Source of the DNA: Podarcis bocagei
Taxonomy: Eukaryota
DNA: 64,000 nucleotides
Strand: one strand, 5' to 3'
Assembly (NCBI GenBank): GCA_964188305.1
Contig: OZ076893.1
In this document: one piece after another, positions 1 to 64,000 of the stretch
Position numbering within the stretch: the stretch's first letter is position 1
Layout of the letters: each line of letters starts with the position of its first letter
Notes under the pieces: generated by a model
What the model saw: only the letters and a program-made list of their open reading frames with translations
Told to the model about the DNA's origin: nothing
Databases searched by the model: none
Made by a program: the position numbers and the translations under genes

Positions 1-26
1 AAGAAGAAGAAGAAGAAGAAGAAGAA
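1..26 (+). repeat. (AAG)n microsatellite, truncated by the window edge
   Basis: aagaagaagaag... read directly. Confidence 0.9.
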
Positions 27-1559
27 GTTATGCAATTTGTACAGAGTTTGCCTTTGTGACCTACTAGACACACCCTTGTAACTTGTGATCATTATTTATA
101 GCTAGCAGCAAACATAGAAACATAGGTTCTGAGATTCTACATGCATGACCAGAAACCACTAGGTCGTGTTTTCCATAAAATACCAGAATGTTACTCTTGA
201 TTTTAGCCTAATATCACAATGCCAACTCTCTTTAATCAAGTTATATTACTTTCATGCTCAGATTTGTACTTTCTGTTCAGCAGTCAACTGCTCCTCATGT
301 AGCAATGTTGTAGTATTATTGTCAGGGACTGGAAGGAAACTGATGAATGTGCACCAAGAAAGGGGGCTGAAGTCTGACTCAAGAGAGGGGGAAATGGTTT
401 GTGGGGACTTGTACCAGCCAGGAGGCAAGAATCAGAGGCAGAAAAGCTTCAGAGCTGGAGGAAGAGGAGGAAGAGGCAGGCAGGCAAGTGAAGGGCCAGG
501 TGCTCCCCCCCCCGCTCTCCTGCACCACTGTCTCCCAAACCCAGGAGAGAACTGAAGCAGGAAGAGCAGAAGAAGAAGCTTCCACACTATTTGAACATAC
601 CTGCTGTTTGAAGGTTGTCCAGTCCAAACCATAATTTGGAATCTAGACAAGTAGAAAAACTAATCCCGATTCCGATGTAGCCATACCATTTGTGCAAGGA
701 CTTCAGCACGCACAATATGGAACTTCCCTTCCCTCTGATTTGCCCAATCTTTCCCTAATCCATTCTGAGTATTCTCCTAACCTAGAGCATATTTGGGGAG
801 GGGGCATGAGGAGAGGGAGGGCAGGTTGTGCCGCACAAACACAATGCCACTGCTGAATACAACCCTTCAGCTACATATTCTGTAAAGCCTGACCAGTATG
901 TGTGTGAAGGGAGGAACATTACACTTGGCTAAATATAGCCACTATTTGCTAGATTAATGTTGCTTTTACTTTTGACATAGCGTAGGTGTGTTTATTAGCT
1001 TTTATGCGTTCTGGGAAGTCCAATGGAATTAACACCAGCCGCAGACTGTTCAGACAGGCTAATGTGACAGGGCCCTCAGCAAAGAAGATATCAGCGCAAT
1101 GGAAGCTGTTCCACATCTGGCATTTGCTAGCTCAACTGAGACTAGGCGCACAAATGGAGAGACCCACACAGTAGAGGCCACTCAATTGCATCTCCCCAGT
1201 GGTTTAGTCTTTCATCCTGTTTCAAGCCAAAGTTCCCCTTTAGCGCTGGATTCCATTTGCACACAGTGGCAAAAAGTTGTTTGTATGGCTTTGTGTTCTA
1301 CCACCCCCTCTCACACCATGGGCAGCCTAATCCAACGAAACCCCGCTCTGCCAAAAGAAGCTCTAGCTCCTTTTAATGCTTAGCATATGCATTGCTTCAG
1401 CCCGTGAGATGGTTCAGTTCAGGTTCTTAAACCTGTGTGTTTGTTGATACGCTCTGTAACATAACAGAGCTGGAAAGTGGGGGATCTTGCAGTATTAAGC
1501 CATAAGAATAAAAGGCGAGTACCAGTACTGAAGAAAGGAACCTATGTTGCCAATTCTCG

Positions 1560-1928
1560 TAGTAGACCAGTATGAAGTAAGCAGCACATTCTAAATCTTA
1601 TATTAATAATCCACAAATTGAGAGAGCAAGGTACAAGATCTACTACAGAAGCCACAAACAGAAAACCCTTGAGTGTAACATCGCCGACACTTCGTTTGAT
1701 CAAACTTACCCTTGTTGATATCTACAGGAGCCTGGCTAAAGGAACTTTAAAGACTGAATCTTCCTTTTGGACACAATTTGAATGAGTTTTCTGTTTGTGA
1801 CTTCTGTAGCAGATCTTGTCCATTGCTCTCTCAATTTTTGGATTATTAATTTAAGATTTAGAACGTAGAATGGTTTGGTAGGGTTTTGTGTGCTGCTTAT
1901 GTGCTGCTTACTTCATACTAGTCTACTA
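1560..1928. repeat. Diverged inverted repeat (~107-bp arms, ~119-bp spacer); possible old foldback/MITE or inverted retro-insertion
   Basis: 1560-1666 is the reverse complement of 1786-1863 plus 1899-1928 at ~90% identity; the right arm has a ~35-bp insertion. Confidence 0.75.
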
Positions 1929-4900
1929 TAAGAAAAAAAGGAACAAGTTTGCCCTGAGTTGGGGTGGGGGGTGCCACACAATTGATTCCCTCCCTCGTAA
2001 AACATACAGTATTAATTTGGGGTAAAATGTGCATAAAATGCATGTATTAGTGAAATCATCATACAAAAGTACATAATATGAGAGGGAAATGGTTTGAAAA
2101 AATGTGGAGAATAGGCAAAATTGAATTAAAAATGTATATATATTGGGGGGCAGGGAATGCGCTAAGGTGCCAATGAATTTTCATGGACATGAATTTGCAA
2201 ACTGATGTGAATATGTGAAGAACCAGACTTAAGACTGGACACATGAGTAATTAAGAGAAACCAAAGTTGGCATGTTCTCCCATCGCTAGATGTAGATCAG
2301 GTCAGTTTGCAATTGTCATTTCTCTAATTTCCACATCCTGCTGTTTCCTAGAATTCCCTACCACCCCATTGCTGCCTCATTACTACTTTTGCATAGTTCT
2401 CAGATGGACCTCTGGCTTTTATTAAGCCCTGTGCTAAGTGATAATAAACCATCAAGCAGATGTGAAACTCCATCCAGTAGTTCAAGGTTCCCCAACAGCT
2501 ATTTCAGCTTGCAGTGAATGAGTGTGCAATGCAATTTCATGGCAAATCAGACTTAGCCCATATGTATTCATTTACTTATATGAACATTCAGAGGCATAGC
2601 ATGGGAGGGGGGCTGGAGGGACAATTGCCCTGGGTGCAGTTTAAGGGGAGGGTGTGGGGCGTCGTGAGCTATTGCGCCCTTCTTAGCTGCCTTCCAGCTG
2701 GAGGGTGCCTGGGAAGGACGCAACAGCTCGTGGTGCCCTGTGAGTCCAGCACAGTTTTTGCAAGTCTTGAAAAGTGATACTGGGCTTGCAGGGCACTGTG
2801 AGTGCACCCCTCAAAGCTGGCTGGCCAGTGTGCAGGTTGCTCTGGCAGTGCACCCCAGCCCCATGGTGGGCTGAGTGTGCATACCCCAGTCAATGCCACT
2901 GTGAGTATCTTCAATCCTAGTGTCCGTGGCACTCAGTGCAGCTCTTGCCAGAAGGGTTTAAATGAGGACAGGGCAGCACTCTTGCACCCTTCTGCCCTTT
3001 TCCCATTAAAAAACAAAACAAAAACACTTTCCTCTCCTTTTGGAAACAACAGGAGATCCCGGACTGGTAAAAATTCCTCCTCAGGATTGCACAGGCATTG
3101 GCTCCTTCAGATCCAAGCCTTCTTGTGCTCCTTCTCTGAGCCCTGCCCCTTTTCATCCTGCCAGTGCCAGAGCTCTGTTTTCTGTAGGGTCAGGGCTGCA
3201 GAAATTGCCTCAAGGAGGTAAAACCTGACATGAGCTTCCTCTCTCCATGGTCAGAGCTTCCTTTCCTATCTTGGAGAAGATCTGATGTATCATGACACCT
3301 TCCCATAAAATCATAGCCGAAAATACAAGAAATACCACAATAAAAAATGCATAAAATAGAAAGGGGGGATTTGGTGTCCTGAGAGTGCCCCTCCCCCAAT
3401 CCTCCCCAACCTGTCCTTTATCTTGCCCAACCAAAGGTGTCAACCCTAGAGGAGGACATCTGCTTCTGATCTTAGGAAGCGGACAAGATGGTATGGGAGG
3501 AGAACTCTTGGGTCTAAACCATTAAACACAGATTCCTCTCTTGGATCTTCCTTCTACCTAGATCTCTTTCTTATGTGTTCCTCTTGCATAGCTTTAAACC
3601 CTATCTTAAGTTGTTATTTTTTTACTGTTTTTAGCTGTTCTTATTGTATATTTGTAAATGACCTTGTAAAAGAGAATTCATAAATTAAATGAAAAAGGAA
3701 TTAAGGGCTAGAAGTTATTGTATACAAAGCCCCTTTAGCTTTTACAGTGTACAGTAATATTAGTCAAGCTGACACTGTTCATTGGGCCTTGCACCCCAGT
3801 AAGTGTACATAGGAATGCAACCTTAGCCTCAGATTTTGAGTTGTAGGGGTTTTTTTATAACCACCTGATAGACAACGCTGCAGCTGAGCATATTTTGTAT
3901 AGAAAGGCTCACTGAACCATGACATTTAGGATCAAATATGTGGCATCTTGATCTATTTATTTTATGAGTTGCAGTGATGTGATCAGTGCTTTCATTCCAT
4001 GCATTCAAGGCAAACAAATACTGTGTGTAAAATGGTTTGCATCATACAGATGGCTTGCTGAGTTATCTAACACTTGCAATTTCGAATTTGGCACTCAGAA
4101 TAAAACACCAGAAAGCTTACAGAAGCGTGTCGGAATTATGACATTTCCACCTTTGAAGGACAATTGGGTTCTTGCAGAGGAATCTATGGGGTAGCAGAAG
4201 AGTTGTTTCCAAGGAAATAATCTAATTTAGGTTATAACAGGCATGTGGATCTTTTACAGCAGTTTACCTTCTTGCTTCAACCCCAGGGGATTCCTTGGTT
4301 AAAAGGTTTGTTTCCCTCATTTCTCACTTTTGTTGTTTGTACAGTACTGGAAAGGAAAGAGGCAACGGGAAGGGGAAACAGCTTCTATGTTTTGATCTGC
4401 AAGAAGCGTAAAAAGAATGCACTGTCCACATTGGAAGGTTACAGCAGGGGCACTTTGACAGGAGGGGGCTTCCATTGTTATAGTCCCACTTGCTCTGTGA
4501 ATTAACACCACCCTTGTGGCAAAATTAAACAGCGGCTTGGTTTACACCAGCTGACAGTGCAGCAAATATTCAGAGGTTTCTATATTGCTGTCTTACTGGT
4601 TCTACGTTGAAGTTTTGGCTTTTAAAAAAAAAATGCTTTAATGATATAATGTGTTTTAAACTGTACACCACTTTGATACTTTTGAAATATTGAGTGGCAT
4701 AAATGTGCTTTAAAAGAAAAGAAAATAAAATAATAAAAATAAATTATCCATTAGCAGATCACAGATTACAGGGGTCAGAAGAAACCCCTGCCCTAAGACC
4801 TTGTAGAGCTGCTATTTGTCAGAGAAAACCTACTGGGTAAGGTGGGCCTACTGCCTGCTTCAGTTAAGCAACCTCCTATGTTCGCTGATAAAACAGATCC

Positions 4901-7311
4901 TGGTCAGGTCATACAAATCAAAGAGCTAGTAATAAAACAGAGCTCACACTAGCCACCTGCAACAAATCAAAGTCTTTCTTCCAGCTGTCTCAAGATTATC
5001 TTTGGCTGTCTTAAACAAAACTTGGAATAATACGTGTTCACAAAAACAAACTCTTCTGTCATCAGCATCCCATGCAATGGTGACAGAACCTGTCCTGTTC
5101 TCTAATTTTGCAAAGGCTAGACAAATTCTATGCAAATTCAAAAGTAAATCCACTGGGTTCAATAGTCCTGCAGCAAACCACAATGAAGTCAATGGGACTC
5201 ACTTATGCATAGTCATTATTCAATTATGCTGTGGATTTTTTACAGCTCTGTTTATAAATACAGTTACACAATTTTGAATAGAGGCAGTGGTATATTTCTG
5301 TTTAGATCTGAGTTGTTGTTTTTAAGATTCAGCCATAATTAAGGGGCAGGAGGGAGCATTTGTCATTCATACATGAATGTTTATTCAGGAAGACATCCTT
5401 GACATAAACTATCAATAGAAAAATGAAATACAAGAGATTCCTTTCTCCCCAGTGCATGCCACACATTAATGCCACAACACTTAAGGGCTGATTCCTACAT
5501 TGTGTGAAATGGACCTCCAGATAAAATGCTATCTGCAGGAGGCGCTCATCTGCAGAGTGCACAGTTAAATTGGATATCTAAGGCAGTGACAGAGCAAGAA
5601 GGCGGAAGATGAAAACATGGATACCAGAAACTGGGGAGTAATATTGCCAGGTCCAGGCCCTGAAAAGGCTCCTGTAAAATGAAAGTCAGACTGAATTCTC
5701 ATGTGTGACTTCCCTGGTAATTTCAGCACTTTGTAAAGAAAATTATACATGGTCACAGTCTCTTTATAGACATTATAGAAGTCCCTTCAAGGTCTTGGCC
5801 TAGCAACCAAGCAATGGAGGCACAGAGACATTGAGTAGACTCCACATCTCATCACTGAAAACTAGTCTACTCCACCTCTGCAACTGAACAGTGAACATAT
5901 TTTTTCCTCAGCATTCATATAGAGTAGAAATATTTTGCAAAATAGGAACCGATTCTCAGGAATTGCATTGCAGGTTAAGAACAAACTATTTGTCAATCCA
6001 GATCAGCATTATCTTCTGTGACTAGAAACAGCTCTTCAGGGACATGGGCAAAGGTATTTTACATCATTTTCTACTTGATGCTTTTTACCTGGGATCGAAC
6101 CTGGGATGTTATGAATGCTCTATCTCTGAATCCTCCCTGGTTCATTGTGCAGAAGATACGTAGCTCTGTAATTTAAGTGTCAGGGCTATTTAGCTACACT
6201 TGACAGGCATATTAAGCGACAATCCTATTTAGGCTGTCAAATTAATGTAAACTAAGGCACACAATATCTTCTGTGATTTTGCTGGCTGCTGTTTCCAGAT
6301 CTAGGTCTGCAGAAACTGGAAATGTCAGTGGCTCAGCTGTACAAGATTTAGATGGAAAACATACACTTGAGTACCGACTGAAAAGGTCAGAACCTTGAAA
6401 CAATGTTTCCCCAAAGACTAATTTTGATGCCATTGAATAATTGCAAGAGGAAAACCCTTGCTACTTAGAAATATATGCTACTATATGAACACAGGTCTAA
6501 CCATTTCTGATTATAGTACTACCAGTTCTGCTACTTACATCTAGCTTTTTACATTTGGTTAATGTCACTACAAATAAATCTCTCCCAAAGAAGTGCCTTG
6601 CAAAATGAAATAGGAATATGTCTTCTATTCAGAAAGAGCTCAGTGACACAGCATCTCTGCATTCTCTCTATTGTCCTGTTTATGTTCAAGTCTTTTCATT
6701 GCTCAATACCTCTGGGAAGCAAATAGCAAGTTAGTCTTCTTAATTCATTTTTGAGATGCTGCTGAATAGAGTTAGAGTGAAAAGAAGCCACTCATTGTTA
6801 AGGAAACCACAGCTAAAGGAAGGAGAAAGAGAAATGGGCAGCCATAGACTGGCAGCTAGGAAGAATGGGACAATTAAGTGGGGCTTATGCTGGGCTGGCA
6901 TGTGAGCAGATATATGCAAATGCCATACCAGGAAGTGGCTACTTACGACAGAGCCTGTTCATGTTGTGTAGTCTTCATACAACAAAATGAATCCACTATA
7001 CCAGCCTTCCCCAATCTGGATCCTTCCAGAAGCTGCTGGATCAAACAACTTGGACCCAAAGTACCTTAAGGACGATCTGATCCCATGCTCCATCTTGATC
7101 ATTGAGATCCTCTGATGGGGAATTAGGGTAGTTCAAAACACTCCTGGTTTTTTGTTGGCCTTTGCAAGGGACCATGTCTTTAGTACTAGGCAGGGAAACC
7201 TGGTTTGGATTCCCAGTGGATAAGTTAAGTCCTAGAAAGAGCTGAGTGGTTGTTCTTGGTTAGAACACTGACAGCCATTCTAGGTGGGAAAAGTCTACCT
7301 CTGAGACTTGG

Positions 7312-7930
7312 TGTCATGAACTGGCAGGATGATGGGGAGAAGGAAGAAGGATGGAGCCAGGACTGGGACACACTGGGGAAGCAGAGGATGGGGAACGAAG
7401 TACTCACAGGGCGACGGAGGTTGGGGAGGGATTGGAGGTCAGTGCACAGAAACCAGAGCAGCAGGACACATCACCAGAGAGGGCCCTGTCCCCACGAATG
7501 CAGCAGACTCTGAGGCATTGGGAGCAGCAGATGGGGTGCTCCAGGAGGCTGAGGTAGGCAAGGGCCCACAGCCCAGTTCCTTGGCTGGCCAGGTGGGGCT
7601 TGCTAGCTCTGAGAGAATGTGTGTTCTTCTTCAGCTGGAGTAGGCTTGAAGAGGTGAGGGTCACGTGCCTACCAAGCCCAGATGCTGCAATCAGCATGAA
7701 AGGTATAAAAGTTAAAGCAGAGCTGAGGGTCTGTGTCTGCTCAACGATCCATGTTCCTGGCCCTTAGAGTACTGTGCTTTGGGTGTGACTCTGAACTGTA
7801 TCCTGACTGCTTCAGACTTGGTCTACAACTCTACATGGATTGACCCTGGACTGTGTTTCTGGACCCTTGGACTTCAGATTTTAGACTTGGCATACTGACT
7901 TGCTGCAAGGTAGGACAGGGTTTCAGGACA
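7312..7930 (+). mobile_element. Solo LTR (619 bp) of an LTR retrotransposon or ERV
   Basis: Begins TGTCATGAA, ends TTCAGGACA (8/9 inverted match, TG...CA). Flanked by a 5-bp direct repeat CTTGG (7307-7311, 7931-7935). Internal TATAAAA near 7704. Confidence 0.75.
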
Positions 7931-10091
7931 CTTGGTTTCAAACGAGTGCTGCTTAAAAGCTGCTCTGAAAAGAGTGTGTGTTTTAAATTAAGTTTTGTTA
8001 AAACCTCAAAGAGTGCAATTAAATAAATGTACAGTACAGGGGGGTGATCATTTTGCACAGGCTTCCATTCTGGGCTCCTGCACACATTGGTGGAGTGTGC
8101 ATAAGCCCGCCTCATTACGCCTGTCCCTTGTTTGCCCTTTTCCTGGTCCAAAAGGATCTGCATCAGCGGTCATGCGCCAATTGGATGCATGCAAAATGGT
8201 TGCCCCCTGTAGTGCCTCCTCATACTTTGAACCTCTGGGTAGGGAGTGGGTGATCACTGGATAGTCTTCACAGAAATATACCTTTGTGACTGTTAAACAT
8301 AAAAGGTAGTACAAACAATTAATTATTGACCTCTGCTGTGTGAATATGATGGGGGGGTGTTAATCTGTTATTGCACCCATTATATTAGCAGTCTCACCCA
8401 GCACCCATCTTCAGTGAGGCTATCTGTAACAACTATATTGTGAAAGTAACTGTCCAGGTTTGATTTACATTAACCAAAGAGAAGCAATGCTAGTTTTCAT
8501 TCTCTGGTTGTATTTTGCTCCGGTTGTAAATGCATACCACCCTAGAATATTCTTTGGTTGGAAATCATTGTTGCTCAGTAATACGTCAGCACATTTCAAT
8601 TTACCAAGACCATGATCAAGTGCAGCCAAACTCACACCCCCCAACTGTGAAGCAATTTATTTAAGGCCTCCTTGAAGGCTCTTTCAGTGGACCTCACACA
8701 AAGGCTTTCCAGCACATTTATTCTTGAGAGGTTGAGTCAGTCACAAGGAAGTTTCACAATCCAATTCCTCCTTCCTTAAAGTAACCCATTGAAAAGGGCA
8801 AAAGTTCACACAACCCGCTACTGTGACCTAGCACTTGAAGCAGGATGTGCAAACAGTCAATGCAATGGTGACAGACTTGCTGCCTATGATGCCCAGTGTA
8901 GAAAAAAGCTTATTCACAGCATTACCTTATTTACTTGTCATTTCAGAAGCAATCCGTGAGACTACGTAGAGGGGAGAAGAGCTTCAGAGCACAGTTTTAT
9001 TTAGTATTGCCTCTCTGTTGGCAATGTTTAAATTTAATAACATTTGAATAAACATTTATACTTCCTCTTTAATGCAATATGCGGAAAGGTTGTCATCAGC
9101 TTTGACTATAACTATAAAACATAATTTGTTCATGGTTTTTATATTAAGGACAGACTTGCTCAAGTCTGGACTTTCACAATAAGAGGAAAGTGAGATAATG
9201 AATTTAAAAGAATGCATTAGGACTCCCGTTAGATGCCAGAAAGAATATGCTAATACATCCATTTCATCCTTTCCTTTAAATAAACAAAGGGATTCCTTTG
9301 TGATGTCATAAAATATTCCCTGTGGGATTTGCACAATGTTTGTAGATACTGTGCTACTGAAATAGAAGCTCATAAACAAGCATTTGATTTATGTCATTCC
9401 TTTGGAAATTTAATAATATTTTTTTTTCCTTGGAATGGAATTTTGGCATATTTTACATTATGTTTAGTATTATTAAACACATCCCACAGGAAAGCATTAT
9501 TGGCCGTGAAAGCTTGCAATTCATCGCAAATACTTTCTGCATGCAAGAGTGCCCTCTAGATATGGTACAATATTGCCATATGCAAAAACATGTCTATAGC
9601 ATGAGACTAAACTAAAAGGTATCAATTTCAAGAGTTACTGAAAACCGATATACATAATGGTTGCATCCATTGGCAGTGGGTGGCCATTTAATCTGGTGAG
9701 TTGGAGGCAGGCCCCATCACACAATCTGCCTGTCTCTCTGTGTGTGTCTTTCTCTCCTGGCACACAGTTTTTCTATCCTCCCTAGTGCTAGCACACACTC
9801 ATGCACGCGTGTGCACACACACAAACACACAAGAGGAGAAGTGACAGTGAGTTGGCAGTAAACCACACTGTTCAAGTTGGAATTAACTCTTTATTAGCAA
9901 GAACACAATCAAGCAATAGGAGAATGTGCCTGCACAAAGCCAATATTTTCATGCCTCTTCTGGTTCTGGGAGACAAGGGGAGGGGAGCCTGTCACAGTAG
10001 GAGGGGGAGATACCCAGCCTGGCTCATCTCTGCCTCTTGGCCTTCCTCATCTCACTCTCCTGCTTCAGCTTCTGCCTCTGATTCTAGACTA

Positions 10092-10317
10092 CAGTGGTAC
10101 CTTGGGTTAAGAACTTAATTCGTTCTGGAGGTCCGTTCTTAACTTGAAACTGCTCTTAACCTGAAGCACCACTTTAGCTAATGGGGCCTACCGCTGCCAC
10201 TGCGCCACCGCCACACAATTTCTGTTCTCATCCTGAAGCAAAGTTCTTAACCTGAGGTACTATTTCTGGGTTAGCGGAGTCTGCAACCTGAAGTGTCTGT
10301 AACCCAAGGTACCGCTG
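10092..10317. mobile_element. Tigger/pogo-like MITE, family A, copy 1
   Basis: TA|CAGTGGTACCTTGGGTTA ... TAACCCAAGGTACCGCTG|TA; highly similar to 19400-19617. Confidence 0.88.
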
Positions 10318-12689
10318 TACTCTCTGCCACAGCCTCTGCCTGCTTACTAAACCCTGCTACCTCTTCAGCTTCCAACACCTCCTTCTCCTAGTCCCCTTGT
10401 TGGAGATTCATTCCCTGTCTGCAGTCATGGGATTGTTGTCTATCACATGACGGTGTATGTTTTCATTCTACGGTGTGGGAAGTGATGGAGACAGGATGTT
10501 TGTGTTATTGTGTTCCGTGAAGTGGGACTATTGTCCTTTGTTCTTTTCTCTCTTTGCTGTCTGATGATGAAGAGGCAGGAGCTAAATCAGAAAGTGCCGA
10601 GTGTATTATATGTAAATAAATGTAGATTAGCCAAAATGCTGTGCTATTGGTTCTGTTACACAAACTGTGAAGACTCTACGTATCCCTAAGTGTGCCAATG
10701 TCTGTTGTCATCAGTAGCTGTGATGTTCAGGGAGAAAAAGGCTTTTGAAGCTCCCAAACAATCGACCAGGAGGGAGAGAACATGCCAGTCGGGCATGTGT
10801 CTCTGCCAGGGCCCTACACGAGAGGAGGACGCTCCTAACAGTCGTCCCCCTCTTCTCCCTCTGACAGCTCATCATCAGCCTACAATCAATCCCCGGCCCT
10901 GAGCCTTCTTCCCTCGGTAGTTCCCTAGCTGGTTCCACCCACCATCCCTCTGCATCCAACCGGTCCATGACCTGAAGCTAGAGTCTGCGAGGAGGAAAAT
11001 AATAAAGCTAGGGAAGGAGAGCATTTATATAGTTCCTGGTCACCAAACTGCACAGAAGCAAACCAGAGGAGCAGCTTGGGGAAGGACAGCCTCCCCTTCT
11101 TCCCTGAGCAAATCACATCCTTTTTTCTCTGGCAACAAATATAACGTCTCTCGTTTAGACCAGTTTTCAAAAGAAAAGCTTTCCTCAAGGCTTGTTCTCT
11201 GCCAGAGTGAATTGCAGCTGACTTGGTCTCTTTAAACCTCATCAGTGCCATCTTTTATTTCAGTCAGATTCAGTCTTCCATTTCCCTTCTTTCTACTGCT
11301 GTCTGCATTTATATATTTTTCTACTAAAGTTGTGCTCAGGTTAATAAAAGTGAAGCTTGATTTACAGGAAAGTGTAGATGGATAGATGTTTAGTTGACAT
11401 GTTAAGGCCAGACTAAATACCAAATATTCAAGTTCTTCTAGCTTTATGAAAGACTGGGTGTATAAGAGTGTGGCAGAGAGGAAAGTAGCATTGTGACATG
11501 AAAGGAACATAGGTGCAGTATAAAGTTATGTAAGACAGCTCCCTTACACAAACTGGTAGATAATAGAATGAATGAGGGTTAAAGGGTTGGCTGTGTGCTT
11601 TTAGCAGAGTCCTCTGAGAGATACAATGTACATGTGGTTTTCATTTGCCAAGAAAGAGCTAGGCTAGCACAGTTGCTAGAAGTGTCTATATGCTTTTAAT
11701 GCATTTTCTGTTATGTCAGTTGTCATTAGAGACCTTTTTTTCCCTTGTAAGGTACAGTAGGATCAAAAAAGGGCAGATATCTTTTAGTGGGCATTGCATT
11801 CAAACTCATTGGTCCTTAGCTGCTTTTTAATGACATGTCAGAGGGTAACTTTTGATTGGTTAAAGAAAATAACATAGCAGCAACTAAAGGAAATAACTGG
11901 TATTTCAACATAATTAGAGAAGGACTGTTTCCTTTGCTATTTATAATTGACCCTATCCATGAGGACTCAAGACAAGTAATTGAAAGAGAGGAACTCTGGC
12001 TGTATTAAATGCCAGGCATGTGTTCATGGAATGCATACAAGGTGCCGCTGATGATGAAAAATTAAATACTCAATAAACCAGGCATGGAGTGGAAATAAAG
12101 CTTCTTTTATTATAACGCTCAGACAGCTGTTACAAACCAAATGCATTTTCCTGACATGTAAGTGGAACCTTGGTACAATCTAGTTGGGACATTCCTTTTA
12201 GCTATGTGCTGGCAAAAGTAAGAAGTATTTCCTAGAAGCCATTTTGCAAAAACAGTGTGTACAGCTAACCAATGGAAGCTATACAAATATCCAACAGCAG
12301 CTGGTGTAGTTGGTCAGAGATACTCAGAGCTCCCTCCTGACTCCAGCATTGCTACAGCAAGGGATGTAGCAGCTCTGCCCACTCCAGTCTCATCCAGGTA
12401 AGTGAAGCAGCACCAGTCTTGGGATGGGGGTCTGCCCCATCACACTGGCTGCTACTGCAATATTAACAGATGTTGGCAATGGCCCATCTCAGAAACCAAG
12501 GGTCACTTGGAGACTGCACTCCTACACATAGAAGCTTCATTGTGCACAATGTGGCTTAACCCCAGGAAAACAAGTGCACACAGGATTGCAACCTATCCCC
12601 CCCCCCCCAGTAGTACAGTATTCTGAGGAACTCTGGGATTCCTCAGTTAAAAGCTCAATAGTGGAAGACAATCTGCCTTAAGGGCTTTC

Positions 12690-12775
12690 CGCAGGCATCT
12701 GGTTAGCCACTGTGAACGGGATGCTGGACTAAATGGGCCTTTTGAATGGCTCCAGCAGGGCTCTTTTTAGGTTCT
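12690..12775 (+). mobile_element. Degraded CR1-type 3' tail fragment
   Basis: ggatgctggactaaatgggcc...tccagcagggctcttt resembles the squamate CR1-type tail; an inverted relative lies near 27424-27500. Confidence 0.45.
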
Positions 12776-13399
12776 GTGCTTCAGAGAAGCTTGTCCACCA
12801 CAACTGATAGTGGAATGAGCTGTATTTTCTTGAAGGACAACTTTCCTTCCGTCACTCATCTCTCCTTGCAGTGCACAGCTGCAGAGGATTGTTGGATATG
12901 TTCTGGAACATTCAGTTTCCACAAGCCAATAGGCCAAGCCAGTGAATCAATAACACATCCTAAACCATCCTCGAGACTTTTCTGCGGTTATGCAGCAGAT
13001 GTGTAAGAATTTGTCAGCAGATCAAAAAATCTGGAAAAGTGGTTTTCTGTAGACCGAAAATGTGGAAACCACTTCTGTACAGTATTATGTTCCCTTCTAT
13101 TACTATATAATCCCCTTGTAGGAAATATATAAATGTTTTAAGTCTTTCTTTCTTTTTTACACTGGGCACAGCCAAACCACAGTGAAGCCCTCGGAAGTCC
13201 TGATTTCAAAGAGAAAGTTAACCCTCTCGTGCATAAATGAATCTGATTTTGAAGCACTTTGCTTTAGCTGAATTATGTCCATGGTTTATTGTATTTTACA
13301 GTCTTGTTTTGGTGCTATTGGTAGGGAACTCTGTAAATAAGTCACTATTACTGCTACTCATTCAGAGATATACAAAAGTTCATACCCATTACAAGTATC

Positions 13400-13955
13400 T
13401 TTTTATAATACCCTGAAATAAATCAGCTACTTAATCTAAAAAAGAACAAAGGCATAAATAAGAAAAGAAAAAGAAGACAATGCGAAAGAAGAAAAATTAA
13501 AGAATGATAAAGATAAAGACTTTCGATTCTTTGTCCTGCAGCTAAATATAGTACCCACTCATTAAGAGCCAACCATTCTATCCTCTGTAAACCAGTATTT
13601 TTTTCAATCTTCAAATCACTGTGCTACAAGTTCATTTTCTCTTTCACGCAAAAAGTCGGTAAGAAGTTTCCAGTCCTGAATAAATGTCAACAATTATTTG
13701 CCATCTCAGCCTAGTTTAATAACTTTATCAGCCAGGGCTGTATTTTTTCATCTTTGTGCATATAATAATCTTGCCACTGTAATCACAAATTGGAGTAATG
13801 TTCTATAATTCTTTTCTCGTTCTGTATCCGTTAACCCCAAAAGAAAGAGTTCCAGCTTCAATTGAATATTAACCTTTAAAATCTGCTGTATCAATGTATG
13901 CATTTGTAGCCAATATATTTTAGCCTTTTTACATGTCCACCTTGGAAGTACCATT
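13400..13955 (-). mobile_element. 5'-truncated L1-clade LINE fragment (ORF2 C-terminus and T-rich 3'UTR)
   Basis: Minus-strand translation WTCKKAKIYW...LFLLGL...ITVARLLYAQ, then FIQDWKLLTDFL, resembles the L1/Tx1 ORF2 C-terminal region; disrupted by stops. Confidence 0.7.
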
Positions 13956-14480
13956 CTGTGTTGGCAAACACATTTCTTGCCACTGGTCAGTGTCTGAAAT
14001 TATTCTTGCACAAAATCTTGATTGGGCAGCACAGGCTCTTGATGCACAACATTGATTTAACTTGACTGCTTTCTTAGTGTTGACCTATAGGTTCCCTGGT
14101 GAATTCCAAGTACCATTAGAAACAACTTTTCAGAGCATCAAATGAAAAGGGAGCTTCATTTACAAAAACAGCTGTTGCCAAGCAGGTTTAGGTTAGGACC
14201 ATGGTGCAGGAACGAAATCCAATCATTTGCTCCCATACTAGTTCCAGAAGCAGACCCATAAGCCTTCTCTTCCATATGTTCCCCAATATGATTCAGGGTC
14301 CAGTTTGGCATTTTTGGAGTGGCCTGGGATGATCTAGGCTCCAAACTGGTTTGTGGGCCTTTCATAGCCATGCAATCAGGGGACATGGGAAAGATATGCC
14401 TCCCCTCCCTCCTCTCTGGACCATGTATTTAATCAGGTTTTAGGACTTTGTGGTCAGGGGTAGGATGGAAGAGACATTTA

Positions 14481-15801
14481 CCGTATTTTTCGCCCCATAA
14501 GACGCACCGGCCCATAAGACGCACCTAGATTTTAGGGGGGGAAATAAAGGGGAAAAAATTTATTTCCCCCCCAGGTGCGCTGCGCTAATCCAGAAGCTTG
14601 GGGCAAGCTGAGGTCAGCGCGCCCCAAGCTTCTGCGTGCCGGCAAGCAGTCCGCTGCCGCCCCAAGCCTCCCGCACCCGGCAGGAGGTCCCGCTGGGTGC
14701 GCAAGGCTTGGGGCGGCAGCGGACTGCTTGCGCGCACCTAGAAGCTTGGGGCGTGCTGAGCTCAGCACGCCCCAAGCTTCTGCATGCTGGCAAGCAGTCC
14801 GCTGCCGCCCCAAGCCTCCCGCACCCGGCAGGAGGTCCCGCTGGGTGCGCAAGGCTTGGGGCGGCAGCGGACTGCTTGCGCGCACCTAGAAGCTTGGGGC
14901 GTGCTGAGCTCAGCACGCCCCAAGCTTCTGCATGCCGGCAAGCAGTCCGCTGCCGCCCCAAGCCTCCCGCACCCGGCAGGAGGTCCCGCCGGGTGCGCAA
15001 GGCTTGGGGCGGCAGCGGACTGCTTGCGCGCACCGAGAAGCTTGGGGCGGGCTGAGCTCAGCACGCCCCAAGCTTCTGCATGCCGGCAAGCAGTCCGCTG
15101 CCGCCCCAAGCCTCCCGCACCCGGCAGGAGGTCCCGCTGGGTGCGCAAGGCTTGGGGCGGCAGCGGACTGCTTGCGCGCACCTAGAAGCTTGGGGCCAGC
15201 TGAGCTCAGCCCGCCCCAAGCTTCTAGGTGCGCGCAAGCAGTCCGCTGCCGCCCCAAGCCTCGCGCACCCAGCGGGACCTCCTGCCGGGTGCGGGAGGCT
15301 TGGGGCGGCAGCGGACTGCTTGCGCGCACCGAGAAGCTTGGGGCGGGCTGAGCTCAGCTGGCCCCAAGCTTCTAGGTGCGCGCAAGCAGTCCGCTGCCGC
15401 CCCAAGCCTCGCGCACCCAGCGGGACCTCCTGCCGGGTGCGGGAGGCTTGGGGCGGCAGCGGACTGCTTGCGCGCACCGAGAAGCTTGGGGCGGGCTGAG
15501 CTCAGCTGGCCCCAAGCTTCTAGGTGCGCGCAAGCAGTCCGCTGCCGCCCCAAGCCTCGCGCACCCAGCGGGACCTCCTGCCGGGTGCGCGAGGCTTGCA
15601 GACACTCGCCCGAAGCAGGGGGAGCCCTCCAGAGGGCTCCCCGTGCTTCGGGCGACAGGCTGCCGCCCCAAGCCTCGCGCACCCGGTCGGACCTCCTGCC
15701 GGGCGCGCGAGGCTTGCAGGCATTCGCCCCATAAGACGCACCCCGATTTCCCCTTCATTTTTGGAGGGGAAAAAGTGCGTCTTATGGGGCGAAAAATACG
15801 G
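14481..15801. mobile_element. Non-autonomous Tc2/pogo-like DNA transposon (1321 bp) carrying an internal palindromic tandem array
   Basis: TA TSDs at 14479-14480 and 15802-15803. Perfect 27-bp TIR CCGTATTTTTCGCCCCATAAGACGCAC (14481-14507 / 15775-15801). Extra CCCATAAGACGCACC copies near 14511 and 15728. No transposase ORF. Confidence 0.92.
14592..15720. repeat. GC/CpG-rich 148-bp tandem repeat, about 7.5 units, each made of two hairpins
   Basis: AGAAGCTTGGGG...CCCCAAGCTTCT starts at 14592, 14740, 14888, 15036, 15184, 15332 and 15480 (exact 148-bp period). Confidence 0.95.
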
Positions 15802-18131
15802 TATATGCTGTCTGGGAGCATCCTTCTGCCCCACACTGTTTCTTGCTGCCAGACCATCTCCCCCCTTTTGACAGACCTAGATCACTCTGGGTGGATCTGA
15901 TCCAGAGTAATCTGGGACTGCTGAGAGTTCTTGTCCTATGTTATTTAACCCAAAGATGCTGAGGATTGGTACATAAATAGGGATGTTCCTGCTTGAAAGG
16001 GGGAAAGTAGCAGCATAGAGCAAAGCACCAGCAAGAAGAATGAAATCAACAATAATATAGCGAATAAATAAATCGGAATTGATGTCATGTTTGTGAAACG
16101 AGTGGAATGTTTGTCACACATAATAGGGTAGGTGTGAGCTCCTGCAACATTTTCCCCCTCACATCTTTTTTGGGGATTTTGTAGGATTGCAATGAACAAG
16201 CTACTCTGGGACAAGAGCTCACTAGCTTGGTTATCTTTGAGTTCTCACATGTTCTTGGCTTAATTTCTATCTTTGGTGACTATTTTTGGCTGGGTGAATT
16301 AAATGTTAATGTGGTTGGAGTGAGTGTCAAAAGTGTCCCACAATGGATTGAGATCATGAGCACACCAGATGTTTCACTAACATTATTTGCAGTGGTGTGC
16401 TAGAGTTTTATGCATGTCTCTTATAGGTTCTGAGTGCCTCGTTTTAGTAAGGAAGACAGGTCATGCTATACTTTCCTGCTACAGAATGTAAAGGTGACTA
16501 CTGTTCAGCTGAAGTTAAGTTCTGTATACAAAAATATAACAAGGGAGAAGAATCGCAACGCCTTATAGAAGATATGAGGATGAATTCTGAAGAGCTCTTA
16601 TGACTAAACCTAATGTAATTTACAAGAAGGATTGCCTTCAGGGAATGAATTGTAGATGCTTGGGTATTACAAGGGGGAGAGTAGCAACCGATATTTGGAT
16701 TACTTGAACCTTCGTTTTACAAAATGTCTGGAGGAGTTTGAGAGCTCTCATGCTTATGCCTCTTACTTAGTGCCCCAAGACAGATTGTACTCATGGAATG
16801 AAATAAATGAGAATTCCATGTGGACGTAAGTGACATCCTGGACTAGGTTCAATACAAAAGAAACAAGATCCTCTTTGAAATGGTGAGGTGACCATCCAGA
16901 AATGACAGCTGAGTAATTTGCCTTGTGATTACCTACTCATGTGAGTCATAGAGCATGATGCACACAAAACATTACTCATGTTTGAAAATCAATGGGTACA
17001 AAAATAAAGAGATGAATTCTAAAGCCAGATAAGACCCAGCTTTGCCAAGGCAAATCATACCACATCCTCCATTCTCCAATCTGCAAAGACTAGTAGTGTT
17101 ATAACAATGAACATGAAAAGTTGATAGAGTACTGTAAGTGTAATAATAAAGCGGTTGCTGCTACTAATTATTTTTAATTAAATAATAATTTTACACCACA
17201 GTTCCATATTAGCAAACCCTGGCTCACATTATCTCAAGTAAGCCTTTTAATACATCTCAACCATTTGTGGGTTTGCAAATTACAACAGCAATTTGGATAC
17301 AGGACAGAATCTTCAGCAGTTCCTCCTATGCCCTCTTGGCCAGAGGAAACGGCCCTTCTGCCATCAGTATCTGAAGACGAGCAGCATCTCCAACATTCCT
17401 ATCTTGTAAAAGGTTGTGATTACAGAACAAGGGATCCTGCCCCTTGTCCAGGCAGCTCCCACAGAAGGGGAGGTCTTTCCAGCTTTCAAAAGGCTCCAAG
17501 CAGCATCTCTGCTATGGCAACATCCCGTTATTACCCACAATGAAGAGTGGGAGGAAGGGCTATAGGCAGCAGAACTCACTGGGAGCTATCCATGGTCCTG
17601 ATAGGGCTGCCTGAATCTGGACATGCCTGCCATGTCAAGCTATAAGTTTCTTTTATATATAGCCTTGTAAATATGTCTTGTATGTTACAAACTTCTTGTG
17701 GGGTTTTTTAATCAGTGTTTCAGTTCGAAGAAGCACTGTGCATGCCCGTGCACTTAGAAATTGCAAGCCTATTTGTTTGCAAAGGAAGGCCTCCACAAGT
17801 CAGCCCACCTTTTCTACGAGATCCACCAAAACCGCTACCCAGTCTGCACCAAGTCCTACGCCATCAACCACTTCCCCAAAAGGATGGCATTGAAGACAGA
17901 CTTCTGTCTGTGACAATAAAGGGAATGCTAACTCACTTGTTAAAACTCGTCTGCTTGTAACAAATTTAATAGCCATCAGTAAGCACAAACTGGTTGTTCC
18001 TACATTTGAGTGTGGAATAATGAGGTTAAGCTAATGCAACTTCAATCAGAGCATCTCTCTTAAGTTCCCACCCTTTGCAGGAAGCTGCTGTCTCCTGGAT
18101 AAATTTAGAGCTGATTTCGTTGTGCATTGAT

Positions 18132-18481
18132 TAAAGGTAAAGGGACCCCTGACTGTTAGGTCCAGTTGCGGATGACTCTGGGGTTGCACTGGTCATCTCG
18201 CTTTACTGGCCGAGGGAGCTGGCATTTGTCCGCATACAGCTTCTGGGTCATGTGTTCAGCTTCCGGGTCATGTGGCCAGCAGTGCACGGAAATGCCGTTT
18301 ATTTTCCCGCCAGAGTGGTACCTATTTATCTACTTGCACTTTGACATGCTTTCAAACTGCTAGGTGGCAGGAGCATGGACCGAGCAACGCGAGCTCACCC
18401 TGTCACGGGATTCGAACCGCCAACCTTCTGATAGGCAAGCCCTAGGCTCTGTGGTTTAGACCACAGCGCCACCAGCATCCC
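18132..18481 (-). mobile_element. Sauria SINE (tRNA-derived head, ACCTTT-type tail)
   Basis: Reverse complement resembles 31606-31959; TSD GTGCATTGA at 18122-18130 and 18482-18490. Confidence 0.9.
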
Positions 18482-18559
18482 GTGCATTGAATAACAGTAC
18501 AATCAAATTCTCTCCTCCCCTGCCTCATTGCTCCAGTTCACGTACTCTCAGTATGAGGC

Positions 18560-18697
18560 AGCAGACTCTTTCCTTGGAGGTTTATAAGCAGAGACTGGAT
18601 GGCTATCTATCATGTATGATCTGGTTGAGATTCTTGCATTGCTGGGGGTTAGACTAGATGGCCATTGGGATCCCTTCCAACTCTGGAATGGTATGAC
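18560..18697 (+). mobile_element. CR1 LINE 3' end fragment
   Basis: ccttggaggtttataagcagag...gattcttgcattg...ggttagactagatg...gggatcccttccaactct; similar to 50020-50267. Confidence 0.7.
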
Positions 18698-19399
18698 TGG
18701 CAAGTTATAGCCCTTCATATGTCACTATAGAAATGGCACACATGCAGGCCAGCACTTCTACTACCCCAAGCATTTAAAATAGTTTGTAGTTTACTGTGAG
18801 GCTATTAGTGTGACATGAGAATAGCTACTGTACCCTCATGGGTATGAATTTTTATTTCAGAGCCGAGGCTTTAAAGGTAGTGTATGCAAGGGAATGTATT
18901 CCTTGTGACACTTAACAGTGCTATTTGCATTCTGTTGGTGAGAAAATTCTACTGGTTCAATAACATAAGTTAATGATTTTCATTTGCTTTTATGCAATAC
19001 ATGGGCTGGATTTTCTTCAAGGGTGCTGCTAGTGTACTTTCTCCTGGAGCTTGAGACACAACATAGAACAGATTGTCTCCTTTTCAAAATGGCCTTGATT
19101 TTCTGTGGTGAGCCGTTACATGCCAACAGTTTACCACAGAGACAAATGCTACGTGATGTGAAGCAGCCTTTGTCTTGCAGCTGTGATGTGCGCAGCAATC
19201 TTAACTTCAGTCATTTTGGCTCCTCACTCGACTTCATCGGCTCCTTTTCTTTACCTTGACACTATAATGATATGACTCCTGACTTAGCTACTAGGCTTGC
19301 TCATGAAACTGCCAAAATGTACTATATAGACTGGGAAGGAACAACACGGTTTCTCACTACAGCTTGCTTTCACATGTTACACCCTAAAGATGTCTTATA

Positions 19400-19617
19400 C
19401 AGCGGTACCTCGGGTTAAGAACTTAATTTGTTCTGGAGGTCCGTTCTTAACCTGAAACTGTTCCTAACCTGAGGTACCACTTTAGCTAATGGGGTCTCCT
19501 GCTGCCGCCGTAGCACAATTTCTGTTCTCATCCTGAAGCAAAGTTCTTAACCTGAGGTACTATTTCTGGGTTAGCAGAGTCTGTAACCTGAAGCGTCTGT
19601 AACCCGAGGTACCACTG
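19400..19617. mobile_element. Tigger/pogo-like MITE, family A, copy 2
   Basis: TA|CAGCGGTACCTCGGGTTA ... TAACCCGAGGTACCACTG|TA. Confidence 0.88.
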
Positions 19618-20568
19618 TACAGACTAGCTCAGTATTGTGCACAATGACAGTCAGTAGTTCTCCAGAAATTTAGACGGGATATTCCTAGCTCTTCCTGGAG
19701 ATGCCAGAGCCAGAACCAGAGACCTTTTGCTCTACCACTGAGCCAAGACCCCGAGTATACAAAATCATTTTCTGCTACTGCTGTTCTGCAATGAAAAGCA
19801 TTAATGAAGGACAGTCAATTAGCTACATTTTTTTCTATGATCAAGAGAATGCATACTAGTAATTTCTCATCAAGGACTGATACAAGAAGCTAACGGAAAT
19901 GAAAAACGTATATAAATGGCACATGAGAAATGGAAAGGAACCACTGAGTAATTTAGTACCACCTCCTCACTGTGCGTGTGCTGTTTATTCAAATTACGAA
20001 GATATAGATGACGTTTGTTGTTGTGGAATTAGATGAAGCAAGGTGGCAGTGCATAGCACTCATATTTCCATAAGCTAGTCAGGCTGCGATATCCAACAAG
20101 TATGTAAACTGCATATTTTTCAGCTGACTGTTCAGAATCATTACTGAATATGTTAGGGTTTTGTTTGACAGAATTTCCATTTTAGACACACATAAAGATT
20201 ATAAAATGAAACAGATGACAAATATTCCTGAAAAGCCAAGGCCATCACTGGGTGTTTATATTCTAAATCTATGACTTAATATTCTTATAGCTCTTCTGAG
20301 AGCCTGGTGTAAGCAAGGAACAACTTCTTCCCAGGATGAGTATTTACAGGAATGTACGTTCCGTTCTGAGTAATTTAAAAGAGGAGTGGCTTCAAATGTT
20401 ATGAGAAGTGCTGATAGGTGGATGCACAAAGTGGCACCTGCTTCTGCCTTCTCATTTTCAGTGTCCTGAATTAACAGGGTTTTTTGCAAGGAGGAAGTCC
20501 AACTTTAGTTATAGTTTCCCTCTCCACACAAAATACCACCCCACCCGCCACTTTGAGACCTTACAGTC

Positions 20569-20777
20569 CAGGGGTGCCCAAACTTTTTCAAAGAGGATCA
20601 AACTTTTTTCCAAAGAGGACCAAAGTGAACATGCGTGAGGGCCGACCACAGTTGTTGCGCTTTTAAAAAAATGTTTACCCCAAAATTGTTCAGTTGTTTT
20701 TTTTAGAATTTTACCCCAGGACATATACTGCCACGGGGGCCAGATTAGGCCCCCAAAACAGACTCTGGACATGCCTG
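20569..20777. mobile_element. Degraded hAT (Charlie-like) MITE
   Basis: CAGGGGTGCCCAAACT ... GGACATGCCTG termini; CCTTACA occurs near both ends. Confidence 0.5.
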
Positions 20778-21289
20778 CCTTACACAGAATATGCAAAAGG
20801 AAATATCTCCACAAACCAAGGTATGAAGATAGGATCTGACCCTGGCTTCATATCATAGCTCGGCAAGAGCTCTCAAGTCACAGTCACTCAGTTTGGGTGT
20901 CATCGGAAACTGGGGGCTTAAGAAACAACAAAAATCTTCACTGAAACCAGGGATGCAAGGAAACAGCTTGTTCCTGCCCACGGACCCACAGTTCATCAGA
21001 CTGGAATGATAACATTTGAAAAGGGCCACTACTATTTTTGCTTATTTTACTTCTGTGTGGTGAAAAGAAAAAGTGCAGTAATGTGTATCTTTGTCATCGA
21101 GTGTCTATTTATAGTGCCCCTATATCCAGAGCAAAGAGCTCAGGGTTACATACAGTTCACAAGATTTCCAGAAGTTTTGAAACTCTTGGACATTAAATGT
21201 AGATTGAATTCTACAATTATTCTTCTATGGAATTACAAAGAAGAGTTAGGAAGATACTGTGCATGAAGAAAAATGGTTAGAACAAACAC

Positions 21290-22433
21290 TATTTTGCCTT
21301 GTCCCAAGCAATTTATTTGAACCATTTTACTTAGATGTTTTGCTGTGCAAACATGAACTCTCATTAGAATTATGAGCTTTGCCATACACTGAAAGTTTCA
21401 GAATGCTGTTTCTTTTGAAATAATACAGGCATTTTATATTCATACAAATTATCTTATACATTTAAATTTAAAATTTACAAGAACAGTCTTGGATAGAACT
21501 GTCGTACCACACGGGCATTTAAAAAGCATGCAGACCATTTAGACATTTACAGGTTCAAATCTTTATTGTTTGAAAATTCTACGTGTCTTTTACAATACAA
21601 TAATTTGTTACTTCAATGACCTTTTCATAGTTAATGTACAATGGATTCTTTTTTTCCTGAACCTCAGCCATGAAATATAATTTTATCAATATGATTTTTC
21701 TAAATAGATTAATACACGACTTCTCTGTGGATTGGGAAGGTTCAGGTGCTTCTTTTAAATACAAGAGCACATCTGCTTCCCTTCAAAATTCTGTGATCAA
21801 TCCTTTGAAAAAGCTTTACCTATTGCTGTTTCGTATCAGTCCAACATTTTTCTTCTCTCTCTCTCTTCTATTAAAGGGCTTTGTAACACCAGTTGCAGTA
21901 GTTACCTTTTCATCTACTGAGGCAAACTCATGTTGAAGAAACTTATGATTATCTGCATGCAATGAACACTCCTCTTTAAATAACTGATGAATTTATACAT
22001 ATTATAAAGAATCTGTTAAAGAGTGCAAGTATTTTGATAATGATTTCACAAAAGGTCATATGCTGGTAATAATGGTAGCTAACATTTAACACCTAATAGG
22101 AACTAATGTATATTTAACAGGCTATTAGCATGGCTAGTAAATAAGCCATGATATGTAAGATTTGCCCTTTCAGAAAATGAACTCATTTGGTCCACACTTC
22201 TAAAGTTATCCAGGTAAAAAAATTGGAACAGTTAGGCCAGACGTTGTGATGAAATCCTTGTTTCTAAAATGTAACACATTAAAAAGGAAGAAGGGAGGGG
22301 GGACAGTATTACATTGTGGAGCATTGTCATGGGACCTCAGTATAAAAAGATGATGGCCTGCTACTTGGGAGTGGTGAATGAGCACTGAAGGCCAGGCCAG
22401 AAAAAAATGGTGATGAGGAGTTTCCATCATGTG
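21290..22433 (-). other. RB1CC1: RB1CC1 3'UTR (approximate end)
   Basis: AT-rich stretch after the stop with no obvious TE; minus-strand AATAAA at 21567-21562 and 21317-21312. Confidence 0.6.
21312..21317 (-). terminator. Candidate polyadenylation signal AATAAA for RB1CC1
   Basis: tttatt on +; a GU/U-rich element (GTGTTTGTT...ATTTTT) follows ~25 nt downstream on the minus strand. An alternative proximal signal lies at 21562-21567. Confidence 0.55.
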
Positions 22434-22511
22434 TTATACTTTCTTGTTCCATGGCACTGCTTTTACTCTGTAGAATTTTGTACCCAAAGGAACTTTAAAT
22501 CTGTTTTGTGC
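22434..22511 (-). CDS. RB1CC1: RB1CC1 coding exon 22 (terminal)
   Basis: AQNRFKVPLGTKFYRVKAVPWNKKV* (TAA at 22436-22434); 78 nt. Confidence 0.96.
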   Translation of the reverse strand, partial: AQNRFKVPLGTKFYRVKAVPWNKKV

Positions 22512-25500
22512 CTAAGCAAAAACAAAAACACACATATGCAAAGAATTATTTGAAATATACCAGAGCTAGTCAGAAGACAATACTTTTTCATCTCATTTAT
22601 TGGCAGACGTGGTTGAGCTGGCAGCTGCATGGCATTTCCGCTGTGAATGGGCAATGCAACTAAATCTACGCAATTTAACAGAATAAGATATTTAAGTGAA
22701 ACTGAATCTCCTTTTGAGGTAAATTACTATTTCACCATCTAGTGGGCTATGGGCAAAAAATGTAATTTTGTGACACCTCAAAGCACTTGCTTCTTGATTA
22801 GCTATTGGCAGCAGCTCAGCAAATTACTAAAGTACTTGCCCGAAGATAATTAAAAGTATTTCATGGTTAGCCAAGCTTTTAGACTTAAGAAGTTGATCCA
22901 GAGCACTTTCATAAAAAATAGTGTTGATGGCTATGATATGTGAGGGATGAATTAAAAAGTTAACAATTACTTTATTTTTCTGTGCATAAGACTAGGTTTT
23001 TCCCCTAAAAAATAATGTCAAAAATTAGGGGGCGTCTTATACAGAGATACATCTCCCCCCTTTTTTTTCTTAAATCTGAGTCCCCCAAAATAGGGGGCAT
23101 CTTACAGACTGAAAAATATGGTACTTTAAATATTACTCCTACAACTGAGTTTAAGTAGTAGATAGGTAGCCGTGTTGGTCTGCCATAGTCAAAATAAAAA
23201 AAATATATCTTCCAGTAGCACCTTAAAGACCAACTAAGTTAGTTCTTGGTATGAGCTTTCGTGTGCATGCACACTTCTTCAGATACCTATCTGAAGAAGT
23301 GTGCATGCACACGAAAGCTCATACCAAGAACTAACTTAGTTGGTCTTTAAGGTGCTACTGGAAGATATATTTTTTTTATTTTAACTGAGTTTAAAACAGA
23401 GTTATGAGTAAGAATGAGGGTAAAGTTCCCTCTTAACTAAAAGGAACTCTTGCAACTATTTTCAATGAGCCATGCTGAAACTGAATATGTATCCTTACCT
23501 TTTTTGCCTGACAATATTCCTTTTCCATCACTTTTCCCAACACCCAGGGTCTTCGAGATGCTCCTGAAGCTGGAAGGAGAATATTTATTACTTGTGGCAT
23601 GATAATATCCAAACTACTTTAGGCACAAAAACGTCCATGGCCATTTATCTAGCAGGCACATTATAATCTTAATTTTAACTATGTGACGGAATAAAAAACT
23701 TCCATATACAAAATGTTACCTCAAATTGGTACAATATTCTAAACTCACAATCTTGCATTTAAATTTGAAAAAGCGTAAATGAATTTGAAAAAGCCTAAAT
23801 GGCAAAAATGTTTATAGTGGCATATTGTCATCTTTTTGCGACATACAGTGGTACCTCTGGATACGAACGGGATCCGTTCCGGATCCCCGTTCGCATCCTG
23901 AAGTGAACGCAACCCATGTCTGCAGGTCGCGATTCACCGCTTCCGCGCATGACGTCATTGACTGTCTGCGCATGCTTAAGCGGTGAAACCCAGAAGTAAC
24001 GCGTTGCGTTACTTCCGGGTCGCCGCGGAGTGCAACCCAAAAGCGCTCAACCTGAAGATATTTAACCCAAGGTATGACTGTACTGACAAAAGATATTGGT
24101 TTATTGTATGGTGCGTAAGAGGGATCTACTCTCACCAAGGAGCAATAGAAGATAAAAGCAGGCAGGCAGCTCACCTTCATCTCTGCTACACTTCAGTTGC
24201 CCAACCCAGCACCAAAGAAAACTTCCTTAGGCAACTTTAAAGCTACATGGACATTAATTAGTGGGGCATACTTTGATTCTTCATCTTTTTCATTCCACCT
24301 TCCCACAGCTGTCAACTTTTCCCTTTTTTTAAGGGAAATTCCCTTATTCCGAATAGAATTCATCACAAGAAAAGGGAAAAGTTGACAGCTATGCACCTTC
24401 CTCAAATCCACCCACCCACAGATATTGCTTCCCTGCTACTCATTAGAGAAGCAAAGCATTAAACCTCCATCCTCAATGCTGCTCAACTAATCTGCACAGA
24501 ACACTTAAGTAGCAGGAGAAAAAAGACTGCGGCTACACCCTCATTCTCCCACTGCTCAGTTCATTGGCAGGAGAGGACACCACAAGCTGTATAAAATTAA
24601 AACAGTGGGCTGCACGTAGTATGTGGCAAGGGATTGACCACCTCTGTACTACAGATAGAAACAAAGGGTATGTTTCTTGGTACATATGCATAATGGCTGG
24701 CAAATGTGCACATTGCCCAGAAAATGTAAAAAATGCAGTTAGGTTGTATACAATGCCCCACTCAAATACCTTTGGAGATAATGCATGGAAAATATGCGTG
24801 CAAAATACTATCAACTTGTAAGCATTCAAGAAGTCCTGCTGGAAAGTATATTGACTGGGAAATGTGCACAATTCCCTCTTCATGTTTACATTTTTCATAA
24901 TACGTGGGAATCATGCACTAGCCAGCGGTTATATATATACTGGCCCCAACACGTATATGTAATACATGCATTCACATGTTCAAACATAAATTTTAAGCAG
25001 ATTATTGCAAGACTGAATATTTAAATGCACCAGAAGAACATTCTCTCCAGAGTTATGACACTTACCACACTCACCTGGTTTGAGATCCAGTGCAGCAAGA
25101 GATTCTGAGTGTAAGAAATACAAAGTTGGGCTAACAGTAAATAATACATAGTTGTCGTGACGTTCATCCAAAATAATGAGAACCAAATCGCCAACCTGAA
25201 AACTGGATAAAAAATACAAGGCTCAGAAGAAAAGCAGCACGATTGTATTTTTGTTTACTCAGAGGAAAGCCCTACTAAGTTCAGTGGGCTTCCTCCTAGG
25301 AAAGAGACCACAAGATTGCAGCCTGCGTCATTATGCCCTTTACACACTTTGGTGCCGTGATATGCTTTTGAGGCATTATGTAGTTTTTGCTTTCACCAGC
25401 TAGGTATGGACATGCTGCCAGAATCGAGGACTTTTGTGTTGAACCAAAGGTGAAATGTTCTGGAAGGCCTGCAGACACTGTCTTGGTAGTCAAGATAACC

Positions 25501-28500
25501 CCAAACTAATTGGCAGTTGTTGCACGAATGAGCTCATAGATGTTTATAATCACTTGCTTTTGATATATGCTAACTGGCTTGCTTTGATGCTGCGCTTATC
25601 TGTGGGCTTTGGGGTGCTGGGCTCTAGGCCCAGAGAAGGGAGAAACTTTGGACAGTTGCCACCTATGGCCTCACTGGCCAGGTGTGATGGGAGGTTCTGG
25701 GTAAACTCACATATGTTGCTTTGTGCATAAAGGATGTACATGTCTCCTTGGGTGCGGACAAGCCACCTCCTTACTGCGATGTCCATCCCACTTTTGTAAA
25801 GGCTGGGAGATCCGGCAGGCTGGCTGGCTGCAAGTCCCCACCTTTTTTTAAATAAAGCACCAGAACTGGTCACTCTGGCGTTTTTGACATCCTTCTTTGG
25901 TATCCCTGCATCTGACCAGTCCCACAAGCCCTCCTTTGGGCCAGTGGATCAGGACAACTTTATAAAACAAACTGCATCCTATTATGCGTTTCCATATGAC
26001 TTTGTAAAACAAAAGTACATATGTAGTGGGTTGTTGTTCTAAAAAATACAGCCAGTGCTGTGCAGTAGGTAGCATTGGACTAGAAGTGGGAAGACAGGTT
26101 CAAATCCTCACTTTCAGTTGCACAGTTGTGTGTGGGGAACCTCTACTGGAGAGTACTCCCTTAAGGATGCAGACCAGTATCACTTGAATGACATCAGCCA
26201 GGTTTTTTGTATTTGGCAGCAAATGTCCCCTCTCTACACACCCACCTATTATGTCTCACAAGCAAGCTGTTTTCAAAGAAACTGTCTAAGGCAAGTTTAA
26301 TTCTAGGATATTATCTATCCCAACACAAACAATGCATTATTATTTTTTAAGACACCTGCGGTGGGGCAATTAGATGCTTGCCTAAAACAATAGGAACAAT
26401 TAAATAAACCAAGGCAGGGAATTGACTCACTCAATAGCTTTTCAGATATACTGTTTTCAGTCTGCACTCAATTAGAACTTTAAAAAGCATTTACCAGAAG
26501 AGGAATTTTTTAAAAAAAGAATTCAATAAAACAGAAAAAAAATTCCTTGACCATTATTAACACACCCATACTTACTCTCTGATTGCAATTTTCTCAGAAT
26601 GTCTTAGAGACACCGAAGACATGCTTTGAGACATCTGCAAAAATGAGACAGCATTATTATTATCCTTTTCTGAAGGGTTTGTGTGACATATTCTGGCCAT
26701 AGGGTCACTATTGTAACATATTTCTATTACCACTTATTAGACTGCCTAGGGACACCACCAGACACCAGTGGAAGATATCCTTTCAGTATGTATGAAAGCT
26801 TTAAAGAAATGCTCTTTATCTGGGCCATAGCTGGAGAGCTCTTTAACCAATAGCCTGGATGCAAAACTGGTTCACTCTCCACAGGCTATTTTTGACAGAT
26901 GAGTGGGGCCACAAAGATTCCTACCAAAAGCACATCTTGCATTGGTGCTAGATTTTTTGCAGGGATCAGCTACACTCAGGAGTTCCAACTGGGAGTCTGC
27001 ATATGGTGATGATCATTCACCTGTACTGAATTTAACTTTGAATGGCATTAACTGAATAGCTGGTACTGTACTGACCTGCCACTGTGAAACTCAATTTTAA
27101 AAAGGAAGGCAATGAGGACAGAGGCTCAGTAATGAAACAAAAATGTGTGAATGCACTGGGATGGCGGTGGCAGAAGCAGCAGCAGCAAGTTTCTTTTTAC
27201 TATTATTTGTATGAGAAAGTGTGTGATGGGAAGGTTGTGACAAGGTTTCTGTGTGAGGATGTGTGTGGCAGTAGGGCATGTATGTGCACGCACACACACA
27301 TGCATGTAAACACACAGCCCTCAACTTACTGCCAATCCTGCCTACAGCCCCTTGGGGTCAAAAAGGTTGCTCACCCCTATTGTTTGGGCTTGGAGTGAGT
27401 ACTTCACTCTAAGTCAAATGGGCAAGAATATAACAAGAGTCCTGCTGTATCAAACCAAAGGTCCAACTAGCTCAGTATGCTGTTCTCACCAGATGCCTAT
27501 GAAAAGACTGCAAGCAGGACTATTCCCCACACACCCAAATGGAAAGAAAACGTTCAGAAGCTGACCAAATTATGCTCATTGGTACCAAAAGAGCATGGAC
27601 ACTTACATCAAACACTGAAACCCATATTAAATGATGCATCAAAATCATTTCCACACAATATAAAACTTCTCTTAAAAGTATAGTTTTTCCAAGGACCATT
27701 CTGTGCACAACCATTTCAAAGAAACAAACAGAAAGTAGGGGGGGGGGGATCACTTTTTTTATACAGTATTGTAAAAATCTTTCATGGCATTTTCAGGTCC
27801 AAACACCATCAATAAGTTTATTAACATGCTTTCTTATTTCATCCTAATTTTAAACAAGGCTGTTAAAAACTGTGTGCCTCATCACCAGATCTGGTCTTAA
27901 GTCTCAATATATAAAATAATTACTTTTATCATCTGTTTTCTCTGTTAGGCTTTCTCTCCAACATATTGGCCTGGATCCAAAGATCTACATGCTCGACAGG
28001 GCTATTAAGAGGCAATCAATTTGTGTTCTGCTATGTTGACAGTGTAACTTTTTGTCCATATGGAAAATAAAAGCTGAATATATACGCTTTTGTCCGGTCA
28101 CCCCACACCTTTTAGAATCTTTCCTTTATTTTATGACATTTAAACTCAGGGTTTTTCATAGTCTCAGTCACAAAAATAACATGTTCCAGTGACACTAGAT
28201 GAAAGAGGTCTGTTTCCTTACTGCACCTCGATACTAAGAGGGTCCTAAAATAACACTCAATCAATGGAAAACTGAACTTAAATCCTTGCTCTCACAGTAC
28301 ATCCGAGCTGAGAGAATGTACTTCACATCTCTTCTTTATGATGACGTAAATGAAAGGAAGCATTTGCTGATAAAATCTTGGGAGTATCAAGAAAAAATGC
28401 AGTCATGCTCTTGGCTGCTACATTAGTTGCTTCAAAACCAAGTAGCAGCTATAATTACCCATGGACTGGCAAAAACTAGCTTTAGATTATTCGTGCTTAC

Positions 28501-31500
28501 TTGTGAAATAATTAAGTTACTGTTTTCCCCTTGTGAAACTTCTGTTACTGACAAAAAACGGTCTTTAAATCATACATCCAACTGCCAAATGCTCTCTTGT
28601 AGCTTTGTTATGTTCAGCTGAACACAATTCAATATAAGATATATTAGACTTCACATGAGGGAAAAAGGAAAGTTTGCCATTAAATGAAAGTTTGGCTACA
28701 AACATTTAGAAGCAAGTTATTTATATCAGTGAGACGTACTTTTCAAGTAAAAATGGATAGGATTACGTAGGATGGTAGTCAACTCAATAACTGCACTCAC
28801 ACAAGGATTACCATTAACACAATGGGACTATGAGGGTTATGAGAGCCTCAGATCAGATTTAGGGGGTATACAAGGGGAAGAGAAGGAGAGAACATTCTGT
28901 TCTGCTGTTGGAATGTTTACTGCAATACTATGTTGGATCCAACCAATAGTATTTTAGAATGCCAGTGAAAAGTATCTCCAGTGAAAACTACTTTTTTACT
29001 GCACTTCAACATCATTATTATGCAAAACTATTACTGTATCACTGATTCTTAGTTACAAAGTAATTAGAAACCTTCTATAATACTTCTATTCCAATGAAGT
29101 GGTTACAAAATCTCATTAAAGAAACCAGGCAAGACTCCAGCTTGCCTGCTGAATATTCTCTGTTTTGCAGAGCCTTTGGGGATGCATCAATAGCAGGAGT
29201 AGCCAAAGTGATTTCCTCATGATTTTGCTGGACTATCATTTCCATCAGTCCCAGGCAACATGGCTGACTGACTACAACACTCATCATCCCTGACCGACTA
29301 CATCTGGAGGGTGCTATGCAGGTTACCCATTCTAAGGCATGTTCTCTATACTCCCAGCACTCCTTGATGGCTGTACACTGTGGGGAAGGTTCAGCAATGA
29401 GGGACAAGCCTTCTTGAAATAATCTTTAATCAAGAATGATTTAATCAATTGATCAATCAAGTCTACTGCCAACCATCCCTAAATGAACACCACTGCATAC
29501 CTAGTCAAAGTCCTTTACACAAATCACAAACAGAAACATAAATAAATCTAATAAACACTCGCAATGCTGCAATACCAGCAGCTTTCATGAGTGTTATGTG
29601 TTCCAGATCCCCATGTAGCCACATCTCTCCTGTTATGACATCATGCTTCTAGACTAATGCATCACAATTCTAGATCATACATCTTGGACTAGATCAGCTC
29701 CTAGCAACTCCCATGGAACTGCTTCTGGCAAGGTTGTTACTCACTATATATTGCTAGCTTTATTTTCAAGCAATACACACACACACACACACGAACATAC
29801 ATATGAATAATTTCCCCTGTTTCTTTGAAAAACTACTCCCATCCTCAAATTCTGAAATATCTTAGATTTTTTTAAAAAGAGAGAAATCAAATAAACAAAA
29901 AGGAGGAATATTTGCTCTCCCCACCACTTTGAAAGTATTGGTTTAATTATTATTTTTTACTCCTCAACAGTTTTCTTGGGCCTCTCAATTACAAGGATCA
30001 TCACATCCAAATGTAGCCTGGCTGAACGCTGTATTATAAAGGCATACCCTCTTGAGCTAAGTCTCATTGCCACAAGCCAAGAGTGGCAAAAACCTACCTG
30101 TTTAACCACATTTGTTTTCTAAACACATAATTTTGTTATATGCTTACCAATCTTTGATTAAGCCTCTTATTTTCCTCCTCTTTCAACTGCAACGTCTATA
30201 AAACAGCATAACACAAACCTTTCAACATTTTGTTTAAATATAGTTTTACATATATTAGTTTTATAACTTCATATGCATGTTTTCAATATTTTAAGACTGC
30301 AATTCTATACTTATGTGGGAGAGGATGGCTCATTTATCTCAGTGCGACTTAAATTCTGAGTAAACATGTTTAGGATTGTGTTGCTAGAGGCTCAATTTTT
30401 TAAAAACACTATAGATGTAAGTATGTGTGTGCGCGTAGCTAAGTGTATAACCCACACTTATTTATTGTGCCACATTAGTGGGTTTGAATATGTTTCAGAT
30501 CAGATTTGGCCTACTGAAACAGAAATTCATACCAGCTGTGCCCTCTATTAAGTATGAACTCAAATAATGGTGTTCATAGCTGAATCATTTTTCTTCCAAG
30601 TAGTTACATACAGTGGTGCCTCGCAAGACGAAAAGAATCCGTTCTGTGATTCTCTTCGTCTAGCGTTTTTTTCGTCTTGCGAAGCAAGCCCATTGACGGA
30701 TTAGCGGATTAGCGCTATTAGCGGCTTATCTGCTGATCGGATCAGCTGATAAGAGGCTTAGCGGCTTAGAAAAAGGGGGGGAGGAAAAAAAACCAGCAGG
30801 AACTCGCAAGACATTGTCGTCTTGCGAAGCAAGCCCATAGGAAATTCGTTTTGCGAAGCACCTCCAAAACGGAAAACTCTTTCGTCTAGCGAGTTTTCCG
30901 TCTTGCGAGGCATTCGTCTTGCGGGGCACCACTGTAACTCGGAAATTCAGCTTTGATTTCGTGAAAGTTAAATTTTCTCTCATTGGCTGGGAAAGAAGTT
31001 GCATGATAGAAGAAATTCTCAAATCTTTGATGCTGTTAAATTAATTTGGCCCATGGTGTCCGAGCTTCCACGACACGTCCCAACTGCAATTTATGACCTG
31101 CAGTCTGAGGGCAGGGGAGGAATTTGAAAACAGTCATCTCTACAGATGAGCTCTCCCACCAGCACCACACCAGCTTTGACTGGAGGTGGGTGAGATCCAA
31201 GTACTCATCTTCCCTTTTTTACTGGCATATGGCTGGGTAGGCGAGATCTGTATTACAAGTTTAAAAACCAGTCAACACATCTATAACCAGTCATTGTTTG
31301 ACATCTTTTTAATTACAGGTGTTAGGGATTAAACCTGGTGCTTTCTGGATACAAAGTATGTGTTACATCCCTGAGTTTTCTCAGTAACCTATGAAATGTG
31401 TATTAATTGGAAAGCCAAAGTAACCACAATAATTCCTATGTTTCTAGTTTTAACGGGAATCAGTTTAAATGTCCTAATATAAAAGGGTAGTATTGACTCT

Positions 31501-34500
31501 GATCCAATAGTTCTAAGCAGCTAAAATGAGGAAATGCTTTCAGTCATCCAGTTGCAGAATAGCAGCATTAATAGTTGTGTTACTACTCAGTAATACTTAA
31601 AAAATGGGACGCGGGTGGCGCTGTGGGTTAAACCACAGAGCCTAGGACTTGCCGATCAGAAGGTCGGCGGTTCGAATCCCCATGACGGGGTGAGCTCCCA
31701 TTGCTCAGTCCCTGCTCCTGCCAACCTAGCAGTTCGAAAGCATGTCAAAGTGCAAGTAGATAAATAGGTACCACTCCGGCGGGAAGGTAAACGGCGTTTC
31801 CGTGCGCTGCTCTGGTTCGCCAGAAGCGGCTTAGTCATGCTGGCCACATGACCCGGAAGCTGTACGCCGGCTCCCTTGGCCAATAAAGCGAGATGAGCGC
31901 TGCAACCCCAGAGTCGGCCATGACTGGACCTAATGGTCAGGGGTCCCTATACCTATACCTAATAGTTAAAAAGATGTTTGTCAAAGTAAAACTATGGAAC
32001 TCACTTGATTTAAGAATGGGACAATGAATTTACATTAGTTAAGAATTAATAGGACAATTAACTTACAGATTTTACAGATTACATATAATGCAGTAACAGG
32101 TTTGCTCAATGAACAGCAAACATGGTAGCAAGGTAGGCTTATGCAAAAAACAAAAACACAACATGCTCCTGTGAGCAAAGGTCATGCTGCTGTGAGCAGA
32201 TCTCTGGCTGACCAGGATCCACATGTGCAAACAAGTGCTGCACATGCAGTTCCTGGGCTGGATCTCTGTATCTTGCACTTCGAACTGCACACACAGTTTT
32301 TGTCAGTGCTTTGGGAACTGTTTGTGCTATGTCAAATAGCAACTCAGGCTCATCATGCATCCAAAATAGAATTCAGCGTCATTAAAGCTGCTGTGTATGA
32401 CTCTGGATAGGACCAATGGATGAATTTGTCTTTCTTCCAAATAAGCATCTTCAAGTATCTTAAAATCAGAGGGTTCAAGGGTGGCATCCAATGCACTCAC
32501 TCCATTAACACAAGGATATAAGCTTACGCAATGGAACTCTCTCCTCTGCCTGAGCACAACCCACACCCTTCCCAAATCTGGGATAAACTCCCAGAACAGA
32601 TTTAGGGTGGAGGGGAGTAGAGTTCCATTGTGCTAGAGTAAACACTTGCACTAAGGGAACAAGTTGCTTAGCACTACATTAGATATAGATAGCCCTTACA
32701 AATATTCTTACAACAACCTGAAATCACAGGCAAACGTTCCCTAAATAACCAGTAGCGGTATGCATAAGAAAAAAAGGCAATCACAGTGGACAAAAAGTTG
32801 GGACTTTTGCTTTTGTTAGCTCCCATGTGGTTCCAGCCCACCTTATTTCAGCAAATATATGACAATACATTAATACATGAAGCTGAACACAGAGGTTCCT
32901 AATCTCTCTTGAAGGCAGTAAATAGGTAACCAGAGCAAAAAACTACTCACTTTTTCTAACATCATTATCCTCTGTTTTTCCTCTGACAAAATCTGCACAT
33001 TTTCACTAAAAATAAAATAAGAAACGGTTAACAAGATGCGCAGCTTCATTAATGAGAAAATATGTCAAATAGAGGGTTTTAGTAGATTAATATGTCACAA
33101 GAAAATGAAGATAAGCCATATTATATTCATCTTGACATGCTACATTGTGTCTCCAGTGTATCTGACATGCTGTATATTCCCCGCTCCTAAATAGCAGGTG
33201 ACAAAAAGAACGAGGAATCCAAGCAAATTAATTAATCACAATGCCTTGGAAAACATGCATGGTATTTCTATTGTGCTCTTTTGGATTTTCAAAGGCAGTT
33301 CAGCAACCATTTTTTGAGGTGAGAGAGTCTTTATACCAGGTGAGTTCTCTTTTTAGTTTTCACATGATAACACAGTTCAGTGAAAACACTTCCATGTGCT
33401 AATATAGTAGGGATGTCCAGAAGAAATATTCTGGACCTTCCTGGCTGGTTTGAAGAGGGGGTTGCTTTGGGTCAGTGGCTTGTACTGACTTGATGTTTCA
33501 CTCTGGATCCAAGACATAGGGTAAAAACCAACAACTCCTATGACATCTACAGTATAGTCTAAATTTTCATTTTTTTAGACAGAATTGTATATTTATAGGC
33601 ACAGTAGTCACTTCTGAGGGAATGAAGCTCTCAGATTTTGGACCCTTTAAAGTCTGAGGTGTTTTTGTTTTCTAAAAAGAGGTCCAATGATTTCCTATGT
33701 ACTTTTGCAAACAATTTCCATGAACATGACGAAAAAAGGAGGAAAAGGTGCCAGTATATGGTGCCTGCAAAAATTATAGAAGGATGGTGGACGGGTTAGA
33801 GTTATGAATAAAGAAAATTATTTGAGGCATTTAAAAAAGAATATTGTTCTCTGTTCAAATTTGCACCAAAGTCACATGCTGCCAAAGCCGAACAAGGTGT
33901 AGATGGATGTGTTTTATCCCTGACAGCAAAATAAACACTGTAACTGGAAGGAAAAGGAGAATGCCGATAACCAAAGAAATAAAGATGTCATTCACAAAAC
34001 TATATACTCCTCTCTCTGTCTGTCTCTCTGCCTAGTGTTTTCCCATTCCTGAAGAGCTTGGAGATGTAAAAATGTATCAAATCAGATCAAAATATAAATA
34101 CAAATTCCCTCAAGAATTCCAGGTTGTCCAAAAGCCTTGCACCCACAGCCTATTCACCTCAGATTTGAGTTGCTTCACATGACAGTGGAGTTGGGGGGGG
34201 GCATTTTCAAACATTTCAAATAAGAATAAAAAATTCAAAACAATGCCTACTGACATTCAGATACATATCTATTTCAAGATTTGTGTACTAACTTTACAGC
34301 CATCATGCTTGTTTCCAGCGTGGAATCCATTTTTCCTTCTTCTGTGGTATCTGACGTTAATCGCTCAGTTTCTGCTGTAAAATCAGCTGCACAAGCTCCG
34401 GGAGGTTCTGAAGGAGGAGGTAAACAGGCTGGTGGAACAAAATTGCTACTTCTCAGCTTATTAACCTCTTCTTCAAGTTTCTTCTTCTCTTCGAGTAAAC

Positions 34501-37500
34501 AGGCTCGGTCTTCAGAAAGACTTTCAATCAGATCTGAGCAAAAGGCAGCCAATAAGTAATATTCAACATTCTGATATTCTGCAGAGCAATTAATTGGATT
34601 CAAACTACATGTACAAAACATTTGCTTACCCTTATCCCTTTCCTGCTGCTGTATTATTGCTTTTAATTTGTCACTAAGATCATTTATTATGTTTTCCTTT
34701 TTCATTTTTTCTCTTGTTAGAACAGTGTTAAACGTCGTCTGAAAATACAGAATCAGCATTATTTTAAGCAATACAATGTACATATACATGACATGAAAAA
34801 AATAAATAGGTACTTTTCAATCTCTGAAGAGGCTACAACATACCAGCTTTGGCCTCCTCCCTCAGCAGCCATCTATCAGAAGCCATTCCATCAGGTACAG
34901 GAGAGGGAGAGAGGTAAGACTGAAAGACTGGGAACTTTTGGCTCTGCTTCTTCGTATTTTTTAGTTCCAGCTTGCTTTCCCCACCTCCTTCCCCATTCCT
35001 TTTCTTTTTTGTGCTATACCTCATTAAAACTGTGAGCTGCAGGGACTGTCTTATCATCATCAAAATTTGTAAGCTGCTTTTTGAGCCTTCTTTGACTAAG
35101 CAGGGTAAAAATGTTTTCTTGGAAATAACAATTAATAGTGATTGATTGATTGATTGATTGATTGATTTTACTTTTTAGAAGCATAAGCCCAGAATGCATC
35201 CAATTTTGATGTTCTCCAAGCTGCTCATTTGTCTCTTTGCGCCAGCATCTTTGAGATGTAGTGGCACAATTGCCAAACATGCAATGGAAGTTGTTTGGGA
35301 CACCAGTGAAAACTCCACTCAATTGAACAGGGATTGTATAAGAACAAGCAGTGGCTGTATGTGACATGTCAGAAAACCAGTACTAGCCTGAAATGCTAGG
35401 CAATAATCCCTTTGCAAGCTAAAGACATAAGGAAACCATCAAAAGGTCCTGGAATTCTGAGGAATGAGAATTTCTAAGAAGGCTGTGAAAAACAATGGAG
35501 CTCCCAGTTACTTTAAAGCATCCTCACAAGTGTATCTAATCTGAAATCTTGAAACAGCCTCGTCTACCTGCTGTTCTGCAGTGAGTGATGTTCGAATGTT
35601 TTGCATTTCCTCATTTTTTCTTTTCTCATGTTCTTCAAGCTGCTCCAAAAACTTCACCTTTTCTTCCTGAAGTTTTTCTTGAAGTTCTGCAACTAAGCTT
35701 GATGCAGATGATTCAACCGAACTAGGAAAAGGAAAACATTGAAAATTTAAATGACCAGCCCAGGATGGTACGAACAAACTACAAAGGGAAACCTTAAACC
35801 TCAATATCACTTTATCTGGTGTTTCCCTAGTTAAGAAATTCAAAATTCTGACTAGTCAAGGGGAAACATTCCTGATAAATGTATGAAAAAGCTTTTCTTA
35901 TTTTTTTAAACAAACACAGCAGCAAGATTCTTAGTGCACGGTGTGTTTGCCTTCTTTTGCTTGACTTTGCAGGAGAAAGTTCAGATGTTGTGCAAATAAT
36001 CAGTGTGTTCATGGAAAGATAGGAGAGTAAAAAAACCAAAACACCTAAAAATGAAACTAAATCTTGGTTATAGGAGGAACAATAAATTCAGTTTCGATCT
36101 AAACTTGCATTAATCCCTATATTACATTATAATGGGATTGCAAAGATGGAATTCACTATCAACCAATTTGCTGCTCTAAAGTCAGAGAAATTCAAGAGTT
36201 AATAGCTGTCTAAATATACCCTACTACAATAGCAAGCATGGGAGCCTTTGTGAATCAGGTACACCACCAGCATTATTAAAATGCAAAATAATCCAGCTAC
36301 AGACACATCACACAGTGGTCTTGACATGCCACATAGGGAGCACAATGTATATTCTGTTTTAACAAGGAGATGGGAAAAACTCTGTAAGAAATGGATCTGC
36401 TTTCAATACTGTCTTTCTTAAATAGTCTCCAAGATTCATTTCTCATGTTAAGACAGATAATCATTCTATTTGTAAAGTAACGTATTAAGTAAGTCATTTC
36501 AATTACACAGTAAAAACTCTGTTTATTGAGATGATAGTACGGAAACACTTCAGTCCAGTATTACACAATTCCCACACAATTCAACAAACTCAACTCATGA
36601 AAATTACATTTAGAATTTTAAATATGATGAAACAACTTGGCACTAAGCACATTATGTCTTGATGTGGCCATGCCTCACAAACTGGCTTCATCCCCAACAA
36701 CTGAAAATGTATTATTTTTGCTTTTAAAACTTTGATACCAATGAATGCCTTCCACAATCCCCTGAGAATATAATAAAGCTCGATTTTTTTTTAAAAAAAG
36801 TTCTAATCTACAAAATAAGGCTGCAGCTCTGTGTTTATTTCCAGATAAGAAACAAAATCCATGTGCCTCCCCCCTTTCTCCTAATTCCAGGACTTCTGCC
36901 AAGGTTACTTTCAAAGAATCTCAGCCTAGCATTATGTTCAAACGAGGAATCCTGGTTAAAAATAAACCCTGCCCTTCCTCCAGCATGCATAGTTCCTTTC
37001 TGTCCTCATAACAACTCTGTAAGGTATGTCAGACGGACTCAAGATCTGCCAGGGATCTTGGAACCGGCCTCCTTTCAGTCCTAATCTGACCCTCTAACCA
37101 AACAATGGTTCACCACTGTTTGCTTCTAGTGCTTAGCACACCCAGTTGCAGACATGAGAGAAACTGGAAGCTGTATTGTCCCACCACATTCCCACCTGTC
37201 CCCCCCCCCAAGGCATTCCTGCACCCAACTATATATACATATGCCCAGATAGGTTAGTCTTTACCTTAACAGTTGCCTGAGCCTGGCTTCTTCTCTTCTT
37301 GCTCTATTTGTCCCCAACAATAGCCTTGGACTATCTCTACAGAGCACAGTGCTTTAACCTTCTAAGCAAAGTATTACAAGGGTTTCCTGGTGATGTTAGT
37401 CCCTGATTTTGTTGGTGCACATCCTTGTAGATAGGGACAAATAATCTTTTCCTCTGGCCAAGAGGAGTGGTGAGCAGACAGATACTCAAGGATCTTTGCC

Positions 37501-40500
37501 ATGGGGGCACTGGCTCCACTCAACCATGCCCCCAAAGCTTTGGATTGCCTTTATCCCTAGCAAGCACCCCAGATTACTCCTGCATCAAGTGGTCTAAAGT
37601 TGTGTACTCTTGGAATGGAGCAAAAGAACAGAGAGTTCTCTCCCCCCCCCCCCGGAGTAAAAGAGAGAGAGTATAAACAGATATATACAGATTTATATAA
37701 AATAAAATCTCCCTTGCATCTATCCTATCTCCCTGGACTCTGAACTCACTCTTTGCTGATTAAAAGGCATGGGGTTGCCCATGTGCAGAAATAATAAGAC
37801 ATTTTCATATCTCCCCCGCCCCCCAACCGCCACTTTGTGTCTATACAGAGCATGACTGCATGAAATTTCACCCTAGACGGAGAAAGCTGGCTCAACTACT
37901 AACAAGATCATTGAAGAAAGTTCCTGTGGCAGTCCATGGCCCAGTCTGCACTATGTGAAAAGTTCCACACAAAGAGAAAAATGCAGGCTGCCTAAAGAAA
38001 ATCATTATGTCTGACTTGACCTGCATGTAACAGTTTTGAGTACATAATGTCTTGGATTGCTAGTTTGTTGTTGTTGCTGCTGCTGTGGTTTTAAAAAACC
38101 TTTACTTCATTAACCCATAATACTTTAATTTACACGGTCAAAAAGACTTACATTGTCAACAGAAAAAACTTAAATCCATACTAAAACCAACATAAAGTAG
38201 ATATAAAGTATCAGCTAAAGAACCTTGAAACCAACTAAGTAGTTGATCATTAATAAAGCTATCTTAGACTTACTTTTCATTATTCATGTTGAACAAACTA
38301 TTGACTCATGGAAGAAAATACTTTGAGTGGAGATGGAGGAAGTCAAAGTCTAGCTAGCTGAGTAGGTCAGAGTTGTTGGGCTAATAATGTCAAGGTTGTG
38401 AGTGCAGGGTCCATACGAGTTGGGTTGGGTGGGTGGAAGCCTGTGAGATTTTCTTTGGAGTAGAATACATTGTCCACCTGTGCTGGACTGGGTTACACTT
38501 TTCCTTATGGCACATTTTGTAGCTTTGGAGTGCTCTAAGATCTGCCACTTACTTAACAGCCTGTGACATCTGTGGTACAAAGTACCTGAGGCTGCTGCAC
38601 AATTTTGTGGGTTGTCCAGATACCACTGAATTGTAAGATTTTTCTATGAAAATTAGGGCAATCTGCATTTTAAAAAACAAAGATATATGATCTAATTTTG
38701 CATTGGTGGATGTGGGTTGTTGTTTTTTGGTATTTCATAAACAAAGCTAAAAAATGAAACTGCCAAGCTTGTCTAATATTTATTTTCAATTGGCATCAAT
38801 TCATTGTTAATAAACAACTTACAAAACAGGCATTTTTTGCCATGGAAAAATAACCACCCCACATCACTACTGTTGTGAGTGGTGGGACTCTTTGGTGGAC
38901 AAAGACTGGGTAATTCAAGCTCTAATATCATCCAGTGTGTAAACTACAAGGTGGTGTACATGTGGCTGCAACTGAAGACTACTTGGAGGACCTTGACTAT
39001 TCCAAAATAGATCACCAAGACCATTGAGCAGAATAGATTTCTTTGGTTTAAACTAGTTTCCCTAGCTCCACTAAAAAAACAACAATGCTGACTTAACCTA
39101 TAAAGCCACACACGGCTTGCAGTCTGAGGAATAGCCTGATCGCATGTGAACATGTTCACTCATTAATATTTTCCTCCAAAGCCCTTCTCTCTATTCCCCC
39201 ATTAATAAAACATTGAAAAGCAGTCAGTGGTATTGCATTTGGTTGTATGGGTCATCTGTTTTAAAAAAAACACAGTTGAGTTTTCCACTAAGCCAGTAGA
39301 AGCCCCTTGTATGAGCCAAAACAGCTTCTTGGATTTGTAGCTCATGTTTTTATTCATTGCAAGCAAATTTTTCTGTCCAGAGAAACTTGGTTGGAAAAAT
39401 CACACACCTATGCATACACTTCTGTTTCTTCTTCTCCTTCTTCCACTGCCGCCACCCCACATAATCACCATGCTACTAGTGATCACTTGTTGGAAGATCA
39501 GCATGCCTGGATTTAGACCCTCAACATCCCCACTCCCTAGGTGATCAACATTAACAAGCCTGATTACCACTTACAGACATATATGTAATTGCTCTTCTAT
39601 ATGCTATCTAATGAAGCGAACAACAGAAGAGCTCTTTCAGTTGCAGGTAAGCAATTGTACATAGCGCTTTCTTATTTCCTGAGGAATGCCCCTTCAGGCA
39701 TGAGCACTGCATGTATTCAATGCATGAGCATAAATGTCTAATTTATATAAATTGACTATCATAAATGGTGTAACAGCCATAAAATAAATATAGGACATCA
39801 TTAGACTGCATGATTTTTAACAACTTATCTTCGCTACTGAAAATTAATAATTATAACAAGTATAAATACTTAGCTCTATATCACATCACATTTGAAGATG
39901 GCCCATGATATTTCATTTGAGGAAAAGAACATAGGTCATATGTACAAAGAACCTGTTTAGAACATAATTTTAGTTCAGGCTACTTCTGAACTGTAGAAGT
40001 GAATACATTTGCCAGATTTTCAGCATCTTAAGTTTTTCAAATATCTGGGTTTTATTTTGGTTGTGACATTGTAGTCTCCAGTGATCTTCGTGAAGTCACT
40101 TCAGGCCTCCCAGAAATAAAATATCAGCTGCTCCACTAATCACTTTACTTATAGAAAAGTTGAATCAGTTACCACTATTATTTTGCAACTATATGCTTCA
40201 AAGGGTAGGAAATGAAGCCTGAAGTATTTTCTGGAAAAAGTCTGTTACTGCGTTCCTTGAATGCAAATTATGCACACTACGAACGTTCTTAGAATCTTAT
40301 GTTCCAATTTTAACACTGGTCAGTACTTAGAACTGTGCTTAGGTAAACAAACGTATTTTTGTGCCACTTTAAAGACTATTAATATTGCTGTTGTATTCGT
40401 TTTCATGAACCAGAGTCTGCCATCTGACTAACATGGCAACCCTTCAGGAACAGTTCACTGTATGGCTCTGTTAGAAGTAACGAGAAACCACAGCTTGTTG

Positions 40501-43500
40501 CTGAAAAATGGACTGTATTGAGGCTTGGGCTTCTACACTCTCCTCTCCCTAACAAAAATAACAGTGGTTCCCTGTGACATCCAAACTCAAATAAAGGTAG
40601 TTTGTTTAAATGACAGCTTGAGAAGCCACAGTTTAACCTTTGCTTATTTTCATTAACCAAAGTTTAAAACAAATTACAGTTCTTAAGAGTTCTGAAGATA
40701 CTGTTTAAATTTAAACCAGAAGTTTTTGATCTCCTTTTATGGGTAACAAGAGGGGTGGAGAGGGAGAACCAGGCCTATGTGGAGTGTTCAAATTCCATCC
40801 ATCAATCAAAAGTTCAATTTCACTCTTGGATGGGGCAGCTTCAAAATCTTTTTTTAAAAACCTAATTCCTAAAAGATATCTGGGGAATAAATGAGTCCTG
40901 TGAATAGGAACAAAAACAAGTGCCACGGTTTTTAAGCAGCCCTATAGTTATATTTTAAGAGCACTTTTGTGTAGTATTTTGTCCTTGGTAAACTGCCAGA
41001 CTGATTTTTAAAAACTCCCCCATGCTGCTTTTCCATTAAAATCAAATTTTAAAAAGCCAGAATCTCAAATGATAAAACTCAGTGACTCTTAAAGCTATTT
41101 GTGCGCAGCCAGAAACATTGTTATGAATATCACTTTATGCTGTCAATGACTGATGTTTAAAAACAGAAATATTCTTCCATCATTCACTTAAGGAATTCAG
41201 TCTGCTCAGCTTGGACAGATGTATCACTTCCATCTGGCATTCAGTGCAAACTCCCCTTCATGATCAATAAACATTATGAGCTGGATCCAAAGGTTCCCTT
41301 TCACTATGTGGAGAATTCCTTTACTAGAAAAATGAGGGATTCTGCCCTATCAATCAAAAAGAATTTTGAATTTAGATGTGACAGTTTTAAAATAATGCAC
41401 ATTGTGCTTAAGTAATGCTGCAAGATTGTGTGAAGGTGCTTCTCTTATCCAACAACTTTTCACCCTAGGGGAAAGGTAATTTTTAAATTCTTTCTTACAC
41501 ACAGCTTGTGTTTAACATAGGGACTCCAATTTCATGGGGTGATTGATTGATTTAGGTCCACCTATCCATTGGAAGATAAAAAAGAAAAGATCTACACCCA
41601 ACAGGATGATGTGAAAAGCCGTATTAAGGAGGTTTGAATGAAGTCCTCAACTCAGGAGCTTGAACTATCTAAAAAGAAGCAGAAAAGCTCAGCATTTTTG
41701 CAATTGCAATGTATACTTACTAGCTTGAATACAGAAGTTCAATAGAAAAAGAACTACGTGCTCCTGAGCATAAGTCATATAATGATGGAATTAGGGATTG
41801 GTTTGAGCGAGGGGAAAGGATAAACACATCTAAGGAGACAAGATGCGTCTGAGCAAGAGCAGGAACCATTAATCCAAGAATAGAGAAAACCTTCTATAGT
41901 TTGAGATTGCACTTACTCAACTGACTACAAATTATATTAAGCACTGTTGGTTTATTTTATTTCATACATTAGAGGGCAACTTAATTCATACAGTACCTCT
42001 GATTAACTTGCATCTCTAGTTGCTGGATTTTCCCCAAAAGTTCTTTTTCAACAGCTTCCCTTTGCAATTCAAATTCTTTAAGGGCATTTCGGACTGCATC
42101 ATCTTTTTCACAGTTGAGCTTTTGAACAAGCAGTTTCCTGTCCTGTTCATGGTTAGTTAATAGTAGCTCTTTTTCTTCTGCAAACTTACTGATAGTGGCT
42201 TCATATTTCTTTTGCTGTTCACACAATACCAAATTTTCTTCTTTTTGCTTTTCTAGGGCACTGACTTCCAATTCTAGCTTACCTTGCAACTCTGTTATTT
42301 GTTCTTCCAATCTTTTTTCTGCTTCAAGAGCTTGTTGGTGCAAAGAAGTTACTTTACTTAATTCAGTTCTAAGCAAATTTGTTTCTTCTTCATGCCTATC
42401 AATTAATTCTGAAATGCACTGATCTTTCTCAATTGTCATTAAAGTTCTTAGCTCTGCTAGACCCACCTGATATTCATCATTATTAATTTGTATTACATGG
42501 TTCAAATTATCAATCTGTTTTCTTAACATTTCAGTTTCCTTGTCAATAAGACTTTTTAGATTATCTTGCTGTTGAGTTTTGTTTTCTTCTAAAAGTATTT
42601 TCATTTCATCTGTTTCTGCCTCTTTCAGTGCAAGTTCAACCTCTAATTTGCATCTTAAGTCAGACAGTTCAGAAACCTTGACCTTTAATTCCTCAATCTG
42701 TTGTTCTTTCTCATGGACATTTGCAGCATGAGTTTCTTGCATTTGTTCAAGTCGGAGTTTATTCTCCTTTTTCAACTCCTCTAAGCAATCATTGTGTTTA
42801 GCCATTAGTTCATCAAATTCTTGTGTATGTCTTTCCTGTAGATTGGATTCCAGTTCCTTTAAGTGATCTTGCTCCAAAGTCTGAAGTTCTGCTCTCAGAA
42901 GCTGCATTTTTTCATCGTTTTCAGTATGAAGTTTTTTCAAACTCTCCATCACCCTTTCACGTGACTCTCTTAGTTCTTTAATTTCACAACTCTGATTCTT
43001 CATTTGACTTTCCAATTCAAGCAATTTTTGCTCCTTTTCATTTTGTAAAAACACAACTGCTTCCTTTTCATTCTTTACTATTGCAAATTCATTATCTTTA
43101 TCATGCAAAACATCTTCAAGACCTTTTAAGTCACCTTTTAATTTTGTGATCTTTTTTTTGTTCTCTTCACCATCTTCAACTAAAGTATTCATTTTGCTTT
43201 CATATTCAGTTTTTACCAATTGCAGCTCTTTCTGGTGTTTATCTTTTAGCGTTTTTTCAAGAGAAAATTTTACTTTTTCTATAATATTCTTTATTTCTAT
43301 TGAAGTACATTTTAAAGAACTGGAAAGGTCACATTGTTCTTTTTCTACAAATGTTCTAAAATGACAAAGGTCTTCTTTTATGTTTATTAAATTTAACCGA
43401 GATTCCTCGGCAACATCTCTACATTTTTCCATATAAACATTTAAAGCAGAATTTTCTAAAGCTTCCGCTTTTGCACATATATTTGTATCTTGCATCCGCC

Positions 43501-46500
43501 TGCTGTCAATTGCATTGATGACTGAGGAATAGAGAGACTCCACCATCATTTCTGGACTTTGAGGATCACTTATCACATTCGGTGACGTTAGGTTTTCTTC
43601 TATTATGAACTCATTAACCGCTGACATAAAATCAGATTCTGGACTTTCTGCCAGTGAGTCCAAGTCTAATGACCCTTGCTTAAGGGCTTGTTCAATGCTT
43701 GGATGGGCAATCGTTTCAAAATCAAATGTATGAGCATCAATACTGTCTGGAGACAATTCTTCTAAAGGACCTGGGGGGCACACAGGAGGGCACAAAGGAC
43801 CATGAAGACTGAGTGGTGGAGGAGTTCTAGGAGAGGTAGCAATTGTTGTACTTTCCATCCTTGGTGTAGTGACAGACTGTGGTGAGGCTTGACTGTTGGA
43901 AGCCTAGAAGTATAAAACACAGGCCAGAGTTAAAATACTATCGTTCCATAAACATAAACAATTCCTAAGATAGGCCTCGAGCGGGCTCCATACATGTGGC
44001 AGGATTTCACATTAGAGAAGCAGGAATTCATAAAACCTTATGACATCTTACTGGCAGCTATAGGTAGCAGAAAGTAAAACCATGGTTAATCCAGGGCACA
44101 CCAGCAAATCTCATTTGATGCATCTTCTGAAGCTGCCTCATTCTTGCATCCCATCAGAGTTCCTTTCATTCTGTTTCATCCTTACTGTTCCTAGCTTAAT
44201 TTTTCTCCCCCCCTCTCCACTTTTATATCGTTTCAGAATATTTGAAACGGACAGTATTTTATCTGATAAAACATAAAGGAATTTCTAAACAACTTTTTTC
44301 CTGCTTGCATACTTTGGAGAAAATAACCCCCCTTCCAAACTGTCCAAAAATAAATTGGTATGCTTATGCTCTATTTCTGCGTGGATGTGTGTGCATAGTA
44401 TGCCGAAGTAAAATGGGAACTATTTTTACTTCCTTTCTAAAAAGGGCCTGGAAACTATATGCTTGTTGTACTAAAAATAAATGTTTTTATATGTATTGAG
44501 AACTAACATCAAAACCAGTGGGGTTTACTTCTGAGTAGACTTGTAGAAGACTAGGAATTCTAATCTGAGGTAGCCATAATGCTATTTGTGGCAGGGCAGC
44601 CTTTATTCTGAATCAGTTAATTGAGAACATTTTTGTCTCTGGCTCCATCGACTACCAACATGCAACCCACAACATTAAAAAACGTTGCCCACTCCTGTGC
44701 TAGAACATTATGTAGTAAACTGGTCATAATTAGTGTATGATACAGGTCCTGAAACACTTGTCAGATGGTAAATTACATTACTCTGAATTACCGGGATTTG
44801 CCCGTTTACATGCATTTATAGAAGTACAATTTTATTTAATAAGTGAATCACATAACACAAAGATATGAATGGAATCTAGCCATGATCACGCTCTAATTTC
44901 TACCTTAGTTTCTTTCAAGCTGTATCTCCTTAAATTAATTGTTTATTCAGGCTTTATGCTGTGTTGACAAAACAAGGTGCAAAAACTGAGTTCAGAAAAA
45001 GCACACTATAACTAAGAAGTGGATTCTGCTTCATTATCACATTTTCTTTCCATTCAATTAGTATTTTAAAGAAAAATATTTCCAATATTAGCCATGCAAG
45101 CCTAATTTAGGCTTGTAGCAAAATGCTTCCCAGTTAATATCAATAGTAAATTCCCAAGAAAAAATCTCCTGAGAATCAGAAATATGAACAGAAGCAGCCC
45201 CTATAACAATGCACTGAAAAAGAACACCAAGATAAATATTTTACAAATTTTCTCCTTGATTTAAGTCTCTCCATATGTTACCTTTCCAAGAAGGGTGGTG
45301 TAATAAACAATCAAAGGACGGACCCCTGATGAGGTGACAAGCTCACGGATTTGCAACAGATGCTTTCAGAAATACATAACTGACACTTAACTATGTTTAA
45401 ACCTGAAACGTTTTGTGATTAAGTATGTTACTTCAAATAAATGTTGTGAATAAGAGGTCCTAGGTACTTCAGAAACCCAACACTTAAGCACCACAAAATA
45501 TCTTTGGAGGTTAGGGAAAGCAACTTTTAGCTGACTGTTCCAGTATGTCCAATAAGTTGTGTTAACTTTACAAAAAATAGGAAAGCATTTAAAAAGGTCT
45601 GTTGTTTGGCAAAATGCCAAGATTTAAAGGATCAAACCCTCCTAGTTTCTCAATCAAAAATTTTAGGGCAGTTGACTGCGATATTATATAAAGTATGGGC
45701 AATAAGCTGCCAACTGCAGGCAGTTTGCCTTCTTGTAGAGACACTCCACAAGAAAAATTTACTGAAAGTTGGGTGCTCTCAGGAAAGGCCGGGAAACTGA
45801 GAAGCAACTTTTTTTTGTTCTTGTTCACAAAATACATTTCTCAGAAATATTCCTCACCGATTCACTTCACAACTTAGTTAATTTCTAAGTAATTGTGTTT
45901 AGGATTGGCATTCAACAATTTACCCATATATAAAAGTCACACATATAATACAATGGTACCTTTTGTTCATTCAGCAGATCTGTAATGGTCTGTGACATTT
46001 CATCCAAACTTTGTGCTGCTTTGACCAGATTATGTAGAGCAAGTACATGCTGGTGGAGAGGTTCGAAATCACAAAGTATAGGAACCCTTAAAAATACAGA
46101 GTAATTAACACAGATTACATTAAACAGATATTAACAGATTACAAGTGTTAACTGCATTTAAGAATATTTATATATAAAAATATACCACTTAGCATATTCA
46201 AAATCTTTAAGTAGTTTAGCGGTCATGGGGTTGGGTGAGTCCCACGTTGGGCAAACATTGCAAGGGGTTTGGACTAGATGACCCTCGTGATCCCTTCCAA
46301 TTCTACAGTTCTATGATTCTATGATTTACATAAAACAACACAATATTCAACAAAATTTCCAAACTCTAAGTTAAAAATGACAAAACACAACTGTATTATC
46401 ACAGATAAAACCAAACCATGCACAAAACAAAAATATACATAAAAATCAAGAGCCAAGAGTCCCAAAAGACATTTTAAAGATGTTTAAAAGTTCACAACTG

Positions 46501-49500
46501 TCTCTGTCTTACCAGTTATTCAAAGGAGGGCAATCCTGTGCTATCATGAAAAGTCCTGCTGCCACAAAAGTGTTCAGTTTGAACCCTAACTGCTAAAGAT
46601 CAGGGATTCTAATACATAGCCTCTAAAACTAGGTCACCAAACCATACAAATACCTGGCCAAAGGAAATAAATGAATACTATAAAGCAAGGCTAGCTATGG
46701 CAGATATTATTTTTTTCTCTGAGCCACCTTACTACAATTTTACTAGTTTATTGTTATGGGAACCACTGCCAATCTACTACAAATTGCCCAGAGATCTAGC
46801 AGTAGATCCCAATCTATTTTCTGCTTGCCCACATGCTTAGGAACTCATTTTACCTGAGTAATGGTTGGACTTCTGAAGGACAAAAGGACTGCAAAAATTG
46901 CAGATCGGATAATGAGATATCAGGAAGTTCACCATCAAACCTGCGAGGTTTTCGGGTCTGTATGTAAAACAAATCAATGAGAACACGATAAATAGCAAAA
47001 TAGATTGGACAACTGAGATATTTTTTAAGCCCGTAAATAAAGACCATTGAGATATATTTTAATTTCCATTTATCAGTTGAAAGACTGTGCAGGGAGCTTG
47101 AACGTCTCCTAATCACTAAAACAGCTGCAGCTGAAAGTAGGAACATCTGAGGCTTGTAAACAAATCTACAAAAGTAGCTTGCCCACAAATAAATTTGTTA
47201 AACAAATGAGCAGATATTTCTAAGAAAATAGTATTCAAGGTTTGAGAAGCTTCCCAACCTGGTTGCTTCTTCTGTGCCTCAGACAGGGTAGAGACTATTT
47301 ATAAGCCTGAAATATTTGTCTACACTTTTAAATGAAAATATACACAGAAATGGTTACACTTGATGAAAGATAACTAATCTATGCTACCAGAGCAATTATT
47401 CTAGGGAAAGTATAATATTAAATCAAGAGGCAGAGTAATCATTCTATGCCACCAAGAATCTAAATACCCCCTTCTTCACAAGCCAGTTAATACAAAAAGT
47501 AGCTACACACTTCCTTCTAAATTCAAATTATACTAATTCCTCAAAGTGTTTGGGAAAAGCCAAAAGTCTTCATTAAAAATAAAAAGTATGGTATACTCAC
47601 ACAAAAGGATGGGGGCCAGGCATCAAGTCCCCTGAACAAACGATTTCTTAGAAAAGATTTCCCTGTTCAGAGAAATAAATATTATTTCATTTATTCACAT
47701 ATGTGTATATGTATGTGTATGTCTCTATGTGTGTGTGTACACACAACAAAACAAACAACAATGGGGGAGGATTTTTTGGGGGAGGGGGGAATGAGCCCAA
47801 TGCATTTCCTAACAGTTCTTTCTCAGGACACTATTAAGAGGAACAATATAGAACTACATTGCAAGTTATTTGTGCAAATTTAACAGGGACAATTTCCTTT
47901 TATTTTTTCCATGTATACCTATAGATCTCCTTTTTTCAACTTTTACATAAAAGGTTATTTCATTGTATAATTCAGGTGAGGGGTGGGAGAGAAGGTCCAA
48001 GGGCAGCTGTGAAGAATCTTTGGCCCTCCAGGTGTTGCTGAACTACAATTTCCATCTGCCCCAGCAAACATGACCAAAAGTGATGCAAGCTGTAGTTCAG
48101 CCACAGATGGAGGCCCACAGGTTCCTCACACCTGGCCTAGGGCAATAAAGCAAAGGGAAGAAAGGAAAGAGAAGGGATGGTGGTAGTTTTCAAAAGCATG
48201 AAATGATCTAGTTTTTATCTGCACACAACTAGTTCAACATAAGGAAACAGTCACAAAATGCTGCAATTTAAAATAGTCTTTACATGGTAGCCACAATGTA
48301 TGACCTAATTATTATTCAGAGATAAAAGTGGTGTGTGTATCAATGTTACAGGTTTAAGAATGAGAGTGAGAGAGAGAAAAAATACTTACTAAATAACTTT
48401 CCAAAAGATTCCCTTTTGGCCTTTTCTGCATCATAAAGATGTTTCCCATCTTTTATTAAAGCAGCAGCCCACTATAAGAAAAAATATATATTTATATTAA
48501 ACATACATACACAGTCATGTTCCCTCCTCTAGTCTTCAATCTGAGATCTAGGTCCTGTACTCAAGTTGCTTACCTCCCTGTAGTGTTTTACAAACATCTT
48601 TCTCCTTACAACTTCAACAACAGCCAAGCAGTACATCTGAGGGACATTACTAAGCTTTTCTACAATCTTCACTCTTTCTAGCAGCTCTGTTACGAGACGA
48701 AGCAACGCTTGAAGTTTCTCTCCATCCTGGTCAGCATGAAGCATTACAAAGCAGCACCACCTATGGAATGCAAAGTTTCACTGTAGCATACTGAATTGTT
48801 AAGAGCAATAAAATTTCTCCACCAGATGCTTCTACCAGAACCTCTGTTTCCAGAATTGTATCAGTTTGCTCATTTGTAAACAAAAGAGAAGTTCTCTGTT
48901 CATTTTCTGCCAAAAACCAGAATATAATACAGAATGCCAAAAACCATCTCTACAAATCTACCTATATTTGCTTATACGGCATATTGGTCAAGCTTCAATG
49001 GCATGGTAAAAATACAAAAACAAAACACGAGATTCTCATACAGTTGATTTAGGCATCGCGTACCAAGTTCAAGATCCCAGAACTGTCCCAATAAGTCACA
49101 TTAACAAAATTAAATCTAAATTCAGGTTTGACTGTCAGATATGAACTAAATATATTTCTTGCACAAGACTAAAAGCAAGCCCCCACCCAAAAAGAGATGA
49201 GCGAACTTTACAGATATCTCCAATCTTAGCACCTAGTACTTAGATTGGTGATAACAGATCTTTATGCTTGACATAGCAGGCCATTTAGTTACTGACCATT
49301 ACGAAGTGGAGGCTTCCCATCCCTGCATAAAAACATAATTTTAGAAGCGTTGCATGCATGACAGGCTGGTGACAAAAAAACAAAACAAAACAAAACATGG
49401 TTGAGGAGCATATAGCACTGCAGCAGCATCACTTACTTCAGCCGGACTTGTAGATTATTTGCAAGTTCTTGTTTGGCAGTAGTACATTTCTGTTTAATAT

Positions 49501-52500
49501 CTAAAAGTTTCCGGTGGTTAGTTAACATAATCATCAATTGATTTGCATGACTCAAGCACAAATCAGGTAATACAGAAGGATCTTTCAAGTTCTCTGCTCT
49601 CTTCTGATTAGCCAAAAATCCCTATAAGAAAACAGATTTAAAATTCATTGTTATAGCAAGATATGAAAACAAAAGCAGGACAAAAACACTGCCTTTTATA
49701 AGACATCTGAAGGCAGCCCTGTTTAGGGAAGCTTTTAATGTTTAATAGACTATTGTATTTTAATATTTTGTTGGAAGCCGCCCAGAGTGGCTGGGGAAAC
49801 CCAGCCAGATGGGTAGGATATAAATAATATATTATTATTATTATTATTATGCGTGGTCTTCACAGCACATCACTTAATTATAATACATCTGAATGCTCCC
49901 TGATAGCCCAGATCCATGCATATACCAAAACCAAGCTAAACAGTGTTAGTTATTTGAGCTGTCACATTTAAAACAAGATATTGTGCATTTTATAAAGAAA
50001 CACAATTCAACAGACAAAGTAGGACTCGAACAACGGCTTCAAGTTACAAAAAAGGAGATTCCGACTAAACTTTCTGCTGGTAAAAGCTGTTTGACAGTGG
50101 AACAGATCCCCTCGGAAAGTGGTGGACTCTCTTTCCTTGGAGGTTTTTCAGCAGAGGTTGGATGGCCATCAGTCATGGTTGCTTTTGTTGAGATTCCTGC
50201 ATTGCAGGGGTTTGAACTAGATGACCCTTGGGATCCCTTCCAACTCTACAATTGTCTATTTCTATGAGCTTGATGTTTCATTTGTAACCCATGCTGTGAC
50301 ACTGAAATGATGATGGGTGGTATAAAAATGGAAATTAATACATATTTATTTATTTATCTTGTCAAATGTTCTGCGCCAGCTTCATATACACAAACCAAGG
50401 ACAAGAACACTATTCAGATCATTTAGTACTCCATGCAAAATGGGCACATCTTCTGCAAACCATAACTTAATTACTGGCCTAGAGTAAAAAACCTCATTTG
50501 TTAAAACCTACTTATATAACTGCATGACATTAAAATAGAACATCGGTCAACAAGACTAACAAGCCATACTGTTTTGTCACGCAAACTGCTAATTTTAAAA
50601 CATATTTTTCCTACTGTTTCAAGGACCTTGCTCCATTTTAGTGAATTATTACTAAAAGAGTTTCAATTATGTTTTTACTTCTGCTACAGGGCAATCTTAT
50701 GCCTACTCAGAAATAAGCCCCACTGAGTTCAATGGTAGTCCCAGGTAAGCATGTACAGGACTGTGGACACAGCTATATAATGAAATTGCAAACTACAAAA
50801 ATTCTGCATCTTATTTACATGAAGTAGCTTTTTAAAAAATAATAATGATCCATGGTTAGCTTCAAAGGTAGCCAACAATAAAAATTTTAAACCACAAAGC
50901 AATAAAAGCAACAAGAATAAGACTGTCCATTAAAAACTAAGGAAAATATTATTGTCTTCTTTTAGTGCCAAAAGGTAGTGAAGTGGGCAGTAATGAAATG
51001 TTTAAGGAAAACATTGCACCATCAAGTGGGAGTCGCCACTGAAAAAATACATTGGACAGCTAGTAAACATGTGGAACTACATATGAAATCATTTTATATT
51101 TATGAGGTGAAGCTGAATATTTGTCTTCAAGAATTATGTCCCACATAGTGATTTCAATTAACACAAATAGTGGCTGTTGAAAGCTACACACAAGAGTGTG
51201 TCAGCTGTGGACACAGCTGTCAATGGCAGGATTGCTAGCACATAACCAGCTGATCGTTTGACTCCTTCAGAACTTCAGATGTCTCTACATAAATATGGGA
51301 AAAGGCATTGTATTCTACATATAAAAATGGCTGGATTTTGAATAAAATATAGCTCTTTATATTCATAATACAAAGATTTCAAAGAAAAGCAAACAATCAA
51401 CACTGTATTCTTTCTAGTGACAGGCTTCAACCTTTTTATTTGCCCAGGGATTTTAAATTGCTGTACTTTTAACTGGCTGAATACAGTGGTACCTCGCAAG
51501 ACGAATGCCTCGCAAGACGAAAGTTTTTCGTTTTTTGAGTTGCTTCGCAGGACGAAAACGTCTTGCAAGTTTGTTTCCTTTTTCTTAAAACCGTTAATAC
51601 CCAGGGAAACCGTGCTTCGCAAGACGAAAAATTCGCAAGACGAAAAAACTCGCAGAACGAATTAATTTCGTCTTGTGAGGCACCACTGTAGTTTATTCCT
51701 CTCAATTTTCCTATATTTTTGTTTCACAACTTTTAAGTTTATTTCAATATTGCATTTAATTTTTATGTATGCCACCTGAAAGGCATTTTCAGATAAAAGA
51801 TGTGATATATGCATTATTGAAATAAACACAACCAAATGAAAGTAACAAAATGAAAGTAAGTAGCACAAACATCTCTTCAGCTTTACATTTGATTTAGGAG
51901 TTGAGCGGAAGTAGCCTTATTATGCATTGCCACCTACTGACCATATTGATGAAAATCTAATGGATGAATTTATTTATAAAATCAAGAACTTATTTTTATT
52001 TTCACTCTATGTCATGCACAACACACACAGCTATGTGGAAAATTAAAATAATATTGCCAGCATTTATTAATGGATCCCAGTTCCACAAACAGGATCCAAT
52101 CCAGTTCACAGCCAATCGTTCTCCCTGCTTTGAGGCAGCAGCTTCAACACACCCTCCTCTCACAATAAACCTATGTGGCTCAGGGTCACTGTGACAGAGA
52201 AATGTTTATCAAAGAGTAAAATCAGGTAGCTTAAAGCAAGCAATTAATTACAGTTGCTACAGGAGCAACAAAGGTGGGGGTTATGGGAGTGAGAAACTCG
52301 AATCCCAATTGTGCTATAATATTGTAACCTGCCCTGGGAACTTAGGGTGAAGGACACGAAATAAACAAAATAAATAATGGCAACAGTGCTGGAGCCTGCT
52401 TCACTTCCAAGAAAGAGAAATGCAGAGAACTGGCGCCACAGCATGCTTTACAGCAGGGGCACATGGCACCATCAACAGATCTTTATCCACAAATCTCAGT

Positions 52501-55500
52501 GACTAGGATACAGGAGGAAGAGGTGACTTCTCATATACCCTTGTCCAGAACTGTAAAGGCTTTTTACACCAGTAATAAGAACTTGAACGTAGCTCAGCAG
52601 CAAATTGGCAGCCAGAGCAATACTTTCAACAGAAGCTTTATACGTTGCCTCGAAAAGCTACCATGCAACAGCCTTTTTATACTAGCAGCAACTCTAGATG
52701 AAATTGAAGGACAGACCCATTTAAAGTGGACTATCGATCTAATAGTACCATTGTGTGTACCACTGTCACCAAACTACCCTTGTCCAGAAATGGCTGCAGC
52801 TGGTGTTATCAGCTGAAACTGGTAAAAGGCATTTCTAGATGCTTGTGCTTCCACTGGCAATGCTGGATCAAGGATCAACCCCCCACGTTATGCACCTGTT
52901 CATTCAGAGGGAGTGCAACCCCATCCAGAAGAGGCAACGGACCAGTTTTCATATCCAGTATCCACTCACACACAGGGCCTCTATCTTTGCTGGTGTTTCA
53001 TTTCAGTTTGCTGTTCCTCAATCCATGAACTGTTTCAGGACTTCCACAGCACCTCTTGATTCAGATGTTACCGAGAAATAGAGCTGTGCTTCAATACTTC
53101 CTAATGACATTTGATCCCACTGGCCCCTTATACCATGGAACTCCCAGGGGACTGAAAGGCATCACCCAATGCTACCTTCTGCAAAGAAGCACTCCCTACT
53201 CCTAAACCCACAGTGGTGATCTGGTGGTATCAAAGGCCATCAAGAGATCTAACAAAATCAAGAGTGTAACCCATCCCCACCCCGGTTTCTCTCTCATGTG
53301 ACTAGAGCTGGTTTGGTCCCCAAGCAGGCCTGAATAAAACCTGGAACTGGCCTACAAAATCTGTCTCATTCATGAGTGCCTGGAGTTACTCTGCCTCCAC
53401 CCGAGATGTTGAGACCCATTTTGCTGCTTAAGATGAAACAAGAAGTACCTTTACCTGCCTAGCTTCTCTCACTGCCGCTTCTCTGCCAGCCCTGACCCTG
53501 ACACATATTTTGGGGGAGATCTCACTGAATCACGTGAGATCTTGCACACTCACAAGATCTCATGTTATTTTAGCCAGTACAATGGTACCTCCAGTTGCGG
53601 ACAGGATCCGTTCCAGAGCTCTGGTCGGATCCCAAGGTTTCAACAACTGGAGGGACCACTTCTGTGCATGCACGTGTGGCGAAACCCAGAAAAATACTTC
53701 TGGGTTTGCCACATTCGCATCCTGAAGGATATGCAACCTGAGATGTGTGTATCCAGAGGTACCACTGCATCAGCACAGATGTGGCAGGGCAGCTATGGGG
53801 CTCTGCCTTGGGGGCTTCTGTCACCTGAGGCAGCCACCTCAGTTTGCCTAAAGGCACAGCCAGCTCTGCTCCCCTCTTCATCACCTTTCAAAAGACAGCT
53901 GTGTCTTCCATCAGAAGGCTAGCTTCCAAATGCATGTTCTGATAAAATACAGCACATTTCCTAGCCTCGGTTGCACTAATCTAGGGCTTAATACTAAATT
54001 ATAAAATTGTGATACTTTAAAAATAGTGACATTATTGGGGGGGGGGGGAAATACAGTAGCCTTGGGAAACAATATCATCCACCTGCCACTCACATAAAAA
54101 CTGAGTCATTACCTGAGCAAGTTCTTTTTGTTCATTTACCAGTCTGCTACAACTAGCTATCATCTGGTCCAATGCATAAAGCCTGTCCTCAAGTCCCTTA
54201 ATGGCTTTCATGTTCTGATTATCTAATTTGGCAATTGTTTGTCGACAGTCTGCCAAAAAGGGCTGAATAATCCTTGGATCGAGCTGAAAAACAAAAAGGC
54301 AGTTGACATGAATAACCACTTTTTGTGCAAAAAATACTATCAATGGATCATGGAAAGATAATTTCACATATGTAACTTTAGAAACCAAAAGCTTGAAAGA
54401 TTTTAAACTGCAGATGAAAATGTCATCTCTAATATTAGTTCTTTAAACCTTCTGATTAACAACACAATCCAAATGCATGTTTACTTGGAAGCAAGTCTCA
54501 CTATGCTCAGTGGAGCTTACTCCCAAGAAAGTGTGCACAGGATTGCAGCTTGTTTCATTTGAACAAAAAAAGTCTCCAAAATATGCTTCTTTTGGTCTTT
54601 TTTCTTAAATCAGGCCTCTAAAGCTTTCAAGCCCATGTACCATGTATCCATCAGGTATGTGCATTGTTCAGACGAATCTGAACTAAATTGGGCAGATTAT
54701 GAGAGATTTGGGACTTGTCCAAGGTAAAGTGGGCTCCCTCTGAAACAATTCCATTTCAATCTGGTTTCAGGAAGAAGACTACTCTGGTCACCTTGGTGGA
54801 CGATCTTTGCTGGGAACTAAATAGAGAGAGTACCATCCCTGTTGGTTCTCGCAGACCTCTTAGAAGTTTCAGATACCATCACTTACAAAGTGCTTATGGA
54901 CTGCTAGATGGAGTGGGACCATTTTGCAGTGGCTCCAGTCCTTCCTAGATGGAAGATTTCAGAAGGTAGTCCTGGGGACACTTGCTTAATGCCTAAGGTA
55001 TCCCACAAGTTTCTATTCTGACCCCATGCTACTTTTTTAAAAAAGAAATGCTAACAATGGGAGAGCCTCTTTTCCCATAAAAGAGTCTTAAAATATATTT
55101 CAGAGTTAACATCATGGGCATATTGTGATAATTTAGTCAATTCTGAAGTGGACCCAAGGCTCATTTCCATTTTCTAACAATGACAATAGCAGCAAGTGGC
55201 CACCCCTAGCCTCCCAGAAGATGACTGGCTGCTGATACAAGGAAAAGAATATTTGTTCATTACAATTCCCACAGGGAGTGACCATGTTAGAGTGAAAACA
55301 ATATCATTCATGAACAGTGGGAACCTCGCTCAAACCACAACCACAAACCACAGCAAGATCATCAAGCAATGTAGGAGTAAGAAAGAGGATTGTACAACTA
55401 TTATTAAAATCTGATTCATAACTCCTGGTAAGAACATCTCACTGTATTCCTATGAAGAATGCTTAAACTTGTAGCAAGCTGGAAAGCCAGAATGCAAAAA

Positions 55501-58500
55501 TATTAGAAGAGAACCCAATGGCATTATTTGAGGCATTAACTTACTCTGCTCATGGAATCAAAACATTTTCTGACCAAGGATTCAACATCATTAGGTCTAT
55601 CTTGAACATTTATCCAGTCTAAAAGTGAGACATTGAAAGAAGGCAGATCAGTCTCCTTAAGTTCCACTGAAGCATCACTGTCCTGAACAGAAGGATTTTG
55701 ACTGGCTTGGCTGTTTTCATCCACTTTTTCGGAGGGTGTGCCATCTGGGATTGCATGCTCTACCGATTTGCAAAATGATGCTAACAGCGATTGTTTGTTC
55801 ATTTTAAGCATGTCAGGAGAAAGTGCCACTTCAGCTGACTTCTCATTCTCAGTGTCTTCACTTTCTGTCCCACCACGTTCAGCAGAAGAATCTAGTCGTT
55901 CTAAACATTCCCGGTAACTGTGTCTGGTTAAGCTTTCCAAGAGTGGGATCTTGGCCATTATCGAAACAGCAGCCCCTAAGCTTGAGAAAAGAACACACAC
56001 ACAAATCTATTAAGTACAAAGAAACTGAGGTACAGTGGCAAACATAATTTAAAAATATGCTCTCAAAGGTGTCTTCAATACAATTTAATACTCAACTCTT
56101 CAACTTTTTCCAATTAAGAAATGCTTCCTTATAAAATTAAATATTCAAACCTATTCTGAATTGGACTATGACTTGAGCCTTATTCGGATGTTCATTAATT
56201 GTATCCATGGAGGGGTTGCAGTGACCCTGCTCTCTCCACTCAACCATCCAACATTATGAAGGAAAGTCTGACGGGAAACTGTAACTGCCTCCAGCTGAAT
56301 GTGGGTACAGTCTCCCATGTGACTGAGAACCCTCTGTAACTGGGGTTTGCTGAATGTGATTACAAGCCCCTTTCAGAAAGGGCAGCAGGGAAGGGGCAGG
56401 GCTGGCACATACAACCCTGTGGGTACTCCATGGATTCAATTCCTAAATTCTTGAATAGGATTATTTTTTACTAGAGCTAAAACTTTTACGTATGCATGTG
56501 CAACACTATTTAGCAAACGGTTTCAGATGAGCCAGTGTAGTGTGATGGTTCAAGTGTTGGACTACTCCTTAACTGTGAAGCTCCCTGGGTGTCCTTGAGC
56601 CAGTCACGGTCTTGCATTGGAGTGTTGAAGAAAAAAAGGTTAGGAAAACTTACATTTTTTTTTACAGTGCAATCCCAGTACATATCTACTCAAAAGTAAG
56701 AATTCAGTGAGATTTAAGTTTGGGTTTATAGCCTTAACTCCAAAATTAAACCTCTATAAATAATACCATTAGCACTATTTATTATTTCAATTAGTGCAAA
56801 GAGACTGGAACTGGATTAAATTTAATTTACTGTAAATGTAAAAAAAACTCCATAAAACCTTAGTTTTCAGTAAAGCGACTATGCAGAGGTAGCTTCTTAC
56901 TGAGGAGTCTAATGGCAAACCTACTGTGTAAGTTTCAGCTTAATATCATCTATGGACTGCAGGTAACTTGAATATGCATTTTCAAACTTGAAAAGCAGCT
57001 TTTGGTAAGAATATGTGCAATCTTCCAAATTTGCCATTATGGCAGCCCAGCCTTGGTGCTGAAGATGTTCGTCATGGACTAGGCCTTCACAGAAGGAACA
57101 AAGTTTCTTGGCAATCTCATACATTTCCTGTACAAAAACAACATAAACGTTAACGTGTTAGTGCTCCAGACATACATATCAACTTGTTGCAAAACATGAT
57201 GCAAAAAACTCTGACATTTTCAAGTTAAGATATATGAAACACTAAAAGCATTTATTAGATATTCCTTAGGAGGGAAATGATTCATTGGTGCAAAGACAAG
57301 ATGTGCAGTAGAAGGCCCTGCAAAAGGAATCTGAGTGAGGGTAGTTGTCCTGGAAGGCTCAGAACAACACAGGCTCAAATGCCTCACCCCCTGCAGATCC
57401 GTCGTCTGCCTTTTTTAACTAACAAGGTGATATGTTGTGCAATTTCCAAAGCCAGCCAACACATAGGCACTGCATGTTTTGTTAATATGCAAGAAAGCAT
57501 CTAGCAAGAGCAAGAGAAAAATCTCCTCCAGCCTATGCTCCATCTTTTTTAGATATTCCCAAGTCCTGGCTAGGTGCCAATAAGCACTTCCTACCTACTT
57601 CCAGACTGTGTAAAACGCCAAGATCCTCTCTGATTGGCCCTCATCAGTACATCAATAACACCCAGTACTACTTTTCCATAGCATGTGAATCAGGTGTGGT
57701 GCTGCTGAAGTGAGCTGGGTGAGGGTCAATAAACTAAGTTTGACTCCTGCTATGATGTTAGTTCTGGGTAAGCACCTGTCCCTTGGAATGCACTTCCAGC
57801 GAACATCAGATAAGCACCTATTACATTGGTATTTAGGCACCTGTCAAAATCTATTCACTTCTGTCCGAGGGGTGATCCACCGATGTTGATGTATTCATCA
57901 GTTGATGTATTAGTCAGATATACTGACCTGTAATTTATTTTGTATTTGTTTTCCGAATGAAATTTCATTCACTTCATGTTGTTGATTGCTAAATTTATTT
58001 CCTAATGTTGGTGGCAAAATTTTTTTGGAAATAAAACCAACTAACTTCATTAAATATGATAAATTATCCTCTTTTCAAAGAGCTCAGGGTCACTGAATGA
58101 AGATGACCAGCAGCAGGCTCAGGACTAACTAGCAAGAAGAAGTACATTTTCCTATAGTAAATGAAGTTTATGAAATTCATTGTCACAGAATATCATGAAT
58201 GCTAGGGTTAAATAAATGTTGGCAGGACAAATTGCTTTGTTCAGAGGTAGCATAACTTTGATTACTAGCTGTTAGGGAGAAACATGATATGGCTATGAAG
58301 GAGCATAGGAAACTCCACCAGACTATTTGTCCATCTAACCCAGTAGTTACTTTGACTTGGAGAGGCTACCCAGGATTTCAGAAAGTGTTTTCCCAACCTC
58401 CTGCTAGGTGATCTTTTAACTGAAGATGCCACACATTTAACCTGGAATCTTCTGCAGAAACTGAGCTATCAAATCACCCTTGTCCATCACATGCTACTTG

Positions 58501-60309
58501 TTCAGCTTCTTTGAAACATCTGACTGACCACTTTTTGATGCACTTTTGGAATGTACTGGATCCCACAGTATCAAAAGATTTATCCACCCAATCAAGGCAA
58601 AATGAAATCTGTTCTTAACAAACCATCTAAAATACCTAATTGTAATCATATTTATTCCATAAGATTTATATGCCAACTTTTAAAAAAGCCTCAAAGCATT
58701 TTACAGAAAGTTATGAAAACCCATGTAATTTTCATGCAACACACATATCTATTTGCACGTCCATAAATAGCATAAAGTGCATTTGCATCAGAAATACCAC
58801 TTATATTGCAAACATGTTGGTGGTCTTCCGTTCAAAGAAAATGTAATTTTGAAAAATACTCAAGAGAAAATGGTACTACTAAAGGTAGGTGCAAATGCAT
58901 TGTTTTCTGGGCATTTACCAAGATTCTAAAAAGCTTTAAAACAGTCTATAGGATCACACATTTCTGTTTCATGCCACAATCCCTTCCTTATTCCATACCA
59001 GTTCACCCTGCCATACCATACCAGCCTTCTTTATCATTACTTCTAACCTCCTACAAACGGAGGACATTTCAAAACTTGTTTACAGACTCCTGGATTAATC
59101 CAGTATGTCAAAATCCAAAAGATACTATTCCACCCCCACAAAATGAAACAGAAGAGTACCAAAAGTAAAACTTTGTACCATGAAAGCAGCAACATGTCCA
59201 GCTTGCTTCAATTTGAGAGAGTTTACTGAGTGCTCAATGCTTTAACACAGCCCAATTGTTAAAGGGTCTGAAATTGCTTACCACAGCAAGCTGTGTCCGT
59301 GAAGCTACCGTGTGAAAAACTGCAGGCATCATAAGAGATTCTTCCACTTTTAATTCCATCTCATTTTCTGCTGAAAATGTTGTTTTTGGAATAGCTGGAG
59401 GACGTTCACACAAGATCATTTCTTTATTGAAGAGAAAAATTGGGTTTGTATCCTGTGTTAAGATAAGAAGTATTACTTTCTTCTCCTTCCAGACTTTTTT
59501 TTAAATGAAATAATGGAAAGAGAAGTGAATATTTACCGTTCCAGCACTATAACTACAGACTTTCCTGTCAGCTGCCATACACTCTCCTCCATTGACAACC
59601 AATACTTGATGTTGAATAGCGATCTTGTATTTAGTTTGGATAGCTTGTTTAAGGTCTGCCACACTGATTAAAATGACAAAAAAAAGTTTCAGTATCTTCC
59701 ACAGATCCTTAAGAATTATACATTTACAGAGTACTCTAAATGTTAAAGACTTAATATAGATAATGCCAAAGTTCCATTATTAAACTGTTACTTCCTACAC
59801 TAGGACAATGATAGAGGTTAGGAGTAACTGCCCTTTGTCAATCCATCACTAATGGCATTTTATATGAGAAACCATCCCAACTGTTTAAGGACAGAACAGG
59901 CAACTTAAGTTAGCCCTGCTGCAGTGACCATGCCATATATCCAGCACAAGCTCTCTTAATTTAGAGTGACTGGCAAAGGAGGAAGGATCTCAAACAAGGA
60001 CGAAGGGGGTGAGGTCCAGCAAGGTTCATGTAAAGGCACAAAAACCACATTAATAAGAGAGTATTTATTAAATTCTCTAAATGTCTCAGAAAAGCTGGAA
60101 CACTAAAGGTTCATTCTAATAGCAGTTTTGCTTTAACTCTCACTCCCAAGCAAAACACATACTGTGAATCAAGAAATGACTTTGCTACGAACAGTCCAGC
60201 AACAGACTCCTCACAGAAGACCAGAAGGATTTACTTACTTCTGTACGGCAAGTTCTGTGTCAAAGGTAAGGGTGGTTCCAGTGTTGACCAGAAATACATA
60301 TAACTTCAT
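22434..60309 (-). CDS. RB1CC1: RB1-inducible coiled-coil protein 1 (FIP200), complete spliced CDS, 22 coding exons, 4785 nt / 1594 aa
   Basis: Hand-assembled exons translate to MKLYVFLVNTGTTLTFDTELAVQ...FDFETIAHP...long coiled coil...DFQVGDLVLIILDERHDNYVLF...YRVKAVPWNKKV*, matching vertebrate FIP200 as recalled. All introns are GT-AG, phases are consistent, and there are no internal stops. Start context GTCACCATGA. Confidence 0.98.
22970..23121. mobile_element. Short degraded Tc2-like MITE with termini related to the 14481 element
   Basis: TA|CTTTATTTTTCTGTGCATAAGAC ... GGGGGCGTCTTAT ... GAAAAATATGG|TA. Confidence 0.65.
23155..23382. mobile_element. Penelope-like retroelement fragment (inverted pseudo-LTR pair) in the last RB1CC1 intron
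   Basis: 12-bp TSD AACTGAGTTTAA (23143-23154, 23383-23394). Perfect inverted arms 23191-23285 / 23288-23382 and a 36-bp one-sided extension. CTGAAGAAG...CGAAAGCTCATA...GTCTTTAAGGTGCTAC resembles reptile Penelope pLTRs. Confidence 0.82.
23248..23287 (-). ncRNA. Minimal type-I hammerhead ribozyme motif (Penelope-associated)
   Basis: Minus strand: GGUAU-CUGAAGA-A-GUGUGC(AU)GCACAC-GAAA-GC-UC-AUACC. Stem I 5 bp, stem II 6 bp, core CUGANGA/GAAA/UH, palindromic AGCU stem III. Confidence 0.7.
23499..23569 (-). CDS. RB1CC1: RB1CC1 coding exon 21
   Basis: (A)SGASRRPWVLGKVMEKEYCQAKK; 71 nt. Confidence 0.96.
23846..24080. mobile_element. Tigger/pogo-like MITE, family B, CpG-rich
   Basis: TA|CAGTGGTACCTCTGGATA ... 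AACCCAAGGTATGACTG|TA; related to 53580-53767. Confidence 0.82.
25066..25202 (-). CDS. RB1CC1: RB1CC1 coding exon 20 (Claw domain; alternative donors give ends at 25075 or 25066)
   Basis: (D)FQVGDLVLIILDERHDNYVLFTVSPTLYFLHSESLAALDLKP[GEC]; CCAG|gtgagtgtg|gtaagt. Confidence 0.95.
26576..26634 (-). CDS. RB1CC1: RB1CC1 coding exon 19 (entry into the Atg11-like Claw domain)
   Basis: MSQSMSSVSLRHSEKIAIR; 59 nt. Confidence 0.95.
30148..30195 (-). CDS. RB1CC1: RB1CC1 coding exon 18
   Basis: TLQLKEEENKRLNQRL; 48 nt. Confidence 0.94.
30611..30934. mobile_element. Tigger/pogo-like MITE, family C, copy 1
   Basis: TA|CAGTGGTGCCTCGCAAGACGAA ... TTCGTCTTGCGGGGCACCACTG|TA; multiple internal CGCAAGAC motifs. 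Confidence 0.9.
31606..31959 (+). mobile_element. Full-length Sauria SINE, antisense to RB1CC1 in an intron
   Basis: GGGACGCGGGTGGCGCTGTGG (A box) ... GGTTCGAATCCC (B box) ... GGGGTCCCTATACCTATACC. Imperfect 13-bp TSD TAATA(C/G)TTAAAAA. CpGs retained, suggesting a young copy. Confidence 0.92.
32951..33005 (-). CDS. RB1CC1: RB1CC1 coding exon 17
   Basis: (N)ENVQILSEEKQRIMMLEK; 55 nt. Confidence 0.94.
34293..34533 (-). CDS. RB1CC1: RB1CC1 coding exon 16
   Basis: (D)LIESLSEDRACLLEEKKKLEEEV...LETSMMAV; 241 nt; donor AA|gttagt. Confidence 0.93.
34630..34738 (-). CDS. RB1CC1: RB1CC1 coding exon 15
   Basis: TTFNTVLTREKMKKENIINDLSDKLKAIIQQQERDK; 109 nt. Confidence 0.95.
35139..35167 (+). repeat. 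(GATT)n microsatellite
   Basis: About 7 tandem GATT units. Confidence 0.85.
35568..35721 (-). CDS. RB1CC1: RB1CC1 coding exon 14
   Basis: (S)SVESSASSLVAELQEKLQEEK...RTSLTAEQQ; 154 nt. Confidence 0.94.
41997..43903 (-). CDS. RB1CC1: RB1CC1 coding exon 13 (large exon: disordered region, LIR motif, coiled coil)
   Basis: 1907 nt; ASNSQASPQSVTTPRMES...QQLEMQVNQ; largely coincides with the 625-aa ORF 41981..43858. Confidence 0.97.
43709..43720 (-). other. RB1CC1: Codons for the FIP200 LIR (ATG8-binding) core FETI, in DAHTFDFETIAHP
   Basis: TTT GAA ACG ATT; the known FIP200 LIR core [FWY]xx[ILV] with preceding acidic residues. Confidence 0.8.
45960..46086 (-). CDS. RB1CC1: RB1CC1 coding exon 12
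   Basis: (R)VPILCDFEPLHQHVLALHNLVKAAQSLDEMSQTITDLLNEQK; 127 nt. Confidence 0.95.
46220..46326 (+). mobile_element. Truncated tRNA-Lys/CR1-tail composite SINE
   Basis: tRNA 3' remnant cccacgttgggca followed by ggactagatgaccct...cccttccaa...ttctatgattctatgatt; same family as 61861. Confidence 0.7.
46854..46957 (-). CDS. RB1CC1: RB1CC1 coding exon 11
   Basis: TRKPRRFDGELPDISLSDLQFLQSFCPSEVQPLL; 104 nt. Confidence 0.95.
47601..47662 (-). CDS. RB1CC1: RB1CC1 coding exon 10
   Basis: (R)KSFLRNRLFRGLDAWPPSFC; 62 nt; donor gtgagt. Confidence 0.95.
48000..48135. mobile_element. Degraded palindromic hAT-type MITE
   Basis: ggccctccaggtgttgctgaactacaa ... tgtagttcagccacagatggaggccc; related to 63351-63486. 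Confidence 0.55.
48390..48471 (-). CDS. RB1CC1: RB1CC1 coding exon 9
   Basis: WAAALIKDGKHLYDAEKAKRESFGKLF; 82 nt. Confidence 0.95.
48574..48760 (-). CDS. RB1CC1: RB1CC1 coding exon 8
   Basis: (K)WCCFVMLHADQDGEKLQALLRL...KHYRE; 187 nt. Confidence 0.96.
49437..49621 (-). CDS. RB1CC1: RB1CC1 coding exon 7
   Basis: GFLANQKRAENLKDPSVLPDLCLSHANQL...LQVRL; 185 nt. Confidence 0.96.
49701..49850 (+). mobile_element. 3' end of a 5'-truncated LINE (L2-like) with an (ATT)n tail
   Basis: ggaagccgcccagagtggctggggaaacccagccagatggg...ataaataa(tat)n. Confidence 0.65.
50020..50267 (+). mobile_element. CR1 LINE 3' fragment
   Basis: gtaggactcgaacaacggcttcaagttacaa...ccttggaggttttt...gaactagatgacccttgggatcccttccaactctac...ttctatga. 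Confidence 0.75.
51484..51688. mobile_element. Tigger/pogo-like MITE, family C, copy 2 (inverted relative to 30611)
   Basis: TA|CAGTGGTACCTCGCAAGACGAA ... TTCGTCTTGTGAGGCACCACTG|TA. Confidence 0.9.
53580..53767. mobile_element. Tigger/pogo-like MITE, family B-related, older copy
   Basis: TA|CAATGGTACCTCC...GGATCCGTTCC ... TATCCAGAGGTACCACTG. Confidence 0.72.
54113..54283 (-). CDS. RB1CC1: RB1CC1 coding exon 6
   Basis: LDPRIIQPFLADCRQTIAKLDNQNMKAIKGLEDRL...QKELAQ; 171 nt. Confidence 0.96.
54745..55030 (+). mobile_element. Degraded L2 LINE reverse-transcriptase fragment
   Basis: Translation PFQSGFR...TTLVTLVDDLCWELNR resembles L2 RT (PFQSGFRP..TETALV.L.DDL); frameshifted. Confidence 0.7.
55545..55980 (-). 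CDS. RB1CC1: RB1CC1 coding exon 5
   Basis: (H)LGAAVSIMAKIPLL...LDWINVQDRPNDVESLVRKCFDSMSR; 436 nt. Confidence 0.96.
56925..57127 (-). CDS. RB1CC1: RB1CC1 coding exon 4
   Basis: EMYEIAKKLCSFCEGLVHDEHLQHQGW...KLKLT; 203 nt. Confidence 0.96.
59282..59452 (-). CDS. RB1CC1: RB1CC1 coding exon 3
   Basis: DTNPIFLFNKEMILCERPPAIPK...RTQLAV; 171 nt; overlaps ORF 59234..59419. Confidence 0.96.
59537..59663 (-). CDS. RB1CC1: RB1CC1 coding exon 2
   Basis: (N)VADLKQAIQTKYKIAIQHQVLVVNGGECMAADRKVCSYSAGT; 127 nt; AG/GT boundaries. Confidence 0.96.
60239..60309 (-). CDS. RB1CC1: RB1CC1 coding exon 1 (exon begins at 60368; 59 nt of 5'UTR precede the ATG)
   Basis: MKLYVFLVNTGTTLTFDTELAVQ; acceptor ttcttttcAG at 60370-60369; donor AA|gtaagt; 71 coding nt. 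Confidence 0.96.
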
Positions 60310-61360
60310 GGTGACTTCTTTAGGATCCGGAAGTTTATAGCTTCAACTCTGTTATTATTATTTAAAAGCTGAAAAGAAACCCAAGTATCAGCTTAATAAT
60401 AACACATAAAAATTATTTTCAAATTAAAGGTTTTCAGTGTCAACACTTGAGGCACATTCATAGTAGGAAATCCTAACATATAGCTATGAACTGATGCTGC
60501 AGCAGTTCAAGGACGTAAGAGAATCATTCCATGACAGCATATGTATGTGTGGTAGCCTTTAGCAGGGGTTGATTTGTTGTGATTTGTTGATTTGGGGGAG
60601 GTCAGAAGCAACTGTGTCAGTGACCACCCCATGGCTATTAGTAACCAAGGTATGGTAACATGATACAGGGTATCACTGTATTACTAGTCTATTCTGCCTC
60701 TTTCAACCATCTCTTGCCTGCGTGCCCCCCCCCCCAAGATCCTAAACACAAGAACTAACTCAGATCCCAATAATTGTACGTCCTCCTGGGACATGCAGGT
60801 GACATTATTTCAGAGTAGACCCACTGAAATTAACATTCCCAAGCTGGTCTCATCCACCCATTTCAATGAGTCTTCTCTAGAGGAGGACTAACACTGGATA
60901 CAACCCCATGTGTGTGGTACCCTAGGAGACTGACACTCCGTAACATCCTGAGAATTCCAAATTTTTCACACATACTTTTTCATGAATTTTTGCAAAGGAA
61001 CTAGGAAACAGGCTGCTTTACTAGCCTACTGTATAATGGTAATCTGTACATTTATTGCTTCACTCACTTTTGCCTCTAGCCCCAACCATCACTGGCAACA
61101 AAGGTTCTGCACCCAGATAGGCTATATTTTTAAGACTTTAGAGGAATTGTTTACATAACTGCTAGAATTACTTCAGTGCCTGGATGTTCAGGAGGAATCA
61201 TTATAATATATTAATTAAAAGAGCAAAACCCGGCGACTTTAATTTGTTTACGATGACACCAATCACTTAGCAACAAATTCTCCAAAAAAAAAAAACTGTA
61301 GCAAATAATTTGTTATGAGTTTAAACTTGAAATATTTGCTCTCCGGGATGAAACAGTTAC

Positions 61361-61454
61361 CTTCAGGCACTGCATGGAGGTTCCACCGTCTTTAACAGCT
61401 GGGTTGCAAAACCACCTATTTTCCTCATTTGACTTTGGCAAGAGAATGAAGTTT
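61361..61454 (-). other. RB1CC1: Probable non-coding 5'UTR exon of RB1CC1 (94 nt)
   Basis: Acceptor tctgtgtttaatAG, donor GAAG|gtaac, ~1 kb upstream of the ATG exon. Mammalian RB1CC1 has non-coding exons before the ATG exon. No transcript evidence is available here. Confidence 0.5.
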
Positions 61455-61860
61455 CTATTAAACACAGAGCATCAAAGACCTAAAAAGTAATGGGGGGTGA
61501 GAGGGAATGAAGGGTGAATATTTGTGCAACAGGAAGCAAGTTAACAATGACTATTCAAATGTTCATGACAATGCTGCACTTCAAAAACTACTATTAAAGC
61601 ACTTTTTTCATGCCAATTGTATACTTTGTGCTAAACAGAACAAAAAACAAAATTGCCATAGAAGGTTTACAATAAACATTAGGTGGGGAAAACTAGGTGA
61701 TTGTAGAGAAAAGAAATGTGAGACTGATTAATACTGAAAAACCTCATTTAAATTATTTCTGTACAGCATGAACACAACAATTTCATCTAAGCTGAAACAG
61801 ACAACTCAGACTCATGAATACCACCAGCTCACACATATCTATGATAGTTATTTGGTGTAT

Positions 61861-62004
61861 AGTGGGATAGCTCAGTCAGTAGAGCATGCAACTCTTAATC
61901 TCAGCTCCGTGGGTTTGAGCTCCACATTGGACAAAAGATTTCTGCATTGCAGGGGTTGGGCTAGATGACCCTTGGGGTCCAACTCTACAGTTCTATGATT
62001 CTAA
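61861..62004 (+). mobile_element. Composite SINE with tRNA-Lys(CTT)-derived head and CR1 3' tail
   Basis: tagctcagtcagtagagcatgcaactcttaatctcag...gtgggtttgagctccacattgg aligns to tRNA-Lys-CTT with broken stems; followed by ctagatgaccctt...ttctatgattct. Confidence 0.8.
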
Positions 62005-62879
62005 GAAGGAGGAAAAGCAGCTGTTCTGTAATTTACAAACGCTTCCCTGTCTAGTTGCCCAGAGGAGAGACTAAATTACCACCAGTGACCAGGCTTTGTT
62101 ATTTACAACTGAACAAAGCATAGTCCTTAGTTGTCATCCTATCCAGAACCACTGTGGGAAGAAAAACAAGTGCAATATACTTTGAGAGGCTTCGTTTGAA
62201 ATGCAGTACAAATACTATATATTCTTGCCCTAACCTGGTCCAGATCAAAGTTCTGATGATGATACTGAGATGAACAAAAAAAATCAGGGCACATCCAAAC
62301 ATAATCAGATCACGGGTTTATTATGAACGTTGTTTGGAGACTGAGTTGCATCCAATCAAACAAGTTTCTCTCTCCTTCAACCACATTCCACCCAACTCAT
62401 TTCCATCGGTTCCCAGAGTTCCCTGGGAAGAAGCACCCAGCGTTAAACTACTGAAAGTGTAGCTTTGGAAGTGAATGGGGTCTCCTAGCAACTCTTAGCA
62501 CCCTTAACAAACTACTCTTCCCAGGATTCTTTGGGACTGTTTAAAGTAGTATGTTTTAAATGTATAGTGTAGATGAGGCCTGAATCCTGAGCAGTGCCCT
62601 GAATCAGATCAAGGATGTGTTGCCAAACTTCTTCTGAAGAGCAATTACAACTCTATCATATTCAACATGCACATGAGCAGAAAACTTCCTAGCAAGTCCA
62701 GCACAGTTATACTTCATTTCAGAAGAGGCAGCCCTCCAAATGGGAGATGATTTGTTTAAAGTAACTCAGTTTGGAGATATAACGAAGGCCCAGATTGTCC
62801 CAGAAAGCTTCGAGGTTATTCAAACCACTTTAATAAAAATCCAATAAAATAAGTACATAAAATAGAAAGGATAGGAAAG

Positions 62880-64000
62880 GAACAAATCCAAGAGACTATG
62901 TGGTTAAATGTCAAGAACACCGTAAACTGCAACGAGTCTTTTTTAGAAAAATGGAAGCACTGTTCAAAAGAGGTAAATTAACCAGACTGCTTACTGTGGC
63001 AAATACAAGTTGAAGCAAGCAAAAAAGATGAACAAGGGTATTTAAAAAAACCCCACAAACACTTAAGTTAAGATATTAAGTGCAGGAAACCAGTAAAGAG
63101 GCAGTAAGAACCTTGGATAGCAAATGGGTGAAAGAACAACTGTAAGAAGATTGGAGACTGCAGCAAAACAAAATGTGTTGTTTCCACTAGTTTTCATTGT
63201 AAAAAATGCTGATGAGAGTTCCAGTCAAACCACTCCTTTCGGGGAAGAAAGAGCCATGCCAAATAAAGCTGCTAAGCAATCTCATTATAAAGCTAAATGT
63301 CACATTAGAAGTTTAACAGATCACTGGAGCAAGATAGCATTCATCCAAGACAGGCATAGGCAAACTTGGCCCTCCAGATGTTTTGGGACTACAACTCCCA
63401 TCATCCCTAGCTAACAGGACCAGAGGTCAGGGATGATGGGAGTTGTAGTCCCAAAACATCTGGAGGGCCGAGTTTGTCTATGCCAGAGCCAAGGCTTCTT
63501 TACAAACTCAAATGTGAAAAGTGCCAAATTTTCACAAAGAATGCAACTTATTAAAACCAGAATCAGAGGGTTAGAAGGCTATCAGTGTAATTAATGCCAG
63601 TATTTAAAGGGAATTTAGCAAATTACAGACCAGTAGGCCTACATGATGTTCTAAGTAATTAGAAGAAAGCATGATTAAAGCTAGGACATTAAAACACCTA
63701 AAAGCATAAGTCTTGTTAAAGACAAGTCAGCATGGCTTCTTCAAAGAGCTTCTAACTTGCCACTTCTATTTCAGAGTGTCACAAATATATAGATTGGGGT
63801 AATCAGCTAAATTTTATGTACCTGGAACATCCACAGAGCTTTTTATACACTATTCAAGTGCTTCTGAGCAAACTGAGCAGCCAAGAAACAAGATCAAGGG
63901 GTACTCTTACAGGTTGAAAACAGGTAAAAGGACAAAATGGCTGGAAGAGACATTTTTTTTACAAGGAAGGAAAATAAGCAGTAAGGTCCTCCAAGGATTC
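62880..64000 (+). mobile_element. Heavily degraded CR1 ORF2 (RT) remnant, interrupted by a MITE
   Basis: Decayed CR1 RT-like motifs: RKP.KEAV (~63084), NYRPV.L (63620), SQHGF (63726), YL (63818), GPPR near GVPQGS (window end); many stops and indels. Confidence 0.65.
63351..63486. mobile_element. Palindromic hAT-type MITE inserted in the CR1 remnant
   Basis: CAGGCATAGGCAAACTTGGCCCTCCAGATGTTTTGGGACTACAACTCCCATCATCCCT with its reverse complement; imperfect 8-bp TSD ATCCAAGA/AGCCAAGG. Confidence 0.85.

Follow-up and report, generated by a model that had tools for sequence, protein, structure and literature searches.

A 64-kb stretch of Podarcis bocagei contig OZ076893.1 (GCA_964188305.1), hereafter the window, carries at 14481-15801 a segment of 1321 bp that is bounded by inverted repeats, is filled with tandem hairpins and differs sharply in composition from its surroundings. 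The questions it raises are what this segment is, whether it is a genuine insertion, and where its repetitive interior came from. The initial annotation, made from the letters alone, had read it as a young non-autonomous transposon that carries an acquired array as cargo. I consider it highly likely that the segment is a young non-autonomous DNA transposon from a very high-copy, TA-targeting MITE family of lacertids in the Tc1/mariner/pogo group, and that its own hairpin interior was amplified. Frogs, clams and flies are known to have elements of this kind, and the present one is not a new kind; what is new here are its empty site, the apparent heterozygosity for the insertion, the probable internal origin of the array, the reversal of the array's polarity and the high-copy family itself.

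Structure and coding capacity of the element

The 27-bp terminal inverted repeat (TIR), CCGTATTTTTCGCCCCATAAGACGCAC, occurs in two exact copies in the 64-kb window (27 of 27 positions, 0 mismatches) and was matched in 0 of 100 shuffled sequences, and a TA stands directly outside either end, as the initial annotation had described (Table 1). GC content is 0.70-0.73 within the element versus 0.32-0.48 in the surroundings, and the observed-to-expected ratio of CpG is 0.77 over the whole element versus 0.20 and 0.29 in the two 5-kb flanks and 0.26 in the whole window, which bears out the earlier description of a GC- and CpG-rich interior in an AT-rich, CpG-poor region and fits a young age. Tandem Repeats Finder delimits the array at 14592-15598 (1007 bp), with a period of 148, 6.8 copies, 95% matches, 0 indels and a score of 1608. 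With a GC content of 0.72 and a CpG ratio of 0.73, this array passes the CpG-island test of Takai and Jones (at least 500 bp, GC of at least 0.55, CpG ratio of at least 0.65), and the element as a whole contains 18 GGGCGG boxes, 14 HindIII sites and 6 SacI sites.

Open reading frames of 90-174 amino acids are numerous in the element, on both strands and in all frames, because the GC-rich repeat is poor in stop codons. No Pfam domain was found in the four longest of them and no transposase reading frame within the 64-kb window; the element encodes nothing, its reading frames are artefacts of the repeat, and the earlier statement that a transposase gene is absent holds. An Rfam identity was rejected as well: the 162 matches are to generic miRNA-precursor or hairpin models, fall on both strands and are all below the gathering scores, and they arise because the hairpins are perfect.

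Outside the array, the left part of 111 bp and the right part of 203 bp are dissimilar beyond the 27-bp TIR. Copies of the motif CCCATAAGACGCAC are present at both sides, two as direct repeats at the left and two at the right that form a hairpin, and the 12-mer CATAAGACGCAC was found four times where 0.11 occurrences are expected, all four inside the element. Each side also has hairpins of its own (Table 1). At 15688, within the right part, the C of the assembled copy is a minority letter, as the family has a G there at 98% of the depth.

Table 1. Features of the element at 14481-15801 and its older relative, in window coordinates; folding energies are for predicted structures
Feature	Position	Strand	Remarks
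TA target-site duplication, left copy	14479-14480		directly outside the TIR; two letters shared at the empty-site joint
Left 27-bp TIR	14481-14507	+	exact
Subterminal motif CCCATAAGACGCAC, second direct copy; candidate inner transposase-binding site	14510-14524	+	12-mer CATAAGACGCAC four times in the element
AT-rich hairpin closed by G7/C7, left subterminal	14535-14572		-14.8 kcal/mol, z -3.8
A-type units 1-4	14592-15183	+	95-99% mutual identity; the four 34-nt cores vary at one position
B-type units 5-7 (2.8 units), opposite polarity	15184-15598	-	cores match the reverse-complemented A core
Core loop of hairpin H5, best pivot of the higher-order palindrome	15262-15295		centre 15278/15279
GC-rich hairpin Q, unlike the array hairpins, in the common interior of the family	15598-15663		-34.8 kcal/mol, z -9.5
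Truncated H-like hairpin, single, with its own core at 15676	15659-15716		from inverted-repeat comparison; high family depth
Right end: terminal hairpin of the inner motif copy (15727-15741, +) with the right TIR	15717-15801		-32.4 kcal/mol, z -9.1
Right 27-bp TIR	15775-15801	-	exact
TA target-site duplication, right copy	15802-15803		directly outside the TIR
Old relative, 152 bp, TA-flanked, array-less, CpG-decayed	22970-23121	-	72% over 69 nt; aligns to both element ends

Empty sites and insertion polymorphism

Logan contigs of four public runs from three species (X1, X3, X4 and X10) were compared with positions 13900-16400. In X3, which carries the species label of the best-matching run X1 and stems from another sample and another study, a single contig of 2658 nt passes from 14478 directly to 15802 at a depth of 11.8, equal to that of its flanks. 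The same transition is made in X4, from a second species, by a single contig of 2663 nt at a depth of 18.1, again the flank depth. This joint skips 1323 bp, which is 1321 + 2, the two letters TA fit either side of it, and it is without footprint; the insertion entered ACATT-TA-TATGC as one piece of 1321 bp and duplicated the TA. The check for an empty site that had been proposed along with the initial annotation therefore returned a single TA both in a further individual of this species and in a different species, and the reading as a young, non-autonomous TIR transposon with a TA target-site duplication stands. A composite of two MITEs around a satellite was considered and rejected, as the empty site shows that the entire 1321 bp entered as one unit.

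In X1, one contig also crosses the empty joint, and on one haplotype the flanks of this run show 0 differences to the assembly. A second haplotype is seen at 16100-16153, 300 bp from the insertion, where four SNPs occur within 54 bp (depths 15.3 and 23.3) and where the non-reference letters are those that are fixed in X3, X4 and X10. This is most simply explained if X1 comes from the assembled individual or a close match to it, is heterozygous for the insertion and carries it on the reference haplotype. As the non-reference letters are fixed in the other three runs, that haplotype would be locally diverged. Because contigs of other individuals cross the empty site and X1 appears heterozygous, the insertion is a genuine, derived event that is still polymorphic, and the exact TIR borders together with the TA duplication also argue that it is no artefact.

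Directly to the right of the insertion site, at 15832-15915, word depth is raised to approximately 3-5 times that of the flanks in X1, X3 and X4 and to approximately twice in X10. This suggests a low-copy repeat at that position, which may explain why a contig of X1 breaks there.

Other copies of the family

The bins that hold the element ends reach a summed word depth of 2.4e5 to 1.36e6, compared with 11.8-35.8 in the flanks. Over the four runs and three species this amounts to 15,000-48,000 times the flank word depth for the end bins (15,000-26,000 times for the bin with the left TIR); summed word depths cannot be read as copy numbers, and the values of single bins are distorted by contigs with two possible placements. 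The family is thus very abundant and common to three species of the genus. On each side, 54-111 contigs per run leave the element for unrelated AT-rich sequence precisely outside its TA, before 14479 or behind 15803, the count behind 15803 being 93-111 in every run. As the TA is thus conserved outside both ends in more than 100 other copies per run, its duplication is a property of the family.

The interior is also shared among copies, although to different extents. Hairpin Q with the last core (15580-15747) reaches, in X1, approximately 10,000 times the depth of the flanks, and the bins of the array reach hundreds to thousands of times that depth. In one contig of X1, 14574 is followed after four extra letters by 15658, and this indicates a member of approximately 240 bp without the array. 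At another locus, found at single-copy depth in X1 and X3, the module of Q plus core is tandemly duplicated, and the contig goes back 114 letters, the period of the duplication being 117 bp. An array between MITE ends is present, and its content may vary among copies, to judge from one short member, the duplication of Q plus core, and differing inner hairpins.

Within the window, the initial annotation had pointed to a relative of approximately 150 bp with similar ends and no array. Its flanking TA and its alignment to both ends in reverse orientation (Table 1) confirm this, and, with the CpGs of its ends decayed to TpG/CpA, it is an older relative that lacks the array.

Searches elsewhere were negative. 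The 100-amino-acid translation of the array had no match in the protein database, Logan lizard contigs included, and the exact TIR (with one R degeneracy) had none in JGI metagenome contigs and none in IMG/VR viral contigs. In the literature on Podarcis and lacertid MITEs, on DNA transposons of squamates and on the HindIII and GC-rich satellites of lacertids, the family, its TIR and its unit were not described, and the TIR strings retrieved unrelated primers only.

Class of the element and age of the insertion

The TA duplication places the element in the Tc1/mariner/pogo (ITm) superfamily, and no finer; Tc2/pogo, to which the initial annotation had likened its ends, is a candidate subgroup. 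It has the 2-bp TA target-site duplication and the inverted termini (27 of 27) of that superfamily, and the absent coding capacity and the high copy number with homogeneous ends of a MITE. MITEs are usually shorter than approximately 800 bp, and at 1321 bp this copy exceeds that size; it is an expanded derivative, since both the member of approximately 240 bp and the relative of 152 bp exist.

Mobilisation would occur in trans, by a transposase of the Tc1/mariner superfamily with the 27-bp ends and the four CCCATAAGACGCAC copies as its binding sites, and the arrangement of these motifs would be comparable to the paired binding sites of Tc1-like elements of the IR/DR type. More speculatively, the self-complementary interior could collapse into a cruciform or hairpin and keep the ends close despite the 1.3 kb between them, which may be the reason that a member of this length still transposes. 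A Helitron or Helentron, as a possible carrier of tandem arrays, was rejected on the perfect TIRs and the TA duplication: such elements have no TIRs and no target duplication, insert between A and T, and have a 3' hairpin with a CTRR end.

A different class is suggested by the inverted arms made of tandem repeats and by the capacity of the entire element to fold back, which recall the Foldback (FB, MULE-related) superfamily rather than a Tc1/mariner-type MITE. Foldback elements, however, have long TIRs whose tandem repeats reach the termini, and a target duplication of approximately 9 bp, whereas here the duplication is a 2-bp TA, the inverted arrays are internal and flanked by unique, non-repetitive subterminal sequence and short 27-bp TIRs, and array-less members with the same ends exist; membership of that superfamily is very improbable. 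There is an equally slight chance that the insertion is old and that the empty alleles are precise excisions. Excision does occur in cut-and-paste elements, but that of Tc1/mariner elements normally leaves a footprint, and the empty alleles of two species have a clean single TA. Moreover, the TIRs are still identical at 27 of 27 positions, the CpGs are undecayed, and the empty haplotype carries nearby SNP letters that are common to all other samples.

Anatomy and polarity of the array

The 148-bp unit consists, in this order, of a 42-nt palindrome P, an 8-nt linker a, a 90-nt nested hairpin H and an 8-nt linker b, which agrees with the palindrome and hairpin that had been recognised from the letters. 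P is perfect in units 2 and 3, and H is built of an outer stem of 28 bp, an inner stem with imperfect pairing and a core of 34 nt. As single-stranded DNA, the unit has a predicted folding energy of -84 kcal/mol (z -15.5), P of -25.2 kcal/mol (z -10.4) and H of -55.8 kcal/mol (z -12.4), and each value was equalled by 0 of 200 shuffles. The 10-mer GCTTGGGGCG is common to the arms of P and H, which suggests internal duplication followed by divergence.

The units do not all point in the same direction. Unit 5 begins a run of opposite polarity (Table 1), in which the cores match the A core at 0.97 (33/34) as reverse complement and at 0.74 directly, P6 and P7 match the reverse complement of P5 at every position, a b-type linker stands on either side of H, and units 6 and 7 are identical, direct duplicates. 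A scan of all possible centres places the best pivot at 15278/9, in the loop of H5, where the arms differ at 6 of their first 148 nt and agree at 94.4% over 320 nt; a pivot in the middle of P5 (15204/5) is almost as good, and centres inside the A-type part reach only 86-87%. The entire strand is predicted to form a single long fold-back of -812 kcal/mol, and with the reversal of polarity this substantiates the foldback-like structure that the initial annotation had ascribed to the element.

As the B-type units, with b-type linkers on both sides, are not a simple reverse complement of the A-type units, more than one event is needed. Together with the direct duplication of units 6 and 7, the linkers imply one or more inverted duplications pivoted on a hairpin, followed by one or more tandem duplications. 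The probable course is that one module pair, the 42-nt palindrome and the 90-nt nested hairpin, was amplified from 148 bp to approximately seven units, with growth probably by tandem duplication through slippage or unequal exchange, and with at least one fold-back inverted duplication, by snap-back or template switch, that took the hairpin loop at 15278/9 as its pivot and would thereby have reversed the polarity. Such snap-back or template-switch synthesis at a hairpin could take place, for example, in gap repair following excision. The low depth of the bin 15328-15411 might have pointed to a private unit variant; this was dismissed, because units 6 and 7 do not differ and any contig with two possible placements may have been assigned to the other copy.

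Origin of the array

The filled allele, the number and order of units and the polarity switch are known from the assembly alone, as contigs built at k=31 break in the repeat. Palindromic repeats at 72% GC are error-prone for polymerases and assemblers and no read-level record spans the array, so that its length or the polarity switch could reflect mis-joined or collapsed long reads within an otherwise real insertion. However, I regard such an artefact as quite improbable, given that the unit boundaries keep a perfect 148-bp register with 0 indels, that the differences between A and B form a coherent set rather than noise, and that the borders are exact TIRs with TA. Somewhat less improbable, though still unlikely, is that an ancestral MITE of approximately 150-250 bp took up from its host genome a GC-rich satellite, or a piece of a CpG island, that already existed there, which is how the initial annotation had understood the array. 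The old relative in the window is without a GC-rich interior, the composition of the array is sharply unlike that of the AT-rich subterminal parts, and a capture of tandem repeats has been proposed for miDNA4 of Xenopus, according to the account in the review PMC12628747. Against this, the core and its flanking AAGCCT/AGGCTT stem recur once in the non-array part at 15659-15716, where a depth of approximately 10,000 times that of the flanks marks this part as the standard interior of a young subfamily; the short member that joins 14574 to 15658 contains just this non-array hairpin part; the 10-mer shared by the arms of P and H suggests internal duplication and divergence; the array units themselves stand at hundreds to thousands of times the flank depth; and a host source was not found. 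The term acquired cargo was therefore not supported, although a capture when the young subfamily originated keeps some small probability.

Because core and stem recur once in the high-copy non-array part, and because the arms of P and H share GCTTGGGGCG, the array is most simply explained as amplified hairpin material of the element's own family, with the truncated H-like hairpin at 15659-15716 as the likely seed module. The further suggestions that the interior is expanding and that CpG-island-like arrays are being dispersed are plausible.

A more tentative idea, which I hold to be rather doubtful, is that GC-rich palindromic modules are interchangeable and spread between lacertid MITE copies, and even between TIR families, by hairpin-primed template switching in the course of gap repair ('hairpin accretion'). 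Hints in this direction come from contigs at 14655 in three runs, which keep the outer stem of H and then continue into a different inner hairpin, and from the tandem duplication of another module at a further locus. If true, a still-active Tc1/mariner system would keep producing CpG islands that are portable and prone to form cruciforms, and would spread them through the genome of an amniote.

Comparison with known elements and significance

Stowaway-type MITEs of plants are mobilised by mariner elements and produce a TA duplication. They resemble the lizard element in their short TIRs, TA duplication, very high copy number and insertion polymorphism within species, and differ from it in being shorter than approximately 500 bp, AT-rich and without internal arrays. 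MITEs with internal tandem repeats are well documented (PMC9659126, PMC12628747, PMC3879986, PMC4079207), and the closest analogues are miDNA4 and Xmix/Xstir of Xenopus, DTC84 of a clam and Tetris of Drosophila. In Xenopus tropicalis, miDNA4 is a Tc1/mariner MITE with an internal satellite (Scalvenzi & Pollet 2014, as cited in PMC12628747 and PMC9659126). It is likewise a TA-type MITE of a vertebrate, and as summarised there its satellite-like monomer occurs singly or as an array of variable length, whose growth these two accounts ascribe to errors of replication or repair. The likeness is one of structure, and relative to what these summaries give for miDNA4, the lizard element is distinguished by GC-rich nested palindromes, the reversal of polarity, a demonstrable insertion polymorphism and an amniote host. 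For Xmix/Xstir in Xenopus laevis, MITE-only, array-only and composite forms are reported within one family (Hikosaka & Kawahara 2004, via PMC9659126 and PMC12628747); according to the same summaries, Xstir was derived from TIR-related sequence, unlike the array in the lizard.

DTC84 of the clam Donax trunculus and the pearl MITEs of bivalves are also high-copy composites with central tandem repeats and conserved ends, but they belong to another phylum, have other ends, and no nested palindromes with a polarity switch are described for their repeats (PMC3879986). Tetris and other Drosophila foldbacks share the arms of inverted tandem repeats, the non-autonomous nature and the potential to seed satellite DNA (PMC4079207). 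In the foldbacks the repeats are the long TIRs themselves, whereas the lizard element has short unique TIRs and subterminal regions around its inverted arrays, and a TA duplication.

The coexistence of filled and empty alleles within a species indicates very recent transposition of the Tc1/mariner type in a lacertid lizard, and recent DNA-transposon activity is uncommon among amniotes. This copy may be seen as a clear snapshot of how the hairpin of a MITE can give rise to a tandem array in its interior. The polarity switch points to fold-back synthesis, and this signature makes models of satellite birth from transposons testable in a vertebrate with population data. As the array passes the CpG-island test, the element contains 18 GC boxes and the neighbouring gene is RB1CC1, the locus also offers a natural present/absent allele for effects on methylation, chromatin and fragility.

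Locus context and other repeats in the window

RB1CC1 exons extend over 22437-47660 on the minus strand, where a reading frame of 625 amino acids (41981-43858, minus strand) and seven further exons match this gene. Given this orientation and the position of the last coding exon (22437-22511), the element is not intronic and lies downstream of the gene, approximately 6.6 kb from the stop codon, probably in intergenic DNA. The old relative, in contrast to the element, is located within the last RB1CC1 intron.

Several other repeats were observed in the window. A second TA-flanked, Tc1/mariner-like MITE family, with the TIR CAGTGGTGCCTCGCAAGACGAAAA, is represented at 30607-30790 and 51540-51690; its motif CGCAAGACGAAAA is repeated three to four times subterminally and it has a terminal hairpin, an end architecture like that of the element's family, and the copy at 30.7 kb contains small internal palindromes. 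A hairpin at 63353-63484, with 56-nt arms that are 96% complementary and a 20-nt loop, has a weaker relative at 47997-48141 and probably represents another palindromic MITE family that is common in squamates. Finally, a near-perfect palindrome at 23187-23386, with 99-nt arms that are 99% complementary and a 2-nt spacer, lies in the last RB1CC1 intron, where it adjoins the old MITE relative.

What the first reader, a model, noticed from the sequence alone, without database searches (positions are those of the whole stretch)
23248..23287. Intact minimal hammerhead ribozyme motif on the sense strand of the last RB1CC1 intron
Seen: on the pre-mRNA strand, GGUAU CUGAAGA A GUGUGC-AU-GCACAC GAAA GC UC^AUACC has a complete core, perfect stems I and II, a UC cleavage site and a palindromic AGCU stem III. 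It has one extra A between A9 and G10.1. The + strand copy (23288-23325) has only 3 bp of stem I. Established: Penelope-like elements carry minimal type-I hammerheads that cleave mainly as dimers, and an extra nucleotide at that position is tolerated in some natural hammerheads. Inference: a potentially self-cleaving RNA sits ~210 nt downstream of the final 5' splice site of an essential autophagy gene; cleavage before splicing could detach the last Claw-domain exon.
Basis: partly seen in the sequence, partly recalled or inferred. Interest (0 to 1): 0.75.

Follow-up and report, generated by a model that had tools for sequence, protein, structure and literature searches.

The report
Penelope retroelement fold-back with masked hammerhead
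The hammerhead-ribozyme motif is really there. It is the ordinary signature of a young, very high-copy Penelope-like retroelement that landed as a perfect fold-back in the last intron of a lizard's RB1CC1 gene, and that fold-back locks the motif into a long hairpin, so it almost certainly does not cut the gene's RNA.

Summary
Observation confirmed. On the RB1CC1 sense (-) strand, 23287..23248 reads as a complete minimal type-I hammerhead: core CUGAAGA...GAAA, an extra A after A9, stem II, AGCU, and C17 at 23253. It lies 211 nt into the last coding intron. The + strand twin has a 3-bp stem I.

The motif is the centre of a 228-bp insertion (23155-23382). That insertion has a 12-bp target-site duplication, two perfectly complementary 95-nt arms, a 2-nt spacer and a one-sided 36-bp tail. 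These are the published hallmarks of 5'-truncated fold-back insertions of Penelope-like elements (PLEs). The extra nucleotide, G10.1-C11.1 and the palindromic AGCU are published PLE min-hammerhead traits.

DNA contigs of two lizard runs give roughly 10^4-10^5-fold excess depth over the element. One species keeps the empty site.

The functional inference is not supported:
- PLE min-hammerheads are inactive as monomers, and the window holds no sense-strand partner.
- The antisense arm is transcribed first, and the hairpin (-175 kcal/mol) beats the ribozyme fold by about 60 kcal/mol.
- RNA reads cross the cut site with no pile-up of ends.
- The anole Poseidon hammerhead needs its own protein.

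The scan has noted the same kind of fold-back in other introns of this genome. This is an ordinary member of a known kind, of low interest.

The parts
23143..23154 (.). Left copy of the 12-bp target-site duplication AACTGAGTTTAA
   Evidence: Exact direct repeat D5. The empty-site contig of run X2 joins 23142 directly to 23383 (table 8, record 10).
23155..23190 (-). 36-bp AC-rich 'tail', present at one end only. It is the 3' end of the - strand copy.
   Evidence: It is not part of the inverted repeat. A one-sided 30-40-bp tail is a published PLE hallmark (PMC8557442). It corresponds to the stretch between the two reverse-transcription start sites (PMC11167929).
23191..23285 (-). Arm 1: the 5'-truncated PLE 3' end in RB1CC1 sense orientation. 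It holds the hammerhead motif.
   Evidence: 95 nt with 0 mismatches to the reverse complement of 23288-23382. DNA contig depth here is about 10^6, against 38 in single-copy flank.
23248..23287 (-). Minimal type-I hammerhead motif on the pre-mRNA strand; C17 = 23253, predicted cut 23253|23252
   Evidence: Taken alone it folds with stems I and II at -11.6 kcal/mol. In context it is buried in the hairpin.
23286..23287 (.). 2-nt spacer (CC on +, GG on -) at the axis of the palindrome
   Evidence: 2 nt between the arms. Most expressed family copies diverge from the window after 23286 (table 7).
23288..23382 (+). Arm 2: an inverted, 5'-truncated PLE 3' end without a tail. It carries the twin hammerhead (23288-23325, predicted cut 23320|23321, stem I 3 bp). 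In the RB1CC1 pre-mRNA it reads as the antisense of the ribozyme and is transcribed first.
23383..23394 (.). Right copy of the target-site duplication
   Evidence: D5; empty site.
22512..23498 (-). Last coding intron of RB1CC1 (987 nt, GT..AG), host of the insertion
   Evidence: The flanking exon pieces match consecutive residues 54-76 and 77-101 of 6dce_A.
23499..23569 (-). Penultimate coding exon of RB1CC1 (Claw domain)
   Evidence: splice sites; E = 3.7e-11 to the RB1CC1 Claw structure.
22434..22511 (-). Coding part of the last RB1CC1 exon (25 codons plus TAA)

Best explanation
The motif is the hammerhead that every canonical Penelope-like retroelement (PLE) carries near the 3' end of its RNA.

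Here, only the last 95 to 131 nt of such an RNA were reverse-transcribed into an A/T-rich site in the last RB1CC1 intron. They were copied as two head-to-head copies. This made a 228-bp perfect fold-back flanked by a 12-bp target-site duplication, with the PLE-specific 36-bp tail at one end.

Inferred mechanism of insertion: the GIY-YIG endonuclease and reverse transcriptase of an active PLE cut and extended both DNA strands, or the enzyme snapped back on its own cDNA. Both copies stopped within 1-2 nt of the same template position, at the 5' edge of hammerhead stem I.

The insertion is young. The arms show no differences, the site is empty in another species, and the family is highly homogeneous. 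It is one of roughly 10^4-10^5 family copies.

In the RB1CC1 pre-mRNA the hammerhead is preceded by its exact antisense. It is therefore caught co-transcriptionally in a duplex of about 98 bp and cannot fold. It has no function for the gene. At most, the intron carries a long dsRNA hairpin that is spliced out and degraded.
For: Anatomy:
- Inverted repeat, 2-nt spacer and 12-bp direct repeat.
- 95-nt arms with 0 mismatches, and a 36-bp one-sided tail.

Published PLE hallmarks that match:
- The tail corresponds to the sequence between two internal reverse-transcription start sites, and both DNA strands are cleaved and extended by the anole enzyme (PMC11167929).

Published min-hammerhead traits that match (PMC4209133):
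- G10.1-C11.1;
- palindromic 15.2-16.2;
- a long helix II and a 4-5-bp helix I;
- motif pairs on opposite strands;
- presence in reptiles.

Copy number and age:
- 7,693 contigs (X1) and 6,468 contigs (X2) lie on the element.
- Summed depth is 0.75-2.0 x 10^6 against 37.9 in the unique flank.
- About a third of the contigs are 99% or more alike.
- Many other contigs join the two arms at other points.
- X2 record 10 joins 23142 to 23383, which is the empty site.

Masking:
- Hairpin minimum free energy is -175 kcal/mol, z = -25.
- The hammerhead alone folds at -11.6 kcal/mol.
- Forcing stems I and II costs +59.6 kcal/mol, and the hairpin nucleates as soon as 23280 is transcribed.

No cis partner.

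RNA:
- 99% of laid reads come from other copies.
- 361 and 269 reads run through the motif into upstream family sequence.
- No begin or end pile-up at 23252/23253 or 23320/23321.
Against: - No PLE open reading frame (RT or GIY-YIG) lies in this copy or elsewhere in the window, so the link to PLEs rests on structural hallmarks and on the motif type. The anole Poseidon consensus shows no evident sequence similarity in the flanks.
- Rfam has no model that recognises the motif.
- Locus-specific RNA coverage of the intron was essentially nil (0-2 reads), so nothing was measured on the RB1CC1 transcript itself.
- The end-pile-up table only reports ends that reach a fifth of local depth, so rare cleavage would be missed.
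- Helicases, ADAR editing or a PLE protein could in principle open the hairpin in vivo.
- The filled allele was not bridged by a single contig in X1, because unitigs break at the repeat edges.
Confidence: 0.86

Rival explanations
1. The sense-strand hammerhead is an active, or conditionally active, self-cleaving ribozyme. It cuts the RB1CC1 pre-mRNA 245 nt into the last intron and lowers the yield of mRNA carrying the last Claw-domain exon.
For: - The core and stems are complete, and the isolated 48-mer adopts stems I and II as its minimum-energy fold.
- Conserved intronic hammerheads exist in amniote genes such as RECK and DTNB (PMC6155905).
- Fast ribozymes in introns can abort splicing (PMC2995048).
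Against: - Monomeric PLE min-hammerheads are inactive in vitro, and dimers are only weakly active (PMC4209133).
- There is no sense partner in the window.
- The hammerhead fold pays a 59.6 kcal/mol penalty against the hairpin, and the antisense arm is made first.
- The anole PLE hammerhead needs its protein, and no in vivo ends were found (PMC11167929).
- No end pile-up appears across family RNAs.
- The site is empty in another species, so nothing is conserved for the gene.
- Slow hammerheads in introns do not impair splicing (PMC2995048).
- The motif lacks the loop-loop tertiary contacts of the fast intronic hammerheads.
Confidence: 0.03
2. The relevant product is the hairpin, not the ribozyme. 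The perfect intronic dsRNA of 95-98 bp is processed by Dicer/Drosha or edited by ADAR. It then yields small RNAs against PLE transcripts, or it modulates local splicing or the dsRNA sensing of RB1CC1 pre-mRNA.
For: - The hairpin is extremely stable and perfect (-175 kcal/mol, z = -25).
- Generic miRNA-precursor models score it, though all below their thresholds.
- The family is transcribed from both strands.
- The scan's notes report many such fold-backs in other introns of this genome (unchecked).
Against: - No small-RNA data were available.
- The Rfam hits are far below gathering scores and only reflect 'a long hairpin'.
- The A>G differences seen in RNA are also present in DNA contigs, so they are paralogue variation and not editing (table 3).
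- The insertion is young and is not shared with another species, so any effect is a by-product and not a selected function.
Confidence: 0.08
3. A chance match or an assembly artefact. On this view the palindrome is a mis-assembly of a repeat and the motif is a coincidence.
For: - Fold-back PLE structures are known to trouble short-read assemblies (PMC8557442).
- No single contig in X1 bridges the filled allele.
Against: - 0 hits in 300 shuffles, and 0.01 matches expected against 2 found.
- The element has a clean 12-bp target-site duplication whose single copy sits at the matching empty site in another species.
- Thousands of independent contigs carry the same module, including other fold-back junctions.
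Confidence: 0.02

Closest known systems
Minimal hammerhead ribozymes of metazoan Penelope-like elements (Cervera & de la Pena 2014, PMC4209133)
   Same: - Type-I topology and a CUGANGA...GAAA core.
- One unpaired nucleotide between A9 and G10.1, and a G10.1-C11.1 pair.
- A long helix II and a 4-5-bp helix I.
- Helix III reduced to A15.1-U16.1 around a palindromic GC (AGCU).
- Copies often occur as pairs on opposite strands or as solitary truncated elements.
- Reported in reptiles.
   Different: Nothing essential. This copy sits in a fold-back whose axis lies exactly at the 5' edge of stem I, so the motif is immediately preceded by its own antisense.
Poseidon_Ac (PAc), the Penelope-like element of Anolis carolinensis (PMC11167929)
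   Same: - A squamate PLE with a hammerhead a few tens of nt upstream of the 3' ends of genomic copies.
- An optional 30-40-bp tail defined by two reverse-transcription start sites.
- Both target strands are cleaved and extended.
- The hammerhead is not needed for insertion in vitro, is active only with the element's protein, and leaves no cleavage ends in RNA-seq.
   Different: It is a different family. I saw no evident sequence similarity between the window's element and the Poseidon_Ac consensus (by eye). In PAc the ORF starts in helix II. Here the ATG in loop II meets a stop after 9 codons.
Complex tandem/inverted PLE insertions (Evgen'ev & Arkhipova 2005; Craig et al. 2021, PMC8557442)
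   Same: A 5'-truncated copy with an inverted 5'-truncated copy abutting its 5' end, a one-sided tail, and a target-site duplication.
   Different: This is an extreme case. Only about 95 nt of each copy was retained, so the whole insertion is a hairpin with no ORF or pLTR body.
Conserved intronic hammerheads of amniotes (HH9/HH10 type; RECK, DTNB, CTCL; de la Pena & Garcia-Robles 2010, reviewed in PMC6155905)
   Same: A type-I hammerhead on the sense strand of an intron of a protein-coding gene. Those ribozymes are thought to derive from retroelement hammerheads.
   Different: Those are canonical ribozymes with loop-loop tertiary contacts. They are conserved across orders or classes, and Rfam models recognise them. 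This one lacks helix III and tertiary contacts, is lineage-specific, and is not recognised by Rfam.

Membership tests
PLE minimal hammerhead (min-HHR descriptor of Cervera & de la Pena 2014) | Conserved core boxes CUGANGA and GAAA, with U16.1-H17 at the cleavage site | tested here: met
   CUGAAGA 23282-23276, GAAA 23260-23257, U 23254, C17 23253.
PLE minimal hammerhead (min-HHR descriptor of Cervera & de la Pena 2014) | [quoted passage not shown] | tested here: met
   A23275 is unpaired. G23274 pairs with C23261.
PLE minimal hammerhead (min-HHR descriptor of Cervera & de la Pena 2014) | Helix III absent or minimal, with palindromic 15.2-16.2 that allows a dimeric helix III | tested here: met
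   A15.1-G-C-U16.1 reads AGCU. My descriptor required a palindromic insert.
PLE minimal hammerhead (min-HHR descriptor of Cervera & de la Pena 2014) | Self-cleavage activity (as a dimer) | not testable with these tools
   No wet assay was possible. Indirectly, there is no sense partner in the window, the fold is out-competed by 59.6 kcal/mol, and no read-end pile-up appears at the cut site.
Penelope-like element insertion | A target-site duplication of variable length flanking the insertion | tested here: met
   12-bp AACTGAGTTTAA on both sides. A single copy sits at the empty site in run X2.
Penelope-like element insertion | 5' truncation with an inverted 5'-truncated copy abutting, and a 30-40-bp tail at one end only | tested here: met
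   95-nt perfect arms, a 2-nt spacer, and a 36-bp tail at 23155-23190 on one side only. The description is in PMC8557442 and PMC11167929.
Penelope-like element insertion | The family includes autonomous copies that encode an RT plus a GIY-YIG endonuclease | not tested
   No ORF lies in this copy or in the window. The lizard genome is not searchable with these tools. An unchecked scan note (s1-340143) reports an intact PLE with hammerheads elsewhere in this genome. Collection scans for the motif found nothing.
Penelope-like element insertion | Sequence similarity of the flanks to a described pLTR | tested here: inconclusive
   The only described squamate PLE sequence I could read (the Poseidon_Ac consensus) belongs to another family and shows no evident similarity beyond the motif architecture. 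The comparison was by eye only.
Rfam hammerhead families (Hammerhead_1/3/II, HH9, HH10) | A score at or above the family's gathering threshold | tested here: not met
   No hammerhead hit at gathering score on the window. None at E up to 10 on 261 nt or on 56 nt. This is expected, because those models include a helix III that min-HHRs lack.
Conserved intronic hammerheads of amniotes | Orthologous conservation in the same intron across species | tested here: not met
   The orthologous site is empty in the species of run X2 (record 10).

The most novel reading that the evidence does not exclude
Fold-back PLE insertions such as this one are 'self-masked' ribozymes and, at the same time, perfect intronic dsRNA hairpins. 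Spread over many introns of expressed genes, they could act as a genome-wide source of hairpin-derived small RNAs that silence the still-active PLE family. Alternatively, the hammerhead could become active only where helicases, ADAR editing or the PLE protein open the hairpin, which would make host transcripts sensitive to PLE activity.
Probability: 0.05. Interest if true: 0.55.

Novelty: new member of a known kind. Interest (0 to 1): 0.15.

Why it matters
It matters little for RB1CC1. The insertion is a young, lineage-specific, intronic retroelement scar, and its ribozyme motif is structurally locked.

It has some use as a clean, datable example of how PLEs insert. It shows a target-site duplication, a one-sided tail, and two cDNAs that meet at the 5' edge of the hammerhead, and an empty site survives in a sister species. 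It also shows that a very young, very abundant hammerhead-bearing PLE family populates lacertid genomes.

It is a caution for motif scans as well. A complete hammerhead core in an intron of an essential gene is expected many times over in such genomes, and it says nothing about gene regulation.

Tried and rejected
- Rfam. A search at gathering score on the whole window, and permissive searches on 261 nt and 56 nt, gave no hammerhead family. Only sub-threshold miRNA-hairpin models hit, and they simply detect the palindrome. I rejected them as evidence for a miRNA.
- Other copies in the window. A sensitive blastn of the arm against the window found none. The best extra hit (4727-4765) is A/T-rich low complexity.
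- Public collections. Exact and degenerate motif scans of metagenome and viral contig collections found nothing. I could therefore build no family alignment and could run no covariation test.
- Anole comparison. The Poseidon_Ac consensus is a different family, with no usable flank similarity.
- Locus-specific expression and cleavage. The two raw RNA-seq runs gave 0-2 reads on the unique intron parts, so they carry only family-level information.
- A-to-I editing. The A>G sites in RNA are also variable in DNA contigs, so I rejected them as editing.
- Spliced model. Exons were searched one by one, by reference.
- Operators' limits. 
Full report
**What is in the sequence.** Read on the - strand, 23287..23248 is GGUAU-CUGAAGA-A-GUGUGCAUGCACAC-GAAA-GC-U-C^AUACC.
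- the C3-A9 box;
- one extra A (23275);
- a G10.1-C11.1-closed helix II;
- G12-A14 and A15.1;
- a palindromic AGCU in place of helix III;
- C17 at 23253;
- a 5-bp helix I.

The + strand carries the same core at 23291-23320 with a 3-bp helix I. A loose pattern search finds these two sites against 0.01 expected. A scripted min-hammerhead descriptor requires helices I and II, an optional bulge, a palindromic insert and U-H. It finds only this site in 64 kb and none in 300 shuffles.

Two refinements apply. Helix II folds as 5 bp with a CAUG loop. The fifth helix-I pair uses G23287, a spacer base of the palindrome that differs from what most expressed family copies carry (table 7).

**Gene context.** I searched three - strand exon pieces one by one, by reference, against solved structures. 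They match consecutive residues 6-48, 54-76 and 77-101 (the C-terminus) of the RB1CC1/FIP200 Claw domain, e.g. 6dce_A.

| Feature | Coordinates (- strand) |
|---|---|
| Penultimate coding exon | 23569..23499, ending AAG\|GTAAGG |
| Last coding exon | starts 22511 after ...TTGCTTAG; encodes 25 residues and TAA |
| Last coding intron | 23498..22512, 987 nt |

The motif begins 211 nt into this intron.

**What the motif belongs to.** The motif is the centre of a 228-bp insertion, 23155-23382. Its anatomy:
- It is flanked by an exact 12-bp direct repeat, AACTGAGTTTAA (23143-54 and 23383-94).
- It consists of two arms of 95 nt (23191-23285 and 23288-23382) that are 100% complementary.
- The arms are separated by 2 nt.
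- A 36-bp AC-rich extension (23155-23190) is present on one side only.

The repeat finder's '99 nt, 99%' arms include a 4-nt chance extension into the target-site duplication, and that extension holds the single mismatch.

This is the published signature of Penelope-like element (PLE) insertions. It comprises strong 5' truncation, an inverted 5'-truncated copy abutting the 5' end, a 30-40-bp tail at one end only, and hammerheads in the terminal repeats (PMC8557442). The tail corresponds to the sequence between two internal reverse-transcription start sites. The anole Poseidon enzyme cleaves and extends both target strands (PMC11167929), which gives a ready route to head-to-head copies.

The motif's details are the family traits listed by Cervera & de la Pena (PMC4209133):
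- a nucleotide between 9 and 10.1;
- G10.1-C11.1;
- palindromic 15.2-16.2;
- a long helix II and a short helix I.

That paper also reports motif pairs on opposite strands, and reports the motifs in reptiles. The 'extra A' is therefore not a defect that happens to be tolerated. It is diagnostic of the family.

**Abundance and age.** I laid public runs on the intron.
- In two DNA runs of different lizard species labels, 7,693 and 6,468 contigs lie on the element.
- Summed depth is 0.75-2.0 x 10^6 (X1) against 37.9 in the adjoining unique flank. As a rough guide only, that is 10^4-10^5 copies.
- About a third of the contigs are at least 99% alike.
- Many contigs join the two arms at other, often mirror-symmetric, points. 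These are other fold-back copies.
- No variant reaches 10% frequency inside the 40-nt motif among the rows shown, while the rest of the arm has several. Each of those is seen at mirrored positions in both arms.
- In run X2 a 615-nt contig runs 23015-23142 and continues directly at 23383-23495. This is the empty site with one copy of the 12-mer.

Together with the zero differences between the arms, this shows a recent, lineage-specific insertion. A precise deletion between the 12-bp repeats is the less parsimonious alternative.

The scan's own notes list the same kind of fold-back in introns of IGF2BP3, KMT2C, VXN, SPAG1 and HOXD11 in this genome, which another note calls a wall lizard. These notes are unchecked, but they agree with the depth data.

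**Can it cleave the RB1CC1 pre-mRNA?** Six lines of evidence say almost certainly not.
1. *Intrinsic activity.* PLE min-hammerheads show no detectable self-cleavage as monomers. As tandem dimers they show only low activity (PMC4209133). In a 2026 preprint, one of nine frog dimer constructs cleaved.
2. *No partner.* The sense strand has no second hammerhead anywhere in the window. The adjacent copy is its antisense.
3. *Folding.* The 261-nt - strand RNA folds into a hairpin of about 98 bp at -175 kcal/mol (z = -25). The isolated motif reaches -11.6 kcal/mol. The best structure that keeps helices I and II is 59.6 kcal/mol worse than the hairpin. Because the antisense arm is transcribed first, the minimum-energy structure of the growing chain is the hairpin from the moment 23280 is made.
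4. *The closest tested relative.* The anole Poseidon hammerhead does not cleave without the element's protein and is dispensable for insertion in vitro. No RNA-seq reads begin or end at its cut site (PMC11167929).
5. *RNA reads.* In two bulk RNA-seq runs, 99% of the reads on the element continue into unlike sequence, so they come from other copies. Hundreds of reads run through the motif into upstream family sequence. No accumulation of ends is reported at 23252/23253 or 23320/23321. Coverage of the unique intron parts was 0-2 reads, so the locus itself was not measured.
6. *Splicing tolerates slow cleavage.* Even a working slow hammerhead in an intron does not prevent splicing in vivo. Only fast ribozymes do (PMC2995048, summarising Dye et al. 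2006 and the Bentley group).

**Comparison with known systems.** This is a member of the PLE min-hammerhead kind. It is an extreme example (hairpin only) of the known inverted PLE insertion.

It is not a member of the Rfam hammerhead families. There was no hit even at E up to 10, because those models require helix III. It is also not one of the conserved intronic hammerheads of amniotes, because the orthologous site is empty in another species.

One membership feature was not tested: linkage of this 3' module to an RT/GIY-YIG reading frame. The lizard genome cannot be searched here, and collection scans found nothing. The anole consensus is a different family.

**Verdict.** The identification as a Penelope-type hammerhead is supported. 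The regulatory inference is not supported. This is an ordinary copy of a known kind, and interest is low.

The least conventional reading still open is that such perfect intronic hairpins feed small-RNA or editing pathways, or unmask the ribozyme under special conditions. I put that at about 5%.

Noticed in passing
window 22949-23113: A second, unrelated high-copy repeat lies directly beside the insertion. DNA contig depth is 5x10^3 to 6.7x10^4, against 38 in single-copy flank. RNA depth reaches 115. The repeat contains two GGGGGC-R-TCTTA-Y-A boxes. I did not identify it.
   Followed up: partly
window 23358 and 23222|23221 (- strand): On the RB1CC1 sense strand, the first arm ends a 3' splice-site-like CTTCCAG and the second arm holds a 5' splice-site-like AAG|GT. 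A 136-nt cryptic exon is therefore conceivable. No junction reads were seen, but locus-specific RNA coverage was about zero.
   Followed up: no
window 23286-23288: Both inverted copies stop within 1-2 nt of the same template position, exactly at the 5' edge of hammerhead helix I. DNA contigs of other copies also diverge at 23286/23287 with low agreement (0.39-0.42). This suggests a preferred 5' end or a preferred turn-around point of reverse transcription in this family.
   Followed up: partly
window 23234-23338 (joints, table 5): Dozens of contigs from two species join the two arms at other points, for example 23238 to 23334 and 23244 to 23331. Fold-back copies with different arm lengths are therefore common genome-wide.
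   Followed up: partly
window 23268-23239 (- strand): The ATG in hammerhead loop II opens a frame that stops after 9 codons. In the anole Poseidon element the ORF starts at the equivalent place. A second ATG lies in the 36-bp tail (23186-23184, - strand).
   Followed up: no
window 22434-59776 (- strand): Most of RB1CC1 lies in the window on the - strand. The ubiquitin-like N-terminal exon lies near 59.5 kb, the large central exon at 41984-43903, and the Claw exons at about 25.1, 23.5 and 22.5 kb.
   Followed up: partly
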